DNA of 64,000 bases from Alphaproteobacteria bacterium (GCA_024275895.1 JAJRYE010000046.1:25411-89410); one strand, 5' to 3'. Counted from the first letter of the stretch, positions 1 through 64,000 are shown. Notes: generated from the letters alone by a model not told the origin. Made by a program: numbers and translations.

Positions 1-1122
1 CTGCTGGACCGGGCTGTGCGGCAACTGGAGAAACAGCTTGATGGCCAGATTTTACCTGATGGCGGCCATATCAACCGTCATCCGGCTATCGGCATGGAAC
101 TGCTGCTGGATCTGCTGCCGCTGCGGCAGACATTTACGGGCCGCGACATGACCCCGCCGCAGCTCCTGCTCGGCGCCATCGACAAGATGATGCCCATGGT
201 GCGGTTTTTTCGCCACGGCAACGGTAATTTTGCCCTCTTCAACGGCATGGGCTATACAAATCCGGGCAACACCGCCGCCGTTCTGGCGCTTGATGATACG
301 CAGGGAAAGCCCATTCTCAACGCCCAGCATTCCGGCTATCAACGCATAGAAGCGGGCAAAACCCTGCTGCTGATGGACGCCGGCGCCCCGCCGCCCGCCG
401 GCGTTTCACAAAATGCTCACGCCGGTTGTCTCTCGTTTGAGTTGTCCTCGGCGCAACACCAGATTGTCACCAATTGCGGCGCGCCCTTTGCGCTTGGCGC
501 CCGCTGGCGCGAGGCTTCGCGTTCCACCGCCGCCCACTCGACCTGCACGATTGAAGGCAAATCCTCATGTGAGTTTCTTTCCGGCAGACTGGCGAAACTG
601 ACCGGCCAGATTATAACCGCAGGCCCGGCCAATATACGCGTCAACCGCGACGAGGCCGGATCGGAAACCGTTATCGAGGCCTCCCATGACGGCTATCTCA
701 AAGCCTTTGGCACCGTCCATGTGCGCCGCCTAAAACTCAGCGCCGCCGGCGGGCTGCTGAGCGGCGAGGACCGTCTCACCCATGCCTCAAGCCGCCATCC
801 CGTCAAGGCCACGCGCACGCTGAACGCGGTGCTGCGCTTTCATCTGCACCCCGGCGTTACCGCCTCGGTATCTGAAGACAAAAAAACAATATTGCTCATC
901 CTGCCCAATCAGGAAGGATGGCGTTTTAGTGCCCCCGGACACAGTCCCGGACTTGAAGAAAGCATCTTTCTGGCCTCAATAAAAGGACCCCGCCCGGCAA
1001 CCCAGATTATCCTTCCCGTCAAATGGTCAAACGAAATCGTCATCCGCTGGAGTTTCAGACGCACCAGCGCCGGCGCATCAAGTCTGATGCAGGTGCCACC
1101 ACGGCAAACCGGGGGGGAATAG
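1..1122 (+). CDS. Heparinase II/III-like family protein (5' truncated by window edge)
   Basis: Motifs QILPDGGH, FFRHGNG.FALFNG, HAGCLSFE, RSTAAHST, SHDGY, RFHLHP; frame is open back to position 1. Confidence 0.85.
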   Translation: MLDRAVRQLEKQLDGQILPDGGHINRHPAIGMELLLDLLPLRQTFTGRDMTPPQLLLGAIDKMMPMVRFFRHGNGNFALFNGMGYTNPGNTAAVLALDDTQGKPILNAQHSGYQRIEAGKTLLLMDAGAPPPAGVSQNAHAGCLSFELSSAQHQIVTNCGAPFALGARWREASRSTAAHSTCTIEGKSSCEFLSGRLAKLTGQIITAGPANIRVNRDEAGSETVIEASHDGYLKAFGTVHVRRLKLSAAGGLLSGEDRLTHASSRHPVKATRTLNAVLRFHLHPGVTASVSEDKKTILLILPNQEGWRFSAPGHSPGLEESIFLASIKGPRPATQIILPVKWSNEIVIRWSFRRTSAGASSLMQVPPRQTGGE

Positions 1123-1222
1123 TTTGTGAAATTCACGGCTTGTGAGATGATCTGACTTGCATTTTGGTCTCACTAAGCCACCTATAGGCGTAAGGGCGCA
1201 TTTATATCCGAGGAGGAATCCC

Positions 1223-2152
1223 ATGGAATCGGGAATTTTTGTTCTAGTTATTCTGGTCGTAGCCATCCTGCTGATCCTGATGGGTGTAAAGACCGTGTCG
1301 CAAGGTTACAATTACACAATTGAGCGTTTTGGCAAATATACCCGCACCTTGTCGCCGGGGTTGAACATTATCATTCCCTTCCTTGACAGGGTGGGATCGA
1401 AACTCAACATGATGGAGCGGGTCATGGAGGTACCGAGCCAGGAGGTGATCACGCGCGACAATGCCATGGTCACCGTGGACGGGGTGGCGTTTTTCCAGGT
1501 TCTGGATGCCGCAAAGGCAACCTATGAGGTCAATCAGCTTGATATCGCCCTGCTCAATCTGACCATGACTAATATCCGGACCGTGATGGGCTCCATGGAT
1601 CTGGACCAGTTGCTCTCCCAGCGCGACGAGATCAATGTGAAGCTTCTCAATGTCGTGGACGCCGCGGTTCATCCCTGGGGCGTGAAAATCACCCGGATTG
1701 AAATCAAGGATATTGCCCCGCCGCGCGATCTTGTGGACGCCATGGCGCGCCAGATGAAGGCCGAGCGCGAAAAGCGCGCCAATATTCTGGAAGCGGAAGG
1801 TTTCCGTCAGGCGGAAATTCTTAAAGCCGAGGGCGTAAAGCAGGCGAAAATTCTTGCCGCCGAGGCGCGCGAACGCGAGGCCCAGGCCGAAGCCAACGCC
1901 ACCCAGATGGTCTCCGAGGCCATTTCCAAGGGCAATGTGCAGGCGATCAACTATTTCGTCGCAGAAAAATATATGAACGTGCTCAGCGAACTGGCCGCCT
2001 CGTCCAACCAGAAAGTGCTGATGCTCCCCGTCGAGGCCTCATCGGTAATCGGCGCCATAGCCGGGATCGGCGATATCGCCAGAGAAGCCTTCGGCAAGGA
2101 TGACAAAGGCGGCGCGAAAAGCAAAAGGGGCGCCGTACCGACAACCCGGTAA
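1223..2152 (+). CDS. SPFH/band 7 (stomatin-like, QmcA-type) membrane protein
   Basis: N-terminal TM helix, ERFGKY, QEVITRDNA, WGVKITRIEIKDI, QMKAEREKRA; RBS AGGAGG before ATG 1223. Confidence 0.93.
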   Translation: MESGIFVLVILVVAILLILMGVKTVSQGYNYTIERFGKYTRTLSPGLNIIIPFLDRVGSKLNMMERVMEVPSQEVITRDNAMVTVDGVAFFQVLDAAKATYEVNQLDIALLNLTMTNIRTVMGSMDLDQLLSQRDEINVKLLNVVDAAVHPWGVKITRIEIKDIAPPRDLVDAMARQMKAEREKRANILEAEGFRQAEILKAEGVKQAKILAAEAREREAQAEANATQMVSEAISKGNVQAINYFVAEKYMNVLSELAASSNQKVLMLPVEASSVIGAIAGIGDIAREAFGKDDKGGAKSKRGAVPTTR

Positions 2153-2175
2153 GCGGGAAAATGATCTGAGGAGAC

Positions 2176-2640
2176 ATGCAAACCATGAATGAAGTGATTG
2201 ACTTTATGGGTCAATGGACCTGGTGGATTGTTGCCGCCGTCATGTTCCTTCTTGAGCTTGCGGTTACAGCTTTCTTTTTTCTCTGGCTTGGCGTTGCCGC
2301 CATTCTAACAGCGATCATCGACATGTTTGTCGATCTTGGCTGGCAGAGCGAATTGGCGATCTTTGCGGCGTTTTCGGTAATCTCACTTGTCGCATCGCGC
2401 TATATCGCCGCGCGCCGCCAGCCCGCATCGGACCGCCCCATGCTCAACCGGCGCGGCGAGGCCCTGATCGGACGCGAGTTTACGCTTGAAAAACCGATAA
2501 AGAATGGCCGCGGCTGGGTCCGCGTCGCCGACAGCATCTGGCAGGCCGAAGGCCCCGACCTTGACGCCGGCACCCGAATCCGGGTGGCAAAGGTCAGGGG
2601 CACCGTACTGATCGTCGAACGGGCCGGGCAAAATGCCTGA
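2176..2640 (+). CDS. NfeD-like (YbbJ) membrane protein, partner of the SPFH protein
   Basis: Hydrophobic N-half, LNRRGEALIG, G.VRVADS.W OB-fold C-terminus; directly follows the SPFH gene. Confidence 0.9.
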   Translation: MQTMNEVIDFMGQWTWWIVAAVMFLLELAVTAFFFLWLGVAAILTAIIDMFVDLGWQSELAIFAAFSVISLVASRYIAARRQPASDRPMLNRRGEALIGREFTLEKPIKNGRGWVRVADSIWQAEGPDLDAGTRIRVAKVRGTVLIVERAGQNA

Positions 2641-2669
2641 ACCTGAAAGACCACCCCGGAAAAGAGAGC

Positions 2670-3521
2670 TTAAAACTTGTAATCGGCAGGTAGCGGCGGT
2701 GCTTCCTTGAGGAGCAGTATCGAGACGCGCCGGTTCGCCGCCAGAAACGGATCATTGGGAAACAGCGGACCCGTGTCCGCTTTGCCGGTGACAGAGTGGA
2801 ACCGGTCCCGCGAAACACCGTTTTCACTTAAAATCCGCCGTACTTCATTGGCCCGGTCGGCGGAAAGATTCCACAAGGAATAACCGTTTCGCGAATACAC
2901 CCGCACCGCGTCGGTATGACCGGTAATCTTGATCTTGTTCGGCAGTTTTTGCAAGATTGGGGCGATTTTGGCGAGCAGGCGTTTGGTGCGGTTCATGGGC
3001 TGTTTTGAACCTGGCTTGAACATCGAGCGCCCGTCCTGATCGACAATCTGGATATTGAGCCCCTCAGGCGTTTCCTCGACAATGATATTACTGGAAATCT
3101 CGGCAATTTCCGGCATTTCCTGCCAGGCCTGACGCAGGGATTGCGCCGCTTGCGCAAACTGGCGCGGCTTTTCGACATCGGTGCGCTCGATATCATGGGT
3201 ATTGGCTTCAGGCCCCTGCTTGGAACGCTCATCATGCCGTTTCTCGGCAAAATCGGTATCGTTCTTGCGCACGATGGCGGAAACATTCTTGACGAAATCA
3301 CGCACCGGCGCACCGTTCATTTCAATATAGCCGGCCTTTTTGGCTTCCACCTTGACGCCAAAGGCATCGCGCATGGACCCGGCCACAATCTGCAGTTTTT
3401 GCTTGTCCTGAATTGAGAACGAAATAATCAGGACGAAGAAGACCACCAGCAGCGACATCAGATCGGCAAACAGAACGATCCAGTCCGGCGCACCTGCAAC
3501 AACTTTTTTAGCCTTGGCCAT
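2670..3521 (-). CDS. motB: Flagellar stator B subunit (MotB/PomB-like, OmpA-like peptidoglycan-binding domain)
   Basis: WIVLFADLMSLL TM with conserved Asp; ITGHTD, WNLSADRA, NRRV motifs. Confidence 0.88.
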   Translation of the reverse strand: MAKAKKVVAGAPDWIVLFADLMSLLVVFFVLIISFSIQDKQKLQIVAGSMRDAFGVKVEAKKAGYIEMNGAPVRDFVKNVSAIVRKNDTDFAEKRHDERSKQGPEANTHDIERTDVEKPRQFAQAAQSLRQAWQEMPEIAEISSNIIVEETPEGLNIQIVDQDGRSMFKPGSKQPMNRTKRLLAKIAPILQKLPNKIKITGHTDAVRVYSRNGYSLWNLSADRANEVRRILSENGVSRDRFHSVTGKADTGPLFPNDPFLAANRRVSILLLKEAPPLPADYKF

Positions 3522-3551
3522 ATCGCTTCCCTGCTCCCAGATTCAGGCTGT

Positions 3552-4319
3552 TCAGGCCGCTTCCGCCAGTTCGGCGCGTTGCTTCTCAGGCAGATAGGCC
3601 ACCAGCATTTCCTTGATCATATCCGGGCTCTTATTGGCCCTGATCTGCATGATGCCGTCGATGGCAAGGGTCAGATTGATCTCTTCGGTATTGGATTTCA
3701 TATCCAGCTTGTCGGCAATCGGCAGACAGATCATATTGGCAATGATGGCGCCGTAAAGCGTCGTCAGCAGCGCCACCGCCATGGAGGGCCCGATCGAGGA
3801 GGGATCATCCATGGTGCTGAGCATCTGCACCAGACCGATCAGGGTCCCGATCATGCCAAAGGCCGGAGCCGCATCCCCCATGGCCTTGAAAATCAGTTTG
3901 CCCTCTTCCAGACGCTCCTGCATCAGATCGCGTTCGCGCTCAAGCGATTCCAGAATAAAGCTCTCCTCATACCCGTCCGCGATATACTGGGTCCCCTTGG
4001 CGAGAAAATCATCCTCAATCTCGACATTTTCCAGCCCCAGAGGTCCGTTCTTACGGATAATGCCGGCCAGATTGGTGATCTCATCGATCATGCCGAGCGG
4101 GCTGGTTTTTTTCTGGGTAAAGGCCACTTTGGCGCCGGTCATGAGCGCCGTCAGGATGCCGCTGAGCGGAAAGCGCAACACCGTGGCCGCGATGGTGCCG
4201 CCAATCACAATCATGACCGAGGGCACATTGACAAAGGTGAGAAAATCACCCCCGATAAAAATTGCCCCGGCGACAACAATTGAACCCAATATAATACCGA
4301 TGATTGTGGCAAGATCCAT
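3552..4319 (-). CDS. motA: Flagellar stator A subunit (MotA/PomA-like)
   Basis: MDLATIIG start, APAFGMIGTLIGLVQML, GPSMAVALLTTLYG; directly upstream of motB. Confidence 0.9.
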   Translation of the reverse strand: MDLATIIGIILGSIVVAGAIFIGGDFLTFVNVPSVMIVIGGTIAATVLRFPLSGILTALMTGAKVAFTQKKTSPLGMIDEITNLAGIIRKNGPLGLENVEIEDDFLAKGTQYIADGYEESFILESLERERDLMQERLEEGKLIFKAMGDAAPAFGMIGTLIGLVQMLSTMDDPSSIGPSMAVALLTTLYGAIIANMICLPIADKLDMKSNTEEINLTLAIDGIMQIRANKSPDMIKEMLVAYLPEKQRAELAEAA

Positions 4320-4814
4320 GACTACCCCGAAGACGCCGCGCGCCCTTCCTGATTTTCTTTGTTTTTCCAGACCCGGCTGCCGGTCAGCTTTATGAAAATG
4401 CCCAAGATGGTCCGATTACAGGCAGGTCCGGTTTGTATCGGTTGAGATAATATGGAGCTTTTCCTAAATATTCACTAATTTTTATTTTCCTAATATTCTA
4501 TAAACACTTTGGCAGACAACAGGTAATGCGCTTGTGTAGTTTGGTTAATAAAATATATATAAAAATACTATCAGTATATCATGAAGATTAGTGGATTGTT
4601 TCGCCGGAATAAACGGTTTTTCCCGGATGTTTTTTTTGATATATGGAGCCGATGATCAACAAAAATTCATCACCGGAAGTGTTGACATTCGCTTCAGATT
4701 GAATTTGTTTCACTCTTGGGTGAAAAAAACAATGGGTAAACGAATCAGCAACAACTGCGTGCCAGATTACTCAGCGGATTTGAAACGCAAAAAGCGCGAT
4801 TCCAGGAGGAAAAA

Positions 4815-5459
4815 GTGAAACAATTCAGTGCAGTGCTGTTGGGCAGCGTATTTATTGTAACGGGCTTTGCAATTGCAGCCGAAGCCGAAGCGGCGCAGGC
4901 AAAGAAAAACTGGGCCACATGGGCTGTCGGCGCAAATGCCAACAAACTCAGGCAAAAACCCAAAAACTCCACCCGCGTCGGCTATTATTCCAATGGCCGG
5001 CTATTTGGCAAATGGGTCAAGACTTCGGATAAAAAACTGGTCAGGAACACGACCGGTAAAAAACCCGGCTCCATTATCATTGATACCAAGAAACGCCGCC
5101 TGACCTATACGCTGGCCGGCGGCAAAGCCCTTTCATACGGCATCGGCGTCGGCCGCCCGGGATTCCAGTGGGCCGGCTACCACAAGGTTTCGATGAAAAA
5201 GGAATGGCCCAGTTGGACGCCGCCGGCATCGATGCTCAAGCGCCAGCCCGATTTACCGCGCTTCATGCCCGGTGGCCCCAAAAACCCGCTTGGCGCAAGA
5301 GCCCTGTATCTGGGCAGCAGCATCTACCGCATTCACGGCACCAACAACCACGCATCGATCGGCAAGGCGGTATCCAGCGGCTGCATCCGGATGCATAACA
5401 ATGACGTGAAAGACCTCTACAAAAAAGTCAAGCTTGGTACGCCGGTTTACGTTTTTTAA
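4815..5459 (+). CDS. L,D-transpeptidase (ErfK/YbiS/YcfS/YnhG family), exported
   Basis: Signal peptide; YGIGVGR, WPSWTPP, NPLGARALY, IHGT...SSGCIRM catalytic motif; RBS AGGAGG before GTG. Confidence 0.93.
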   Translation: MKQFSAVLLGSVFIVTGFAIAAEAEAAQAKKNWATWAVGANANKLRQKPKNSTRVGYYSNGRLFGKWVKTSDKKLVRNTTGKKPGSIIIDTKKRRLTYTLAGGKALSYGIGVGRPGFQWAGYHKVSMKKEWPSWTPPASMLKRQPDLPRFMPGGPKNPLGARALYLGSSIYRIHGTNNHASIGKAVSSGCIRMHNNDVKDLYKKVKLGTPVYVF

Positions 5460-5482
5460 CCCCTGGAAGAACAAAAGGTTGC

Positions 5483-5520
5483 AAAAGCAGGTTCCGGGCG
5501 GCCGGAGCCTGCTTTTTATT
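5483..5520. terminator. Bidirectional intrinsic terminator between convergent genes
   Basis: AAAAGCAGGTTCCGG-GCGG-CCGGAGCCTGCTTTTT hairpin with A and T tails. Confidence 0.75.
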
Positions 5521-6394
5521 TGCCCTCCAGACAACCGGCCAGATTGCGGGCAAGCCGCCGCATCATTTCAAAATAGTGATCCGGTCCGGGTTTCAAGCCG
5601 CTCCCCAGCGGATCGAGAATGCCGCTCTTCAGTCCTGTTTCCCTGATGATGGCCCGCATTTGCGCCGGAACAAACCCCGGTTCGGTAAATATGCATTCAA
5701 TATTTTCCGTCGCAATTCTCCGCCGCAGTTTAACAATACGCCCGGCGCCGGGAAGGCGGTCCGGCACGGTTCGGAAAAACCCGGCGGAGTGAAGGCCGTA
5801 GCGGCGCTCAAAATACCAGTAGGCATCATGAAAGACCAGATACCGCCTGCCTGCAAGCGGCGCCAGCCGGGCCTTGAGTTCCTGATCAAGCGCCTTGAGA
5901 CGCCGGATCAGGATTCGGGCATTTTTCCGGTACAAACCGGAATGATCCGCATCAAGCCGCGTAAGGGATGAGCGAATGCGCCCGACCAGACAAATTGCGA
6001 TGACCGGATCCAGCCAGATATGAAGATCTTCGCCGCCGCCCGGCGGGATGCATCCCGCTGCGCCAAGGGCCGTACTGGAAACCCTTTCAGGCAATGCGCC
6101 AATAATTTTACCAAGAGCGCGTTCAAAATCCGCTCCGATCCAGAACACAAGATCAGCCCTTGACAACAGGCGAGCCTTGGACGGGGTCAGTTGATAACTG
6201 TGAGGTGAGACATTTTGTCGCATAATCAGATCCGGTTGACGCGTCCCTGTCATGACCGATGCAACCAGGGAGTGCAGCGGCGCAATGCTCACAGCCACGC
6301 GCAATTCCGCTGATACCGCTGCTGAAACCCAGAGGGAAAAAACAAGAAAGAAGTTGAAAAGCAGATAGTTACGATATGAGTTGTGCGATTCCAA
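5516..6394 (-). CDS. ZnuA-like metal ABC transporter substrate-binding protein
   Basis: SIAPLHSLV, SPHSYQL, DLHIWLDP, VFHDAY, LDPLG ligand motifs; start inferred at TTG 6394 after GGAG (ORF track extends to 6526). Confidence 0.85.
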   Translation of the reverse strand: MESHNSYRNYLLFNFFLVFSLWVSAAVSAELRVAVSIAPLHSLVASVMTGTRQPDLIMRQNVSPHSYQLTPSKARLLSRADLVFWIGADFERALGKIIGALPERVSSTALGAAGCIPPGGGEDLHIWLDPVIAICLVGRIRSSLTRLDADHSGLYRKNARILIRRLKALDQELKARLAPLAGRRYLVFHDAYWYFERRYGLHSAGFFRTVPDRLPGAGRIVKLRRRIATENIECIFTEPGFVPAQMRAIIRETGLKSGILDPLGSGLKPGPDHYFEMMRRLARNLAGCLEGK

Positions 6395-6541
6395 TGCTCC
6401 GCCGCCTTTCTTGTTCCTTGCCCGGCCAGGTACAATATTCGCCCGAATACATCCTTTGAATATGCGACTTAAAACCAAGCGAAAAATTTTCCCGAACCTG
6501 TTATACAAAGACTTGCAGATGAACATACGCGAACGGGCAAC

Positions 6542-6572
6542 TTGACATATTAAAATATGCGAATATGATAAT
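6542..6572 (+). promoter_or_regulatory. sigma70-like promoter overlapped by an ArsR (BigR/SqrR)-type inverted-repeat operator
   Basis: TTGACA(6542)-N16-TATGAT; inverted repeat CATATT-N10-AATATG (6546-6567), equal to ATTA-N8-GAAT versus the recalled SqrR consensus ATTC-N8-GAAT. Confidence 0.6.
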
Positions 6573-6574
6573 AT

Positions 6575-6788
6575 TTAATTATTCAAATAAGACCTCTAAG
6601 ATCTTAGTGATTCGCGTTTTCAAATTTGCTTGAGTCGTCTTGAAATCTCAGTTGCAAATTGAGTTTTTAGCGTAGCTGTCCATTGTTTTGGTTTATTCGA
6701 ATGCCTCCCGTGACCCTTGGCGCGTTTTACGTACCACAGGGGAACTAACTTAATCCCGCGATGCGTTTGCATTGCGGGATTTTTTTTT
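6575..6788 (+). ncRNA. Candidate ~210-nt small RNA
   Basis: Bounded by the promoter above and a + strand intrinsic terminator; no credible ORF; contains anti-SD-like CCTCCC. Confidence 0.5.
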
Positions 6789-7097
6789 GGGGATGGCGCA
6801 GAAAAGCCGGTGCAACTGCCGGATCAGCGCCAGAGCCTCATCGCTTGCGAGCCGGTAATATACCGATTTACCCTCACGCCGGGTTTCCACCATGCCGTCT
6901 TCGCGCAGCCGGGCCAGTTGCTGCGAGAGCGCCGGCTGGCGCATATTGAGGCTTTTTTCCAATTCACTGACATTGAGCTCGTTTTCCGCCAGCAGACACA
7001 GCACAACCAGCCGGTGCGGATTGGCTATTGCTTTCAAAAAGGCACTGGCTTCCTCGGCGCTGGCCAGCAAATCCTGCAAGCTTGTTTGGTCATCCAT
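6750..7097 (-). CDS. ArsR/SmtB family repressor, BigR/SqrR/SoxR persulfide-sensing type
   Basis: LKAIANPHRLVVLCLL, LSQQLARLR, RREGKSVYYRL and C-terminal LFC; Cys pair typical of BigR/SqrR. Confidence 0.88.
   Translation of the reverse strand: MDDQTSLQDLLASAEEASAFLKAIANPHRLVVLCLLAENELNVSELEKSLNMRQPALSQQLARLREDGMVETRREGKSVYYRLASDEALALIRQLHRLFCAIPKKKSRNANASRD
6752..6788 (+). terminator. Intrinsic terminator oriented on the + strand, overlapping the 3' end of the ArsR gene
   Basis: AATCCCGCGATGC-GTTT-GCATTGCGGGATT 13-bp stem followed by a T-run ending at 6788. Confidence 0.8.
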
Positions 7098-7472
7098 GAG
7101 CAGACAATTCTCTTTTACACCCCCTGCACCCGACGCTCACTCTCATTTGCGCCTGACACTCTCACCAGTTTGCCATCGCTTCGCCCGCGTCCAGACCCGC
7201 GGTATGAAGCGCATAGCGACCCGGCCGGCAAACCAACCGGCCCGGCAAGGCCCAATAGAACATGGACCTTCCGCTCATAGCAAGAGGCTTTGTGGCAAAG
7301 CGGCCGGCACCGCACCCCGTAAAGCGCGTTTGCAAGCTGCATCCTTGAGATGATCTGGTTTTGTCCCTATTATCCCCGGACACAGGAGAGCTTGAAAAAG
7401 CCGGTTGAATTTGCCGGGGGTTTTGTTTCAACCCCTTTTTACGATGAACGATAACGAAGAAGGTGAGATTTG

Positions 7473-8387
7473 ATGACAGCTCGCACGACACCGGGACCAA
7501 GCCGATGGATCAGGATATTGCCCGCTTTTTTCGTCCTGATGTTTTTCTCCGCAGCACAGCTCGCAGCCGCAGATCAGGACATCAAAATCCAGTATAACGG
7601 CCTTACCCTGAATGCAAATCTGGCCAATGCCGGCGGGAAACTTGAGGGGCAATCAGTGGTTTTGATCGTTCACGGCACCCTGGCCCATAACGGCATGGAG
7701 ATCATTTCCGGTCTGCAAAAGGCCCTTCTTGAGCGCGATATCACCAGCCTGGCGATAAATCTGAGCCTTGGCCGGAACGATCGCAGGGGCATGTATGACT
7801 GCAAATCCATGCATAGCCATCTTCATGAAGACGCCCTTGATGAAATCGGCCAATGGCTGGACTGGCTGCAAAAACAAAAAGTGAAATCGGTGGCGGTTCT
7901 TGGCCATTCGCGCGGTGGCAATCAGGTGGCCTGGTTCGCCGCCGAGCGCATGCGTCCGGAAATCTCCAGAATTATCCTGATGGCGCCCATGACCTGGGAT
8001 GCGCAATATGCCGCCAAATCCTATCAGAAAAATTATAGCGTCAAGCTTGCGCCCCTGCTGGCGAAGGCCGGAACCCTGGGCGATGAGACCATGAAATCGG
8101 TCGATTTCATCTACTGCCCCAAAACGGATGTCAAGGCCGCAAGCTTCGTCTCCTATTACCGTGATGACCCACGCAAGGACACGCCCTATCTGCTGCCGAA
8201 AATCAAACGCCCCGTGCTGGTGCTGGTGGCGGAAAATGACAAGGTCGTGAAAAATCTTGCCCCGAAGATCGAGCCCCTCACGGCAGACAGCCAGGTCAAA
8301 ATGGTGGAAATCCCCGAGGCTGGCCATATGTTTCTCGATTTTGCTCTTGATGACGCCGCCGATTCCATCGCCGAATTTCTCGAATAG
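7473..8387 (+). CDS. Exported alpha/beta-fold hydrolase
   Basis: Signal peptide; VHGT oxyanion region, GHSRG nucleophile elbow, AEND and GHMF triad candidates. Confidence 0.85.
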   Translation: MTARTTPGPSRWIRILPAFFVLMFFSAAQLAAADQDIKIQYNGLTLNANLANAGGKLEGQSVVLIVHGTLAHNGMEIISGLQKALLERDITSLAINLSLGRNDRRGMYDCKSMHSHLHEDALDEIGQWLDWLQKQKVKSVAVLGHSRGGNQVAWFAAERMRPEISRIILMAPMTWDAQYAAKSYQKNYSVKLAPLLAKAGTLGDETMKSVDFIYCPKTDVKAASFVSYYRDDPRKDTPYLLPKIKRPVLVLVAENDKVVKNLAPKIEPLTADSQVKMVEIPEAGHMFLDFALDDAADSIAEFLE

Positions 8388-8414
8388 GCATTATTTTCAG
8401 GAGGACCGGGCGCC

Positions 8415-9107
8415 ATGCCGCAAGATAAACTCGACAATATCAGGGCCTGTGTTTTCGACGCCTATGGCACCTTGTTCGATATTCACGCCCCGGTGGAGAG
8501 CAACGCCGCAAGCCTGGGAGAGCAGGCCGCGCCAATCTCCAGTTTGTGGCGGCATAAACAATTGCAATACACCTGGCTGCGGACATTAATGGGCAAGCAC
8601 GCCGATTTCCGGCAAATCACCCGCGATGCGCTTGATTACGCCTTTGCCGCCAATGGCATTGAGGATGATGCGCTTAAAGAAAAGCTGCTGCAATCCTACA
8701 TGACCATCAATGCCTATGCAGATGCCGCAAGCGCTCTGGCGGCAATTCGTAATAGCGGCCGCGCCACCGCCATCTTGTCCAACGGAACGCCGGAAATGCT
8801 GCGCGCTGCGTGCAATTCCGCCGATCTGACAAACCTTGTGGATGAGTTGATCTCGATTGAAGATATCGCCATCTACAAGCCCTCCCCGGCAGTATATCAG
8901 CTTGCGCCGGACAGGCTCGGTATGGCGCGCGAGGAAATCTGTTTTGTCTCCGCCAATGCCTGGGATGTCAGCGGCGCGGCAAGCTTTGGTTTCCAATGCG
9001 TCTGGATCAACCGTTTTGACATGGCGTCCGAACGCCTGCCTGGCTGCCCCCGGGCGCGCATCAAATCCCTCGCCGAGCTTCCCTCTCTTCTGACCGGGGC
9101 CACTTAA
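8415..9107 (+). CDS. Haloacid dehalogenase type II (L-2-haloacid dehalogenase-like)
   Basis: FDAYGTLFD, WRHKQLQYTW, ILSNG, YKPSP.VY, FVSANAWD. Confidence 0.92.
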   Translation: MPQDKLDNIRACVFDAYGTLFDIHAPVESNAASLGEQAAPISSLWRHKQLQYTWLRTLMGKHADFRQITRDALDYAFAANGIEDDALKEKLLQSYMTINAYADAASALAAIRNSGRATAILSNGTPEMLRAACNSADLTNLVDELISIEDIAIYKPSPAVYQLAPDRLGMAREEICFVSANAWDVSGAASFGFQCVWINRFDMASERLPGCPRARIKSLAELPSLLTGAT

Positions 9108-9198
9108 AGTCTTCCACGGCAAATCACCCCTCCGTGGCAGGGTAAGCTGGCAAAGCCAGCGCCGGCCCGAGAACGGACGCGAGCCGGAGGGCGAGCGG

Positions 9199-9252
9199 AA
9201 AAACAAAAAGTTAGAGCCCGGTTTTGATTCAATCAAAACCGGAAAGGCTCTA
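9199..9252. repeat. Palindromic intergenic repeat (Bru-RS/RIME-like Rhizobiales element)
   Basis: AAACAAAAAGTTAGAGCCCGGTTTTGATTCAATCAAAACCGGAAAGGCTCTA; related copy at 42506-42645. Confidence 0.65.
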
Positions 9253-9882
9253 AAACATGCCCCGGTCAATCGCATAGCGCGTCAGCCCCGCCGTGGAGGT
9301 AATGCCGAGCTTTTGCTTGATATGTTTACGGTGGGTTTCAACCGTCCTGACGCTGATATCAAGCGCGAGCGCGATCTCCTTGTTGCTTCCCCCCGAAGCC
9401 AGCTTGAGCAACACATCGCACTCGCGCGGCGTCAGTTCGCCGCGGTCGGCCTGAGGGCCGGTTTTCATGATCACATCCGATATGCCGGAGCTGAAATAGG
9501 TGCCGCCCGAATGCACCGCGCCGATTGCGGCCACCACCTCGCTTGACGGCACATCTTTCAGGATAAAGCCCCGCGCGCCGTTATGCATGGCGGTGTAGAT
9601 ATATTCACGCTTGTCGTGCATGCTCAGGAATATGACGCGGATTTGAGGAAAATCCCGGCGGAAAATTGCAGCCGCCCGCAGCCCGTTAAGCTCGGGCATA
9701 TTGATATCCAGCAAAACAATATCGGGCGCCGTTTCCGCCGCCATCTCCAGCGCCTGCGCGCCATTGCCCGCGGTTCCGACGATATCGAGATGATCATAGG
9801 TCTCCAGACACGCCCTGATCCCTTCCAGAACCAGCGGATGGTCGTCGGCCAGCAATATTTTTATTTTTCCCTCTTTTCCCAT
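9250..9882 (-). CDS. NarL/LuxR-family response regulator (MctR/ActR-like)
   Basis: REC domain (ADDH, LLDINMP, FILK) plus LuxR HTH (LTPRE...SVRTVETHR). Confidence 0.92.
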   Translation of the reverse strand: MGKEGKIKILLADDHPLVLEGIRACLETYDHLDIVGTAGNGAQALEMAAETAPDIVLLDINMPELNGLRAAAIFRRDFPQIRVIFLSMHDKREYIYTAMHNGARGFILKDVPSSEVVAAIGAVHSGGTYFSSGISDVIMKTGPQADRGELTPRECDVLLKLASGGSNKEIALALDISVRTVETHRKHIKQKLGITSTAGLTRYAIDRGMF

Positions 9883-9901
9883 TTTCCCTTCCCCGGGTTT
9901 C

Positions 9902-11263
9902 TCAGCCCCTTGATGCCGGCAATTGCGCCTTGACCAGCGTTCCGTTTGCCGATGAGACCAGTTTGAGCCTGCCGCCGATATGGGCTAGCCTTTCGCGCAT
10001 GTTTTTCAAACCGATGCCGCTCTCCGGGCCGGCGGATTTGCGCATTTCATCAAAATCAAAGCCGTGACCGTCATCCTTGACATCGAGATATATCCAGTTT
10101 TTCGTGCAGCCCAGCTTCAATTCCACATTTTTCGCCCCGGAATGGCGCTCGATATTGGTCAGCGATTCCTGCGCCACCCTGAACAAGGTTGTGCGCGTAC
10201 CGCGCGGCATGTCTTCGGCCAGGGACGCAGCATCAATCTTCACCTTGATGCCGGTGCGTTCGGAAAAATCCGCCGCCAGAGAGTGCAGCGAGGGGAGCAA
10301 TCCCAGATCATCCAGCATTCCGGGGCGCAGATCACGCGAAATCCGCCGCACTTCGCGGATCGCCCTGGTCACCCCCTGCGTGCCCTTCTCCAGCGCCGGC
10401 AAAACGCCCTTCCGGTTCTTGTTTAACAAGATCCCCGCCAGTTCAAGCGTGTATTTCACCGAGCTTAAATTCTGGCTGATCCCGTCGTGCAACTCGCGCG
10501 CCACCCGGCTGCGTTCCTCCTCCTGCGCCTCGACAATGCGCCGTGTGAGCCTTTTTTGCGACAGGGCCGCCTGCCGGTTTTCCCGAAGGGCAAGATAAAC
10601 CCCGGTGGCAAAAACGGCCGATACGGCGGCAAAGGAGAGGATGGAAATCAGGATGAACACCTGCCTGATCTGGCCGGTGACTTCCGCTTTGAGCTCATCA
10701 ACCCGGGCGCTGATATCATCCATGTAAAGCCCGGTGCCGATCATCCAGCGCCATTTTTCAAGCCCGACCGCATAGCCAATTTTCTCCGACAGCGAGCTGG
10801 CCGAGGGGCGCTCCCACATATAGCGATAATACCCGCCGCCCTTCTTGGCCTGGGCGATCAGGTTCTGGATCACCAGATTGCCTTTTGCGTCTTTCAGATC
10901 CCACCAGTTTTTTCCAACCCTGAAAGCCTGACGCGGATGAACCAGAGAGTTGCCCTTGTAATCATAAACAAAAAAATACCCGTCCGGCCCATAGGACAGA
11001 TCATTCAGGATCACCCGGGCGCGCGCCTTGGCTTCTGCATCATCCGCCTTCGCATGGCGGTAGATATGTTCGATGGAATTGAGCGCCAGAGCGATATAGT
11101 AACGCAGTTCCGCCTTTTTCGCCTCCAGCAAGGAGCGCTCAAGCGTGGCGATCTGTTTGTCCGAGAGATTTTTTGACTGCTCGATAATCAAAGCGCCGAT
11201 GGCCAACATGGCCACAACCAGCGGTAAAGCCGCCAGCAGAACTATTTTTAACCGCAGACTCAA
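9902..11263 (-). CDS. Cache-domain HisKA_3 sensor histidine kinase (MctS/ActS-like)
   Basis: TM-Cache (DGYFFVYD, HP, Y.WERP, W.IGTGLY)-TM, EEERSRVARELHDG, QESLTNIERHS, DDGHGF; start inferred at TTG 11263. Confidence 0.9.
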   Translation of the reverse strand: MSLRLKIVLLAALPLVVAMLAIGALIIEQSKNLSDKQIATLERSLLEAKKAELRYYIALALNSIEHIYRHAKADDAEAKARARVILNDLSYGPDGYFFVYDYKGNSLVHPRQAFRVGKNWWDLKDAKGNLVIQNLIAQAKKGGGYYRYMWERPSASSLSEKIGYAVGLEKWRWMIGTGLYMDDISARVDELKAEVTGQIRQVFILISILSFAAVSAVFATGVYLALRENRQAALSQKRLTRRIVEAQEEERSRVARELHDGISQNLSSVKYTLELAGILLNKNRKGVLPALEKGTQGVTRAIREVRRISRDLRPGMLDDLGLLPSLHSLAADFSERTGIKVKIDAASLAEDMPRGTRTTLFRVAQESLTNIERHSGAKNVELKLGCTKNWIYLDVKDDGHGFDFDEMRKSAGPESGIGLKNMRERLAHIGGRLKLVSSANGTLVKAQLPASRG

Positions 11264-11607
11264 ATTCAGCTTCCCCGTCCCCAGCACGCCCCGCAGTCTA
11301 GCACAGGTGGCATCATCTGTATTCACCACCACAGCGCAGCCCTCCCTACCCAGTATTACGGATACGGTCTCCCAGCTGCTCCGTATAGGCCCGCCGCGCC
11401 GCATTTGCTAGTCTTGGCCGCGCAAAAGGCCCGATCGGGATTTAAGCTGGATATGAGGGTTGTCTTTACCGGTGAGTTGGGCTTTAGTTTCATGGTCTGA
11501 AATTGATGACGCATCTTGTCTCAGGCGCATGAATTACAAACAGTCATGTTGACCGGCCGCGATTTGCCAGGGGCAGCATGACACAGCTACAGGGAGTAAA
11601 TAATAAT

Positions 11608-12696
11608 ATGGATCGTCGCTCATTTTTGAAAAATGCCGGGCTGGCTACCGGCGCCGCCGCAGCTTCAACGCTCGCCGCGCCCGCCATCGCCAAGCAAGTC
11701 AAGCACCTTAAAATGGTCATGTCCTGGCCCAAGAACTTCCCCGGCCTCGGCACATCCGCCGCCCGTTTCGCCAAGAGGATCGAGACCGCCTCGGACGGCA
11801 GATACAAGATCACGCTCTATGCCGGCGGCGAGCTGGTGCATCCGCTCAAATGCCTCGACGCCGTGCAAGAAGGCACCGCCGATCTTTATCACTCGGCGGA
11901 ATATTATTATCAGGGCAAGATGAAAGCCTTCAGTTTCTTCGCCGCCGTTCCTTTCGGCTTCCGCCCCGATGAAATGGACGCCTGGATTCATCATGGCGGC
12001 GGCCAGCAGCTTTGGGACGAGGTTTCGGCCCAGTTTGGCGTCAAGCCCTTTGCATGTTCCAATACCGGCTCGCAGATGGGCGGCTGGTTCAAGAAGCCGA
12101 TCCGCACGGTTGAGGATTTCAAGGGCCTGAAAATGCGCATCCCGGGTCTTGGCGGCGACGTCATCAAGGCGCTGGGCGGCACATCGGTCACCCTGGCCGG
12201 TTCGGAAATCCTGCCCGCATTGCAGGCCGGCACGATTGACGCCACCGAATGGGTCGGCCCGTGGAACGATCTCGCCTTTGGCATCTACAAGATCGTCAAG
12301 CATTACTATTACCCCGGCTTCCATGAGCCGGGAACGGTTTTGAGCCTCGGGGTGAGCAAAAAGCTCTATGATGGCATGAGCGCTGGCGACCGGGCCCTGT
12401 TTGAAGCCTGTGCCACGGCTGAAAACAACTTTGGTCTGGCCGAGTTCAACGCCAACAATTCCGCCGCCCTGGATACGCTGGTGAGCAAGCACGGCGTTGA
12501 ATTGCATGAGTTCTCCGACGGGATCTTCAAGGCCGCAGGCGCCGCCGCCAGGGATGTGCTGGCCTCGGCCGGAGCGGCTGACCCCCTGACCAAAAAGGTC
12601 TATGACAGCTTCATGACTTTCCGCAAAAACGCCGTTAGCTGGTCGCGCATTTCCGATCAGGCCTATATGCAAAAACGCGGGCTTGTCTCCTTCTAG
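11608..12696 (+). CDS. TRAP transporter substrate-binding protein (TakP/alpha-keto acid type), Tat-exported
   Basis: MDRRSFLK Tat signal, SWPKNFPGLG, QMGGWF, LKMRIPG, ATEWVGP, YYPGFHEPG. Confidence 0.93.
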   Translation: MDRRSFLKNAGLATGAAAASTLAAPAIAKQVKHLKMVMSWPKNFPGLGTSAARFAKRIETASDGRYKITLYAGGELVHPLKCLDAVQEGTADLYHSAEYYYQGKMKAFSFFAAVPFGFRPDEMDAWIHHGGGQQLWDEVSAQFGVKPFACSNTGSQMGGWFKKPIRTVEDFKGLKMRIPGLGGDVIKALGGTSVTLAGSEILPALQAGTIDATEWVGPWNDLAFGIYKIVKHYYYPGFHEPGTVLSLGVSKKLYDGMSAGDRALFEACATAENNFGLAEFNANNSAALDTLVSKHGVELHEFSDGIFKAAGAAARDVLASAGAADPLTKKVYDSFMTFRKNAVSWSRISDQAYMQKRGLVSF

Positions 12697-12792
12697 GGGC
12701 GAGGCAAAAAGCCTTACAGCAAAGACCCGCACCGGATTTGTTCCGGTGCGGCTTGTTTTCACAACCGGAGCAGGACCCGTGGGGGGGATCGC

Positions 12793-13326
12793 GTGAAATT
12801 TCTCAATGCACTGGCAACAGGCATAGATACTCTGAATGAGTATACCGGCCGCGGCATCGCCTGGGTGGCGCTCATCATGGTGCTGGTGCAGTTTGCTGTC
12901 GTCATCATGCGCTATGTGTTTTCCATCGGCTTCATTCCGATGCAGGAATCGATCTGGTACATGCACGGCACTTTGTTCATGGTCGGCGCGGGTTATACCC
13001 TGCTGCATGACGGCCATGTCCGGGTGGATATTTTCTACCGCGAAGCCAGCGCCAGACGCAAAGCGCTGGTGAACATGATCGGGGCGCTGGTCTTTCTTAT
13101 TCCGCTGATGCTGCTCACCTTCTGGCTTTCCTGGTCCTATGTCATCAATAGCTGGAAGACTCTTGAAGGTTCTACCGAAATCAGCGGTCTGCCTCTGATC
13201 TTCTTGTACAAAACCGTGATCTGGGTGTTTGCCGTCCTTTTGGGCCTTCAGGCCATCTCCATGGCAATCCGCTCCCTTCAAACGCTTCTGGACGATGATC
13301 CCGGGCTGAAAACCGGCAGGAGTTAG
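12793..13326 (+). CDS. TRAP small permease (DctQ)
   Basis: Four TM helices, HVRVDIFY motif; lies between the SBP and DctM genes. Confidence 0.92.
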   Translation: MKFLNALATGIDTLNEYTGRGIAWVALIMVLVQFAVVIMRYVFSIGFIPMQESIWYMHGTLFMVGAGYTLLHDGHVRVDIFYREASARRKALVNMIGALVFLIPLMLLTFWLSWSYVINSWKTLEGSTEISGLPLIFLYKTVIWVFAVLLGLQAISMAIRSLQTLLDDDPGLKTGRS

Positions 13327-13330
13327 CCAT

Positions 13331-14953
13331 ATGGAAATGTTTCTCCAGCCCGCCGCCTTTTGCGCTTATATGTTTCTGGTCGCCATTTTCCTGCTTCTGA
13401 GCGGATTTCCGGTCGCCTTTACCCTGGCCGGGACTGCGGCCGGCTTTGCCTTTTTGGGTTATTTTATCGGTATTTTCGACATTACCTTCCTGACCGCCTT
13501 TCCCCAGCGCATATTCTCCACCATGTCGAACGAAGTGCTGGTCGCGGTGCCGCTGTTTGTCTTTATGGGGGTGATGCTGGAGCGCTCGAAAGTCGCGGAA
13601 GAGCTGCTCGACAATATGGGCCGCCTGTTCGGACGCATGCCCGGCGGCATTGCCTATTCGGTCTCCATTGTCGGCATGCTGCTCGCCGCCTCCACCGGCA
13701 TTGTCGGCGCCACCGTCGTCACCATGGGGCTTTTGTCCCTGCCCACCATGATCCGGCGCGGTTACAGCCCGTCTTTTGCCTGCGGCTCGATCTGCGCCTC
13801 TGGCACGCTGGGCCAGATTATCCCGCCTTCCATCGTGCTGGTACTGCTGGGCGACCAGCTTTCGGTCGCGTTTCAGAACGCCCAGTTCGCCAAGGGTATT
13901 TTTGCCCCCGACACCGTTTCGGTGAATGATCTGTTTGCCGGGGCGCTTTTTCCCGGCCTGATGCTCGTCGGCATGTATCTCATCTACCAGATCGGTTTTT
14001 CGCTCCTTAACCCCTCCAAGGCGCCGCCAATTCCACCTGAACACCACGAGGATGAAACCGCAAGAGAGTTCTATCTCAATCTCCTCGGATCGTTATTCGC
14101 GCCGCTGATTCTTATCATCGCCGTTTTGGGCTCGATTCTGGCCGGCCTTGCCTCGCCGACGGAAGCGGCCGCCGTCGGCGCCATCGGCGCAACCCTTCTG
14201 GCCGGTTACCGGGTAAACCCCGCCCGCAGCCTGCCGGTTTTTATCGGCGCCCTGTCTCTGGCCGCGGTTTTGACCCTCTCTGTCTTCTTTGATCTTCGCA
14301 TGCAGCGCAATGTCATCCCGGCGGGCGAAAAATTCGCCATCGGCATTGCCCTGATCCTGTCGCTGGGAATCATCTGGGGCGTACTCACCGCCGTTCTGCG
14401 CACCTATGGGCATAACAGCAACGGCGAGAGCGTTTTGATCTCGGTCATGCGCCAGACCATGCTGATCTCGTCCATGGTATTCGTCATTCTGGTCGGCGCC
14501 GGCATGTTCTCCCTGGTGTTCCGCGGCTTTGGCGGTGATATTCTGATCGAGGAGTTTTTGTCCAACCTGCCCGGCGGCACCGTTACCGCCATGCTGGTGG
14601 TGATGGCTGTGATGTTCTTTATGGGCTTTTTTCTTGATTTCCTCGAAATCATTTTCATCGTTGTGCCGATTGTCGCTCCGATCCTGCTTCAGATGGAGGT
14701 CGCCCCCGGTGTATTGATGAGCCCGGTCTGGCTCGGCGTCATGATGGCGATCAATCTGCAAACCTCTTTCCTCACCCCGCCCTTTGGCTTTGCGCTGTTT
14801 TATCTGCGCGGCGTTGCGCCCAATTCGGTGCGCACCATGGATATCTACCGCGGTGTTGCGCCTTTCGTCCTGATCCAGATTGTCGGACTGGTTCTGATCT
14901 GGTTTATGCCGCAAATCGCCACCTGGCTCCCCATCGCGGTTTACGGCCGATAA
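13331..14953 (+). CDS. TRAP large permease (DctM)
   Basis: AVPLFVFMG, SGTLGQIIPPSI, PTEAAAVG, QTSFLTPPFG. Confidence 0.93.
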   Translation: MEMFLQPAAFCAYMFLVAIFLLLSGFPVAFTLAGTAAGFAFLGYFIGIFDITFLTAFPQRIFSTMSNEVLVAVPLFVFMGVMLERSKVAEELLDNMGRLFGRMPGGIAYSVSIVGMLLAASTGIVGATVVTMGLLSLPTMIRRGYSPSFACGSICASGTLGQIIPPSIVLVLLGDQLSVAFQNAQFAKGIFAPDTVSVNDLFAGALFPGLMLVGMYLIYQIGFSLLNPSKAPPIPPEHHEDETAREFYLNLLGSLFAPLILIIAVLGSILAGLASPTEAAAVGAIGATLLAGYRVNPARSLPVFIGALSLAAVLTLSVFFDLRMQRNVIPAGEKFAIGIALILSLGIIWGVLTAVLRTYGHNSNGESVLISVMRQTMLISSMVFVILVGAGMFSLVFRGFGGDILIEEFLSNLPGGTVTAMLVVMAVMFFMGFFLDFLEIIFIVVPIVAPILLQMEVAPGVLMSPVWLGVMMAINLQTSFLTPPFGFALFYLRGVAPNSVRTMDIYRGVAPFVLIQIVGLVLIWFMPQIATWLPIAVYGR

Positions 14954-15061
14954 ACGCCCGGGTTCCGGTCGCGGGAAGTTGTGTTGACAGCCAGCCTTAT
15001 ATTATGTCAGTATTATTGACCTAAATGCAGGCGGCGGGATTGAAGGTATTTTTAGATCACC

Positions 15062-18000
15062 ATGACACTGGCCAGGGTTAGCCTTGAAGACAAATATGAT
15101 TTAGACAAAACCCGCATTTATGTCAGCGGTTCACAGGCGGTTGTCCGCCTTGTTCTCATGCAGCACGCCAGAGACAGGGCGCAGGGCCATGACACCGCCG
15201 GTTTCGTAACCGGTTACCGTGGCTCTCCGGTAGGCGGTATTGACCAGCAATTCTGGCGCGCCGGCAAAACGCTTGAAGCCGCCAGCATCATCTTCCAGCC
15301 CGGTATAAACGAGGATCTGGCCGCCACCGCGCTGTGGGGAACCCAGCAGGCCGGACTTGCCGGCGAGGGTAAATATGACGGCGTCTTCGGGCTCTGGTAC
15401 GGCAAGGGGCCCGGGGTTGATCGCACCGGCGATGTTTTCCGCCACGCCAATCATGCCGGCACATCGGCTCTGGGGGGCGTTGTTGCGCTGATGGGCGATG
15501 ACCATACCTGTGAGTCCTCCACCAGCGCCCATCAAAGCGAATTTGCCCTTGTGGACGCCATGATCCCGATCCTCAACCCGGCCGGGGCGCAGGAAATTCT
15601 TGATTACGGGCTATACGGTTTTGCCCTCTCGCGTTTTAGCGGCTGCTGGGTGGGTTTGAAATGCATCAAGGACAATATCGAATCCACCGCCATTATCGAC
15701 GCCTCTCCCGGACGGGTCAAAATCAACACCCCGGATGATTTTCAAATGCCCCCCGGCGGCCTGAATATCCGCCTCAATGACACGGCGCTGGAAAAAGAGG
15801 CGCGGCTGCATGACTTCAAACGCTACGCCATTCAGGCCTTCACCCACGCCAATCATCTCGACAAGCTTGTCTATGGCGGCGGCAAAGCGCCCAAAATCGG
15901 CATTGTCACCACCGGTAAGAGTTATCTCGATACCGCCCAGGCGCTTGGCGATCTGGGGATCGGCGCGGCCCGCGCCGATGAACTGGGGCTCAAACTCTAC
16001 AAGGTGGCTCTGGTCTGGCCGCTGGAGCCCTCCGGGATCAGGGATTTTGCCAAAGACCTCGATCTGATCATCGTGGTGGAAGAAAAACGCTCGCTGATCG
16101 AAACCCAGATTCGCGAGCAACTTTACGGGGCCCCTTGCGCCCCTCTCATTATCGGCAAGCATGATGAGGAAGGCCGCGATCTTTTCCCCGCCAAGGGCGC
16201 GCTGGAGCCCAACAAGATCGCACTGGCCATTTCAACACGGCTGCTGGAGCGCGCACCCGATGAGGCGTTAAAGGCCAAAAGCGAAGCCATCGCGCAGATC
16301 ACGGGGCGGATTGGCAACACGCCCGAAATTGCCGCCCGCACGCCGTGGTTCTGCTCCGGCTGCCCGCACAACACCTCAACCCGCGTCCCCGAAGGCGCTA
16401 GGGCAAGCGCCGGAATCGGCTGCCACTATATGGCGCTGTGGATGGACCGGCAAACCTGCGGCTTTACCCAGATGGGCGGCGAGGGCGCCAACTGGGTCGG
16501 CGAGGCGCCGTTTTCGACCCGCGATCACATCTTTCAGAATATCGGCGACGGCACTTATCAGCATTCGGGGCTGCTGGCGATCCGGGCCGCAAGCGCCGCC
16601 GGGGTTAACATCACCTATAAAATCCTCTTTAACGATGCCGTCGCCATGACCGGCGGCCAGCCGGTTGACGGCGCGCTGAGCGTGGCCAAAATAGCGCATC
16701 AGGTTGCCGCTGAAGGCGCAAGGCGGATTTACATCCTGAGCGATCATCCGGAAAAATACCCGTTGCAGAGTGATTTTCCACCCGGCACAATCATCAAACA
16801 CCGAGATTATCTCAATCCGGTTCAGGAGGAACTGGCGCGGGTAAAGGGGCTCAGCATCCTCATTTTTGACCAGACCTGCGCCGCCGAGCTGCGCCGCCGC
16901 CGCAAGCGCGGCTTGGCAAAAACTCCGAAACAGCGGGTATTTATCAATTCCCTCGTCTGTGAGGGCTGCGGCGATTGTTCGGTGCAGTCAAACTGCGTCT
17001 CCATCATTCCCCTTGAGACCGAATACGGCCGTAAACGCGCCATACATCAATCCTCCTGCAACAAGGATTTTTCCTGTCTCGACGGGTTCTGCCCCAGCTT
17101 TGTCACCATAACGGGGGCAAGGCTCAAAGCCGGAACAACGGCGCGGCTCAACGAACCGGCGGACGGTTTTGAAGATATACCTATGCCGCGAGTTCCGCCT
17201 CTGGATAAAAACTTCGCCATGGTCATCACCGGCGTTGGCGGCACCGGTGTTGTCACTATCGGCGCGCTGATAGGCATGGCGGCGCATCTTGAGGGCAAGG
17301 GCTGTGGCATTATCGATATGGCCGGTCTGGCGCAAAAGGGCGGTGCGGTAATCTCCAATCTGCGCCTTGCCCCCTCGCCGGACGACATTCAGGCCATCCG
17401 GGTCGCCGCCGGCGGGGCCGATCCGGTTCTGGGCTGCGATTATGTGGTCACTGCCTCCGAAAAAGTCCTCGCTTGCATCAAACCCGGGCGCACGAAACTG
17501 GCGGTCAATAATCACGAGACCATCACGGCCGATTTTACCCTTGACCCGGATGCGGTCCTGCCGACGGATTTGATCAGAACCGTCATTACGGCCAGGGCGG
17601 GCGCAAATAGCGCCGATTTCATTGATGCGGGCACATTGGCAACCCGGCTGATGGGCGATTCCATTGCCGCCAATTTGTTTCTGCTCGGCTTTGCCTGGCA
17701 AAAGGCCATGCTGCCGCTCTCCCATGACGCCCTGATCCGCGCCATAAAGATCAACGGCGTCGCCGTTGAGATGAATACAAAAGCCTTTTTATGGGGCCGC
17801 CGCGCCGCCTGGGACATCGCCCGGGTCGAGACAATCGCCAATACGCAAGGCACTGCCTCATCCGATCTGCATCTGTCCTCCAGCCTCGACGAGGCCATCG
17901 CAAGACGCATGGATGAGCTCACCGCCTACCAGAACGCCGCCCTTGCCGCCCGTTATGAAAAACTGGTTGAAAGGACAAGAGAGGCCGAGGCCAAAATCGA

Positions 18001-18529
18001 AGCCCGGAGCAAAGAGTTAAGCCGCGCCGTGATGTTCAATTATCACAAACTGCTTGGCTACAAGGACGAGTACGAAGTGGCGCGGCTTTTCAGCAATGGC
18101 GAATTTGAGGCCACCTTGCGCAATCATTTCAGCGGCGACATTCAGATCGAATTCCAGTTTGCCCCCCCCTTCATCGCCCAGCGCGACAAGGCCACCCGCC
18201 GCCTGCGCAAATTGCGCTTTGGCCCATGGATGATGCGGGCGCTGCGCCTGCTCGCCGGACTGAAAATCATACGCGGCAGTCTCCTCGATCCCTTCAGATA
18301 CCAGCCCGAACGCGCTCTGGAGCGCGCCCTCATCCGCCAGTATGAAACCGATATTTCAACCGTTCTGGACCGTCTGAACCGCAACAATTACCAGATCGCG
18401 GTTGATATCGCCTCGCTTCCCGCCGGCATCCGCGGATTTGGCCCCATCAAGATCGAAGCGGCAAAACAGGCCGAAGCCAAAAGAGATGACCTGTTCACAC
18501 GGTTTTACGCCGAATCCGCAACATCTTAG
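15062..18529 (+). CDS. Indolepyruvate:ferredoxin oxidoreductase family, fused alpha/beta subunits
   Basis: GYRGSP, WYGKGPGVDR, FCSGCPHN, GDGTY TPP motif, CEGCGDC ferredoxin motif, GVGGTG and GLAQKGG, YKDEYEVARL. Confidence 0.93.
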   Translation: MTLARVSLEDKYDLDKTRIYVSGSQAVVRLVLMQHARDRAQGHDTAGFVTGYRGSPVGGIDQQFWRAGKTLEAASIIFQPGINEDLAATALWGTQQAGLAGEGKYDGVFGLWYGKGPGVDRTGDVFRHANHAGTSALGGVVALMGDDHTCESSTSAHQSEFALVDAMIPILNPAGAQEILDYGLYGFALSRFSGCWVGLKCIKDNIESTAIIDASPGRVKINTPDDFQMPPGGLNIRLNDTALEKEARLHDFKRYAIQAFTHANHLDKLVYGGGKAPKIGIVTTGKSYLDTAQALGDLGIGAARADELGLKLYKVALVWPLEPSGIRDFAKDLDLIIVVEEKRSLIETQIREQLYGAPCAPLIIGKHDEEGRDLFPAKGALEPNKIALAISTRLLERAPDEALKAKSEAIAQITGRIGNTPEIAARTPWFCSGCPHNTSTRVPEGARASAGIGCHYMALWMDRQTCGFTQMGGEGANWVGEAPFSTRDHIFQNIGDGTYQHSGLLAIRAASAAGVNITYKILFNDAVAMTGGQPVDGALSVAKIAHQVAAEGARRIYILSDHPEKYPLQSDFPPGTIIKHRDYLNPVQEELARVKGLSILIFDQTCAAELRRRRKRGLAKTPKQRVFINSLVCEGCGDCSVQSNCVSIIPLETEYGRKRAIHQSSCNKDFSCLDGFCPSFVTITGARLKAGTTARLNEPADGFEDIPMPRVPPLDKNFAMVITGVGGTGVVTIGALIGMAAHLEGKGCGIIDMAGLAQKGGAVISNLRLAPSPDDIQAIRVAAGGADPVLGCDYVVTASEKVLACIKPGRTKLAVNNHETITADFTLDPDAVLPTDLIRTVITARAGANSADFIDAGTLATRLMGDSIAANLFLLGFAWQKAMLPLSHDALIRAIKINGVAVEMNTKAFLWGRRAAWDIARVETIANTQGTASSDLHLSSSLDEAIARRMDELTAYQNAALAARYEKLVERTREAEAKIEARSKELSRAVMFNYHKLLGYKDEYEVARLFSNGEFEATLRNHFSGDIQIEFQFAPPFIAQRDKATRRLRKLRFGPWMMRALRLLAGLKIIRGSLLDPFRYQPERALERALIRQYETDISTVLDRLNRNNYQIAVDIASLPAGIRGFGPIKIEAAKQAEAKRDDLFTRFYAESATS

Positions 18530-18663
18530 AGTTAATGTAAATATTGATCCCGGCTCATAATTTCCCCTTAGACAAAAGAAGGCTTGATTTGCGGCTCATT
18601 TGTGCGTTTGATGTCAGCAATAATTAATAAGCAATCAATCAGTTGTCCGATCAGGGAGAAGCA

Positions 18664-20646
18664 ATGCCCGCAAAGGGAGTCACGGGACAAGAGGGACTCG
18701 ATACGTTTCCAAAACTGCTGTTGCACAACGCCAGGACCTTACCGGATCATCCGTCAATACGTGAGAAGGATCTTGGCATCTGGCAAAGCTGGAACTGGAG
18801 TGAGGTTCTTGAGGAAGTCCGCGCACTGGCCATAGGCCTGCAAAAACTGGGTCTGCAGGCCGGAGAAAAAATCGCAATCTGCGGCGAGAACCGTCCGCGG
18901 CTTTACTGGACCTTTGTCGCCGCCCAATCCGTCGGCGCGGTCCCCGTCCCGGTCTATCAGGATTCGGTCGCCGAAGAGATGGCCTATGTCATGGAGCATG
19001 CCGGGGCCGCCTTTGTCGTCGTGGAAGATCAGGAACAGGTGGACAAGCTTTTCCAGATCAGTGAGACCGTGAGCTGCATCCGCCATATCATTTATGACGA
19101 CCCGCGCGGTTTGCGCGATTATCAAGAGGAAAATCTGCACTCTTTCAAAGATGTGCAGGAGAAGGGTCGCAAGGCTCTCCGGGACGCCCCGCAGGCCAAA
19201 ACCGGCTGGGAGGAAACGATCAATGCTGGCAAGGGCTCCGATATATCGGTATTCCTCTATACTTCCGGCACAACCGGCCGCCCCAAGGGTGTGGTGCTGA
19301 GCCATGACAATGTTCTGATTACCGCCCGCGAGACCGCTATTCTGGAAGGCCTGCGCCCGGATGAAGAGGTGCTGGCCTATCTGCCCATGGCCTGGGTGGG
19401 GGATCACATTTTTTCCTATGGCCAGTCCTATGTTTGCGGCTTTTGCGTCTCGTGCCCGGAAAGTCCGGAAACCATGTTGCAGGATTTGCGCGAGATCGGT
19501 CCGACCTATTTTTTCGCCCCGCCGCGCATTTTTGAAAATATCCTGACCACCGTCATGATCCGCATGGAGGACGCCGCGCCGCTCAAGCGCAAATTGTTCA
19601 AATACTTCCTCGGTGTCGCCAAGGAATATGGCGAGGCGATCCTGAACGGCGAGAATGTGCCGCTCAAGGGCCGGTTGCTTTACGCCCTTGGCAATATCCT
19701 GATTTACGGGCCCTTGAAAAACACCCTGGGGTTTTCGCGCATCCGTATCGGCTATACGGCGGGCGAGGCGATCGGGCCGGAGATTTTCCGCTTTTACCGC
19801 TCGCTCGGCATTAACCTGAAACAGCTTTACGGCCAGACCGAAGCGGCGGTTTTTATCACCGTGCAGCCCGATGGCGAGATCCATGCCGACACCGTCGGCG
19901 TCCCGGCGCCGGGGGTGGAAGTCAAAATTGCCGAGAGCGGCGAGGTGCTCTACCGCTCTCCGGGCGTCTTTGTCGAATATTATAAAAACCCCGAATCCAC
20001 CAGCGAAACAAAAACCGGCGGCGGCTGGGTGCATTCGGGCGATGCCGGTTTCTTTGATGACCGCGGTCATCTGAAAATCATCGACCGCGCCAAGGATGTG
20101 GGCCGCTTGAACAATGACGCCATGTTCGCCCCCAAATATATCGAGAACAAGCTTAAGTTCTACCCCAATATCAAGGAAGTCGTGGCTTTTGGCGACGGCC
20201 GGGATATGTGCACCGTCTTCATCAATATCGACCTCACCGCCGTCGGCAGCTGGGCGGAGCGCAACAACGTGCCCTATGCCAGTTATCAGGAACTGGCCGC
20301 CAATGATCTTGTCTATGACATGATCGAGGCGCATGTGGATGAGGTCAATGCCGGTCTTGCCCGTGAACCGGGCATTTCCGGCTCGCAAATCCGCCGTTTC
20401 TTAATCCTCCACAAGGAACTCGACGCCGATGACGGCGAGTTGACCCGGACCCGCAAGGTGCGCCGCGCCTTTATCGCCGATCGTTACGCACCGCTCGTCA
20501 CCGCGCTTTATGACGGCAGCGAAATGACCCATATCGAAACCGAAGTGACCTTTGAGGACGGACGCAAGGGCATGATCGCCGCCGATATCCAGATCCGTGA
20601 CATGCAGACCTATGAACCGCCCACATCCATGGAGGCGGCGCAATGA
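18664..20646 (+). CDS. Long-chain acyl-CoA synthetase-like AMP-dependent ligase
   Basis: YTSGTTGRPKG, YGQTE, SGDAG, IDRAKD, ELTRTRKVRR. Confidence 0.92.
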   Translation: MPAKGVTGQEGLDTFPKLLLHNARTLPDHPSIREKDLGIWQSWNWSEVLEEVRALAIGLQKLGLQAGEKIAICGENRPRLYWTFVAAQSVGAVPVPVYQDSVAEEMAYVMEHAGAAFVVVEDQEQVDKLFQISETVSCIRHIIYDDPRGLRDYQEENLHSFKDVQEKGRKALRDAPQAKTGWEETINAGKGSDISVFLYTSGTTGRPKGVVLSHDNVLITARETAILEGLRPDEEVLAYLPMAWVGDHIFSYGQSYVCGFCVSCPESPETMLQDLREIGPTYFFAPPRIFENILTTVMIRMEDAAPLKRKLFKYFLGVAKEYGEAILNGENVPLKGRLLYALGNILIYGPLKNTLGFSRIRIGYTAGEAIGPEIFRFYRSLGINLKQLYGQTEAAVFITVQPDGEIHADTVGVPAPGVEVKIAESGEVLYRSPGVFVEYYKNPESTSETKTGGGWVHSGDAGFFDDRGHLKIIDRAKDVGRLNNDAMFAPKYIENKLKFYPNIKEVVAFGDGRDMCTVFINIDLTAVGSWAERNNVPYASYQELAANDLVYDMIEAHVDEVNAGLAREPGISGSQIRRFLILHKELDADDGELTRTRKVRRAFIADRYAPLVTALYDGSEMTHIETEVTFEDGRKGMIAADIQIRDMQTYEPPTSMEAAQ

Positions 20647-21467
20647 GTCCGGAACCGGTTCAAACCCGTATTTTTGAAGAGGAAATCCTCTCCGTATCGG
20701 ATGTCTCGCTTTCCTTTGGCGGCGTAAAGGCCATTCAGAATGTCAGCTTTGATATCAAACGCGGTGAAATCCGCGCCATTATCGGCCCCAACGGCGCCGG
20801 CAAAACCTCGATGCTGAACGTCATCAACGGTTTTTATCACCCGCAAGAAGGCCTGATCCGCTTCAAGGGCAAGGCGCGCCGCCGCATGCGCCCCTCCATC
20901 GCCGCAGCTCAGGGCATTGCCCGCACCTTCCAGAATGTCGCTCTTTTCAAGGGCATGAGCACTCTGGACAACATCATGACCGGCCGCCTGCCACGGCTGG
21001 AAAAAGGCATTTTTGGCGAAATCGTCAATGTTTTCCTGCAGGCCGCCTATCTCGGGCCCGCCCGGCGCAGCGAGCTGGAGCAGCGCAAATATGTCGAGGA
21101 AATAATCGATTTCCTCGAAATCCAGCATATCCGCCGCACCCCGGTGGGCCGTCTGCCCTATGGTCTGCAAAAGCGCGTCGAACTTGGCCGGGCGCTGGCC
21201 ATGGAGCCGGAGCTGCTGCTTCTCGATGAGCCCATGGCGGGCATGAATCTGGAAGAAAAAGAGGACATGTCGCGCTTTATCATCGATGTGAATGACCAGT
21301 ACGGAACCACCATCGCCCTGATCGAACATGATATCTCGGTCGTGATGGATTTGTCCGACCGCATTATCGTGCTGGATTACGGCCGCAAGATTGCCGATGG
21401 CACACCGGGCGAGGTGCAGAGCAACCAGGCGGTGATGGACGCCTATCTGGGGGTGCCCCATGAATAG
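20643..21467 (+). CDS. Liv-type ABC transporter ATP-binding protein (LivG-like)
   Basis: GPNGAGKT, ARTFQN, LLLDEP, IEHD. Confidence 0.93.
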   Translation: MSPEPVQTRIFEEEILSVSDVSLSFGGVKAIQNVSFDIKRGEIRAIIGPNGAGKTSMLNVINGFYHPQEGLIRFKGKARRRMRPSIAAAQGIARTFQNVALFKGMSTLDNIMTGRLPRLEKGIFGEIVNVFLQAAYLGPARRSELEQRKYVEEIIDFLEIQHIRRTPVGRLPYGLQKRVELGRALAMEPELLLLDEPMAGMNLEEKEDMSRFIIDVNDQYGTTIALIEHDISVVMDLSDRIIVLDYGRKIADGTPGEVQSNQAVMDAYLGVPHE

Positions 21468-21485
21468 GGAAGTGAGGGTGAGCGC

Positions 21486-22382
21486 ATGATGTTTTTTCTC
21501 GAAGTTACGATCAGCGGCCTGATGGCCGGGGTGATGTACTCGCTGGTAGCGCTTGGTTTCGTGCTGATTTTCAAGGCCTCTGGGGTGTTTAACTTCGCGC
21601 AAGGGGTCATGGCGCTGTTTGCCGGCTTGACTCTGGTCGGCCTGATGGAAAAATTCGGCCTGCCGCCCTGGGCCGGAATCATGGCAACCATTGCCGTGAT
21701 GATCTTGCTGGCCTGGCTGATTGAATTTCTCATTCTGCGCCGCCTTGTGAATCAGGAACATATTATCTTGTTCATGGCCACTATCGGCCTTGCCTATGTG
21801 CTTGAGGGTCTGGGCGATGTCATGTGGGGGTCGGATGTCAAGCTGCTGGATATCGGCTTGCCGCAAGGCGCGGTGGACTGGCTGCTGGATGATTATAACC
21901 TCTATGTCGAAAAGCTCGAGGTGGCCGCGGCGGTCACGGCGGTGATCATGGTGATCGTGCTGGCGATTTTTTTTCAAAAAACCCGCATCGGACGCGCCCT
22001 GCGCGCCGTGGCGGACGATCATCAGGCCGCCCTCTCGGTCGGCATTTCCCTGCGCACCATCTGGGTGATCGTCTGGTCGGTATCGGGTATTGTCGCCCTG
22101 GTGGCCGGGATCATGTGGGGCTCCAAATCGGGTGTGCAGTTCTCGCTCTCGCTGATCGCCCTGAAAGCCCTGCCGGTGTTGATGCTCGGCGGCTTCACTT
22201 CCATTCCCGGTGCCATTATCGGCGGGCTGATCATCGGCATGGGCGAGAAATGGGCCGAGATATACATGGGGCCGATAATTGGCGGCGCCATTGAAAACTG
22301 GTTTGCCTATATGCTGGCTCTCGTCTTTTTGCTGTTCCGGCCACAAGGGCTGTTCGGCGAAAAAATCATTGAGAGGATTTGA
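21486..22382 (+). CDS. Liv-type ABC permease (LivH-like)
   Basis: ALGFVLIFKASGVFNFAQG, GRALRAVA, RPQGLFG. Confidence 0.92.
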   Translation: MMFFLEVTISGLMAGVMYSLVALGFVLIFKASGVFNFAQGVMALFAGLTLVGLMEKFGLPPWAGIMATIAVMILLAWLIEFLILRRLVNQEHIILFMATIGLAYVLEGLGDVMWGSDVKLLDIGLPQGAVDWLLDDYNLYVEKLEVAAAVTAVIMVIVLAIFFQKTRIGRALRAVADDHQAALSVGISLRTIWVIVWSVSGIVALVAGIMWGSKSGVQFSLSLIALKALPVLMLGGFTSIPGAIIGGLIIGMGEKWAEIYMGPIIGGAIENWFAYMLALVFLLFRPQGLFGEKIIERI

Positions 22383-22385
22383 GGC

Positions 22386-23462
22386 ATGTTTTACCGCGAA
22401 GCTGGACAGTTTAAAACGACCTACAAGTCCGATCAGGCCCTGTTTCCCATTGCCCAGGACCGCTATTTCGTCATCGGCGTGGTTCTGTTTGCCTTTCTGG
22501 TTATTCCGTTTTTCATCACCGATTACTGGGCCAACGCCTTGTTGCTGCCCTTCCTGATTTACGCCCTGGCGGCGATCGGGCTCAATATCCTCACCGGCTA
22601 TTGCGGCCAGCTCTCGCTGGGGACCGGCGGCTTTCTGGCCGTGGGCGCCTATGCCTCCTACAAGCTGATGACGTCGTTTCCGGAGATGAACCTTATTGTC
22701 GTCTTCTTGCTCTCGGGCCTGATCACCGCTCTGGTCGGCATTTTTTTCGGCGTGCCCTCGCTCCGCATCAAGGGGTTTTATCTTGCCGTGGCGACGCTGG
22801 CCTCGCAGTTCTTCATTGTCTGGCTGTTCAACAAGGTGCCGTGGTTCTTCAATTACAGCGCCACCGGGCAGATCAGCGTGCCGCCGCGGGAGATTTTCGG
22901 TTTTCTCGTCACCGGCCCCGACGCCTCTCCCGCCATCACCTATCTGTTTACCCTGACGCTCGTCAGTATCTTTGCCCTTCTGGCCAAGAACATGGCGCGC
23001 GGCAATGTCGGGCGCAGCTGGATGGCGATCCGCGATATGGATATCGCCGCCGAGATCATCGGCATAAGGCCGCTGAAAACCAAGCTGATCGCATTTGCCG
23101 TCTCATCCTTTTATATCGGCATTGCCGGTGCCTTGCTGTTTGCCGTTTGGCTGGGCTCGGCCGAACCGACGGAGGCTTTCGGCATTGACCAGTCTTTTCT
23201 TATTTTATTCATGATCATCATTGGCGGTCTTGGTTCCATACTCGGCTCGTTCATGGGCGCGGCGTTCATGGTTCTGATGCCGATCTTTTTGAAAAACTTC
23301 ATGGTTGACGGTCTTGGCCTGCAACCGGCGTTCTCCGAGCATGTACAGATCATGCTGATGGGCGTCCTGATTATCTTTTTCCTGATCGTGGAACCGCACG
23401 GATTAGCGCGGTTGTGGCAGATCGCCAAGGAAAAACTCAGAATCTGGCCGTTCCCGTATTAA
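22386..23462 (+). CDS. Liv-type ABC permease (LivM-like)
   Basis: GLNILTGYCGQLSLG, GFYLAVATL, WMAIRD, EPHGL. Confidence 0.92.
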   Translation: MFYREAGQFKTTYKSDQALFPIAQDRYFVIGVVLFAFLVIPFFITDYWANALLLPFLIYALAAIGLNILTGYCGQLSLGTGGFLAVGAYASYKLMTSFPEMNLIVVFLLSGLITALVGIFFGVPSLRIKGFYLAVATLASQFFIVWLFNKVPWFFNYSATGQISVPPREIFGFLVTGPDASPAITYLFTLTLVSIFALLAKNMARGNVGRSWMAIRDMDIAAEIIGIRPLKTKLIAFAVSSFYIGIAGALLFAVWLGSAEPTEAFGIDQSFLILFMIIIGGLGSILGSFMGAAFMVLMPIFLKNFMVDGLGLQPAFSEHVQIMLMGVLIIFFLIVEPHGLARLWQIAKEKLRIWPFPY

Positions 23463-23571
23463 ACGGAGCTGCGGTGGATAAACAGCAAGGGACGATGGAG
23501 TTCTTTTGCATGTGAGGGGGAAAGAAGGCGGTATTGGACCGCCGGACAACATCAAGGAGGATATAAAAGAC

Positions 23572-24882
23572 ATGAAACTCAAACAACTGGCTCTCGGGCT
23601 GATCGCGGCCGTCGCGATAACCGGCAGCGCCTCGGCCTATGAGCTGACCGTGCCGACAATGGATTACCGCACCGGCCCTTATGCGCCCAACGGAATTCCT
23701 TTCGCCAATGGGTTCAGCGACTATTTCACCTTGCTCAATGAGCGCGATGGCGGCATTAACGGCGTCAGGATCAAACTGGTGCCGTGCGAAACCGGCTACA
23801 ACACCAAAAAGGGTGTGGAATGCTATGAAAAAACCAAAAAGGTCGGCTCCGGCGCCCTGTTTTATTCGCCGCTCTCCACCGGCATGACCTATCAGCTCAT
23901 TCCCAAGGTCACCGCGGACGGCATTCCGCTTTACACCATGGGCTATGGCCGCACTTCAGCCGCCAATGGCAAGGTCTTCAAATGGGTGTTTAATGTCCCC
24001 CTGACCTATTGGGACGGCGCCACGGTCGCGGTCAAATATGCCGGCGAGAAATCCGGCGGCATGGACAAGCTGAAGGGCAAGAAAATCGCCCTCGTCTATC
24101 ACAACTCCGCCTATGGCAAAGAACCTATTCGCACCTTGCAGGTCTTGTCGAAAAAGTTCGGTTTTGATCTGAAACTTCTGCCCGTAGATCATCCGGGTCA
24201 GGAACAAAAGGCCACATGGCTGCAAATCCGCCGCGACAAGCCCGACTGGGTCTTCATGTGGGGCTGGGGCGTCATGAATCAGGTGGCGATCAAAGAAGCC
24301 GCCAGCATCCGTTTCCCCATGGATCATTTCGTCGGTGTCTGGTGGTCCGGTTCTGAAAACGATGTCCTGCCGGCCGGCATCAAGGCCGATGGCTACAAAT
24401 CCCTTGCCTTCCATGCTCCGGGCGCCGATTTTCCGCTTCATAAAGACATTCTCAAATATGTCTATGACGGCGGCAAGGCGGTTGATCCGGGCTTCAAGGC
24501 CCGTGTCGGCGAAGTGCTCTACAACCGCGGTCTGATCAATGCGTTATGGGCCTCCGAAGCCATCCGCACCGGCATGAACATTCATAAAACCAAGGAACCT
24601 ACAGCCGCGATGGTGCGCGACGGTTTCGAGGCTTTGGATGTCTCCGAAGACCGCCTGAAGGAACTGGGGCTTCCCGGCTTCACCTTCGGTGTCAAGGTGA
24701 CCTGCGCCAACCACAAGGGACCGGGCAAGGTCGCCATCCAGTCCTGGGACGCAAAAGCGAAAAAATGGAGCATCGTGACCAAATTCTATCAGCCTATGGA
24801 TGATGTCACCGGTCCGCTGATCGCTGAAGATTCGGCAAAATACGCCAAGGAAAACAACATCACACCGCGGACATGCAAATAG
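23572..24882 (+). CDS. Liv-type ABC substrate-binding protein
   Basis: Signal peptide, RTGPYA, GGING, CETGY, AYGKEP; RBS AGGAGG. Confidence 0.9.
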   Translation: MKLKQLALGLIAAVAITGSASAYELTVPTMDYRTGPYAPNGIPFANGFSDYFTLLNERDGGINGVRIKLVPCETGYNTKKGVECYEKTKKVGSGALFYSPLSTGMTYQLIPKVTADGIPLYTMGYGRTSAANGKVFKWVFNVPLTYWDGATVAVKYAGEKSGGMDKLKGKKIALVYHNSAYGKEPIRTLQVLSKKFGFDLKLLPVDHPGQEQKATWLQIRRDKPDWVFMWGWGVMNQVAIKEAASIRFPMDHFVGVWWSGSENDVLPAGIKADGYKSLAFHAPGADFPLHKDILKYVYDGGKAVDPGFKARVGEVLYNRGLINALWASEAIRTGMNIHKTKEPTAAMVRDGFEALDVSEDRLKELGLPGFTFGVKVTCANHKGPGKVAIQSWDAKAKKWSIVTKFYQPMDDVTGPLIAEDSAKYAKENNITPRTCK

Positions 24883-24951
24883 GCATATACGCATTTGCGG
24901 GGCGGCCCGGGCCGTCCCGCATGTTCTTTTTTCATCCTTCAGGTCAAGCCC

Positions 24952-25797
24952 ATGAACCCGTCCGCCGCCAAAGAAATACCCGACACAGCGCCTGAAAAGG
25001 CCATTTTGTCAGTCAACAATATCGAGGTGATCTACAATCACGTTATTCTGGTTCTCAAGGGTGTCTCGCTTGAGGTGCCCAAGGGCGGCATTGTCGCTCT
25101 TCTGGGAGCCAATGGGGCAGGCAAAACCACCACCTTGAAGGCGGTTTCAAATCTGCTCCACTCCGAACGCGGCGAAGTCACCAAGGGATCGATCGAGTTT
25201 GAAGGCGATGAAGTCAATGACATGACCCCCAACGATCTGGTGCGGCGCGGCTGCATCCAGGTTATGGAAGGCCGCCATTGTTTTGAACATTTGACGGTTG
25301 AGGAAAATCTTCTCACCGGCGCCTATACCCGTAACGACGGATATGGCGCCATCAGGGCTGATCTTGACCTGGTTTACACCTATTTTCCGCGTCTCAAGGA
25401 ACGGCGCAAAAGCCTTGCCGGCTACACATCGGGTGGTGAGCAGCAGATGACGGCGATCGGCCGGGCGCTGATGTCGAAACCAAAAATGATTCTGCTTGAT
25501 GAGCCCTCCATGGGGCTCGCCCCCCAGCTTGTGGAGGAGATTTTTGAAATCATCAGGGCGCTGAACGAAAATGAGGGCGTCTCTTTGCTGCTGGCGGAAC
25601 AAAACACCAATATCGCGCTTAAATACGCCGATTTCGGCTATATTCTGGAATCGGGCCGCGTTGTTCTTGACGGCGAAGCCGCCATCTTGCGCGAGAATGA
25701 AGATGTCAAGGAATTCTACCTCGGCGTGGCCGGTGAAAACCGCAAATCCTTCCGTGATTTCAAACACTATAAACGCCGCAAACGCTGGCTGGCTTAA
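24952..25797 (+). CDS. Liv-type ABC ATP-binding protein (LivF-like)
   Basis: GANGAGKT, SGGEQQM, LDEPSMGLAP, EQN. Confidence 0.93.
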   Translation: MNPSAAKEIPDTAPEKAILSVNNIEVIYNHVILVLKGVSLEVPKGGIVALLGANGAGKTTTLKAVSNLLHSERGEVTKGSIEFEGDEVNDMTPNDLVRRGCIQVMEGRHCFEHLTVEENLLTGAYTRNDGYGAIRADLDLVYTYFPRLKERRKSLAGYTSGGEQQMTAIGRALMSKPKMILLDEPSMGLAPQLVEEIFEIIRALNENEGVSLLLAEQNTNIALKYADFGYILESGRVVLDGEAAILRENEDVKEFYLGVAGENRKSFRDFKHYKRRKRWLA

Positions 25798-25808
25798 GGT
25801 TTTTTAAC

Positions 25809-27041
25809 ATGAGCTCCCCGTTTTATGACGATCTGGAAATCCGCGATACCGAGACGCGCGAGGCAGATTATTTCACCCGGTTGCCCGGCTTTTTGCAAAC
25901 CGCCACCGCCGCCTCAAAAGGCTGGGCGGCGCATCTGGACGGGATTGATCTTGCCGCCATTACGTCGCGCAGGGCTCTGGCCGCGCTGCCGGTTTTGCGC
26001 AAGAGCTATCTGATGCAGAAACAGGCGCAGGATTTGCCCTTTGGCGGCTTTATCGCCGATATGAATTTCTCCCGCATATTCATGTCGCCCGGACCGATTT
26101 ACGAGCCGCAGGGGCGCGGCGCGGATCCCTGGGGCGCGGCGCGCGCCTTTTTCGCCGCCGGTTTTGCCAGGGGCGATATCGTCCATAACGCCTTTTCCTA
26201 CCACCTCACACCGGGCGGCTTCATCATGGATACCGGCGCGCGCGCCCTTGGCTGCGCTGTCTTTCCCGCCGGAACCGGCAATACCAAAATGCAGGTTGAG
26301 GCCATCGCGGCAATAAAGCCTTCGTGCTATGCGGGCACACCCGATTATCTTAAAATTCTCCTCGATGAAGCGCAAAATGAGGACATGGATGTCTCCTCCA
26401 TCAAATGCGGCCTTGTCTCGGGAGGTGCTTTATTCCCCTCCCTGCGCGAGGAATATGCCAGCCGCGGCATCAAGGTACGACAATGCTACGCCACGGCTGA
26501 TCTTGGAGTTATCGCTTACGAATCCGACGCCATGGAGGGCATGATCGTCAACGAGGATTTTATCCTCGAGATCGTCACCCCGGGCACCGGCGATCCGGTC
26601 GGGGAGGGTGAGATCGGCGAGATCCTCGTAACCAGCTTCAACCACGTCTATCCGATGATCCGTTTTGCCACCGGCGATTTATCCGCCATCCTGCCGGGAC
26701 AAAGCCCGTGTGGTCGCACCGGCCAGCGCATCAGGGGCTGGATGGGACGGGCCGACCAGACGGCGAAGATCAAGGGCATGTTCGTGCACCCGGAACAGAT
26801 CGCCAAAATCGCCAAAGCACATCCCGGGGTTACTCGCCTGCGACTCACCATCACCCGCGAGGGCGAACGCGATGTCATGACCCTGCTGGCTGAAAGCGCC
26901 AGTTCGGGCGAAGATGTAAAAGCCGCGCTTGGCGCAACGCTGGGCGAGGTTACCAAACTGCGCGGCAAGGTTGAGCTTGTCGCCCCCGGCGCCCTGCCGC
27001 GCGATGGCATCATCATAGCCGATGAACGCAAATATGACTGA
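25809..27041 (+). CDS. Phenylacetate-CoA ligase (PaaK)-family protein
   Basis: SPGPIYEP, YHLTPGG, GTPDYL, YATADLG, RFATGD, GRADQ..KIKGMFVHP. Confidence 0.88.
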   Translation: MSSPFYDDLEIRDTETREADYFTRLPGFLQTATAASKGWAAHLDGIDLAAITSRRALAALPVLRKSYLMQKQAQDLPFGGFIADMNFSRIFMSPGPIYEPQGRGADPWGAARAFFAAGFARGDIVHNAFSYHLTPGGFIMDTGARALGCAVFPAGTGNTKMQVEAIAAIKPSCYAGTPDYLKILLDEAQNEDMDVSSIKCGLVSGGALFPSLREEYASRGIKVRQCYATADLGVIAYESDAMEGMIVNEDFILEIVTPGTGDPVGEGEIGEILVTSFNHVYPMIRFATGDLSAILPGQSPCGRTGQRIRGWMGRADQTAKIKGMFVHPEQIAKIAKAHPGVTRLRLTITREGERDVMTLLAESASSGEDVKAALGATLGEVTKLRGKVELVAPGALPRDGIIIADERKYD

Positions 27042-28035
27042 AACCAGAACCCGTGTGGCGGCTCTTATCATAAATCTGGGTACGCCCGAAGCCACCGATT
27101 ACTGGTCCATCCGCAGATATTTAAAGGAATTCCTCTGGGATAAAAGGGTGGTCGAGGTGCCGCGCCCCGTATGGTGGCTGATCCTGAACGGGATTATTCT
27201 GACCTTCCGTCCCAAAAAGAGCGGCCGCGCCTATGACAGGATATGGAACAAGGAGCGCGGCGAATCGCCCCTGAAAACCATCACCCGGGCGCAGGCGCAA
27301 AGACTGGCCCGGGGTTTTGCCAAATCCCATCCTGATCTGGTCATCGACTGGGCCATGCGTTACGGCAAGCCCTCCATTGAAGCGCGCATCAACGCGCTAT
27401 TGGCAAAAGGCGCCGATCGCATCTTGCTGTTTCCGCTTTATCCGCAATACAGCGCCACAACCACCGCCACCGTGGTGGACAAGGCGGCCGGGGCGCTGAT
27501 GAAGCTGCGCGCCCAGCCCAGCCTGCGCACCGTGCCGCCATTTCCCGCTGATCCGCTTTATATCGAGGCGTTGGCGGATTCGATAAAGTCGCAGCTTGCA
27601 ACGCGGCCCGAAAAGCCGCAGGATTTACTGCTTTCCTTTCATGGCCTGCCCCAATCCTATGTGGAAAAGGGCGATCCTTATCAAAGCCATTGCCAGCAAA
27701 CCGCAACAGCTCTTCGCGAAGCGCTGGGCTGGCCGCAAAAGCATTACCATCTGGCCTTTCAGTCACGTGTCGGCCGCGCCGAGTGGCTGCGCCCCTATAC
27801 CGATGAAACCATCGCTTCGCTGGCGCGCTCCGGGGTGAAAAATCTGGCGGTCGTCACCCCGGGATTTGTTGCCGATTGCGTCGAGACTCTGGAAGAGATC
27901 GCCATCGGCGGGCAGGAAATCTTTCGCGCCAATGGCGGCAAAAACCTCACCTGCCTTGCCTGTCTGAATGATTCCGACGAGAGCATCGCCATGTTGCGGG
28001 CGATAATAAAACGCGAAATCTGCGGCTGGATGTGA
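27034..28035 (+). CDS. hemH: Ferrochelatase
   Basis: NLGTP, SPL, MRYGKP, PLYPQYS, SFHGLP, FQSR.G..WL.PYT, DCVETLEEI. Confidence 0.96.
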   Translation: MTETRTRVAALIINLGTPEATDYWSIRRYLKEFLWDKRVVEVPRPVWWLILNGIILTFRPKKSGRAYDRIWNKERGESPLKTITRAQAQRLARGFAKSHPDLVIDWAMRYGKPSIEARINALLAKGADRILLFPLYPQYSATTTATVVDKAAGALMKLRAQPSLRTVPPFPADPLYIEALADSIKSQLATRPEKPQDLLLSFHGLPQSYVEKGDPYQSHCQQTATALREALGWPQKHYHLAFQSRVGRAEWLRPYTDETIASLARSGVKNLAVVTPGFVADCVETLEEIAIGGQEIFRANGGKNLTCLACLNDSDESIAMLRAIIKREICGWM

Positions 28036-28121
28036 GCAACCGTCAAGCTTGCCCTTTTCCTTGCGCTTCAAACATGGTATCGGGCCTCAACCCCATTTTA
28101 TTTGCTTGAAAAGGATCGGCC

Positions 28122-29714
28122 ATGTCCACCTCTCCCGCACCCATTGCCCGCGCTCTTTTATCGGTTTCCGACAAGAGCGGTCTTGTTGATTTCGCCAGGG
28201 GTCTTGCCGGTTACGGCGTTGAGCTTGTTTCAACCGGCGGCACCGCCAATGCCCTGCGTGAAGCGGGGCTGGATGTGAAGGATGTCTCCGAAATCACCGG
28301 CTTTCCCGAAATCATGGACGGGCGGGTCAAAACCCTGCACCCCAATGTCCATGGCGGCCTGCTGGCCATTCGCGGCCATGAAGAGCATGAAAAAGCAAAA
28401 GCCGATCAGGGGATCAGGAACATTGATCTGCTGGTGGTCAATCTCTACCCCTTCGAGGCCACCATCGCCAGAGGAGCAGATTTTGATACCTGTATCGAAA
28501 ACATCGATATCGGCGGCCCGGCGATGATCCGCGCCGCGGCCAAGAACCACGCCGATGTGACGGTTGTGGTTGAGCCTTCCGATTATGAAAAACTGCTTGG
28601 CGACATGGCCCAGCACAAGGGCGCGACCTGCGCCAAATTCCGCCGCAAGCTGGCCGCCAAGGCTTTCGCCCGTACCGGGGCTTATGACGCGGCCATCTCC
28701 AACTGGTTTGCGGCAGAGCTTGGGCTCAATGCGCCGGTTTACCGCGCCTTTGGCGGCAATCTGGCTCAAACCCTGCGCTATGGCGAAAACCCGCATCAAA
28801 GCGCCGCCTTTTATACTGACGCCAATGCCCGCCCCGGCGTCGCCAGCGCCCGTCAGCTTCAGGGCAAGGAGCTTTCCTATAACAATATCAACGACACCGA
28901 CGCCGCCTTTGAGCTGGTCAGCGAATTTGCCGCCAGCGGCAAGGCGGCTGTTGCGATCATCAAGCATGCCAATCCTTGCGGCGCGGCGCTGGGCGAGACC
29001 CTGGCCGAGGCTTATGACAAGGCCTTTTTATGTGACCAGATCAGTGCCTTTGGCGGCATTGTTGCGATGAACCGGACCCTTGATGCTGAAATTGCCAAAA
29101 AAATCGCCAATGTCTTTACCGAGGTTGTCATCGCGCCCGATATCGAGGAGGACGCCGCCGAAATCCTCGCCGCGAAAAAGAATTTGCGCCTTCTCGTCAC
29201 TGGCGGCATGGCGGATGCGGGCGCGAAGGGCCTGACATTCAAATCCGTATCGGGGGGCTTTCTGGTCCAGTCGCGCGATAACGGCCGCATCGGGCAGGAA
29301 GATTTGCGCGTGGTTACCAAACGTCAGCCGAGCGAGCAGGAAATGGCCGATCTGATCTTTGCTTTTCGCATCGCCAAACATGTCAAATCCAACGCCATTG
29401 TCTATGTCAGAGACGGCGCAACGGTGGGCATTGGCGCCGGGCAGATGAGCCGGATTGACAGCGCCCGTATCGCAGCGCGAAAATCCGAAGACGCCGCCAG
29501 GGCCGCCGGGATTGCCGAGCCGCTGGTCAAAGGCTCCGTTGTCGCCTCCGATGCCTTCTTTCCCTTCGCTGATGGCCTGCTGGCTGCCGCTGAAGCGGGC
29601 GCAACAGCGGTCATCCAGCCTGGCGGCTCCATGCGCGATGACGAGGTCATCAGGGCCGCCGATGAAGCCGGGCTCGCCATGGTCATGACTGGCATGCGCC
29701 ATTTCCGGCATTAA
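28122..29714 (+). CDS. purH: Bifunctional AICAR transformylase/IMP cyclohydrolase
   Basis: [51 protein letters not shown]. Confidence 0.98.
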
Positions 29715-29729
29715 AATCCTTCACATCTG

Positions 29730-29765
29730 AACGGCACCGGCCCGGCGCCGGTTCAACCGGAAGAC
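29730..29765. repeat. REP-like palindrome, copy 1
   Basis: AACGGCACCGGCCCGGCGCCGGTTCAACCGGAAGAC; related copies at 42672 and 46628. Confidence 0.7.
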
Positions 29766-29775
29766 AAACAATCCG

Positions 29776-29804
29776 GATTGCCTCGCATCCTGAACGAGGC
29801 AATC
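29776..29804. terminator. Hairpin between convergent purH and gdh
   Basis: GATTGCCTCG-CATCCTGAA-CGAGGCAATC perfect 10-bp stem. Confidence 0.55.
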
Positions 29805-29824
29805 GGGGCCGCGAAGGATACAGA

Positions 29825-32800
29825 TCACGAAGCAGCCACCAGATCACTGACATAGCCGTTGGCCACGGTCAGCCGCGACAGGCTGAGCGGTCCGCTGGCG
29901 GCAAGATCGGCAATGGCGGTCGTTGTGCGCGCCACAAGCTCTTCATTCGTCTCCAGCCAGATTTGCAGGCACGCTTCCCAGTTACCCTTTTTATTCAGCA
30001 CTCTTTCCGTCAGGCGTCTTTGCGCCACCCCGGTATTGCCGATCACGCGGGAGAATGCCAGACTGTCAAGATATCCCTCCGGCGAGGCCGCATCGGCATT
30101 TTCAAGCAGGGTTTCAAGACCGAGCGCCCGGCCGATGGCAAAATAGACCCTCGCCACATCCCTGGCCTCGCGGCCGGTATTTTCCGCCGCCCGGATGATA
30201 TCCGGCGCATCCATCAAAATCGGAAAAGCGGCAAAACGGAACGCATCCTCCTCGCCGACATTTTGATGAACCAAGCGGTTTTTTTCATCCAGTATGGATT
30301 GCCAGAACGCCGGTTCCAGCAAATCTTCCAGCCGGGTGATAAAATCATCAACGATAAGCCGGTAATCCCTGATCGTCACCGCAAGCTTGTCCGCACCCGG
30401 CCCGTTGCGCAAAAACCACAGGGTCTGACGCCGCAGCAGATTTTGAATATTGAGATAAAGCCGGGTCTGAAAGGCGCTGGGAACCTTGTTGTCGAGCCGG
30501 TCAACCGATTTTGAAAGCGCCGAGAGGGAGAAAATATCCCGCGCCAGCACATGCGCCGCCGCGATCGCCCCGGCATCAGAACCGGTTTCATCCCCCATAC
30601 GCGAAGCAAAAGCCGTGCCGCCGCGATTAATCATATCATTGGCAATCAGGGTCGAGATAATCTCACGCCGCAATTTGTGCTGTTTGATATCCTCCGCAAT
30701 CTTCTTTTGCATGTTTTTGGGAAAATAATGCAGCAAATCAGTGCTGAAATAAGGATCATCCACCAGAGCGCCCTCAAGCAGATCATTGAACAGGCTGATC
30801 TTGCTATAGGCAAACAAAACCGCAATCTCGGGCCGCGTCAGCCAGCGCCCCTGTTTTTGATATTGCCGCATGGTCAGATCATCGGGCAAAAACTCGATCA
30901 CCCGGTCAAGCTCGCCCAAAGCTTCAAGTTTCGACATCAGGCGCATCTGGGAGCCGGACTCCGCGCCGCCCCGCGCCTGATCGAGCGTAATCGCCAGGGT
31001 CTGGCTGTAATTGTTGCGCAGCGCCAGATGACCGACCTGATCCGTCATGCCGGCAAGAAATTCGGCGCGCCCGGCCGGGTCAAGCCGCCGGTTCTTGATC
31101 GCCCCGTCAAGAGCGATCTTGATATTGACCTCGATATCGGAGGTGTTCACCCCGGCCGAATTGTCAATCGCATCGGTATTGATACGCCCGCCGCAAGACG
31201 CAAACTCGATACGGCCCCTCTGGGTCACGCCCAGATTGGCCCCCTCGCCAATGACCTTGACCCGCAACTCTTCACCGGTGATCCGGATCGGATCATTAAT
31301 CCGGTCCCCGACATCAATATCGGATTCGTCACTGGCGCGGACATAGGTCCCGATGCCGCCAAACCACATCAGATCGGCCCTGGTCTTCAAAATCGCGTTG
31401 ATCAGCGCCGCCGGCGTCATCTTGCCGCGCTCCGTGCCCAGCAGTGCCTTGAGTTCATCACTCAGCGCAATGGATTTAAGCTTGCGGCTGAAGATACCGC
31501 CGCCCCGGCTGATGAGATCCCTGTTGTAATCGCGCCAGCTCGAGCGCGGCATATGAAACAACCGCTCGCGCTCGCCCCAGCTTGTCTCGGGGTCCGGGTT
31601 CGGGTCAATAAAGATATCCCGGTGGTCAAAAGCGGCCACCAGCCTGATCTGGCGTGACAGCAGCATGCCGTTGCCAAAGACATCCCCCGACATATCGCCA
31701 ACCCCGATCACCGTGAACGGCTTGGTCTGGATATTCATGTCCATTTCCTGGAAATGGCGCCTGACCGCCTCCCAGGCGCCGCGGGCGGTAATGCCCATTT
31801 TCTTGTGGTCATAGCCGACCGAGCCGCCCGAGGCAAAAGCATCGCCAAGCCAGAAACCGTGACTGAGCGAGATTTCATTGGCGATATCGGAAAATGTTGC
31901 CGTCCCTTTATCCGCCGCCACGACCAGATAGGGATCATCGCCGTCATAGCGCAAAATGCCCGCCGGCGGCACGACCTTGTCGCCGTCAAGATTATCCGTG
32001 ATGCGCAGCAATTCGGAGATAAAAATCCGGTAACAGGCGGTCCCCTCCTGCAAGATTTGCTCGCGGCTGGCAAGCGGCGGGATTTTCTTTGGTACAAATC
32101 CGCCCTTGGAGCCAACCGGAACAATCACCGCGTTCTTGACCCGCTGGGCTTTCATCAGGCCTAAAACCTCGGTGCGGAAATCCTCCGGCCGGTCCGACCA
32201 GCGAATGCCGCCGCGCGCGATGGCGCCGCCGCGCAGATGCACCCCCTGCACTCGCGGCGAACAGACGAAAATTTCGGCAAACGGCCTGGGTTTGGGAAGC
32301 TGCTCCAGCATCGGGCTTTTGATTTTGAAAGACAGCGCCGGCGGCGGCGCGCCGTTTCCATCATGCATATAGGCATTGCTGCGCAAGAAGGCGCGGAGCA
32401 GATCGAGATAAAGCCGCAAGACCCGGTCTTCATCAAGACTGTCCACCTTCTCAAGCGCCGCTTCAAATCTGGCCGCCTGTTGCTCAAAAGCCTTTTGCCT
32501 GTCGGTGGTCTTGCCCTTCCATTCAGGATCAAACCGGGTGCGGAACATTTCAATAAACAAGGCGGCAAGATGCGAATGCTGACACAATACCCGCGCCATA
32601 TAGGTGCGGCTATGGGCAACCCCGGCCTGTTTGAGATAATGGGTGCAGGCGCGCAATATGGCAATATTGCGCCAGTCGAGGCTGATAACCGATGTCAGGG
32701 CGTTATGGGCGTCATCCTCTGCCCTGCCGGTCCAGACGGCCAGAAAAGCCGCCTCGACAAGACCGTTTAATATGTCCTTGCGCACCGGCGAGCCATCGGC

Positions 32801-34642
32801 GGTTTCAATCGAAATGGAGTGATACCAGATCATCTGGCCGCCATTGCCGTCCTTGCGCATGATGGGATATGTGCGCTCGGCGATTGAGCGAAAGCCCATA
32901 TTTTCAAGGATCGGCAGGCGGTCGCTCAGAGCAATCGGCTCGCCCATGTGAAACATTTTAAGCCGCAGGCCGTTATCGCCGTATTCGTCACGGTGATAAA
33001 AATCAATCACCAGATCATTCTCCCGCCTCAGCCCTTCCATGAGGCTGATATCATACAAGGCGTCCTCAATCCCGAATGTGTTCTGATAGGCTTTGGAAAA
33101 ACTTCCCTTGTAGCGGGCGGTCGAGACCGGATGTTCCATGAGGGACATCTGGGAGAACAGATTATCCTCCCAGCTTCGCGCCGCGCGGGCAATTAAAGCC
33201 TCGATCCCGTCCTTGTCCGGCGAAGGTGTAACCCCGCTATAACGGCCGATGATAAAATGCACTCGCGCCAGCGGCCCCTCGGGAAAGGCAGGGTAAAACG
33301 CCGACACGCTGCCATCATAGGCCTCGCACAAAATCTTGCCGATTTTTATCCGCAATGCGGTGTCATAGGAATCCTTGGGAACAAAGATAAGAACCGAGAC
33401 AAACCGGTCGAACTTGTCGCGGCGGATGAAAACGCGGGTTCGCGGCCGCTCATAGAGTTGCAGGATACCGATGACAAACTCATAGAGCTTGTCGACCTCG
33501 ATCTGAAACAGCTCGTCGCGCGGATAGGAGTTGAGGACATTCATGATCGCGCGACCCGAATGGCTGGTGCGCGAGTACCCCGAGCGGCGTATAATCAGGG
33601 CGGCCTTGCGGCGCAGGAAGGGAATACTGCCTACCGAACGCGTATAGGCGCTGGCCGTAAACAGACCAACAACGCGAAGCTCTCCCGTGAGCGTACCATT
33701 GTCGTCAAACTGCTTGATGCCGATATAATCCATATGGACGTTGCGGTGCACCGTTGCACGCACATTGGCCTTGGTGATAATCAGCGGCGCCGGCTGCAAT
33801 AAAAAATCGCGCACCTCGGGCGTCAGCACCACCAGTTCGCGGCCCCGGCGCAAAACCTTCACATCCCGGTTGCGCAGGGTCCCGAGGCCCGAGCCCCTGA
33901 CCTCAACGAGCCCGCCGGTTTTGCCGTCATCCTCAAACACAAACTCGCGTATGCCGAGAAACAGAAAATTGTCGTCATTGAGCCATTGCAGAAACTGAAT
34001 AGTCTCTGCCAGCTCATCAACCGGCACCGGAGGCGGACAGGACTGGTAACTGGCAATTGTGCGGTTCAGCCGTTCCTGCATCAGCGGCCAGTCAAGAACA
34101 ACCGTGCGCACATCATCAAGGATATCGGCAAGTTTTGAGACCAGCGCCTCCCGGTCCGCTTCCAGCGAGATCCGGCGCACATGAATGTGAATCAGGCTCT
34201 CACGCAAACTTTGGCCGTTTTGCTGTTCAAGCACCTTCTCGCGCTTGCCCCTGGCGTCCCGCTCAACATCGAAGATGGGATGGAGAACCAGATGAACCTC
34301 ATACCCGCCGGATGATATTTGCGCCATGACCGAATCGACAAGAAACGGCATGTCGTCACTGCAAATCTCGATAACCGAGATGGCCTCAAGCTGGCTCAGT
34401 TCAGGTTCGAATATGCGGATTTTGGCATGACCATAGGGACGCAGTCCGGTAAATTCCCAAGCCTCCAGAGCAATGCTCAACAAGTCCCCGGCAGAATACC
34501 CGATAAGATCATCATATATGGCTTTGGCAAAAAAGGTTTTGATGAAAATCAACTGGTCAGAACTTCTGAGCCCCTGAGCCCGGGCGGCTTTCAGAACTCC
34601 CTTGATGGTTTTCTTGAGTTTCTTGTCTTTTTCTGCCGGCAT
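29825..34642 (-). CDS. gdhB: Large NAD-specific glutamate dehydrogenase
   Basis: 1605 aa; DDMPFLVDS, RGGIRWSDR, KNAVIVP.GSKGGF, VAADKGTA, GYDHKKMGITARG, GDMSGDVFGNG. Confidence 0.95.
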   Translation of the reverse strand: MPAEKDKKLKKTIKGVLKAARAQGLRSSDQLIFIKTFFAKAIYDDLIGYSAGDLLSIALEAWEFTGLRPYGHAKIRIFEPELSQLEAISVIEICSDDMPFLVDSVMAQISSGGYEVHLVLHPIFDVERDARGKREKVLEQQNGQSLRESLIHIHVRRISLEADREALVSKLADILDDVRTVVLDWPLMQERLNRTIASYQSCPPPVPVDELAETIQFLQWLNDDNFLFLGIREFVFEDDGKTGGLVEVRGSGLGTLRNRDVKVLRRGRELVVLTPEVRDFLLQPAPLIITKANVRATVHRNVHMDYIGIKQFDDNGTLTGELRVVGLFTASAYTRSVGSIPFLRRKAALIIRRSGYSRTSHSGRAIMNVLNSYPRDELFQIEVDKLYEFVIGILQLYERPRTRVFIRRDKFDRFVSVLIFVPKDSYDTALRIKIGKILCEAYDGSVSAFYPAFPEGPLARVHFIIGRYSGVTPSPDKDGIEALIARAARSWEDNLFSQMSLMEHPVSTARYKGSFSKAYQNTFGIEDALYDISLMEGLRRENDLVIDFYHRDEYGDNGLRLKMFHMGEPIALSDRLPILENMGFRSIAERTYPIMRKDGNGGQMIWYHSISIETADGSPVRKDILNGLVEAAFLAVWTGRAEDDAHNALTSVISLDWRNIAILRACTHYLKQAGVAHSRTYMARVLCQHSHLAALFIEMFRTRFDPEWKGKTTDRQKAFEQQAARFEAALEKVDSLDEDRVLRLYLDLLRAFLRSNAYMHDGNGAPPPALSFKIKSPMLEQLPKPRPFAEIFVCSPRVQGVHLRGGAIARGGIRWSDRPEDFRTEVLGLMKAQRVKNAVIVPVGSKGGFVPKKIPPLASREQILQEGTACYRIFISELLRITDNLDGDKVVPPAGILRYDGDDPYLVVAADKGTATFSDIANEISLSHGFWLGDAFASGGSVGYDHKKMGITARGAWEAVRRHFQEMDMNIQTKPFTVIGVGDMSGDVFGNGMLLSRQIRLVAAFDHRDIFIDPNPDPETSWGERERLFHMPRSSWRDYNRDLISRGGGIFSRKLKSIALSDELKALLGTERGKMTPAALINAILKTRADLMWFGGIGTYVRASDESDIDVGDRINDPIRITGEELRVKVIGEGANLGVTQRGRIEFASCGGRINTDAIDNSAGVNTSDIEVNIKIALDGAIKNRRLDPAGRAEFLAGMTDQVGHLALRNNYSQTLAITLDQARGGAESGSQMRLMSKLEALGELDRVIEFLPDDLTMRQYQKQGRWLTRPEIAVLFAYSKISLFNDLLEGALVDDPYFSTDLLHYFPKNMQKKIAEDIKQHKLRREIISTLIANDMINRGGTAFASRMGDETGSDAGAIAAAHVLARDIFSLSALSKSVDRLDNKVPSAFQTRLYLNIQNLLRRQTLWFLRNGPGADKLAVTIRDYRLIVDDFITRLEDLLEPAFWQSILDEKNRLVHQNVGEEDAFRFAAFPILMDAPDIIRAAENTGREARDVARVYFAIGRALGLETLLENADAASPEGYLDSLAFSRVIGNTGVAQRRLTERVLNKKGNWEACLQIWLETNEELVARTTTAIADLAASGPLSLSRLTVANGYVSDLVAAS

Positions 34643-34829
34643 GGATGATGCCCTTTCCGTGTTTCTACCGGATTAAACGGTTTGACATTGACCCTGCTTC
34701 CTCGCCTTGACAAGCTAAAACATCCCTGTCTCTCTTTTTTTTTACCCGAACATAAGGAGCTTGACTTACGGCCGCGCACAAGCTGACTTTGATTGGGTAG
34801 TCCTGGATATTCTCGAACCCTTTGGCGCC

Positions 34830-35711
34830 ATGCATTTCAATTTCGTTTTCAACCATATCGGCAAAGCCTGGAGCATTGCCCTTGATGCCACCTCGCATTT
34901 GATCGAGGATGATGGCCTGGCGCTGGCGGGCAATATTGCCTTTTGCATGATACTGGCGCTGTTTCCGTTTTTGATTCTGCTCACCGCGTTCGCTGGATTT
35001 CTGGGCAATCAGCAACTGGCCGAAACGGTTGTCAATTACCTGCTCTCCGTCGCCCCGCGCGAGATCGCCGGACCTCTGGCGCCCGAGATTCACAAACTCC
35101 TCACTGTCCCGCGAACCGGTTTACTCACCCTTGGCGTCCTGTTGACCCTGTGGACGGCCTCGGGCGCGGTCGAGAGCGTTCGTGTCGGCCTCAACCGCGC
35201 CTATGAGTTTAACGAGCGCCGCTCCTACGGGTTCCGGCTGCTGGAAAATATTGTCTTTGTCATCGGCGGCGCGGCCGTCTTGCTGGTGCTGGCGGCCGGC
35301 ATTGTCTTCGGCCCTGTTTTGTGGGCCAAAATCACTTATTTCATACCGGCCATGAAGGCGTTTACACCGGCGTTTCATTTCCTGCGCTATCCGGTCTCGC
35401 TTTTCTTGCTGGCCGGCGCGCTCATCCTCGGGCATCTGTTCCTGCCCGTTTACCGCCACGCTCTGGCAGAGCTTTGGCCCGGCATTGTCCTGACCATGAT
35501 TTTATGGCTGGCCGGGGCCATCGGCTATTCAGAATATCTGGCGCGCTTCAGCACATTATCGAGCATGTATGCCGGACTGACCGGATTTATTATCGCCCTG
35601 ATCTTTTTATATCTCTCCGCCGCCCTGTTGATCTGGGGCGGCGAGGTCAACCAGATTCTGATCCAGCGCCGCCAGGCCCGGCAACCGGCGCGCGCCTGTA
35701 CCCGTTCATGA
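34830..35711 (+). CDS. YihY/virulence factor BrkB family membrane protein
   Basis: LALFPF, WTASG...GLNRAY, Y.GL...I.L.FLY...GGEVN; multiple TM helices. Confidence 0.88.
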   Translation: MHFNFVFNHIGKAWSIALDATSHLIEDDGLALAGNIAFCMILALFPFLILLTAFAGFLGNQQLAETVVNYLLSVAPREIAGPLAPEIHKLLTVPRTGLLTLGVLLTLWTASGAVESVRVGLNRAYEFNERRSYGFRLLENIVFVIGGAAVLLVLAAGIVFGPVLWAKITYFIPAMKAFTPAFHFLRYPVSLFLLAGALILGHLFLPVYRHALAELWPGIVLTMILWLAGAIGYSEYLARFSTLSSMYAGLTGFIIALIFLYLSAALLIWGGEVNQILIQRRQARQPARACTRS

Positions 35712-36200
35712 TTTGCCCGCGCGGGCATAAAAAAAACTGAACAGGGCAAAACCGATCGAGTAAAACACATTATATCCGGCAGGCGAGAGACCAAGGATAC
35801 GAAATGGTGGTTCATCGCAAGGTACAATTTTTGCGTGTTTGAGTTGTGACATCAGATCGCCGACATTGCCCGAAAACCCGTTTCCCGGCGAGCAGGCCGT
35901 GGGCCCGGACCAGAATTTCCATTCCACCCCGGAATGAAAGACCGCAATCCCGGCGCCGATCAGCATCAACCCGCCAACAAGAGCGATTACCAGCCGCGCC
36001 GCGCCTTGTTTGTCAAAACGAATCAGGCCAAGCGCGGCAAACCCAAGCCCGAAGGCGAGATAATACGGCCAGCGCTGCTTCAGGCACAGCGAGCAGGGCG
36101 CATATCCCAGACCATACTGGGTAAACCAGGCCACGCATAATGCGGTCGCGCTGGCAAGAATAATCAGGAAGGAAACCTGGGAGAGACGAAGCTGCGGCAT
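35706..36200 (-). CDS. Disulfide bond formation protein DsbB family
   Basis: PCSLCLKQR motif, HSGVE.K.W.GPTAC, PCDE. Confidence 0.9.
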   Translation of the reverse strand: MPQLRLSQVSFLIILASATALCVAWFTQYGLGYAPCSLCLKQRWPYYLAFGLGFAALGLIRFDKQGAARLVIALVGGLMLIGAGIAVFHSGVEWKFWSGPTACSPGNGFSGNVGDLMSQLKHAKIVPCDEPPFRILGLSPAGYNVFYSIGFALFSFFYARAGKS

Positions 36201-36214
36201 GAGTTTTTTTCCGG

Positions 36215-36796
36215 TTACAGCAGATATTTGACGGCTATAAAGCCGCCAAAGAGTAAAACAACAAAAAGCGTCGCCGCAAGGCCGAATCGCTTTTCGATAA
36301 AATCGCGCACCTGGGGGCCAAGCCAGTAGAGCAGGGCGGTAACGGCAAAAAACCGCAAGCCGCGCGCCGCGATGCTGGCGAAAACAAATACCGCCAGATT
36401 AAGCTCCGCCGCACCGCTGGCAATGGTGATCAGTTTATAGGGCAGGGGCGTAAGCCCGAAAGCAAAAACGATCCAGGCGCCATATTCATGATACTGGGCC
36501 GTGAACTGGGCAAACTTGTCCTCAAGGCCGTAAATGCCCAGAATCATCTGGCCGATACCCGCCATGAGAAAAAATCCGATAGCGTATCCCAGCATGCCGC
36601 CCAGAACCGAAGCGGTCATGGCAATTGCCGCCAGAGCCCAGGCCCGGGCCCGCTGGGCCAGCACCATGGGGACAAGCATGATATCGGGCGGAATGGGGAA
36701 AAACGAGCTTTCGACAAAAGAAACCCCCGCCAGCGCCCAGCGCGCATGCCTGTGTCCGGCCAGGTCCAGCGTCCAGTGATAAAGTCTTTTCAGCAT
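36215..36796 (-). CDS. YqaA/DedA family membrane protein
   Basis: SFVESSFFPIPPD, SVLGG..GY, TPLPYK, RGLRFF. Confidence 0.92.
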   Translation of the reverse strand: MLKRLYHWTLDLAGHRHARWALAGVSFVESSFFPIPPDIMLVPMVLAQRARAWALAAIAMTASVLGGMLGYAIGFFLMAGIGQMILGIYGLEDKFAQFTAQYHEYGAWIVFAFGLTPLPYKLITIASGAAELNLAVFVFASIAARGLRFFAVTALLYWLGPQVRDFIEKRFGLAATLFVVLLFGGFIAVKYLL

Positions 36797-36912
36797 ATCG
36801 CCCCTTGGCGTTATTGCGGCTTTGCGTTGCAGGTGAACTGTTAGCAGCGCCGTCCCGGCTTGTCCATGCAATGACAAAACTCTTGCGCCGTTCCACCGAT
36901 CACCATTCGAGG

Positions 36913-36940
36913 TTGACGGGTCCGCTCTCTTGAGTATGAT
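36913..36940 (+). promoter_or_regulatory. sigma70 promoter of tRNA-Leu
   Basis: TTGACG-N16-TATGAT about 20 nt upstream of the tRNA. Confidence 0.6.
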
Positions 36941-36958
36941 CCGCCCGCATACAGCCTT

Positions 36959-37045
36959 GCCCCTGTGGCGGAATTGGTAGACGCGCTGGATTCAAAATCC
37001 AGTTCCCGTACGGGAGTGGGAGTTCGATTCTCCCCGGGGGCACCA
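36959..37045 (+). tRNA. tRNA-Leu (CAA)
   Basis: GCCCCTG acceptor stem, anticodon arm CTGGA-TTCAAAA-TCCAG, long variable arm, GGGAG-TTCGATT-CTCCC, encoded CCA. Confidence 0.97.
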
Positions 37046-37350
37046 TTTTACATATCTCGCGGCTACTCCTCGCTACGCTCGGGCCTCCGGTGGGGCGGCT
37101 TGACCGGCCGTCGCCCGGTCGGGCTTTGGGGAGAGTATTCGAGGTTTCTCTGCCCCGCTGCACCATTATTTGTCTCGCGGCTATTCCTCGCTAGCGCTCG
37201 GGCCTCCGACGGGGCGCGCTGGCCGCGCGGCGCCCGGTCGGGCTCTGGGGAGAGTGTTCGAGGTTTCTCAGCCCTACTGCACCATTATTTGTCTCGCGGC
37301 TATTCCTCGCTACGCTCGGGCCTCCGGTGGGGCGGCTTGACCGGCCGGCG
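37040..37350 (+). repeat. Tandem ~120-bp repeat (about 2.6 units) anchored on the tRNA 3' end GCACCA
   Basis: GCACCATT recurs at 37040, 37160 and 37279; shared core TCTCGCGGCTA(C/T)TCCTCGCTA(G)CGCTCGGGCCTCCG. Confidence 0.9.
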
Positions 37351-37475
37351 GCGCTTGCACCGCTTGGTGCGCCGGGCTTGAGGTTTAACCTCTCAAAGGT
37401 TCATGTTCTTTATTGCTCCCCGGCCGCTTTTGTGCCTTTTCTTGGCTTTTTTCAGAAACCGGCGGGATGATTTTA

Positions 37476-37491
37476 CTTGACTTAAGTCAAG
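37476..37491. promoter_or_regulatory. FNR/FixK-like box
   Basis: Perfect palindrome CTTGAC-TTAA-GTCAAG (TTGAY-N4-RTCAA geometry). Confidence 0.55.
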
Positions 37492-37845
37492 AGCGGTCAT
37501 AAAATTGTTATGGCTATGGCAGCAATATGACAAATTGTCGCGGTGGCTGGGGGCACGTTTGGCGCATGAACGCTTGGCGGGCTTCGGGGAAAAAGAGCAA
37601 TCGCAATTCTTGTTGATGAAAATTACATTATCATTTCTGGTATTGATAATTTTTATCAGTATTATTTGTTGCGCTTCATTATATTTTCTAAAAAATGCCT
37701 GATTACACTTCGACTATTTTGTTGGTTTGGTATATTATTATCTTATAATAAGTATTTAGTTATAAATTTATTGACAATATAGTTTATTGGGTATTTCATA
37801 CACTTCCATCTGGGGAATAATAACAAACAAGAGGATGGCAACAAA

Positions 37846-38691
37846 ATGGGGGAAATACAGAAAATGGAGACAATACGGAACTCTTTGAAAAATATGGTAA
37901 TGGCCGGGTTGCTCGCTACAGCAGCCGGGTTCGGGTTCAGCGCATCTGCTCTTGCCGAAGGCGATGACAAGGATGCTCATGAAGCCGCCGTGATGGAACT
38001 GGTTGTGAAAAAGGGGATTCCCATCCCCCCGGACTATATTGAAAGCCTGTTCAAAATTCCCAACGCTTTTGGCGAAGGGGCCGCATGCGTGATCTGTCAC
38101 AGCTCCAATGATCCCAAAAAAGCCTATCGCGGTCTTGACCTGTCAAGCTGTCAGGGGCTTTTGAAAGGCTCGATGGAAGCTCCGGTGCGCAAGGTGGTTA
38201 TTCCCGGAAAACCCAAAGCGGGCTTCCTGCGCCGGTTCCTGCGCAATAACCGCATGCCGCTGGGTGTGGCTTTCGACTATCCGACCGATACGGAGAATAT
38301 TCTGGCCGTTAAGAAATGGATTGATGACGGGGCCAGGGACAGCAATCACTTCGAGCAAAAAATCCTTCCCCTTTTCGCCCAGAGGAATGCGTTCGGGACC
38401 GAACATACCTGCGTTGAATGCCATATGTCCAATCAGGAGCCGCCCAGCTTCCACGAGCTGAACATGTCAAGCTACAAGGGCATCATGCTCGGGGCCGATG
38501 CTGTCGCCAAGGCCGCCGAAGGCAAGCCGCCGGTCAAGATCGTGATCCCCGGAGATTCGGCAAACAGCAAGCTGTATCAGCGCCTTGTCGAAAACCGCAT
38601 GCCCGCCGGCGTTGATCCGGGTGAAAACCGCAATCACCCGAATCTGCAGATATTGCTGTCATGGATCAAACAGGGCGCTAAATGCAAATAA
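37846..38691 (+). CDS. Exported diheme c-type cytochrome with two repeated planctomycete-cytochrome-c-like domains
   Basis: Signal peptide; CVICH and CVECH; each half has NAFG, L.(L/M)SS..G...G, VIPG, NRMP, WI..GA. Confidence 0.85.
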   Translation: MGEIQKMETIRNSLKNMVMAGLLATAAGFGFSASALAEGDDKDAHEAAVMELVVKKGIPIPPDYIESLFKIPNAFGEGAACVICHSSNDPKKAYRGLDLSSCQGLLKGSMEAPVRKVVIPGKPKAGFLRRFLRNNRMPLGVAFDYPTDTENILAVKKWIDDGARDSNHFEQKILPLFAQRNAFGTEHTCVECHMSNQEPPSFHELNMSSYKGIMLGADAVAKAAEGKPPVKIVIPGDSANSKLYQRLVENRMPAGVDPGENRNHPNLQILLSWIKQGAKCK

Positions 38692-39812
38692 ACCGCAAGG
38701 GCCGGTCATCGCCGTCCGGCCCGGCGATTTCGCGCCGCCGTTTTCTGGCCTGGATTTCAGGCCTGGCGGCGGCCTCCGCCTGTTCGTCCCCGGGCATGGG
38801 CAAGACCGCGGGCGCAAGGCTCATTGGCCGCTGGCAAACGGGCAACCGCAATCTGGTTCCGTTCACCTGTAAAAACGGCCTTGTATATGTTGCCGGAGAC
38901 AACAGCGTTGAGGTCTGGAAACCGGGGCAGGATCAACCGCTCTGGCAGCGCAAACTTGCCCGCCCCTCCGCCTTCCGGCCGCGGCTGGGCAACACAATCC
39001 TGCTGGTATCGGGCCGCACGCACATGTCGGCCTGGCAGCGCGGCACCGGCGCGCATCTGTGGTCGCGGGAGCCTGCCGGGGACAGGCAGTTTGCCGTCCC
39101 GCTGATCCATGACGGCCGCATTTATTTTGGACAGGGGCCTAAAATTATCAGCCTTGACGCCGCCACGGGAAAACGTCTCTGGGATTTTGCCACGACACCA
39201 GAGACCAGCAGCGCTTATGCGCCCACTGCCTGCAGGGATATGATTTTGTTCGGGCCCGGCGACGGCATTCTTTACGCCTTTGAGGCAGTGAGCGGCAGGC
39301 TTTTATGGCAGCTGGACCGGGAGAAGGACTGGCAATATCTGCGCCAGCTCCATATGAGCGGCGATATCCTGATCGCCGGCGGCTATAAAGAGCATCTTTA
39401 CGGGCTGGGCGTCAAGGATGGCCGCCAGCTCTGGCGTTTTTATGCCGGCAATTTCATAAACTCCCATCTTGTCTCTGACGGCATGGTGTTTTTCTGGTCG
39501 CCCACGGGGTGGATATATGCTCTGGATGCGGCCAGCGGCAAACGCCTGTGGCGGCACCGGACCACAGATTATAAAAAGGCATCGCGTAAAAAAAACTGGG
39601 CGCCGGTCATGGCGGAACTGGTGGCTGATCACAAATATCTCTATGTGCTGGCCATGGACCGTGTCCTGCACGTGCTTGACAAGAATACCGGCCTCAAGGC
39701 ACGGACCTGCCGCCTTGGCGTTGCCGTGCGGCCGTTTGTCTGCCTGACCGCGGAGCCGGGCAAAGTTCTCCTTGGCTCCATGCACAGGGCGAGATTTTAC
39801 ATTTTGATCTGA
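38682..39812 (+). CDS. Tat-exported PQQ-like (BamB-type) beta-propeller protein
   Basis: SRRRFL Tat motif followed by ASAC; repeated (A/D)..TG..LW blades; start overlaps the cytochrome stop. Confidence 0.8.
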   Translation: MQINRKGRSSPSGPAISRRRFLAWISGLAAASACSSPGMGKTAGARLIGRWQTGNRNLVPFTCKNGLVYVAGDNSVEVWKPGQDQPLWQRKLARPSAFRPRLGNTILLVSGRTHMSAWQRGTGAHLWSREPAGDRQFAVPLIHDGRIYFGQGPKIISLDAATGKRLWDFATTPETSSAYAPTACRDMILFGPGDGILYAFEAVSGRLLWQLDREKDWQYLRQLHMSGDILIAGGYKEHLYGLGVKDGRQLWRFYAGNFINSHLVSDGMVFFWSPTGWIYALDAASGKRLWRHRTTDYKKASRKKNWAPVMAELVADHKYLYVLAMDRVLHVLDKNTGLKARTCRLGVAVRPFVCLTAEPGKVLLGSMHRARFYILI

Positions 39813-39872
39813 ATTCAGACGCCTGACGGGGGCAGATACCGGGAGATAACTTTTTCACGTCCCGGCGCGGTT

Positions 39873-40475
39873 TTAATTCACCACTTCACCCGGATAGACG
39901 CCCCACAAGGTATTTTGCGCCACCCAGCCTTTATAGTCTCCGACGACAACCGAACACCAGCTTCCGCTGCACTGGCGCACTTTCGCCATCACGCCGGGCT
40001 CCAGGAAAGCGATGATTTTGGAAAGATGCGAGGGTTTTTCTGCCAGCTCGATCCGCCCCTGTTTTTCCCACGGCGCCACCGTAACCATGCGGGTACCCGA
40101 AAGCAGGGAGTGAAACACCCAGCCCTCTTCACCGTCGGCATCGCGAATCCGCCGCCAGTTTTCAAATTCGGCAATGACCTCCACCGGCAGGCCCTTGCGG
40201 TTGAAAACCCACTGCACGGCATGATTGGTTCCGGGCCCGCGCCTGATATTAATGCGGCTTTTCTTGAGGCTGACAAAGCGCGGCAGCGGCAATCCGCTGA
40301 TTGAGGTCCCGCGCGGCGCCGGCGCCAGCGAGGCCCGCGCGCTCGGAGTGCCCTCGACGCTCAGCAATCCCCGGTCATAGACAATGCCGCCCAGCCCGGC
40401 CAGAATTGCGGCGCCAAGCAGGATAAGACCGTAAAAACGGAAGGATCTTCTATATGAACGTGGTGTATTCCCCAT
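39873..40475 (-). CDS. Bacterial SH3-domain protein (two SH3_4 repeats)
   Basis: SGLPLPRFVSLK, RRGPG, GLPVEVIAEFENWRRIRD, GWV...LWGVYP; start inferred. Confidence 0.88.
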   Translation of the reverse strand: MGNTPRSYRRSFRFYGLILLGAAILAGLGGIVYDRGLLSVEGTPSARASLAPAPRGTSISGLPLPRFVSLKKSRINIRRGPGTNHAVQWVFNRKGLPVEVIAEFENWRRIRDADGEEGWVFHSLLSGTRMVTVAPWEKQGRIELAEKPSHLSKIIAFLEPGVMAKVRQCSGSWCSVVVGDYKGWVAQNTLWGVYPGEVVN

Positions 40476-40669
40476 CCCGATACTGTTTCCCGAAACCAAT
40501 GCCCCCTTCCCAATTTTCAATTTTGAGATGATTTTGTCAATACGCACGGGAATGCCCTTTGTGTTTTTAAAAGCTTCTGCTAGAGATTTCATGGCAAGGG
40601 TTCGGCCTCGGGAAAATTCTAGCGCAAACACAGTTAACGAGCCTTAAATAAAATTGCAGGATAGCATCC

Positions 40670-41662
40670 ATGACCACGTCCAAACCTCTCGTCATCATCA
40701 CACGCAAACTCCCTGACATTATCGAGACAAGGATGCGGGAGCTTTTTGACGCCCGGTTGAATCTGGAGGATATCCCCATGGACCGCGCGGCGCTGATCGA
40801 GGCGGTCGCCAGGGCCGATGTCATTGTCCCTACCATCACCGACCGCCTTGACGCCGGGATTCTCGAGGCGGCCGGACCAAATTTGAAAATGATCGCCAAT
40901 TTCGGCACCGGCGTTGACAATATCGACATGCAGGCGGCCGAAGCGCGTGGCATAACGGTGAGCAACACCCAGGGCGCGCTGACCGAGGATACCGCCGATA
41001 TGACCATGGCTCTCATTCTGGCCACCGCGCGGCGACTGGTCGAGGGGGTGCAGGTGATCAAGACCGGAACGCCCGAATGGAAAGGCTGGTCGCCCACCTG
41101 GATGCTGGGATCGCGCATCTGGGGCAAGCGCATCGGCATTATCGGCATGGGCTCCATCGGCGCGGCACTGGCGCGGCGCGCCAAGGCCTTTGGCCTGCAA
41201 ATCCATTATCACAATCGTAACCGGGTTACCGATGAGCTTGAGGAAGAGCTTGAGGCCACCTATTGGGAAAGCCTTGACCAGATGCTGGCCCGGATGGATA
41301 TCATCTCCGTCAACTGCCCCCATACCCCGGCGACCTATCACCTGCTCTCGGCCCGCCGGTTGCGCCTCATGCGGCCCGACGCCTATATCGTCAACACCGC
41401 CCGCGGCGAGGTTATTGACGAAAACGCCCTGGCGCAGATGATCGAGGCCGGCGAGCTGGCCGGCGCCGGGCTTGATGTTTTCGAACATGCCCCCGCCGTC
41501 AATCCCAAGCTCAAGGCAAGCGATAAAGTGGTGCTCCTGCCCCATATGGGCTCAGCCACCCTTGAAGGGCGGGTTGAAATGGGCGAGATGGTGATTATCA
41601 ATATCAAGACCTTTATCGATGGTCATGTGCCGCCGCACCGGGTATTGCTGGAAATGCTTTAA
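40670..41662 (+). CDS. D-2-hydroxyacid dehydrogenase (glyoxylate reductase-like)
   Basis: GTGVDNID, GIIGMGSIG, VNTARG, GLDVFE, LPHMGSAT. Confidence 0.93.
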   Translation: MTTSKPLVIITRKLPDIIETRMRELFDARLNLEDIPMDRAALIEAVARADVIVPTITDRLDAGILEAAGPNLKMIANFGTGVDNIDMQAAEARGITVSNTQGALTEDTADMTMALILATARRLVEGVQVIKTGTPEWKGWSPTWMLGSRIWGKRIGIIGMGSIGAALARRAKAFGLQIHYHNRNRVTDELEEELEATYWESLDQMLARMDIISVNCPHTPATYHLLSARRLRLMRPDAYIVNTARGEVIDENALAQMIEAGELAGAGLDVFEHAPAVNPKLKASDKVVLLPHMGSATLEGRVEMGEMVIINIKTFIDGHVPPHRVLLEML

Positions 41663-41752
41663 ATCCCCGGCAACAGGCACAAGTTGACAGAATCAGGTCA
41701 TTTGCGCAGCATGGCCCTTATTCTCGCCGGATTTGGTACGCAAGAAAGATCG

Positions 41753-42445
41753 ATGAACCCATCTTCTCATACATTATTGTCGAAAACGGTTTTTTTCCTC
41801 CTTGCCCTGGGCACGTTGCTGGTGTTCACGCCAGGCGCGGCGCAAGCCGCCAAGCGCGACAAGCCCGGGGCGCTGGTCCTGACCAGGGAAGAACGCGCCG
41901 AGGTCAAACGCATCAACGCCTATCTCAACAAGATCATTCATCTTGAGGGCGATTTTGTCCAGATCGGTCCTGACGGGCAGGTCTCCGAGGGGCGGTTTTA
42001 CCTGCGCCGCCCCGGGCGCATGCGCTTCAGCTATAATCCGCCCAATCCCATACTGGTCGTGGCGGACGGGTTCTGGATCGGCATTACCAATTCCAGGCTC
42101 AAAACCACCGACCGCATTCCGATCCGGGCAACGCCGATCTGGGCGCTGGTCGAAAAACGCGTCGATCTGATGAAATCATCCCGCATTGTGGAAATTGATA
42201 TCGAACCGGAGCTGCGCACCCTGACCATCGAGGACGCCAAGGGCAAGGCAAACGGCCAGTTGACCCTGATCTTTCAGGGCGAGCCGATGGAGCTCAAACA
42301 GTGGATCGTCAAGGACCCGCAAGGGCTGATCACAACCGTATCCCTGTCCAATCTGGTCAAGAACAAACCGGCCCGCATCACCCTTTTCACCATCAAGGAC
42401 ATTAATCCGCCCCAACGCGTCAGCCCGTTGGGGGATGACCGTTAG
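41753..42445 (+). CDS. lolA: Outer-membrane lipoprotein carrier LolA family
   Basis: Signal peptide, GDFVQ, G.FYLRRPGRMRF.Y, LKQW...D. Confidence 0.85.
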   Translation: MNPSSHTLLSKTVFFLLALGTLLVFTPGAAQAAKRDKPGALVLTREERAEVKRINAYLNKIIHLEGDFVQIGPDGQVSEGRFYLRRPGRMRFSYNPPNPILVVADGFWIGITNSRLKTTDRIPIRATPIWALVEKRVDLMKSSRIVEIDIEPELRTLTIEDAKGKANGQLTLIFQGEPMELKQWIVKDPQGLITTVSLSNLVKNKPARITLFTIKDINPPQRVSPLGDDR

Positions 42446-42712
42446 GGCACTTCTTAGAAAATTGGGAACCGGTTTTCCGCTAAAAAGTGCGGCAACAACC
42501 AATAATTAGTGCCTGGTTTTGATTCAGCCACATCGTGCATGACATTAGCCATTATTGCGCTTGCCAGCCCTTATTCCATCATTCCTGCGCAGGCGGGAAT
42601 CTTAGGAGATATGCTGCTTTGTTGCAGTCAAAACCGGAAAGGCTATGGAGCGTGCCCTGTTTTATCTGATTCGGCACCGGCCCGGTGCCGGTTAAACATG
42701 ACATGCTCCAGG
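42443..42712. repeat. Composite repeat cluster: Bru-RS-like element with ~100-bp internal insert, followed by REP-like palindrome copy 2
   Basis: TAGGGCAC...GGGAACCGGTTTTCC...TTAGTGCCTGGTTTTGATTCA [insert] TCAAAACCGGAAAGGCTA, then CGGCACCGGCCCGGTGCCGGTTAAACATG. Confidence 0.65.
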
Positions 42713-42715
42713 CGT

Positions 42716-43018
42716 TCATTCTTCCCCGAAGCGCTCATCCACCAGATTGCTCAGGGCGTCCAGAGCCTCGGCCGCATCAGGTCCGGTGGCGGTCACGCCG
42801 ATCCGGCTTCCAGGTCCCGCCGCCAGCATCAGCAGGCCCATTATCGATGTGGCGCTAACCTGCTCTCCCTTGCGTGAGACGGTAATATCCGCATCGAAAC
42901 TTTCGGCGCATTTGACAAATTTCGCCGAGGCACGCGCATGCAGCCCGCGGATATTACTGATGGTCAAAACCCGGCTTTGCGACCGGGCCGAACGTACGGA
43001 GCCCGGGGTTTCAGTCAT
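42716..43018 (-). CDS. ptsH: HPr/NPr phosphocarrier protein
   Basis: GLHARASAKFV and ATSIMGLLML motifs; ATG overlaps the upstream EIIA stop. Confidence 0.93.
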   Translation of the reverse strand: MTETPGSVRSARSQSRVLTISNIRGLHARASAKFVKCAESFDADITVSRKGEQVSATSIMGLLMLAAGPGSRIGVTATGPDAAEALDALSNLVDERFGEE

Positions 43019-43415
43019 TCCCGGACAAAACCTTGCTGGCAATATTGATATAATTGCGCGCCGCATCCTGGCTGAGCCGGGCAGCTTCATCAAGCGTCGC
43101 GCCGCAACGCACTGACTGAAGCTTGATCAGCATCGGCAGATTCACCCCCGCGATCACCTCCAGCCCCGAGCGCCCCATGAGGGAAATGGCCAGATTGGAA
43201 GGGGTGCCGCCGAACATATCAGTCAGGATAATCACCCCCTTGCCGCTATCCACCTTATCCACGGCGGCGGAGATATCCTTGCGGCGCTTTTCCATGTCAT
43301 CATCGGGTCCGATGGAAATCATTTCAAGATTTTCAACCGGGCCGACGATATGCTCAAGCGCCGCGCCAAACTCGCGCGCCAGATGACCATGCGTTACCAG
43401 TACCATACCAATCAT
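43011..43415 (-). CDS. manX: PTS EIIA mannose/fructose-type subunit (ManX-like)
   Basis: VLVTHG, LTDMFGGTPSN, GVNLPML. Confidence 0.92.
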   Translation of the reverse strand: MIGMVLVTHGHLAREFGAALEHIVGPVENLEMISIGPDDDMEKRRKDISAAVDKVDSGKGVIILTDMFGGTPSNLAISLMGRSGLEVIAGVNLPMLIKLQSVRCGATLDEAARLSQDAARNYINIASKVLSGND

Positions 43416-43475
43416 TTTTCCACCCTAAAATGATTTTCCCGGCGGCGCCATATCTGTTTTGCCGCCATATCCGAT

Positions 43476-43925
43476 TTATCCATCGTGACCCGGTTGCCGC
43501 AAAATAGACACCGCCATCCTGATTTTGGCGACAGCGGAAGCCTCAAACGGGTTCAGGCGCAGATGCGGCAGTTCCACATCCCTGACCATGATGCGGTTTT
43601 GGGGAAATTCCGGCGCTCTTTCAATATCGCCCCCTGCGGCAAGATCGACCACCAGCCCCAAAGTAATGCTGTCGCAAACCGGTATTTGCACCACTCCGAT
43701 GCCGCGCACTTCAAGCTGTCCGCGAAGAACAGAAGGGGCCGAGGCCACAAGCCGCCCCTGCTTCCTTGCAAGGACAACCCGGTCATCAGCGACAAGCCTT
43801 GCCGGATATGAAGCATTGTCCTCAAGCAGCCGCAGCGCAAGATCGGATTTGCCGGCCCCTGATCTGCCACGCAGCAATACGCCAAGACCCGCAATGTCAA
43901 GACATGTGCCGTGCAGTGTAATCAT
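43476..43925 (-). CDS. hprK: HPr kinase/phosphorylase (short alphaproteobacterial form)
   Basis: LHGTC, GRSGAGKSDLAL, LVADDRV, LEVRGIG. Confidence 0.92.
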   Translation of the reverse strand: MITLHGTCLDIAGLGVLLRGRSGAGKSDLALRLLEDNASYPARLVADDRVVLARKQGRLVASAPSVLRGQLEVRGIGVVQIPVCDSITLGLVVDLAAGGDIERAPEFPQNRIMVRDVELPHLRLNPFEASAVAKIRMAVSILRQPGHDG

Positions 43926-45730
43926 GACAAGGCTTGACTCTCCCCCGCTTTTACGGCCAGGGCGGGCAGATGAACCACGAACCTTGCGCCGGAGCTCAGG
44001 AGCTGACCATCAGCGTCCTTGCGGTTTTCAACAAAAACACGTCCGTCATGAGCCTCGATGATCTGTTTGGAAATGCTCAGCCCCAACCCTGAATTTTGCC
44101 CGAAAGCGCCTTCCTGCGGCCGGTCGGTATAAAACCGCTCAAAGATCCGGCCGCGCATATCAGGGTCAACGCCGGGTCCCTCATCCTCAACCGCAATTTC
44201 CAGAATTTCGCCGTTTCTGCGGATAATGACGCGAACCGGCGCATTCTCGGGCGAGAAAGAAAGGGCGTTGTCGATCAGATTGCGTACCACCTGCCCCAGA
44301 CGGGCGCCCTGCCCCATGACGCAAAAGTTATTTTCAGCCGCCGTTTCCCGGTTGACGATTTCAAGCTTGATTCCGGGGCCTGATTTGCGGGTCTCATTTG
44401 ATGTCGAAACCACACTGTAGAGCATTTGGGCCATATCAACCGGCGCCATTTCCTCGCGCGAGAGCTCCGCGTCAAGGCGCGAAGCGGCTGAAATATCGGT
44501 GATCAGGCGGTTTAACCTTTGCACATCGAACTGGATAATCTCAATCAGGCGTTTGCGCGAAGCCTCATCCTTTGCCACCGGCAGGGTCTCAACTGCGCTG
44601 CGCAGGGAGGTCAGCGGGTTTTTCAGCTCATGTGCCACATCGGCGGCAAAGCTCTCAATGGCGTCAATCCGGTCATAAAGGGCTGAAGTCATATCCCTGA
44701 GCGCGCCGGAAAGATGGCCGATTTCATCGCTGCGATAGGTAAAATCAGGGATTTCCTCACGCACATGATGCCCCTTGCGCACCCGCTCGGCCGCCGCCGC
44801 CAGACGTTTTACCGGCCCGACAATGGCGCTGGCCAGCAAAAAGGACATTAAAATCGTCACCCCGGCGGCAACCAGAAACACCCTTAAAATGCCCCAGCGT
44901 TCGGCGCTGACAATGGCGTCAATATCGCCGCCCTTGGTGGAAAGAACCAGCGCCCCCAGAACCGCCCGGAAACGCTGCACGGGCACGGCGACAAACACGA
45001 TCATCTCGCCCCTTTTGTTCACCCGGACCACCGAAACCGAAGCGCCGGACAAGGCAGCGGTAACTTCGGGGTATTTCTTGCCCTCATCAGGGCCGTACTC
45101 CTCGAAAAACGGCAGATCGCCGCGGCGTAAAAAGGCTTTGATACTGCGCCAGATTTCCCGGAATATGCTTGTGTCCTCCTCGCCGGGCGGCGGCAAATCA
45201 TAGCGCAGGATCTGGCCGCGGGTGAACAGATCGCGCGTATCAACCACAATAACCCCCTCGCGGTCATAGATGCGCGCTCTTGCCCTTGCCGGTTTGATCA
45301 GCCGCCGCAATACCGGTGCGGCGCGTTCCGGGTTAATGGGAAAATCCAGCGATTTGATCTCTTCTTCCGCCGGCGAGAGGCTCTCGCCCGGCCTGAGTGA
45401 CAAAAGCGCTTCTGGGTCTATGCTGAGCAGATCTGAATCAATGGTCGCCGACGAGGCGATGGCGCTGGCGATAATCTCGGCCTGAGTGCGCAGGGACTGG
45501 ACCTTGGCGTCAATCAGCCCGGCCCGGAACTGGTTGAGATACAAGATACCGGCCACGAGCAGGGCAAGAGCGACCAGATTTAAAATAACAATGCGCCGCG
45601 TCAGGGACGAGAACCAGGTGTTCAGGGTCCAGCTACCGCGTTTCTTTTGCGGTTTTTCGCTTTTGATGCCTTTGCGGGACGCCGGTGCCCGCGCTATCCC
45701 GGCGCTATCATGTCCAGCCTCAAGGGTCAT
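43922..45730 (-). CDS. chvG: Sensor histidine kinase ChvG/ExoS/BvrS
   Basis: SSLTRRIV..NL, LDFPINPE, HAMP domain, FAADVAHELKNPLTSLRSAVE, FYTDRP...NSGLGL. Confidence 0.95.
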   Translation of the reverse strand: MTLEAGHDSAGIARAPASRKGIKSEKPQKKRGSWTLNTWFSSLTRRIVILNLVALALLVAGILYLNQFRAGLIDAKVQSLRTQAEIIASAIASSATIDSDLLSIDPEALLSLRPGESLSPAEEEIKSLDFPINPERAAPVLRRLIKPARARARIYDREGVIVVDTRDLFTRGQILRYDLPPPGEEDTSIFREIWRSIKAFLRRGDLPFFEEYGPDEGKKYPEVTAALSGASVSVVRVNKRGEMIVFVAVPVQRFRAVLGALVLSTKGGDIDAIVSAERWGILRVFLVAAGVTILMSFLLASAIVGPVKRLAAAAERVRKGHHVREEIPDFTYRSDEIGHLSGALRDMTSALYDRIDAIESFAADVAHELKNPLTSLRSAVETLPVAKDEASRKRLIEIIQFDVQRLNRLITDISAASRLDAELSREEMAPVDMAQMLYSVVSTSNETRKSGPGIKLEIVNRETAAENNFCVMGQGARLGQVVRNLIDNALSFSPENAPVRVIIRRNGEILEIAVEDEGPGVDPDMRGRIFERFYTDRPQEGAFGQNSGLGLSISKQIIEAHDGRVFVENRKDADGQLLSSGARFVVHLPALAVKAGESQALS

Positions 45731-45757
45731 GGTTCAGCTCTCCAACCATGAAAGACT

Positions 45758-46459
45758 CTAGGCCTCCTTGAAACGGTATCCGACGCCGTAGAGCGTCTCG
45801 ATGGAATTGAAATTTGCATCAACCGCCTTGAATTTCTTGCGCAGCCGCTTGATGTGACTGTCGATGGTCCGGTCATCGACATAAACCTGATCATCATAGG
45901 CGGCGTCCATCAGCGCATCGCGGCTTTTGACAATTCCGGGGCGCTGGGCAAGCGATTGCAGGATCAGATATTCGGTGACCGTGAGCGTCACCGGCACCCC
46001 GTCCCAAGTGCTCAAGTGACGGTCCGGGTCCATCACCAGCTTGCCGCGTTCAAAGGATTTTCCGCTTTGCTCCGCCGCGCCGGAAATCTGCTCGCGCGGC
46101 CGCGAACGGCGCAGCACCGCCTTGACCCTCTCCAGCAGCAGGCGCTGGGAAAACGGCTTGCAGATATAATCATCCGCGCCCATTTTCAGACCGAACAGCT
46201 CGTCAATCTCGTCATCCTTGGAGGTGAGGAAGATAACCGGCAGGTTGGATTTCTGCCGCAACCGCCGCAAAAGCTCCATACCATCCATGCGCGGCATCTT
46301 GATATCGAATATGGCGATATCGGGCGGGTTGTCCTGCAGCCCCGAAAGCGCCGTTGAACCATCGGTATAGGTGCGCACCTCATAGCCTTCCGCTTCCAGG
46401 GCCATGCTGACCGATGTCAGAATATTGCGGTCGTCATCGACCAGTGAAATACTCGCCAT
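45758..46459 (-). CDS. chvI: Response regulator ChvI/BvrR
   Basis: [50 protein letters not shown]. Confidence 0.96.
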
Positions 46460-46627
46460 GTCTTGGCACTCCAGCTTGTTATTTTCGTGCAGATGAAATC
46501 GGGTTACTTAGTAATCGGATCGAAACGGGACTTTGACAACCGCACATGAATAATGGCTTTTCTGGTCTCTGTATAGCACAGTATCGCCGCCCGCCCATAG
46601 AGCTACAATGCTTCATCTTTCGATCTT

Positions 46628-46668
46628 AACGGCACCGGGCCGGTGCCGGTTAAACATGGAAGACTTTA
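46628..46668. repeat. REP-like palindrome, copy 3
   Basis: AACGGCACCGGGCCGGTGCCGGTTAAACATGGAAGACTTTA. Confidence 0.7.
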
Positions 46669-46833
46669 AGCGCAGTTGGATCATGGAATGAGACTTGCGA
46701 TTTCTGTCACATCCTGTAGGTTCGGCGCGAAATCATTAACCATTGTTATCGCTTCATATGTTTTGCTGTTTTGCGCCGCGCACGGCGGTGCTGAACATCT
46801 CCATTATATGCCCGAGAAAGAGGAAAACCGCTT

Positions 46834-48681
46834 ATGAGCATTTCACATGACGGCGCCAGCCGGACCAGCAACAATGACCTGCTGAACTGGGTCGATGAAG
46901 TTGCGGATATGTGCCAGCCCGACAGCATCACCTGGTGTGACGGCTCGCAAGAAGAGTATGACCGGCTGTGCCGCGAACTTGTCGATGCCGGTGTCTATAC
47001 CCGCCTGAACCCGGAGCTGAGGCCCAACAGCTTTCTGGCCCGCTCCCATCCTTCCGATGTCGCCCGGGTGGAAAACCGTACTTTTATGTGCCATGAAAAA
47101 GAAGAAGATGCCGGCCCTACCAACAACTGGATGGCCCCGGCCAAAATGAAGGCCGAGCTGAAAGCAAGCTTTAAAGGCTGCATGCGCGGCCGCACCATGT
47201 ATGTCATCCCCTTTTCCATGGGTCCCATCGGCTCGCCGATCGCCCATATCGGCATCGAGATCACCGATTCGGCCTATGTGGTCACCAATCAGCGCATCAT
47301 GACCCGCATGGACCAGAAGGTTCTCGATACCCTGGGCAAAGACGGCACGTTTATCAAATGCCTGCATTCGGTTGGCGCGCCGCTTGCGCCGGGCGAAAAA
47401 GACGTGCCCTGGCCCTGCGAAGCCGATATCGATAAAAAATATATCTCGCATTTCCCCGAAACCCGCGAGATCTGGTCTTACGGGTCCGGTTATGGCGGCA
47501 ATGCGCTGCTGGGCAAGAAGTGTCTGGCGCTGCGCATCGCCTCAAACATGGCGCGCGAGGAAGGCTGGCTGGCCGAGCATATGCTGATCCTTGGCCTGGA
47601 ATCGCCTTCGGGAGAAAAAACCTATGTGGCCGGGGCCTTTCCCAGCGCCTGCGGCAAAACCAATCTTGCCATGATTATTCCGCCTGAGGAGATGGGCAAC
47701 TGGAAGGCGCTGACCGTGGGTGATGATATCGCCTGGATCAAGCCGGCCAGCGACGGCACATTGCGCGCCATCAACCCGGAAAACGGCTTTTTCGGCGTGG
47801 CGCCGGGCACCTCCTACAAGACCAATCCGATGGCCATGGACTCCATGAAGGAAAACTGCATCTTCACCAATGTCGCCCTGACCGATGAGGGCGATGTGTG
47901 GTGGGAAGGCATGGGGCCGCCGCCCGCCCACGCCATTGACTGGAAAGGCGAGAACTGGACGCCGGACATGGACCACCCCGCCGCCCATCCCAATTCGCGT
48001 TTCACTGCGCCTGCGGGCCAGTGCCCTACTATCGACCCGGCCTGGGAAGACCCCGAGGGCGTGCCCATCAGCGCTTTCTTGTTCGGCGGGCGCCTGTCGA
48101 AAACCTTCCCGCTGGTTTATGAGGCCCTGTCGTGGAATCACGGCGTCTTCCTCGCCGCCAGCATGGGCTCGGAGGCCACCGCCGCCGCCATCGGCGTTTC
48201 TGGCATTCGCCGCGATCCTTTCGCCATGCTGCCCTTCGCCGGCTATAATATGGGCGATTACTGGCAGCACTGGCTGGACATTGCTAAAATCGAGGGACTC
48301 AAACTGCCCGAAATCTTCCGTGTCAACTGGTTCCGCAAGGATGAGAACGGCAACTTCATCTGGCCCGGTTTTGGTCAGAACATGCGGGTGCTGCAATGGG
48401 TGGTCGAACGCGTTCAGGGCCAGGCCAGCGGGCAGACAAGCCCGTTTGGCATCGTGCCCGGATATGAGGATATCAACTGGAAGGGGCTCGATTTCCCCCA
48501 GGAGAAATTCACCCTCCTGACTGAAATCAGCCGCGCCGAAGGTCTGGCCGAGACCGGCGATCTGGCGACCTATTTTGCCCGATTCGGCGACCATTTGCCG
48601 CTAAAAATCGAAGAGGAACGAAAAGCGCTTGAAGAGCGTCTGAACAAGGGCCCGGAACTCTGGCGCGCCGGTTCGGCCTGA
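46834..48681 (+). CDS. pckG: Phosphoenolpyruvate carboxykinase (GTP-dependent)
   Basis: [68 protein letters not shown]. Confidence 0.96.
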
Positions 48682-48702
48682 ATTAGACACAAATCCGTAT
48701 AA

Positions 48703-48717
48703 GTTCTTGCATTGTTC
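48703..48717 (+). promoter_or_regulatory. Alphaproteobacterial LexA (SOS) box upstream of comM
   Basis: GTTC-TTGCATT-GTTC direct repeat (GTTC-N7-GTTC). Confidence 0.75.
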
Positions 48718-48799
48718 TTGCGCTGCACCTGTCTTTACGCTACTCTCAGGCATCCGGCAATCATGAAAATGGCCGCCGGATGCCTGAGGGGAGACGCTT

Positions 48800-50332
48800 A
48801 TGGTTGCACATGTAAACACGGTGGCGTTTGAGGGCGTTGAAGCGCGCCATGTGGATGTGCAGGTTCACATTGCCGGCGGCCTGCCGGCCTTTACCCTTGT
48901 GGGTCTGCCGGACAAGGCGGTGGCGGAAAGCAGCGAGCGGGTCCGCGCCGCCCTGCACGCCATCGGCATCGCCCTTCCCGCCAAGCGCGTTACCATTAAT
49001 CTGGCACCGGCCGATCTGCCGAAGGAAGGCTCGCATTTTGATCTTCCCATCGCGCTCGGGCTGCTGGTTTGCATGGGCGCGCTGCCGGGCGATATACTGG
49101 AACGCTATGTCGTCATCGGCGAGCTGGGGCTTGACGGCGCCATTGCGCCGGTGACCGGCGCGCTGCCCGCCGGGATTTACGCCAACGGGCGCGCTCTGGG
49201 GCTGATCTGCCCGGCCGGTTGCGGTTCTGAAGCGGCCTGGGCTGGTGAGGATGTCGATATCCTGAACCCGCGCAATCTGATCACGCTCATCAACCATTTC
49301 AAGGGCACCCAGGTTCTCACCCGCCCGCTGCCCCTGCGCGCGCAAGAGCCGGCGCATCTGCCCGATCTGCGCGATATCAAGGGGCAGGAGAGCGCCAAGC
49401 GGGCGCTGGAGGTCGCCGCCGCCGGAGGCCACAATCTGCTGATGAACGGCCCGCCCGGCGCCGGTAAATCCATGTTGGCGGCCAGATTGCCTTCAATTCT
49501 GCCCCCCATGCGGCCGCGTGAAATGCTGGAAGTCAGCATGATCGCCAGTATCGCCGGCGCTCTGGCGCAGGGGCGCATCAGCCGCGCACGCCCGTTCCGC
49601 AACCCGCATCACTCCGCCTCCATGCCGGCGCTTGTGGGCGGCGGTATGCGCGCAAGGCCGGGCGAAATCTCCCTTGCCCATCGCGGGGTGCTGTTTCTGG
49701 ACGAGTTGCCCGAATTCCCGCCGCAGGTGCTTGATTCGCTGCGCCAACCTCTGGAAACCGGCGAAGCGGTGATCGCCCGGGCCAATCATCATGTCACCTA
49801 CCCGGCCCGTTTTCAGCTCATAGCCGCCATGAACCCGTGCAAATGCGGCCATGCCGGAGAGCCCGGCTATAGCTGCCGCCGTGGTCCGCGCTGCGCGGCG
49901 GATTATCAGGCGCGGATCTCAGGGCCGCTGCTTGACCGTTTTGATCTCTTCATCGATGTTCCGGCCCTCAACGCCTCCGATCTTGTCCTGCCGCCCCCGG
50001 CCGAGGGCTCGGCGGCAGCAGCAGCGCGCATCGCCCGGGCGCGCGAACGCCAGATTGAACGTTTCGCGGCCCTTGGACGAGAGGATGTTCTGTGCAACGG
50101 TGAAGCCGACGGCAAGCTTCTGGAGCAAATCGCCAGCCCTGATGCGCCGGGCCTTGCGCTGCTGCATGACGCCGCCAACGCCATGCGCCTGTCCGCCCGG
50201 GCCTATCATCGTGTGCTGAAAGTGGCGCGGACCCTGAGCGATCTTGCCGGGTGCGAACAGGTGGCCCGCAGCCATATCGCCGAAGCCCTGAGCTACCGCT
50301 CGCGCCACCGCCCCGCGCGTATGGCGGCCTGA
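48800..50332 (+). CDS. comM: YifB/ComM Mg-chelatase-like AAA+ ATPase
   Basis: VGLPD.AV.ES, INLAPADLPKEG, GPPGAGKS, PFR.PHHS, LFLDELPEF, SGPLLDR. Confidence 0.94.
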   Translation: MVAHVNTVAFEGVEARHVDVQVHIAGGLPAFTLVGLPDKAVAESSERVRAALHAIGIALPAKRVTINLAPADLPKEGSHFDLPIALGLLVCMGALPGDILERYVVIGELGLDGAIAPVTGALPAGIYANGRALGLICPAGCGSEAAWAGEDVDILNPRNLITLINHFKGTQVLTRPLPLRAQEPAHLPDLRDIKGQESAKRALEVAAAGGHNLLMNGPPGAGKSMLAARLPSILPPMRPREMLEVSMIASIAGALAQGRISRARPFRNPHHSASMPALVGGGMRARPGEISLAHRGVLFLDELPEFPPQVLDSLRQPLETGEAVIARANHHVTYPARFQLIAAMNPCKCGHAGEPGYSCRRGPRCAADYQARISGPLLDRFDLFIDVPALNASDLVLPPPAEGSAAAAARIARARERQIERFAALGREDVLCNGEADGKLLEQIASPDAPGLALLHDAANAMRLSARAYHRVLKVARTLSDLAGCEQVARSHIAEALSYRSRHRPARMAA

Positions 50333-50343
50333 CATGCCTTCCC

Positions 50344-50808
50344 TCAGGCAGCGTTTGAGGCTGCCGGTTCGGTTAAAATGGCGTAAATGCTTCTGGCGTC
50401 ATTGGCGTAGCTGATCTTGTCCAGCATGGCCTTGTCCTTGACCAGACGCGAGATAAGGGCCAGCGCTTTCAAATGATCCGCCCCGGCGTTTTCCGGCGCC
50501 AGCAGAAGAAACACGATGCTGACGGGTTCTTCATCCACGGCTTCAAAATCCACCGGCGAGGAAAGCCGCGCAATAATTCCGAATATGCGATTGATGCCGT
50601 CAATTTTGCCATGGGGGATCGCCACCGCATGGCCAATTCCCGTGGAGCCAAGACGTTCACGCTGCAAAATGGTCTCGAAAATATCGCGCGCATCCAGACC
50701 GGTCAACTCCTGGGCCTTGTTGGCAAGCTCCTGCAAAACCTGTTTTTTGCTATTGGCCCGCAAGGGGCAAATAATCGAATCCGGCGCAATCAGATCAGTA
50801 AGATCCAT
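50344..50808 (-). CDS. ptsN: PTS EIIA(Ntr)
   Basis: RERLGSTGIG..VAIPH, GADHLKAL; lies downstream of rpoN and hpf. Confidence 0.95.
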   Translation of the reverse strand: MDLTDLIAPDSIICPLRANSKKQVLQELANKAQELTGLDARDIFETILQRERLGSTGIGHAVAIPHGKIDGINRIFGIIARLSSPVDFEAVDEEPVSIVFLLLAPENAGADHLKALALISRLVKDKAMLDKISYANDARSIYAILTEPAASNAA

Positions 50809-50868
50809 CTGCTCATCCTCAAGATTACAATTTCGTCATCAGGCCGGGAGACTGGCCGCCGAAATCCG

Positions 50869-51444
50869 TCACGATTTGGCGGGTTCCGGATCAATCCAGC
50901 CGATATTCCCGTCAGGCCGCCGGTATACCACATTGATTCGCCCATGACCTGAATTGTGGAATACAAGCATGGGAGATTCCACCAGGTCAAGCTGCATCAC
51001 CGCTTCGCCAACCGTTAAATGGCGCAAGGTGGTCCGGGTTTCGGCGATAATAACCGGGTTAAGTTCTTCTGGTTCCGGCTCTTTTTCATTCTCCGGTGCA
51101 ATCACGTAAGACGCGGCGTCAAAGCCCGGCTGGTTTTGATTATTTCGCTTTGAGTGACTGGAAAGCCGCCTTTTATAGCGCCGCAGCCGTTTCTCCAGTT
51201 TCTCGGCCGCCTCGTCAAAGCTGGCATAAGCATCGCCGGCCTGACCGCGTGAATGCAGATCGATGCCGCTGTCTATGTGCATATAGCATTCCGTGCGGAA
51301 ATCATGCCCTTCCTTGTCGAGAGAAACATGGCCATGAATCCGGTCGCCAAAATATTTGGTACCGATCTGGTCAATTCGTTCTGCAATATGAGAGCGTAAA
51401 GAATCGCCAATATCAAAATTCTTGCCGGTAATCTGAACCTGCAT
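50869..51444 (-). CDS. hpf: Ribosome hibernation promoting factor (long HPF/RaiA)
   Basis: ITGKN, KLEKRLRRYK, C-terminal INVVYRRPDGNIGWIDP. Confidence 0.93.
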   Translation of the reverse strand: MQVQITGKNFDIGDSLRSHIAERIDQIGTKYFGDRIHGHVSLDKEGHDFRTECYMHIDSGIDLHSRGQAGDAYASFDEAAEKLEKRLRRYKRRLSSHSKRNNQNQPGFDAASYVIAPENEKEPEPEELNPVIIAETRTTLRHLTVGEAVMQLDLVESPMLVFHNSGHGRINVVYRRPDGNIGWIDPEPAKS

Positions 51445-51774
51445 TGTTCCCGCCAGTTTTTAGTTGTTCCAGATAAATGTCACTTATAGATGAGCTGTGT
51501 TCGCAGCTTGCGTCAAAACCGTCAGACTTTGCTGTTCTTTGGATCCGTCCACCATCAGTCCTGAAGCGTCGCGAACCTAGTCGCGACTGAATAACAAGTC
51601 AACATAGGCACCGTATTTTAGATCATTTTCTTACTCTTTTATAGGGGCTGTGTCCCTGTTTCTGGACAAATCGGTTGTGGTTTCGGGGAAACCCTGCGCC
51701 GGAATGCAAATCTGCCTCTGTGGGGCCCTGGCAAAGGGCTGCCGCCAACCGCGTTGAACCGGCCCCGCGCCACT

Positions 51775-53310
51775 TCAAATCGGATTTCGCTTTTCCCGGC
51801 GACGCTGCACGGATGAGGGAATTTTCAAGGCTTCACGGTATTTGGCGACTGTGCGCCGCGCAATATCAATGCCCATATCACGCAATAGTGAAACAATCTT
51901 GTCATCGGAGAGGACGGCATCGGGCGATTCAGCCTCAATCAACGCCTGAATCCGGTAGCGCACCGCTTCGGCGGCAAAACTCGCGGACCCGTCAGTGGCG
52001 GCGATGGATGACGAGAAGAAATACTTAAGCTCGAAAACGCCGCGCGGGGTCGAGATATATTTGTTTGAGGTGACGCGGCTTATGGTTGATTCATGCATAC
52101 CGACGGCATCGGCCACCATCCGCAGATTCATCGGTTTGAGATATTGAACCCCTCTGGTGAAAAAACCGTCCTGCTGCCGCACAATCTCCCGCGCGGTCTT
52201 GAGAATGGTTCTGGCGCGCTGATCGAGGCTTTTCACCAGCCAGCTTGCATTGCTCAGACATTCAGACAGGTAAACCTTGTCGTCCTTGTTCATCACCGAG
52301 TTTGAAACGGTGGCGAAATACTGCCGGTTGACGAGAACGCGGGGCAGGGTATCGCTGTTGAGCTCAACCAGCCAGTTGCCATCGGGTCCCTCGCGCACAA
52401 AGACATCGGGAACCACGGGCTGGATAATGGCGGTTCCGAAAATATGCCCAGGTTTCGGGTTCAGATTGCGAATCTCATTGATAATTTCAAGCAGTTCGGA
52501 CTGGCCCAGCCCGGTGACCCGGATCATTTTCGCCAAATCGTGTTTGGCCAGCAAATCTAGATTGTCAAGCACCGAGCGGATGACCGGGTCAAGGCGGTTT
52601 TGTTCCTTGAGCTGAAGCGCGAGACATTCGGTCAGATCGCGGGCAAAAACCCCGGGCGGATCAAACTCCTGCATTTGCGTCAAGGTCGCCTCGACAAGTT
52701 CAAGCGGCGCCCCGAGCTGCTGCGCCAGGGCTTCAAGATCGCCGCGCAAATAGCCATCCTCGGACACCATATCAATCAAGAACGCCCCGATCATTTGCTG
52801 AACCGGATCGGTTATGGAGACCTGCAACTGGGCGGTAAGATGCCCGGTCAGGCTGGGCTGCTCGCTGATCGTGGCCTCAAAACCCTCGCCATCGGAAGAA
52901 GGACCGGCGCCGCGGTGGGTGGGACCAAGGGATGTCCACCCTGAATCCTTCATCTCTGGCGCCGCCGATGTGGTGCCGGTAGGGACCGGTTGATCATCGG
53001 GGAAGACATTCTCAAGGCTGGTATCGAGTTTGCTGTCAATGTCCTTCAGACCGGCCGCATCGCTCAGGTCAAGCCCCTTTGGTTCAGTTGTATCGGCCCC
53101 GTTTCCACTGCCGGTTTCCGTCGCATCCAGGTTCCGGATGACCTCGTTTTTTTCATCGCGCTCAAGCAGCGGGTTGCGTTCCAGTTCATTTTCCACATAG
53201 GCGCTCAAATCAATATTCGAGAGTTGCAGCAATTTGATCGCCTGCTGCAATTGCGGCGTCATGACCAGATTCTGGCCCTGCCGCATTTCCAGTTTGGGGA
53301 AAAGCGCCAT
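51775..53310 (-). CDS. rpoN: RNA polymerase sigma-54
   Basis: MTPQLQQAIKLLQL, HESTISRVT, RpoN box ARRTVAKYRE. Confidence 0.97.
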   Translation of the reverse strand: MALFPKLEMRQGQNLVMTPQLQQAIKLLQLSNIDLSAYVENELERNPLLERDEKNEVIRNLDATETGSGNGADTTEPKGLDLSDAAGLKDIDSKLDTSLENVFPDDQPVPTGTTSAAPEMKDSGWTSLGPTHRGAGPSSDGEGFEATISEQPSLTGHLTAQLQVSITDPVQQMIGAFLIDMVSEDGYLRGDLEALAQQLGAPLELVEATLTQMQEFDPPGVFARDLTECLALQLKEQNRLDPVIRSVLDNLDLLAKHDLAKMIRVTGLGQSELLEIINEIRNLNPKPGHIFGTAIIQPVVPDVFVREGPDGNWLVELNSDTLPRVLVNRQYFATVSNSVMNKDDKVYLSECLSNASWLVKSLDQRARTILKTAREIVRQQDGFFTRGVQYLKPMNLRMVADAVGMHESTISRVTSNKYISTPRGVFELKYFFSSSIAATDGSASFAAEAVRYRIQALIEAESPDAVLSDDKIVSLLRDMGIDIARRTVAKYREALKIPSSVQRRREKRNPI

Positions 53311-53359
53311 GGCTTACGCTGCTCCTGCAGATCTTACCGCCAGGGCGGCGGAAGCGGCG

Positions 53360-54142
53360 TTAGAGTTTGAACTGCTCACCCAGATAAAAACGCCGCACCT
53401 TTTCATTGCCGACAATCTCGTCCGGCGTGCCCTCGAACAGGACATGCCCGTCATGAATGATAAGCGCCCGGTCGATAAGCTCCAGGGTTTCGCGCACATT
53501 GTGATCCGTGATAAGCACGCCGATCCCGCGCGCCGTGAGATGGTGCACGAGATTGCGGATATCGCCGATGGCGATGGGGTCAATCCCGGCAAAGGGCTCA
53601 TCGAGAAGCATGAATGAAGGTTCGGTCGCCAATGCGCGGGCAATCTCGACCCGGCGGCGCTCGCCGCCCGAGAGGGTGAGCGCCGGGCTGGCGCGTAAAT
53701 GAGTGATTCCAAACTCTTCCAGAAGCGCATCGAGTTTTCTATCCCGTTCCTCTTTATTGTGTTCAACCAGTTCCAGAACAGCCCTGATATTTTCCTCAAC
53801 CGTCAGACCACGGAAAATCGAAGGCTCCTGCGGCAGATAGCCGATCCCCAAACGCGCCCGGCGGTACATCGGATAACGGGTGATATCATACCCATTCAGG
53901 TAAATATTGCCATAATCGACCGCAATCAGCCCGGTGATCATGTAGAAAATAGTCGTTTTTCCAGCGCCGTTGGGGCCCAGAAGCCCCACCGCTTCGCCCT
54001 GTTGAACGCTTAAAGATACATCCTGAACCACAAGATTTTTTTTATAACTTTTCCCCACCGCGCGAACCGCGATGCCGGTGTCGGGGATGGTGGGCCTGTT
54101 CTCCTCCCCTTTTTCTTTTGTTCTCTCGGCCGACTCGAGCAC
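53360..54142 (-). CDS. lptB: LPS export ABC ATPase
   Basis: GPNGAGKTT, YLPQE.SIFR, LSGGERRRVEIAR, DEPFAG, TDHNVRE. Confidence 0.96.
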   Translation of the reverse strand: MLESAERTKEKGEENRPTIPDTGIAVRAVGKSYKKNLVVQDVSLSVQQGEAVGLLGPNGAGKTTIFYMITGLIAVDYGNIYLNGYDITRYPMYRRARLGIGYLPQEPSIFRGLTVEENIRAVLELVEHNKEERDRKLDALLEEFGITHLRASPALTLSGGERRRVEIARALATEPSFMLLDEPFAGIDPIAIGDIRNLVHHLTARGIGVLITDHNVRETLELIDRALIIHDGHVLFEGTPDEIVGNEKVRRFYLGEQFKL

Positions 54143-54183
54143 AGCATTTTCCAGTCTTGTTGCGATTTTCCGGTCAGGCAGGC

Positions 54184-54735
54184 TTACTGGCCGGTCTTTT
54201 TTGTCTTCTGTTCGGGAAGGAAGAGGCCGCGAACCCGGCTTTTGACGCCGCCGGCAGAAGAGATAAATCGGGTTTTACCGGTTCTTTGATTGACAAACAA
54301 CCGGCGTCCGCGAATGACATTCTTGCCCTGGGTCACCACAACATCGCCGCCAACCGTAACCGTATCGGCTTTTAAATCAAACTTGGCCCATTCGCCGGTA
54401 ATCTTCTGGGTGCGCGTGATGATAACCACCCCGCCCTTGGCGTCCATACTCTTGACATCCGTGCCGCCTCCTTTTTTTTTCTCGTAATAAACCACCAGTT
54501 CCGTGGAGTTCAAACGCAGATCATCCTGTTTGGCGATGACGTTGCCGGAAAACACCGCCGTGTTTTTATTCTCGTCAATCTCCAGAATATCCGCCTCGAT
54601 ATCAACCGGCGCCTTGGAATTCTTGTTCAATCCGCCGCCGATGCCCTGTGCCTGCAGGGGCGCGGCCATCATGGCAAGAAAAAAAACCAGCCCCGCATAC
54701 CCCATGCCCGAATGCCTGATCCAGCCTGATCTCAT
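54184..54735 (-). CDS. lptA: LptA/OstA family periplasmic LPS transport protein
   Basis: Signal peptide, PVDIEAD, FSGNV.AKQ, RVRGLF; lies between lptC and lptB. Confidence 0.88.
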   Translation of the reverse strand: MRSGWIRHSGMGYAGLVFFLAMMAAPLQAQGIGGGLNKNSKAPVDIEADILEIDENKNTAVFSGNVIAKQDDLRLNSTELVVYYEKKKGGGTDVKSMDAKGGVVIITRTQKITGEWAKFDLKADTVTVGGDVVVTQGKNVIRGRRLFVNQRTGKTRFISSAGGVKSRVRGLFLPEQKTKKTGQ

Positions 54736-55424
54736 TTTTTTTGACCTTCCTTGTTCAGAATTAGTTTCATATGTACCCGGTTTTCAAAGCGGAAAACCTT
54801 GCCGCGCTGGAGAATTTCCATACGGCTGGCGCGAATAATGCCGTTTGGCATAGTGACCACAACAGGGCTCCTTGTTACCAGATCGCCTTTTTTGACATTC
54901 AGTTTGGCCGTATCCATGCGCGCGACCTGCCCGTTGTCGGAACGCATTTCAACATTGGTTTTCAAATCCAGTATATCCGTATTTTTATCATAAATGCCAT
55001 GCTCGGCGCGCAGCTTCGACCATCCTCCGGATTTCTTGCTCAGGGTGGCTTTGACATTCACCAGCAAGAACCGGCTCGGATTGTCAATCCGGCGTGTTGC
55101 GGTATCCGCCGTCAATTCGTAATTGCCCTCGCTCTTTCCCTTGGTCACAAGTCGTGGATTCTGCATGATCACGGAATCCTTGTTCAGCTGTATACTCTCG
55201 ACCTCGGCGGTGAATTTATCCGTTTGCAGTTTGCGCGAAGGCGAAAATGCCCCGGAGGCATAAAGAAAGGTTCCGATCACGAGAACAACAATAACCGGAA
55301 GAATATATTTCAGCTTCCTGATGATGCGGGAATGATGCTGCGCCTTTTGAAATCCGAGAATATCCGGCGAGTTCAGCTTTGCATTTTTGCCGGACCGGGG
55401 CGCCGAGTAAGAAGATATTTGCAT
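54732..55424 (-). CDS. lptC: LPS export protein LptC
   Basis: HSR.IR.LK.ILP TM anchor, M.NPR, beta-jellyroll-like C-terminus; synteny; start inferred. Confidence 0.85.
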   Translation of the reverse strand: MQISSYSAPRSGKNAKLNSPDILGFQKAQHHSRIIRKLKYILPVIVVLVIGTFLYASGAFSPSRKLQTDKFTAEVESIQLNKDSVIMQNPRLVTKGKSEGNYELTADTATRRIDNPSRFLLVNVKATLSKKSGGWSKLRAEHGIYDKNTDILDLKTNVEMRSDNGQVARMDTAKLNVKKGDLVTRSPVVVTMPNGIIRASRMEILQRGKVFRFENRVHMKLILNKEGQKK

Positions 55425-55528
55425 CAAAAACGCCTTGTTTGCCTGGCGGAATACTTGTGACAGGTCCAAAATCCGCTCAGATACGATCACATACGGATAC
55501 TCAGAGCTTACCCGGAAAAGCCCAAAAC

Positions 55529-56140
55529 CTAATGCGAAAAAATATCACTATCCGGCCACCCCGCCAGATCAAGCCGGGCGCGCACGGGAAGGAATGAAAA
55601 ACACGCCGCCGCCAGATCTTCACGGTTTTCACGGGCCAGCATCATGTCCAGCCGCGCCTTGAGGGCATGCAAATGCAGCACATCGAGCGCCGCATAACGC
55701 TGTTGTGCCGCGCTCAGGGTTTTGGCCCCCCAATCAGAACTTTGCTGCGCCTTGGAAAGATCAATATCAAGGATTTCCCGGCACAGATCCTTCAGCCCGT
55801 GGCGGTCAGTGTAGGTGCGCACCAGCTTTGAGGCAATCTTCGTGCAGTACACCGGCGCGCAGGCAACCCCGAGATACTTGTCCAGCATGGCAATATCAAA
55901 CCGGGCAAAATGAAAAATTTTGAGTACTTGGCTATCGCCCAGCAGATGTTTGAGATTGGGCGCGTCATAGCCGGAACGGTCAAGCTGCACCAGATGCGCC
56001 GAGCCGTCACCGCTGGAAAGCTGCACCAGACACAGCCTGTCGCGCACCGGATTGAGCCCCAGGGTTTCGGTGTCAACCGCAACCATCGCGCCCAGATCCA
56101 GATCATCGGGAAGATCGCCTTGATGTAGCGTTATCATCAT
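55529..56140 (-). CDS. rnd: Ribonuclease D (short 3'-5' exonuclease)
   Basis: AVDTETLGL, RDRLCLVQL, FHFARFD, CTKIASKL, QQSSDWG, YAALDV. Confidence 0.92.
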   Translation of the reverse strand: MMITLHQGDLPDDLDLGAMVAVDTETLGLNPVRDRLCLVQLSSGDGSAHLVQLDRSGYDAPNLKHLLGDSQVLKIFHFARFDIAMLDKYLGVACAPVYCTKIASKLVRTYTDRHGLKDLCREILDIDLSKAQQSSDWGAKTLSAAQQRYAALDVLHLHALKARLDMMLARENREDLAAACFSFLPVRARLDLAGWPDSDIFSH

Positions 56141-56335
56141 ACCAAGCCCTGTAAAATATAACCCGCTGAATTTGTTTTCTTATCACGGCAAATCTGAGCT
56201 GTCATGTAGCAACTGGCCCGAATGGCCGCAACCGCCAAATTCGCGCCGCGACTGACACAGCAAACCCGCCGCCCGGGCCAATACTCGGGCGGGGGGGAGA
56301 GATTTTCACATTAATTTCAGGCGTAGCGGAAAGCT

Positions 56336-56521
56336 TTAAAACTCGTCCCGGGGCTCAAGAATCTGACGGCCGTTATATTTGCCGCTTTTCAGATCAATGT
56401 GATGCGGCCGGCGCAGCTCGCCTGAATCCTTGTCCTCGACATAGCTCGGCTGCTTGAGTGCATCGGCCGAACGCCGGAAGCCGCGTTTCATCCGCGACAC
56501 TTTTTTCATTGGGACAGCCAT
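56336..56521 (-). CDS. rpmF: 50S ribosomal protein L32 (Cys-free form)
   Basis: MAVP.KKVS...[24 protein letters not shown]. Confidence 0.93.
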
Positions 56522-56608
56522 AGCCGTGTACTCCTTCAATTTACGCCAAACGCGGCTCTGCCGCCGTCTCGCATCTTGCCTGTTCAATCCATGCACCGCC
56601 CATGGAAC

Positions 56609-56684
56609 TGGTGGAGCCGAGGGGAATCGAACCCCTGACCTCTACATTGCGAACGTAGCGCTCTCCCAACTGAGCTACGGCCCC
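56609..56684 (-). tRNA. tRNA-Ala (CGC)
   Basis: Reverse complement GGGGCCGTAGCTCAGTTGGGAGAGCGCTACGTTCGCAATGTAGAGGTCAGGGGTTCGATTCCCCTCGGCTCCACCA. Confidence 0.97.
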
Positions 56685-56969
56685 TTTTGTCATTCAGATG
56701 GTGCAGTTGTTTGCTTCAAGGCGCGTTTTATGGGGCTTTTGCCCGCCATGTCAAGCATTGCCGCTGATTGCCGGATTTATTTCCGGCGCCTTTTGCCTTT
56801 TCGCGAGAAAAATTATATTTCCGGCGGGGCACGAAGGCCAAGCCGCGGGCGACGGCACAGGCGGTTGAAAAAAACTTTGAAATTAACCCTTTTCCCAATC
56901 ACACTTGCACATGCTCGGCTCAGAGCTTAAATGTGTCAGAAGAAATAAATTCTTCATTTGGAAACCTCA

Positions 56970-57248
56970 ATGCAATCCATTCTTATCCTGCTGAGCCAGA
57001 TTATCTCCCTCTATGTGTGGATTCTTATCGCCAGCGCCGTCCTGAGCTGGCTGGTGGCATTTAATGTTGTCAACACCCAGAACCGCTTTGTCTATGCCGT
57101 CGGCAATTTTCTGCACAAGATAACGGAACCGGCCCTTCGTCCCATCAGGAAGATCATGCCTGATCTGGGCGGAATTGACCTTTCGCCGATTGTCCTCATT
57201 CTGGGCCTGTTTTTCCTGCGCAACCTGCTGTTTGAGATGTTGATGTAA
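56970..57248 (+). CDS. YggT family membrane protein
   Basis: [28 protein letters not shown]. Confidence 0.92.
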
Positions 57249-57249
57249 T

Positions 57250-57594
57250 TTGCTCGCCCCGGCCCCGCTTTTTTCCCTGCTTCCCGACGGCGTCAGGCTG
57301 AGTGTCCGCCTGACGCCCAAATCATCCCGTGACGCACTTGACGGGCTGGCCGCATTATCCGATGGCCGCAAGGTGCTCAAGGCACGGGTGCGCGCCGTAC
57401 CGGAGAAGGGAGCCGCCAATACTGCCCTTCTTCGCCTGCTGGCCAGGGCGTTAAATCTTTCCCGCAGACAGGTAACGCTTGCATCAGGAGCCACATCCCG
57501 TATTAAAACGGTTAGGCTGGAAGGTGAACCAGCCGCATTGAAGCAGCAACTCGAAACCGTTTTTGCGGCACTAGCGGGGGAGAAAACGCCATGA
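57250..57594 (+). CDS. DUF167 (YggU) family protein
   Basis: VRLTP, RV.A.P.KG.AN, G.TSR.K. Confidence 0.88.
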
Positions 57595-58499
57595 GCAGGC
57601 AGGCGAGGATTATTGACGGCAAGGCGATCGCGGCAGATCTGCGCGCCACCATAAAAACCGCCACGGAAAAAATGGCCCGCAAACATGATATTCAGCCTGG
57701 ACTTGCGGTGGTGCTGGTGGGCGAGGATCCGGCAAGCCAGGTCTATGTGCGCAACAAGGGCCGGCAATGCGCCGAGGCGGGAATGAAATCCTTCACCCAC
57801 CGCCTGCCGGCCGAAACCGGCGAGGAACAAATCCTCGAACTGGTTGAAAACCTCAACCGCGCCCCCGCGGTGGACGGCATTCTGGTCCAGCTTCCCCTGC
57901 CCGGGCATATCGACGCCAATCGCATCATCGACGCCATTGATCCGGACAAGGATGTTGATGGGCTGCATGTGATCAATGCCGGCCGCCTGATCAGCGGCCG
58001 CGAGGGTTTGCGCCCCTGCACCCCGGTTGGCTGTGTCATGCTGGCGCGCCATGCCCTTGGCGATTTACAGGGTTTGAACGCGGTCATTGTCGGGCGTTCC
58101 AATCTGGTCGGCAAGCCGCTGGCGCAATTGCTGCTGAATGAAAACTGCACCGTCACCATTGCCCATTCGCGCACCCGCCATCTCAACCAGGTCTGCCACG
58201 GCGCCGACCTGCTTATCGCGGCGGTTGGGGTTCCGGAACTGATCAAGGGGAGCTGGGTGCGCCCTGGGGCCTGTGTCATTGATGTCGGGATCAACCGGGT
58301 GGATGCGGGCGGCGGCAAGATGCGCCTGATCGGCGATGTCGAGTTTGACACCGCCGTGAAAACCGCCGGCTTCATCACCCCGGTGCCGGGCGGCGTCGGC
58401 CCGATGACCATCGCCTGTCTGCTGCTCAACACCCTGCGGGCCGCATGCACGCATCACGATATCGCGCTTGCAAGCTATATTGATCTGACCCGGATATAA
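57591..58499 (+). CDS. folD: Methylenetetrahydrofolate dehydrogenase/cyclohydrolase
   Basis: [48 protein letters not shown]. Confidence 0.97.
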
Positions 58500-58514
58500 G
58501 GATAAAACCAGCCC

Positions 58515-59066
58515 ATGCATCCCGTCATCAAAGCGCTTAGCGAATATGGTCCTCTTGTCGTTTTTTTTGCTGCCAACGCCAGATACGGCATTTTTACCGC
58601 CACCGCCATCTTCATGGCCGCCAGCGCCATAGCGCTGGTTGTCTCTTTTGTCCTGACCCGGAGACTGGCGAAAATGCCCCTGATCACGGCGGCGTTTGTG
58701 TTTGTCTTCGGCGGGCTGACCCTGTGGCTGAATGATGAAACCTTTATCAAGGTGAAACCCACTCTGGTCTATCTGCTCTTTACGGTGATCCTGCTTGGCG
58801 GATACTGGATGAAGCGTTATTTCCTCGCTGATTTGTTTGGCGCCGCGCTTGAGCTTGACACGGAGGGCTGGCGGCGCATGACCTTGCGCTGGGCGGTGTT
58901 TTTTGCCGGGCTTGCCCTGCTCAATGAGTATATCTGGCGCAATTTCTCCACCGATATGTGGGTCAATCTGAAAGTTTTCGGTTTTGCGCCCTTGACGGTC
59001 GTTTTTGCCATGGCTCAAACCGGATTGATCAAAAAGCACATGATCGAACGTGATGACACCGCCTGA
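58515..59066 (+). CDS. yciB: Inner-membrane protein YciB/IspZ
   Basis: GPLVVFF, FGGLTL...ETFIK.KPT, LNEYIWR, WVNLKVFG. Confidence 0.92.
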   Translation: MHPVIKALSEYGPLVVFFAANARYGIFTATAIFMAASAIALVVSFVLTRRLAKMPLITAAFVFVFGGLTLWLNDETFIKVKPTLVYLLFTVILLGGYWMKRYFLADLFGAALELDTEGWRRMTLRWAVFFAGLALLNEYIWRNFSTDMWVNLKVFGFAPLTVVFAMAQTGLIKKHMIERDDTA

Positions 59067-59589
59067 ACCGCCCCGTTCCGTAAGACTGCCGAAAGAGCTT
59101 GTCAGGCTCGACCGATCCATGGCCCATCTCCTGCACCGGGCGCAGCAACTGGCCACCGAGATTTTCCGCGAGGAAATGGGAACCATCGGTCTCACCCGGC
59201 CGCAATTTGCCTTTTTGCTATCCATCTTGCGCGGCCCCGGTCTGGGCCAGAAGGAGCTGGCGGCGCAAATGGGCGCAGATACCAGCACGATCGCCGAAAT
59301 CGCCGCACGCATGGAGGCTTGCGGCTATATCACCCGCGAACCGCGTCAGGGCAGCCCGCGCGGGGTCCGGCTTGATCTGACCCTCGCTGGCAAACGCCGG
59401 CTGAAAAGAGCCCGGCAGGCCGCCGCCAGGGCAGACCGTATTTTGCTGCATCTTTTCCCCGCCCGCGACCGGCGCGCGGTCCTGACCGGGTTAATGCATC
59501 TGTCGGATGAAATGGGCAGGCGCGAGAAAGAGCGCCGTGAACCCCGCAAGGTCCGGCCCCGCAAATCCGCACCGCAAAAGCGCAGATGA
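59053..59589 (+). CDS. MarR family transcriptional regulator
   Basis: HLLHRAQQ, LT.PQF, Q.ELA...G.D.ST, winged-helix LT..GK. Confidence 0.85.
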   Translation: MTPPEPPRSVRLPKELVRLDRSMAHLLHRAQQLATEIFREEMGTIGLTRPQFAFLLSILRGPGLGQKELAAQMGADTSTIAEIAARMEACGYITREPRQGSPRGVRLDLTLAGKRRLKRARQAAARADRILLHLFPARDRRAVLTGLMHLSDEMGRREKERREPRKVRPRKSAPQKRR

Positions 59590-59625
59590 AACCGGTCTGC
59601 CGTTAAATTCCAGGGCATGGCGCAA

Positions 59626-59641
59626 GTTAACGCTGAATTAA
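59626..59641 (-). promoter_or_regulatory. CtrA-type box upstream of the PBP gene
   Basis: Reverse complement TTAA-TTCAGCG-TTAAC matches TTAA-N7-TTAAC. Confidence 0.6.
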
Positions 59642-59691
59642 ACCGCTTTTTCTAGGGTGAAAACCGGTACGATTCGTGTCAGGACCCAGCT

Positions 59692-61746
59692 TTGACCAGC
59701 CAGAAAAAAAAGCCAAACGGCAAAGTCCGCCCGCCGAGCCGCAGAACCGGCGGCAGGGTGCAGCAAAGCACGCTGCGTAAAAAGCGCCGCAATCCGCGCC
59801 GCAAAAGCTCGACTACGCTGATTATTTTCAAAAAACTGACCTATTGGAGCACCGTCGCCGGCTTGTGGCTCATGCTGGGATTTGCCGGTATGATGGGGTA
59901 TTACGCCCTGTCTCTGCCAGGCCCGGACAAACTCAAAATTCCCCAGCGCGCCCCCTCCATCGTGATTCTCGACCGCCATGGCGGCGAACTGGCACGGCGC
60001 GGCGCCTATCGCGGCCATGCCTTGCGCATCGAAGACATGCCGCCCCATCTCCTGCAAGCGGTTATCGCCACCGAGGACCGGCGGTTTTACTCGCATTTCG
60101 GTGTCGATCCGCTGGGGCTCTTCCGCGCCACATTCGCCAATCTCATCGCCGGGCGCATTGTTCAGGGCGGCAGCACCATCAGCCAGCAGCTTGCCAAAAA
60201 CCTGTTCCTGAAGCCGGATCGAACTTTTGGCCGTAAAATGCGCGAACTTCAGCTTGCCCTGTGGCTGGAACGCAAATATTCCAAAAACCAGATTCTGGAG
60301 ATGTATCTCAATCGGGTTTATCTGGGTGCGGGCACCTATGGAGTTGACGCTGCCGCCCGGCGTTATTTTGGCAAATCGGCGCGCCATGTTACCTTAAGCG
60401 AGGCCGCCACCCTGGCCGGATTATTAAAAGCCCCCTCGCGTTATGCGCCAAATAAAAACCCCGAACTTGCCCGCGCCCGCACATCTCTCGTTCTGGCCAA
60501 TATGCGCGGCGAGGGCTATATCAGCCAGGCGGAACAGGCCCACGCGCTGAAATATCCCGGCTCAAGATCAATACGCAAACCCCTGCCCGGTTCGGGCTAT
60601 GCGGTGGACTGGGTGGCCGGGATGCTGCGTGATTATACCGGCGAGCTCAGCGGCGATGTTGTTGTGGAGACCACCCTGGACCGGGTCTTGCAGCAAAAGG
60701 CAAGATATGTGGTTCAAAAATGGATGAAACGGGAAGGCCCGCGGGGGAATGCCGGGCAGGCCGCCCTGATAGCAATGGATGAAAACGGCGCCGTTCTGGC
60801 GCTGGTGGGGGGCAAGGATTACGGTACCAGCCAGTTCAACCGGGCGGTCAAGGCACGCCGCCAGCCCGGCTCGGCCTTTAAACCCTTTGTCTATTTAAGC
60901 GCTCTCGAAGCGGGCCTTACCCCCCGGACCGTTCGCAAGGACCGCCCGATGATCATCAAGGGCTGGATGCCGCGCAACTATTCGGGCGGCTATTCGGGCA
61001 AGGTCACGTTGCAAGCTGCGCTCGCCCGCTCGATCAATACCGTGGCGGCCGGCCTCACCGAAGAGGTGGGCATAAACAAGGTGATCTCCACCGCACGCCG
61101 GCTGGGCATATCCTCGCCCCTGCATAACAATCCTTCCTTGTCGCTCGGAACGGCGGAAGTTTCCCTGCTTGAGCTTACCGGTGCCTATACACCGTTCATG
61201 AATGGCGGCTTCAGCGTTATCCCCCATGTCATCACAAGGGTGCGCACAAGAAGCGGCAAGGTGCTCTTTGAGCGTTCAGTCTCGGGGCCAAGGCGGATTA
61301 TCAGGCCCGAACATGTCGCGCAGATGAATACCATGCTGCGGGCCGTGGTAAGCAGCGGTACCGGCAAACGCGCCCGCATGAAGCGCATGGTAGCGGGGAA
61401 AACCGGCACCTCGCAAGGTTTCAGGGATGCCTGGTTTATTGGTTACAGCGCCGATCTGAGCACCGGTGTCTGGGTCGGCAATGATGACGGCTCCAGCATG
61501 ATAAAGGTCACCGGCGGCAGGCTGCCGGCGCAAATCTGGAAGGATTTCATGGTGTTGGCCCATGAGAGGCTTCCCGGCCGCGGCCTGCCTGGAATAGGCG
61601 GCAGCCTTAACTCAGGCCTCAAAGTGGCCTCAAGCTCCAAAACCGATCTGGCCTCGCCAGCCAGGCCGCCGGAACGCAAGCGCGGATTTTCCGTTGATGC
61701 GGGATTTCTCAAACGGCTGTTTTCAGGTTCCGGGAACAGCCAGTAG
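59692..61746 (+). CDS. Class A penicillin-binding protein (PBP1A family)
   Basis: EDRRFY.HFG, GGSTISQQLAKN, RKMRE, YLNR; transpeptidase motifs SAFK, SIN, KTG. Confidence 0.94.
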   Translation: MTSQKKKPNGKVRPPSRRTGGRVQQSTLRKKRRNPRRKSSTTLIIFKKLTYWSTVAGLWLMLGFAGMMGYYALSLPGPDKLKIPQRAPSIVILDRHGGELARRGAYRGHALRIEDMPPHLLQAVIATEDRRFYSHFGVDPLGLFRATFANLIAGRIVQGGSTISQQLAKNLFLKPDRTFGRKMRELQLALWLERKYSKNQILEMYLNRVYLGAGTYGVDAAARRYFGKSARHVTLSEAATLAGLLKAPSRYAPNKNPELARARTSLVLANMRGEGYISQAEQAHALKYPGSRSIRKPLPGSGYAVDWVAGMLRDYTGELSGDVVVETTLDRVLQQKARYVVQKWMKREGPRGNAGQAALIAMDENGAVLALVGGKDYGTSQFNRAVKARRQPGSAFKPFVYLSALEAGLTPRTVRKDRPMIIKGWMPRNYSGGYSGKVTLQAALARSINTVAAGLTEEVGINKVISTARRLGISSPLHNNPSLSLGTAEVSLLELTGAYTPFMNGGFSVIPHVITRVRTRSGKVLFERSVSGPRRIIRPEHVAQMNTMLRAVVSSGTGKRARMKRMVAGKTGTSQGFRDAWFIGYSADLSTGVWVGNDDGSSMIKVTGGRLPAQIWKDFMVLAHERLPGRGLPGIGGSLNSGLKVASSSKTDLASPARPPERKRGFSVDAGFLKRLFSGSGNSQ

Positions 61747-62919
61747 TTTTTTGCCCGCAATCAGAAGGAAAGCGGCAACGCCCAGCAGGGCAATCAGGAG
61801 CGCCAGCCCCCAGGCGCCGTTTGCCAGATTGTGACCGGCAAGAATGCCCGCCGCCGCCCCGGAGCTTGTCTGCAAGAACCCGAGCAATGAAGACGCCGTA
61901 CCGGCTTTTTCGGGAAAAGGCGTCAGCGCCCCGGCCATGCATTGCGGCAGAACCATGCCGACCCCGGCGGAATACAGTGTCATGGGCATGATAATGTTCC
62001 AGGCCCCGGCGAGCTGGTAAAAGACCATGGCCGCCATGATTATCCCGCCGGCAAGAAGAAAAAGCGCCCCCAGATTAATCACCCGGTCCAGTCCCAGCTG
62101 CATGGTAAGCCGCGCTCCGATCAGGGTTCCGGTGATATATCCGGCCACCATGAAAGCAAAGGAAAGCCCGTAAAGGCGAGGGGAAAGACCATAGACATCC
62201 TGAAAGACAAAGGAGGAACCCGAGATAAAGGCAAACAGCCCGGCAAAAGCCAGAGAGGCCCCGGCGACATAAAACACAAAAATACGATTTTGCAGCAACC
62301 GTTTGTAATTACACAGGATTTCGGCAAGACCGGGCGGCTGCGCCCGTCTGGCCTTGAGCGTTTCAGGCAAGGCGCGCGCCCCCAGCCACAGCAGCGCCAG
62401 AGCCAGCAGGGCGGTCACGGCAAAATTTATCCGCCAGCCGAAAGCCTCATGCAACAGGCCGCCAACAACCGGGGCAATCGCCGGCACCAGCCCCATGATC
62501 GCCCCCATATGGGAAAGCATGCGCCCGGCCTCGGGGCCGCGGTAAAGATCGCGCACAATGGCGCGCGCCAGTACCACGGGACCGGCCGCGCCGATCGCCT
62601 GAACGAAACGCCCGGCGATCAAAAATTCGATTGAGGGGCTGAATGTACATATGAATGTCGCCACAACAAAAAGTCCCAGCCCGCTCAGCAGGACGGGCCT
62701 GCGCCCCAGCCGGTCGGCAAGGGGGCCGTAAATCAGCATTCCAGCGGCAAAGCCGAACAAAAACACGCTCAAGGTGAGCTGGGTGTTGGCATCGCTTGTG
62801 GCAAGCTGCCGCGAGATATCGGGCAGGGAGGGCAGATACATATCGGTCGAGAGTGGTCCCATGGCTGTGAGCAGGGCGAGCAAAACCGTTAATCTGAATG
62901 TTCCGGGGGGGGCAATCAT
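61723..62919 (-). CDS. Bcr/CflA subfamily MFS efflux transporter
   Basis: DMYLPSLP, GPLADRLGRRP, GRFVQAIG, LPETL, AGTASSL. Confidence 0.92.
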   Translation of the reverse strand: MIAPPGTFRLTVLLALLTAMGPLSTDMYLPSLPDISRQLATSDANTQLTLSVFLFGFAAGMLIYGPLADRLGRRPVLLSGLGLFVVATFICTFSPSIEFLIAGRFVQAIGAAGPVVLARAIVRDLYRGPEAGRMLSHMGAIMGLVPAIAPVVGGLLHEAFGWRINFAVTALLALALLWLGARALPETLKARRAQPPGLAEILCNYKRLLQNRIFVFYVAGASLAFAGLFAFISGSSFVFQDVYGLSPRLYGLSFAFMVAGYITGTLIGARLTMQLGLDRVINLGALFLLAGGIIMAAMVFYQLAGAWNIIMPMTLYSAGVGMVLPQCMAGALTPFPEKAGTASSLLGFLQTSSGAAAGILAGHNLANGAWGLALLIALLGVAAFLLIAGKKLLAVPGT

Positions 62920-62925
62920 TATACT

Positions 62926-63705
62926 TTACTCATGAGCGGCGCATCTTCCATAACGATGCAGCCGGTTGCCGTTGGTCTTCAGCCAGCGCCGCGCCTCTTT
63001 CATATCCGGGCAGGTGCCCTGCACATGACGCCAGAAGGCTTTTGAGTGGTTCATCTCCAGAAGATGCGCCACCTCATGCGCCGCGACATAGTCAAGAACC
63101 CCGGGCGGCGCGAGAATCAGCCGCCAGGAAAAATTAAGATTGCCGCGCGAGGAGCAGGACCCCCAGCGGCTGCTCTGATCGCGCACGGATAGGCGCGCCG
63201 GTTTGACCCCAAGCCTCAAAGCGTGGGTTTTGACCGCCCGGCCCAGATCGCGCCTTGCCTCGCCCCTGAGCCAGTCCCGCAGCCTCCGTGGCAGATGTTC
63301 GGGCGGGGCAGGAACGATGAGCCGGGCGGCGGCGGCATCAGTGCGGGGAATGGAGCGCACCAGACCGCGCAACTGTTTCTTGTGCCGGATCACATGATCT
63401 TCCCCGCGCAGCGGGATGACCTGCCCGTCGGCAAAGGGAATATCGGGCGGACGCGCTTCAAGCTGGCGCCGTATCCAGTTCTCATGGGCGCGGGCGAAAT
63501 CATAGGCCTTTTCCAGCTTGCAGCCGCGCGGCACCACCAGGGCGATTTTGCCTTGCTGCGGGCTCAGGCGCAGGGCAAGACGCCGCGCGCGTTCCGAATG
63601 GCGGATTTTAAGCGCCAGCATTCCATCCTGGGTCTGCATTTCCCAAATGCCGTTTGCCGCGTCAGGGGCGTCTTGCCCGGCGCGCGCCCTGAATATCCGC
63701 CTCAT
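62926..63705 (-). CDS. YgjP/DUF45 (M48-like) metallopeptidase family protein
   Basis: RWGSCS, FSWRLI, YV.AHEVAHL..NHS..FW. Confidence 0.9.
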   Translation of the reverse strand: MRRIFRARAGQDAPDAANGIWEMQTQDGMLALKIRHSERARRLALRLSPQQGKIALVVPRGCKLEKAYDFARAHENWIRRQLEARPPDIPFADGQVIPLRGEDHVIRHKKQLRGLVRSIPRTDAAAARLIVPAPPEHLPRRLRDWLRGEARRDLGRAVKTHALRLGVKPARLSVRDQSSRWGSCSSRGNLNFSWRLILAPPGVLDYVAAHEVAHLLEMNHSKAFWRHVQGTCPDMKEARRWLKTNGNRLHRYGRCAAHE

Positions 63706-64000
63706 CTGGCGTTAAGAACGGTTGTACAGGCAGCAGGCAGATCGGCCAGGGTGATGGGCGGTTTGGGCTTGTATTTGACCTTTGGTTTCTTTTTGGGCGG
63801 TTTCTTGCGCGCATAGGGGGCGTCGGAAAGCCACCAGTCGAGTTTTTTACCACAGCCATCGCCGGGCGGCGGCGGCGGCTGGTTCTTGCATTTCCCCCTG
63901 GGGCTCTGGCATTTCAGACGAACATGGAAATGATAATGATGCCCGTACCAGGGACGGATCTTGCGCAGCCATTTGCGGTCCTTGCCGGCAAATTCACACA
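63702..64000 (-). CDS. mepA: Penicillin-insensitive murein endopeptidase (C-terminal part, truncated by window edge)
   Basis: Manual translation: ...WLRKIRPWYGHHYHFHVRLKC...QPPPPPGDGC...LPAAC; stop overlaps the next ATG; absent from the ORF track. Confidence 0.88.
   Translation of the reverse strand, partial: CEFAGKDRKWLRKIRPWYGHHYHFHVRLKCQSPRGKCKNQPPPPPGDGCGKKLDWWLSDAPYARKKPPKKKPKVKYKPKPPITLADLPAACTTVLNAR

Follow-up and report, generated by a model that had tools for sequence, protein, structure and literature searches.

A candidate small RNA gene with a BigR/SqrR-type operator-like promoter in an uncultured genus of Hyphomicrobiales

RESULTS

Organization of the locus

The segment considered here occupies positions 6542 to 6788 on the + strand of a 64,000-nucleotide stretch of DNA, hereafter called the window, from an uncultured, soil-type genus of Hyphomicrobiales. 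It is a candidate small RNA (sRNA) gene, bordered on its left by a znuA-like solute-binding protein gene (Pfam ZnuA) on the - strand and on its right by a convergent gene for an ArsR-family regulator, followed by an alpha/beta hydrolase gene (Table 1). The genus, the sole one of its family in the genome collection, is represented by four species genomes, designated G000 to G003. G000 is the genome of the window, with an assembly of 2.47 Mb that is 87% complete.

Table 1. Features of the candidate sRNA locus, with positions counted from the first letter of the window.
Feature	Position	Strand	Remarks
-35 hexamer TTGACA	6542..6547	+	Invariant in 4/4 species
Candidate BigR/SqrR/SoxR-type operator ATATTA-AAATATGC-GAATAT	6547..6566	.	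ATT-N10-AAT geometry, in promoter spacer
-10 hexamer TATGAT (TATACT in G002)	6564..6569	+	
Predicted non-coding RNA, ~212 nt	6577..6788	+	No Rfam family at gathering score; no conserved ORF
Conserved seed AUGCCUCCCGUGACCCUUGG, including anti-Shine-Dalgarno CCUCCC (6704-6709)	6701..6720	+	All but one base invariant in 4/4 species
Conserved internal hairpin GU..CCCU.GG...CC..AGGG..AC	6710..6745	+	RNAalifold consensus, pairs kept in 4/4 species
Convergent two-Cys ArsR-family regulator, HlyU/BigR/SqrR clade (Cys34, Cys100)	6750..7097	-	Pfam HTH_5, 50 bits
Intrinsic terminator: 13-bp stem and 4-nt loop (6752-6781), T-run (6780-6788)	6752..6788	+	

An earlier note made from this DNA had described a TTGACA-N16-TATGAT promoter, which is present where it was reported and, with 11 of 12 matches, is near the sigma-70 consensus. 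When both strands were scanned with spacings of 16 to 18 nt, the 2.47-Mb G000 assembly held only 11 sites with at least 11 of 12 matches and none with 12 of 12. The inverted repeat CATATT (6546-6551)/AATATG (6562-6567) was likewise found between the hexamers as described, and a tighter palindrome, CATATT-AA-AATATG, lies at 6546-6559. The 16-mer ACATATTAWAATATGC occurs in exactly one copy in each of the four genus genomes, and no convincing further copies of the palindrome, such as a regulon would have, were found in G000.

With the start placed 7 to 8 nt after the -10 hexamer and the end at the T-run, the predicted RNA measures about 212 to 213 nt and has an internal hairpin, in agreement with the unit of about 210 nt proposed before. 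Folding of 6576-6790 gives -61.3 kcal/mol, a large share of which comes from the terminator; shuffled sequences average -47.1 (z = -3.84), and none of 200 shuffles is as stable. The 3' domain consists, in order, of ATGCCTCCCGTGACCCTYGG, the hairpin, GGGGAAC, and the terminator. The CCTCCC motif reported earlier at 6704-6709 is present, and as CCUCCC it is predicted to be unpaired with a probability of at least 0.94 in G000; it is also predicted to be unpaired in G001, with lower values in G003 and G002.

The terminator has the + strand orientation ascribed to it, with 7 of its 13 pairs G-C and nine T's ending at 6788; no terminator was called on the - strand at 6752-6788. It is kept in G002, where no ArsR gene adjoins it. 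Covariation, proposed earlier as a check on the structure, was borne out in the terminator stem, where two pairs have changed in a compensatory manner and two more carry one-sided G-U/A-U changes among the four species, but not in the internal hairpin, which shows no compensatory change across the same species. This covariation is thin because the family is known from only four related genomes, and with four sequences the consensus structure of the 5' and middle parts of the RNA is not robust.

The 15-codon open reading frame (ORF) at 6701-6748 exists as reported, and the judgment that the unit contains no credible protein also stands. The ORF is not conserved, its predicted peptides being 15, 35, 16, and 54 amino acids long and diverging after residue 9, and G000 and G001, although 94% identical in this region, are set apart by a 1-nt indel. 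The 20 nt upstream of the ATG at 6701 contain no Shine-Dalgarno sequence. Within the first nine codons, G002 has three substitutions, all at third positions of four-fold degenerate codons, a pattern weakly compatible with coding. The lack of ORF conservation supports a non-coding unit.

Conservation and relocation within the genus

A DNA search recovered the element from all four genus genomes and from none of the 37 genomes searched elsewhere in the order. All four species conserve the promoter block, the 3' domain, and the terminator. Homologues next to orthologous ArsR genes had been anticipated, and such adjacency was found in G000, G001, and G003, the latter two having the same neighbours around the element as G000, but not in G002. 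There, the element lies between a rhodanese gene (downstream, same strand) and a heparinase II/III-like gene, and the contig carries the ArsR orthologue at a distance of 11 kb. Compared with the other species, G002 has 36 of 37 nt alignable in the promoter/operator block of the -35 to -10 region and a nearly unchanged 3' domain, while the middle has diverged. Since the unit recurs as a block in two genomic contexts, it is a gene of its own.

Kinship with the Rfam suhB and alpha-r families, raised in the earlier note, found no support: suhB reached 13.4 bits (E = 7.9) where its gathering score is 41, and no Rfam 15 family matches the region at gathering score. The best other hits at E values up to 10 were ncr1175 (21.2 bits, gathering 60) and anti-hemB (19.9 bits, gathering 49.5), and the confident part of the ncr1175, anti-hemB, and Bp2_287 alignments is the terminator hairpin.

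Neither pattern scans of genome and metagenome contigs nor a covariance model disclosed homologues outside the genus. The pattern GCCTCCCGTGACCC-N8-30-GGGGAAC matched 12 loci in genome contigs and 9 in metagenome contigs. In the loci inspected, all but 6 Streptomyces genome loci, the element occurs only in genus members or identical contigs (L022, L027, L028, L038, and L041); the 10 others, from Streptomyces, Actinomycetes, Opitutaceae, and contigs without a label, consist of GC-rich sequence unrelated to it. A covariance model of the 3' domain, run against 151 Hyphomicrobiales genomes, returned outside the genus only terminator alignments of at most 36 bits, none of which corresponds to a known Rfam sRNA.

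The convergent regulator

The neighbouring gene had been taken to encode a BigR/SqrR-type repressor with a cysteine pair, and comparison with PDB entries supports this: the protein matches HlyU, BigR, and SqrR in the PDB at E values of about 1e-22 to 1e-24, and Cys34 and Cys100, both invariant in five of five aligned sequences, align with the sensor cysteines of HlyU (4k2e), BigR (3pqj), and SqrR. Against the NCBIfam BigR model (NF040642) it scores 104 bits, below the cut-off of 155. By these comparisons, the protein is placed in the BigR/SqrR/HlyU clade, but not as a BigR equivalog.

This ArsR gene is the only BigR-like gene found in the 87%-complete G000 assembly, in which soxX and soxY also gave no tblastn hit. 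The species of the genus may thus differ in their capacity for sulfur oxidation, unless the sox genes are simply missing from this incomplete assembly. The other three species carry a second, SoxR-like paralogue (42 to 44% identical). No ATT-N10-AAT site that could serve autoregulation was found upstream of the ArsR gene in any of the four species. For these reasons, and because the ArsR orthologue of G002 is 11 kb from the element, the identity of the protein that binds the operator is inferred, and the neighbouring ArsR is named below as the putative regulator.

As the earlier note recognized, the terminator overlaps the last codons of the ArsR gene on the opposite strand. In G000, G001, and G003, the last 11 to 13 residues of the regulator are the reverse complement of the sRNA terminator and vary with its compensatory changes, whereas the G002 orthologue ends right after the second Cys and has no C-terminal tail (sequences compared: window 6750-6790 [-], L003 1795-1840, and L021 19467-19781). 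This comparison suggests that the tail results from overprinting by the terminator and is not an extension with a function of its own.

The candidate operator and its relatives

The candidate operator shares its first base with the end of the -35 hexamer and reaches three bases into the -10 hexamer; a single position within it varies across the four species, and its flanks have diverged. In the text of PMC9774250, the SqrR site is given as ATTC-N8-GAAT, and YgaV is said to use ATTC-N8-GAAT at its own promoter (ygaVP), over the recognition sites of RNA polymerase. The proposal that the sRNA promoter contains a BigR/SqrR-type site is supported in part, in that ATTA-N8-GAAT at 6549-6564 shares 7 of 8 bases and the exact spacing of the published SqrR site and in that related sites elsewhere have sulfur-gene neighbourhoods, but the site is one base off, and general enrichment near ArsR homologues was not found: ATT-N10-AAT occurred 5 times around the 26 best ArsR homologues of other genera, against 3.75 expected from shuffles. 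A form one base different from the candidate operator, ATATTC-AAATATGC-GAATAT, is found in other Hyphomicrobiales. No operator sequence was found in passages of papers on Acinetobacter baumannii BigR and Hyphomicrobium SoxR/sHdrR.

A 20-nt degenerate operator pattern, allowing at most two mismatches, was found in 78 of 401 Hyphomicrobiales genomes, with about 101 sites against about 49 for a reversed control (counted by hand). Because the search pattern was derived from this operator, the similarity of the recovered sites is there by construction, and therefore only their gene neighbourhoods are independent evidence. A BigR-like ArsR gene lies within 1.5 kb in 11 of the 26 loci fetched from outside the genus (genera g34, g149, and g44); since 9 of the 11 come from g44, they amount to three genera, with g45 in addition. 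In two genera, the operator-like site precedes the ArsR gene itself by about 45 to 55 bp. Sulfur-related genes adjoin the site in seven loci that are further to, or overlap with, these 11. The immediate neighbours of such sites encode a 430-aa Pyr_redox_2 flavoprotein (divergent from ArsR), DsrE_2 and DsrE proteins, rhodanese-YgaP (two loci), a sulfite-oxidase-type Mo enzyme, and a CcdA/DsbD_TM protein. About 10 of the 26 fetched loci have neighbours that are unrelated or without identification.

The scan around the ArsR homologues also turned up, in two genomes of genus g45, a 24-mer that agrees with the operator of G002 at 20 of 24 positions. On one side of it is a thioredoxin/BigR-like ArsR/YeeE operon and on the other, divergently, a CcdA-like gene, an arrangement resembling soxSR-soxV. 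Within the genus studied here, the sox locus of G002 carries ATATTATAATATTCTAAT, a site matching at 16 of 20 bases, in a divergent spacer. This sox-type locus (L119, G002:C105 3500-8500) encodes a SoxX-like cytochrome, a SoxY that ends in GGCGG, and, divergently, a NapC/NirT-like cytochrome.

Several other elements were observed in the surroundings of the promoter. A second ATT-N10-AAT match, ATTT-AATTATTC-AAAT (6573-6588), which agrees with ATTC-N8-GAAT at 6 of 8 bases, falls at the predicted transcription start and is conserved in G000, G001, and G003, not in G002. Regulation by Zur, an idea suggested by the znuA-like neighbour, was rejected since the canonical Zur box of the genus, AAATGTTATATCATAACGT, which sits in the spacer between the divergent znuA and znuC of the G002 znuA-znuCB locus (L055, G002:C104), differs from the operator. 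The znuA-like gene of the window is 38% identical to the G002 znuA, and no Zur box was seen upstream of it. A block upstream of this gene, TTTGAATATGCGACTTAAAACCAAGCGA (6455-6482), is kept in G000, G001, and G003 and repeats AATATGCGA, the core of the operator's right half; this block may represent a half-site, or else a control element of the znuA-like gene itself.

Complementarity to an importer permease

At 6702-6719, 18 nt of the RNA (UGCCUCCCGUGACCCUUG) form a perfect complement to the ribosome-binding site (RBS) and start of a fused ABC permease gene on contig C91 of G000, across its GGGAGG and ATG. This is the longest exact complementarity of the RNA in the whole genome, followed by two 14-mers. 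The duplex energy of -44.1 kcal/mol ranks first among 15,614 candidate start regions (runner-up -35.5, mean -16.0, standard deviation 4.6). The second-ranked region, at a LivH-like permease on contig C31, was set aside, as it depends on an improbable far-upstream TTG start.

The C91 genes encode an ABC importer of the Fe3+/thiamine/aminoethylphosphonate type, comprising an SBP_bac_6 binding protein, the 569-aa double permease, and a PotA-like ATPase, with a sigma-54 two-component system upstream. G001 and G003 also have the permease site, which in G003 includes one G-U pair, and a second site of 15 bp lies 141 nt upstream of it. Both permease sites are absent from G002, where the best genome-wide match has three mismatches. 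Hfq is encoded in the two near-complete genus genomes.

DISCUSSION

On balance, and with moderate confidence, we favour the reading that 6542-6788 specifies a genus-specific, trans-acting sRNA of about 212 nt, which would be kept off by a BigR/SqrR/SoxR-type repressor, switched on by sulfane sulfur, and directed at the translation of an ABC permease. Of this, the features and their conservation and mobility were computed, as were the lack of ORF conservation, the operator's similarity and genomic associations, and the complementarity to the permease; transcription, the identity of the repressor, the response to sulfide, and the repression of the importer are what we infer. As we envisage it, a dimer of a two-Cys ArsR-family protein, most likely the convergent neighbour (6750-7097), would bind ATATTA-N8-GAATAT and occlude the strong sigma-70 promoter between and over its -35 and -10 hexamers. 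Sulfane sulfur, as persulfide or polysulfide, would bridge the two cysteines and release the repressor, turning the RNA on. The RNA would then present a single-stranded seed, AUGCCUCCC, 5' of the conserved hairpin and upstream of the Rho-independent terminator, and this seed would pair with Shine-Dalgarno regions. In G000 and its two closest relatives, the best predicted target is the RBS and start codon of the fused importer permease, where pairing would block translation.

A bolder form of this proposal, which we offer tentatively as possible rather than probable, is that a persulfide-sensing two-Cys ArsR directly gates the trans-acting sRNA, so that the reactive-sulfur regulon would reach to post-transcriptional silencing of an ABC importer, and that in three species the terminator of the sRNA is in addition written into the last codons of its own repressor. 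In those three species, convergent transcription upon induction, or antisense pairing, could feed back on the repressor mRNA.

The alternatives differ in which part of this scheme they set aside. One retains the RNA and its BigR-type operator as real and assigns their control to the SoxR-like paralogue or another factor, the adjacency of the ArsR gene being inherited synteny. The separation of element and ArsR orthologue in G002, the presence of the paralogue in three species, the 16 of 20 matching bases at the G002 sox locus, and the lack of a similar site before the neighbouring ArsR gene all speak in its favour; however, the G000 assembly, though only 87% complete, has the element without the paralogue, soxX, or soxY, and adjacency to ArsR is maintained in three of four species. 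We regard this alternative as unlikely. We are more doubtful still that the unit is a cis-acting leader or attenuator that originally controlled a downstream rhodanese gene, as it might in G002, and that it survives as an orphaned remnant in G000, G001, and G003. The G002 rhodanese gene does follow on the same strand, about 170 nt past the terminator, and the same operator directly precedes rhodanese-YgaP genes in another genus. Against a leader, three of the four species have no following + strand gene, the next gene being convergent, and keep their rhodanese orthologue elsewhere without the element, and even so the seed, hairpin, and terminator are nearly invariant; moreover, the terminator is strong (13 bp and T9), and such a role would leave the 18-nt match to a distant RBS unexplained.

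Two further readings question the RNA itself, and we give both very little credence. That the unit is a small-protein gene (MPPVTLGA...) or a dual-function RNA could be argued from the ATG and first nine codons, which are kept in all four species, and from the third-position substitutions of G002, but in the conserved hairpin these three positions are unpaired or in loops, the frame and length change after codon 9 even between species that are 94% identical, and a Shine-Dalgarno sequence is lacking from the 20 nt upstream. That there is no gene at all, only a promoter-like sequence that arose by chance in the AT-rich region controlling the divergent znuA-like gene, together with the ArsR gene's own terminator, would accord with the position of the element between these two genes and with the overlap of the hairpin and the ArsR 3' end. 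This reading is strongly disfavoured: promoter, operator, seed, and terminator occur together in G002, away from znuA and ArsR; the T-run is on the + strand only; the G002 ArsR does without the hairpin-encoded tail; and the Zur box of the genus is a different sequence.

The trans-acting sRNA that we favour would have recognizable counterparts among characterized systems. AbcR1 and AbcR2 (alpha-r15), anti-Shine-Dalgarno sRNAs of the Rhizobiales, are about 100 to 200 nt long, with their own promoter and a Rho-independent terminator, and a C/U-rich single-stranded motif in sRNAs of this type pairs with the RBS of ABC-transporter mRNAs. Judged by this description, the candidate resembles them in having its own promoter and terminator, a C/U-rich motif predicted to act on an ABC-transporter RBS, and Hfq in the genus; it differs in being present as a single copy rather than a tandem pair, in having its own seed, AUGCCUCCCGUGACCC, and in its predicted input from a persulfide-type repressor. 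Rfam models including the AbcR-type families gave nothing at E = 10 beyond terminator-driven hits. With MmgR/suhB (alpha-r8, RF00519), the candidate shares the character of an alphaproteobacterial sRNA with a CCUCCC-type loop, but it is not a member of that family, and the suhB alignment rests on the terminator.

To our knowledge, the targets of SqrR/BigR/SoxR-type regulators are protein-coding sulfur genes (sqr, pdo/blh, rhodanese, sox, and tauE). The candidate operator resembles those of the SqrR/BigR/YgaV/SoxR regulons in its ATT-N10-AAT geometry over promoter hexamers and in the neighbouring regulator with both cysteines, but unlike them it would drive a non-coding RNA. SoxR and sHdrR of Hyphomicrobium are described, in the text of the papers concerned, as sulfane-sulfur-responsive repressors (PMC10451225, PMC12423496). 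Literature searches brought up no title or abstract on an sRNA under a SqrR/BigR-type sensor. A new sRNA family with a new regulatory input is a credible interpretation.

An sRNA under a SqrR/BigR/SoxR-type operator would add a post-transcriptional branch to reactive-sulfur signalling and, if the proposal is true, would be the first riboregulatory arm described for this family of regulators, linking sulfur sensing to RNA-based control of a nutrient importer. The locus would also supply a testable circuit composed of an operator, a regulator, a seed, and a target site. Apart from its function, it illustrates how an sRNA gene may relocate as a cassette inside a genus and overprint the 3' end of an adjacent regulator gene.

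Two minor observations concern further matches to the seed in G000. A 13-nt antisense match, GAATGCCTCCCGT, is found on contig C23 (6763-6775), where a spacer that contains a hairpin precedes an AmtB-like gene; the match does not coincide with a start codon. In the importer operon (C91 59016-59260; L016 ~5016-5260), the spacer that separates the permease gene from the binding-protein gene contains GGGTYACGGGAGGCAA twice, 141 nt apart. One copy is at the start of the permease gene, and the upstream one is not followed by a long ORF. G001 and G003 conserve both copies, G002 neither, and the upstream copy could be a second sRNA site or the RBS of a small ORF.
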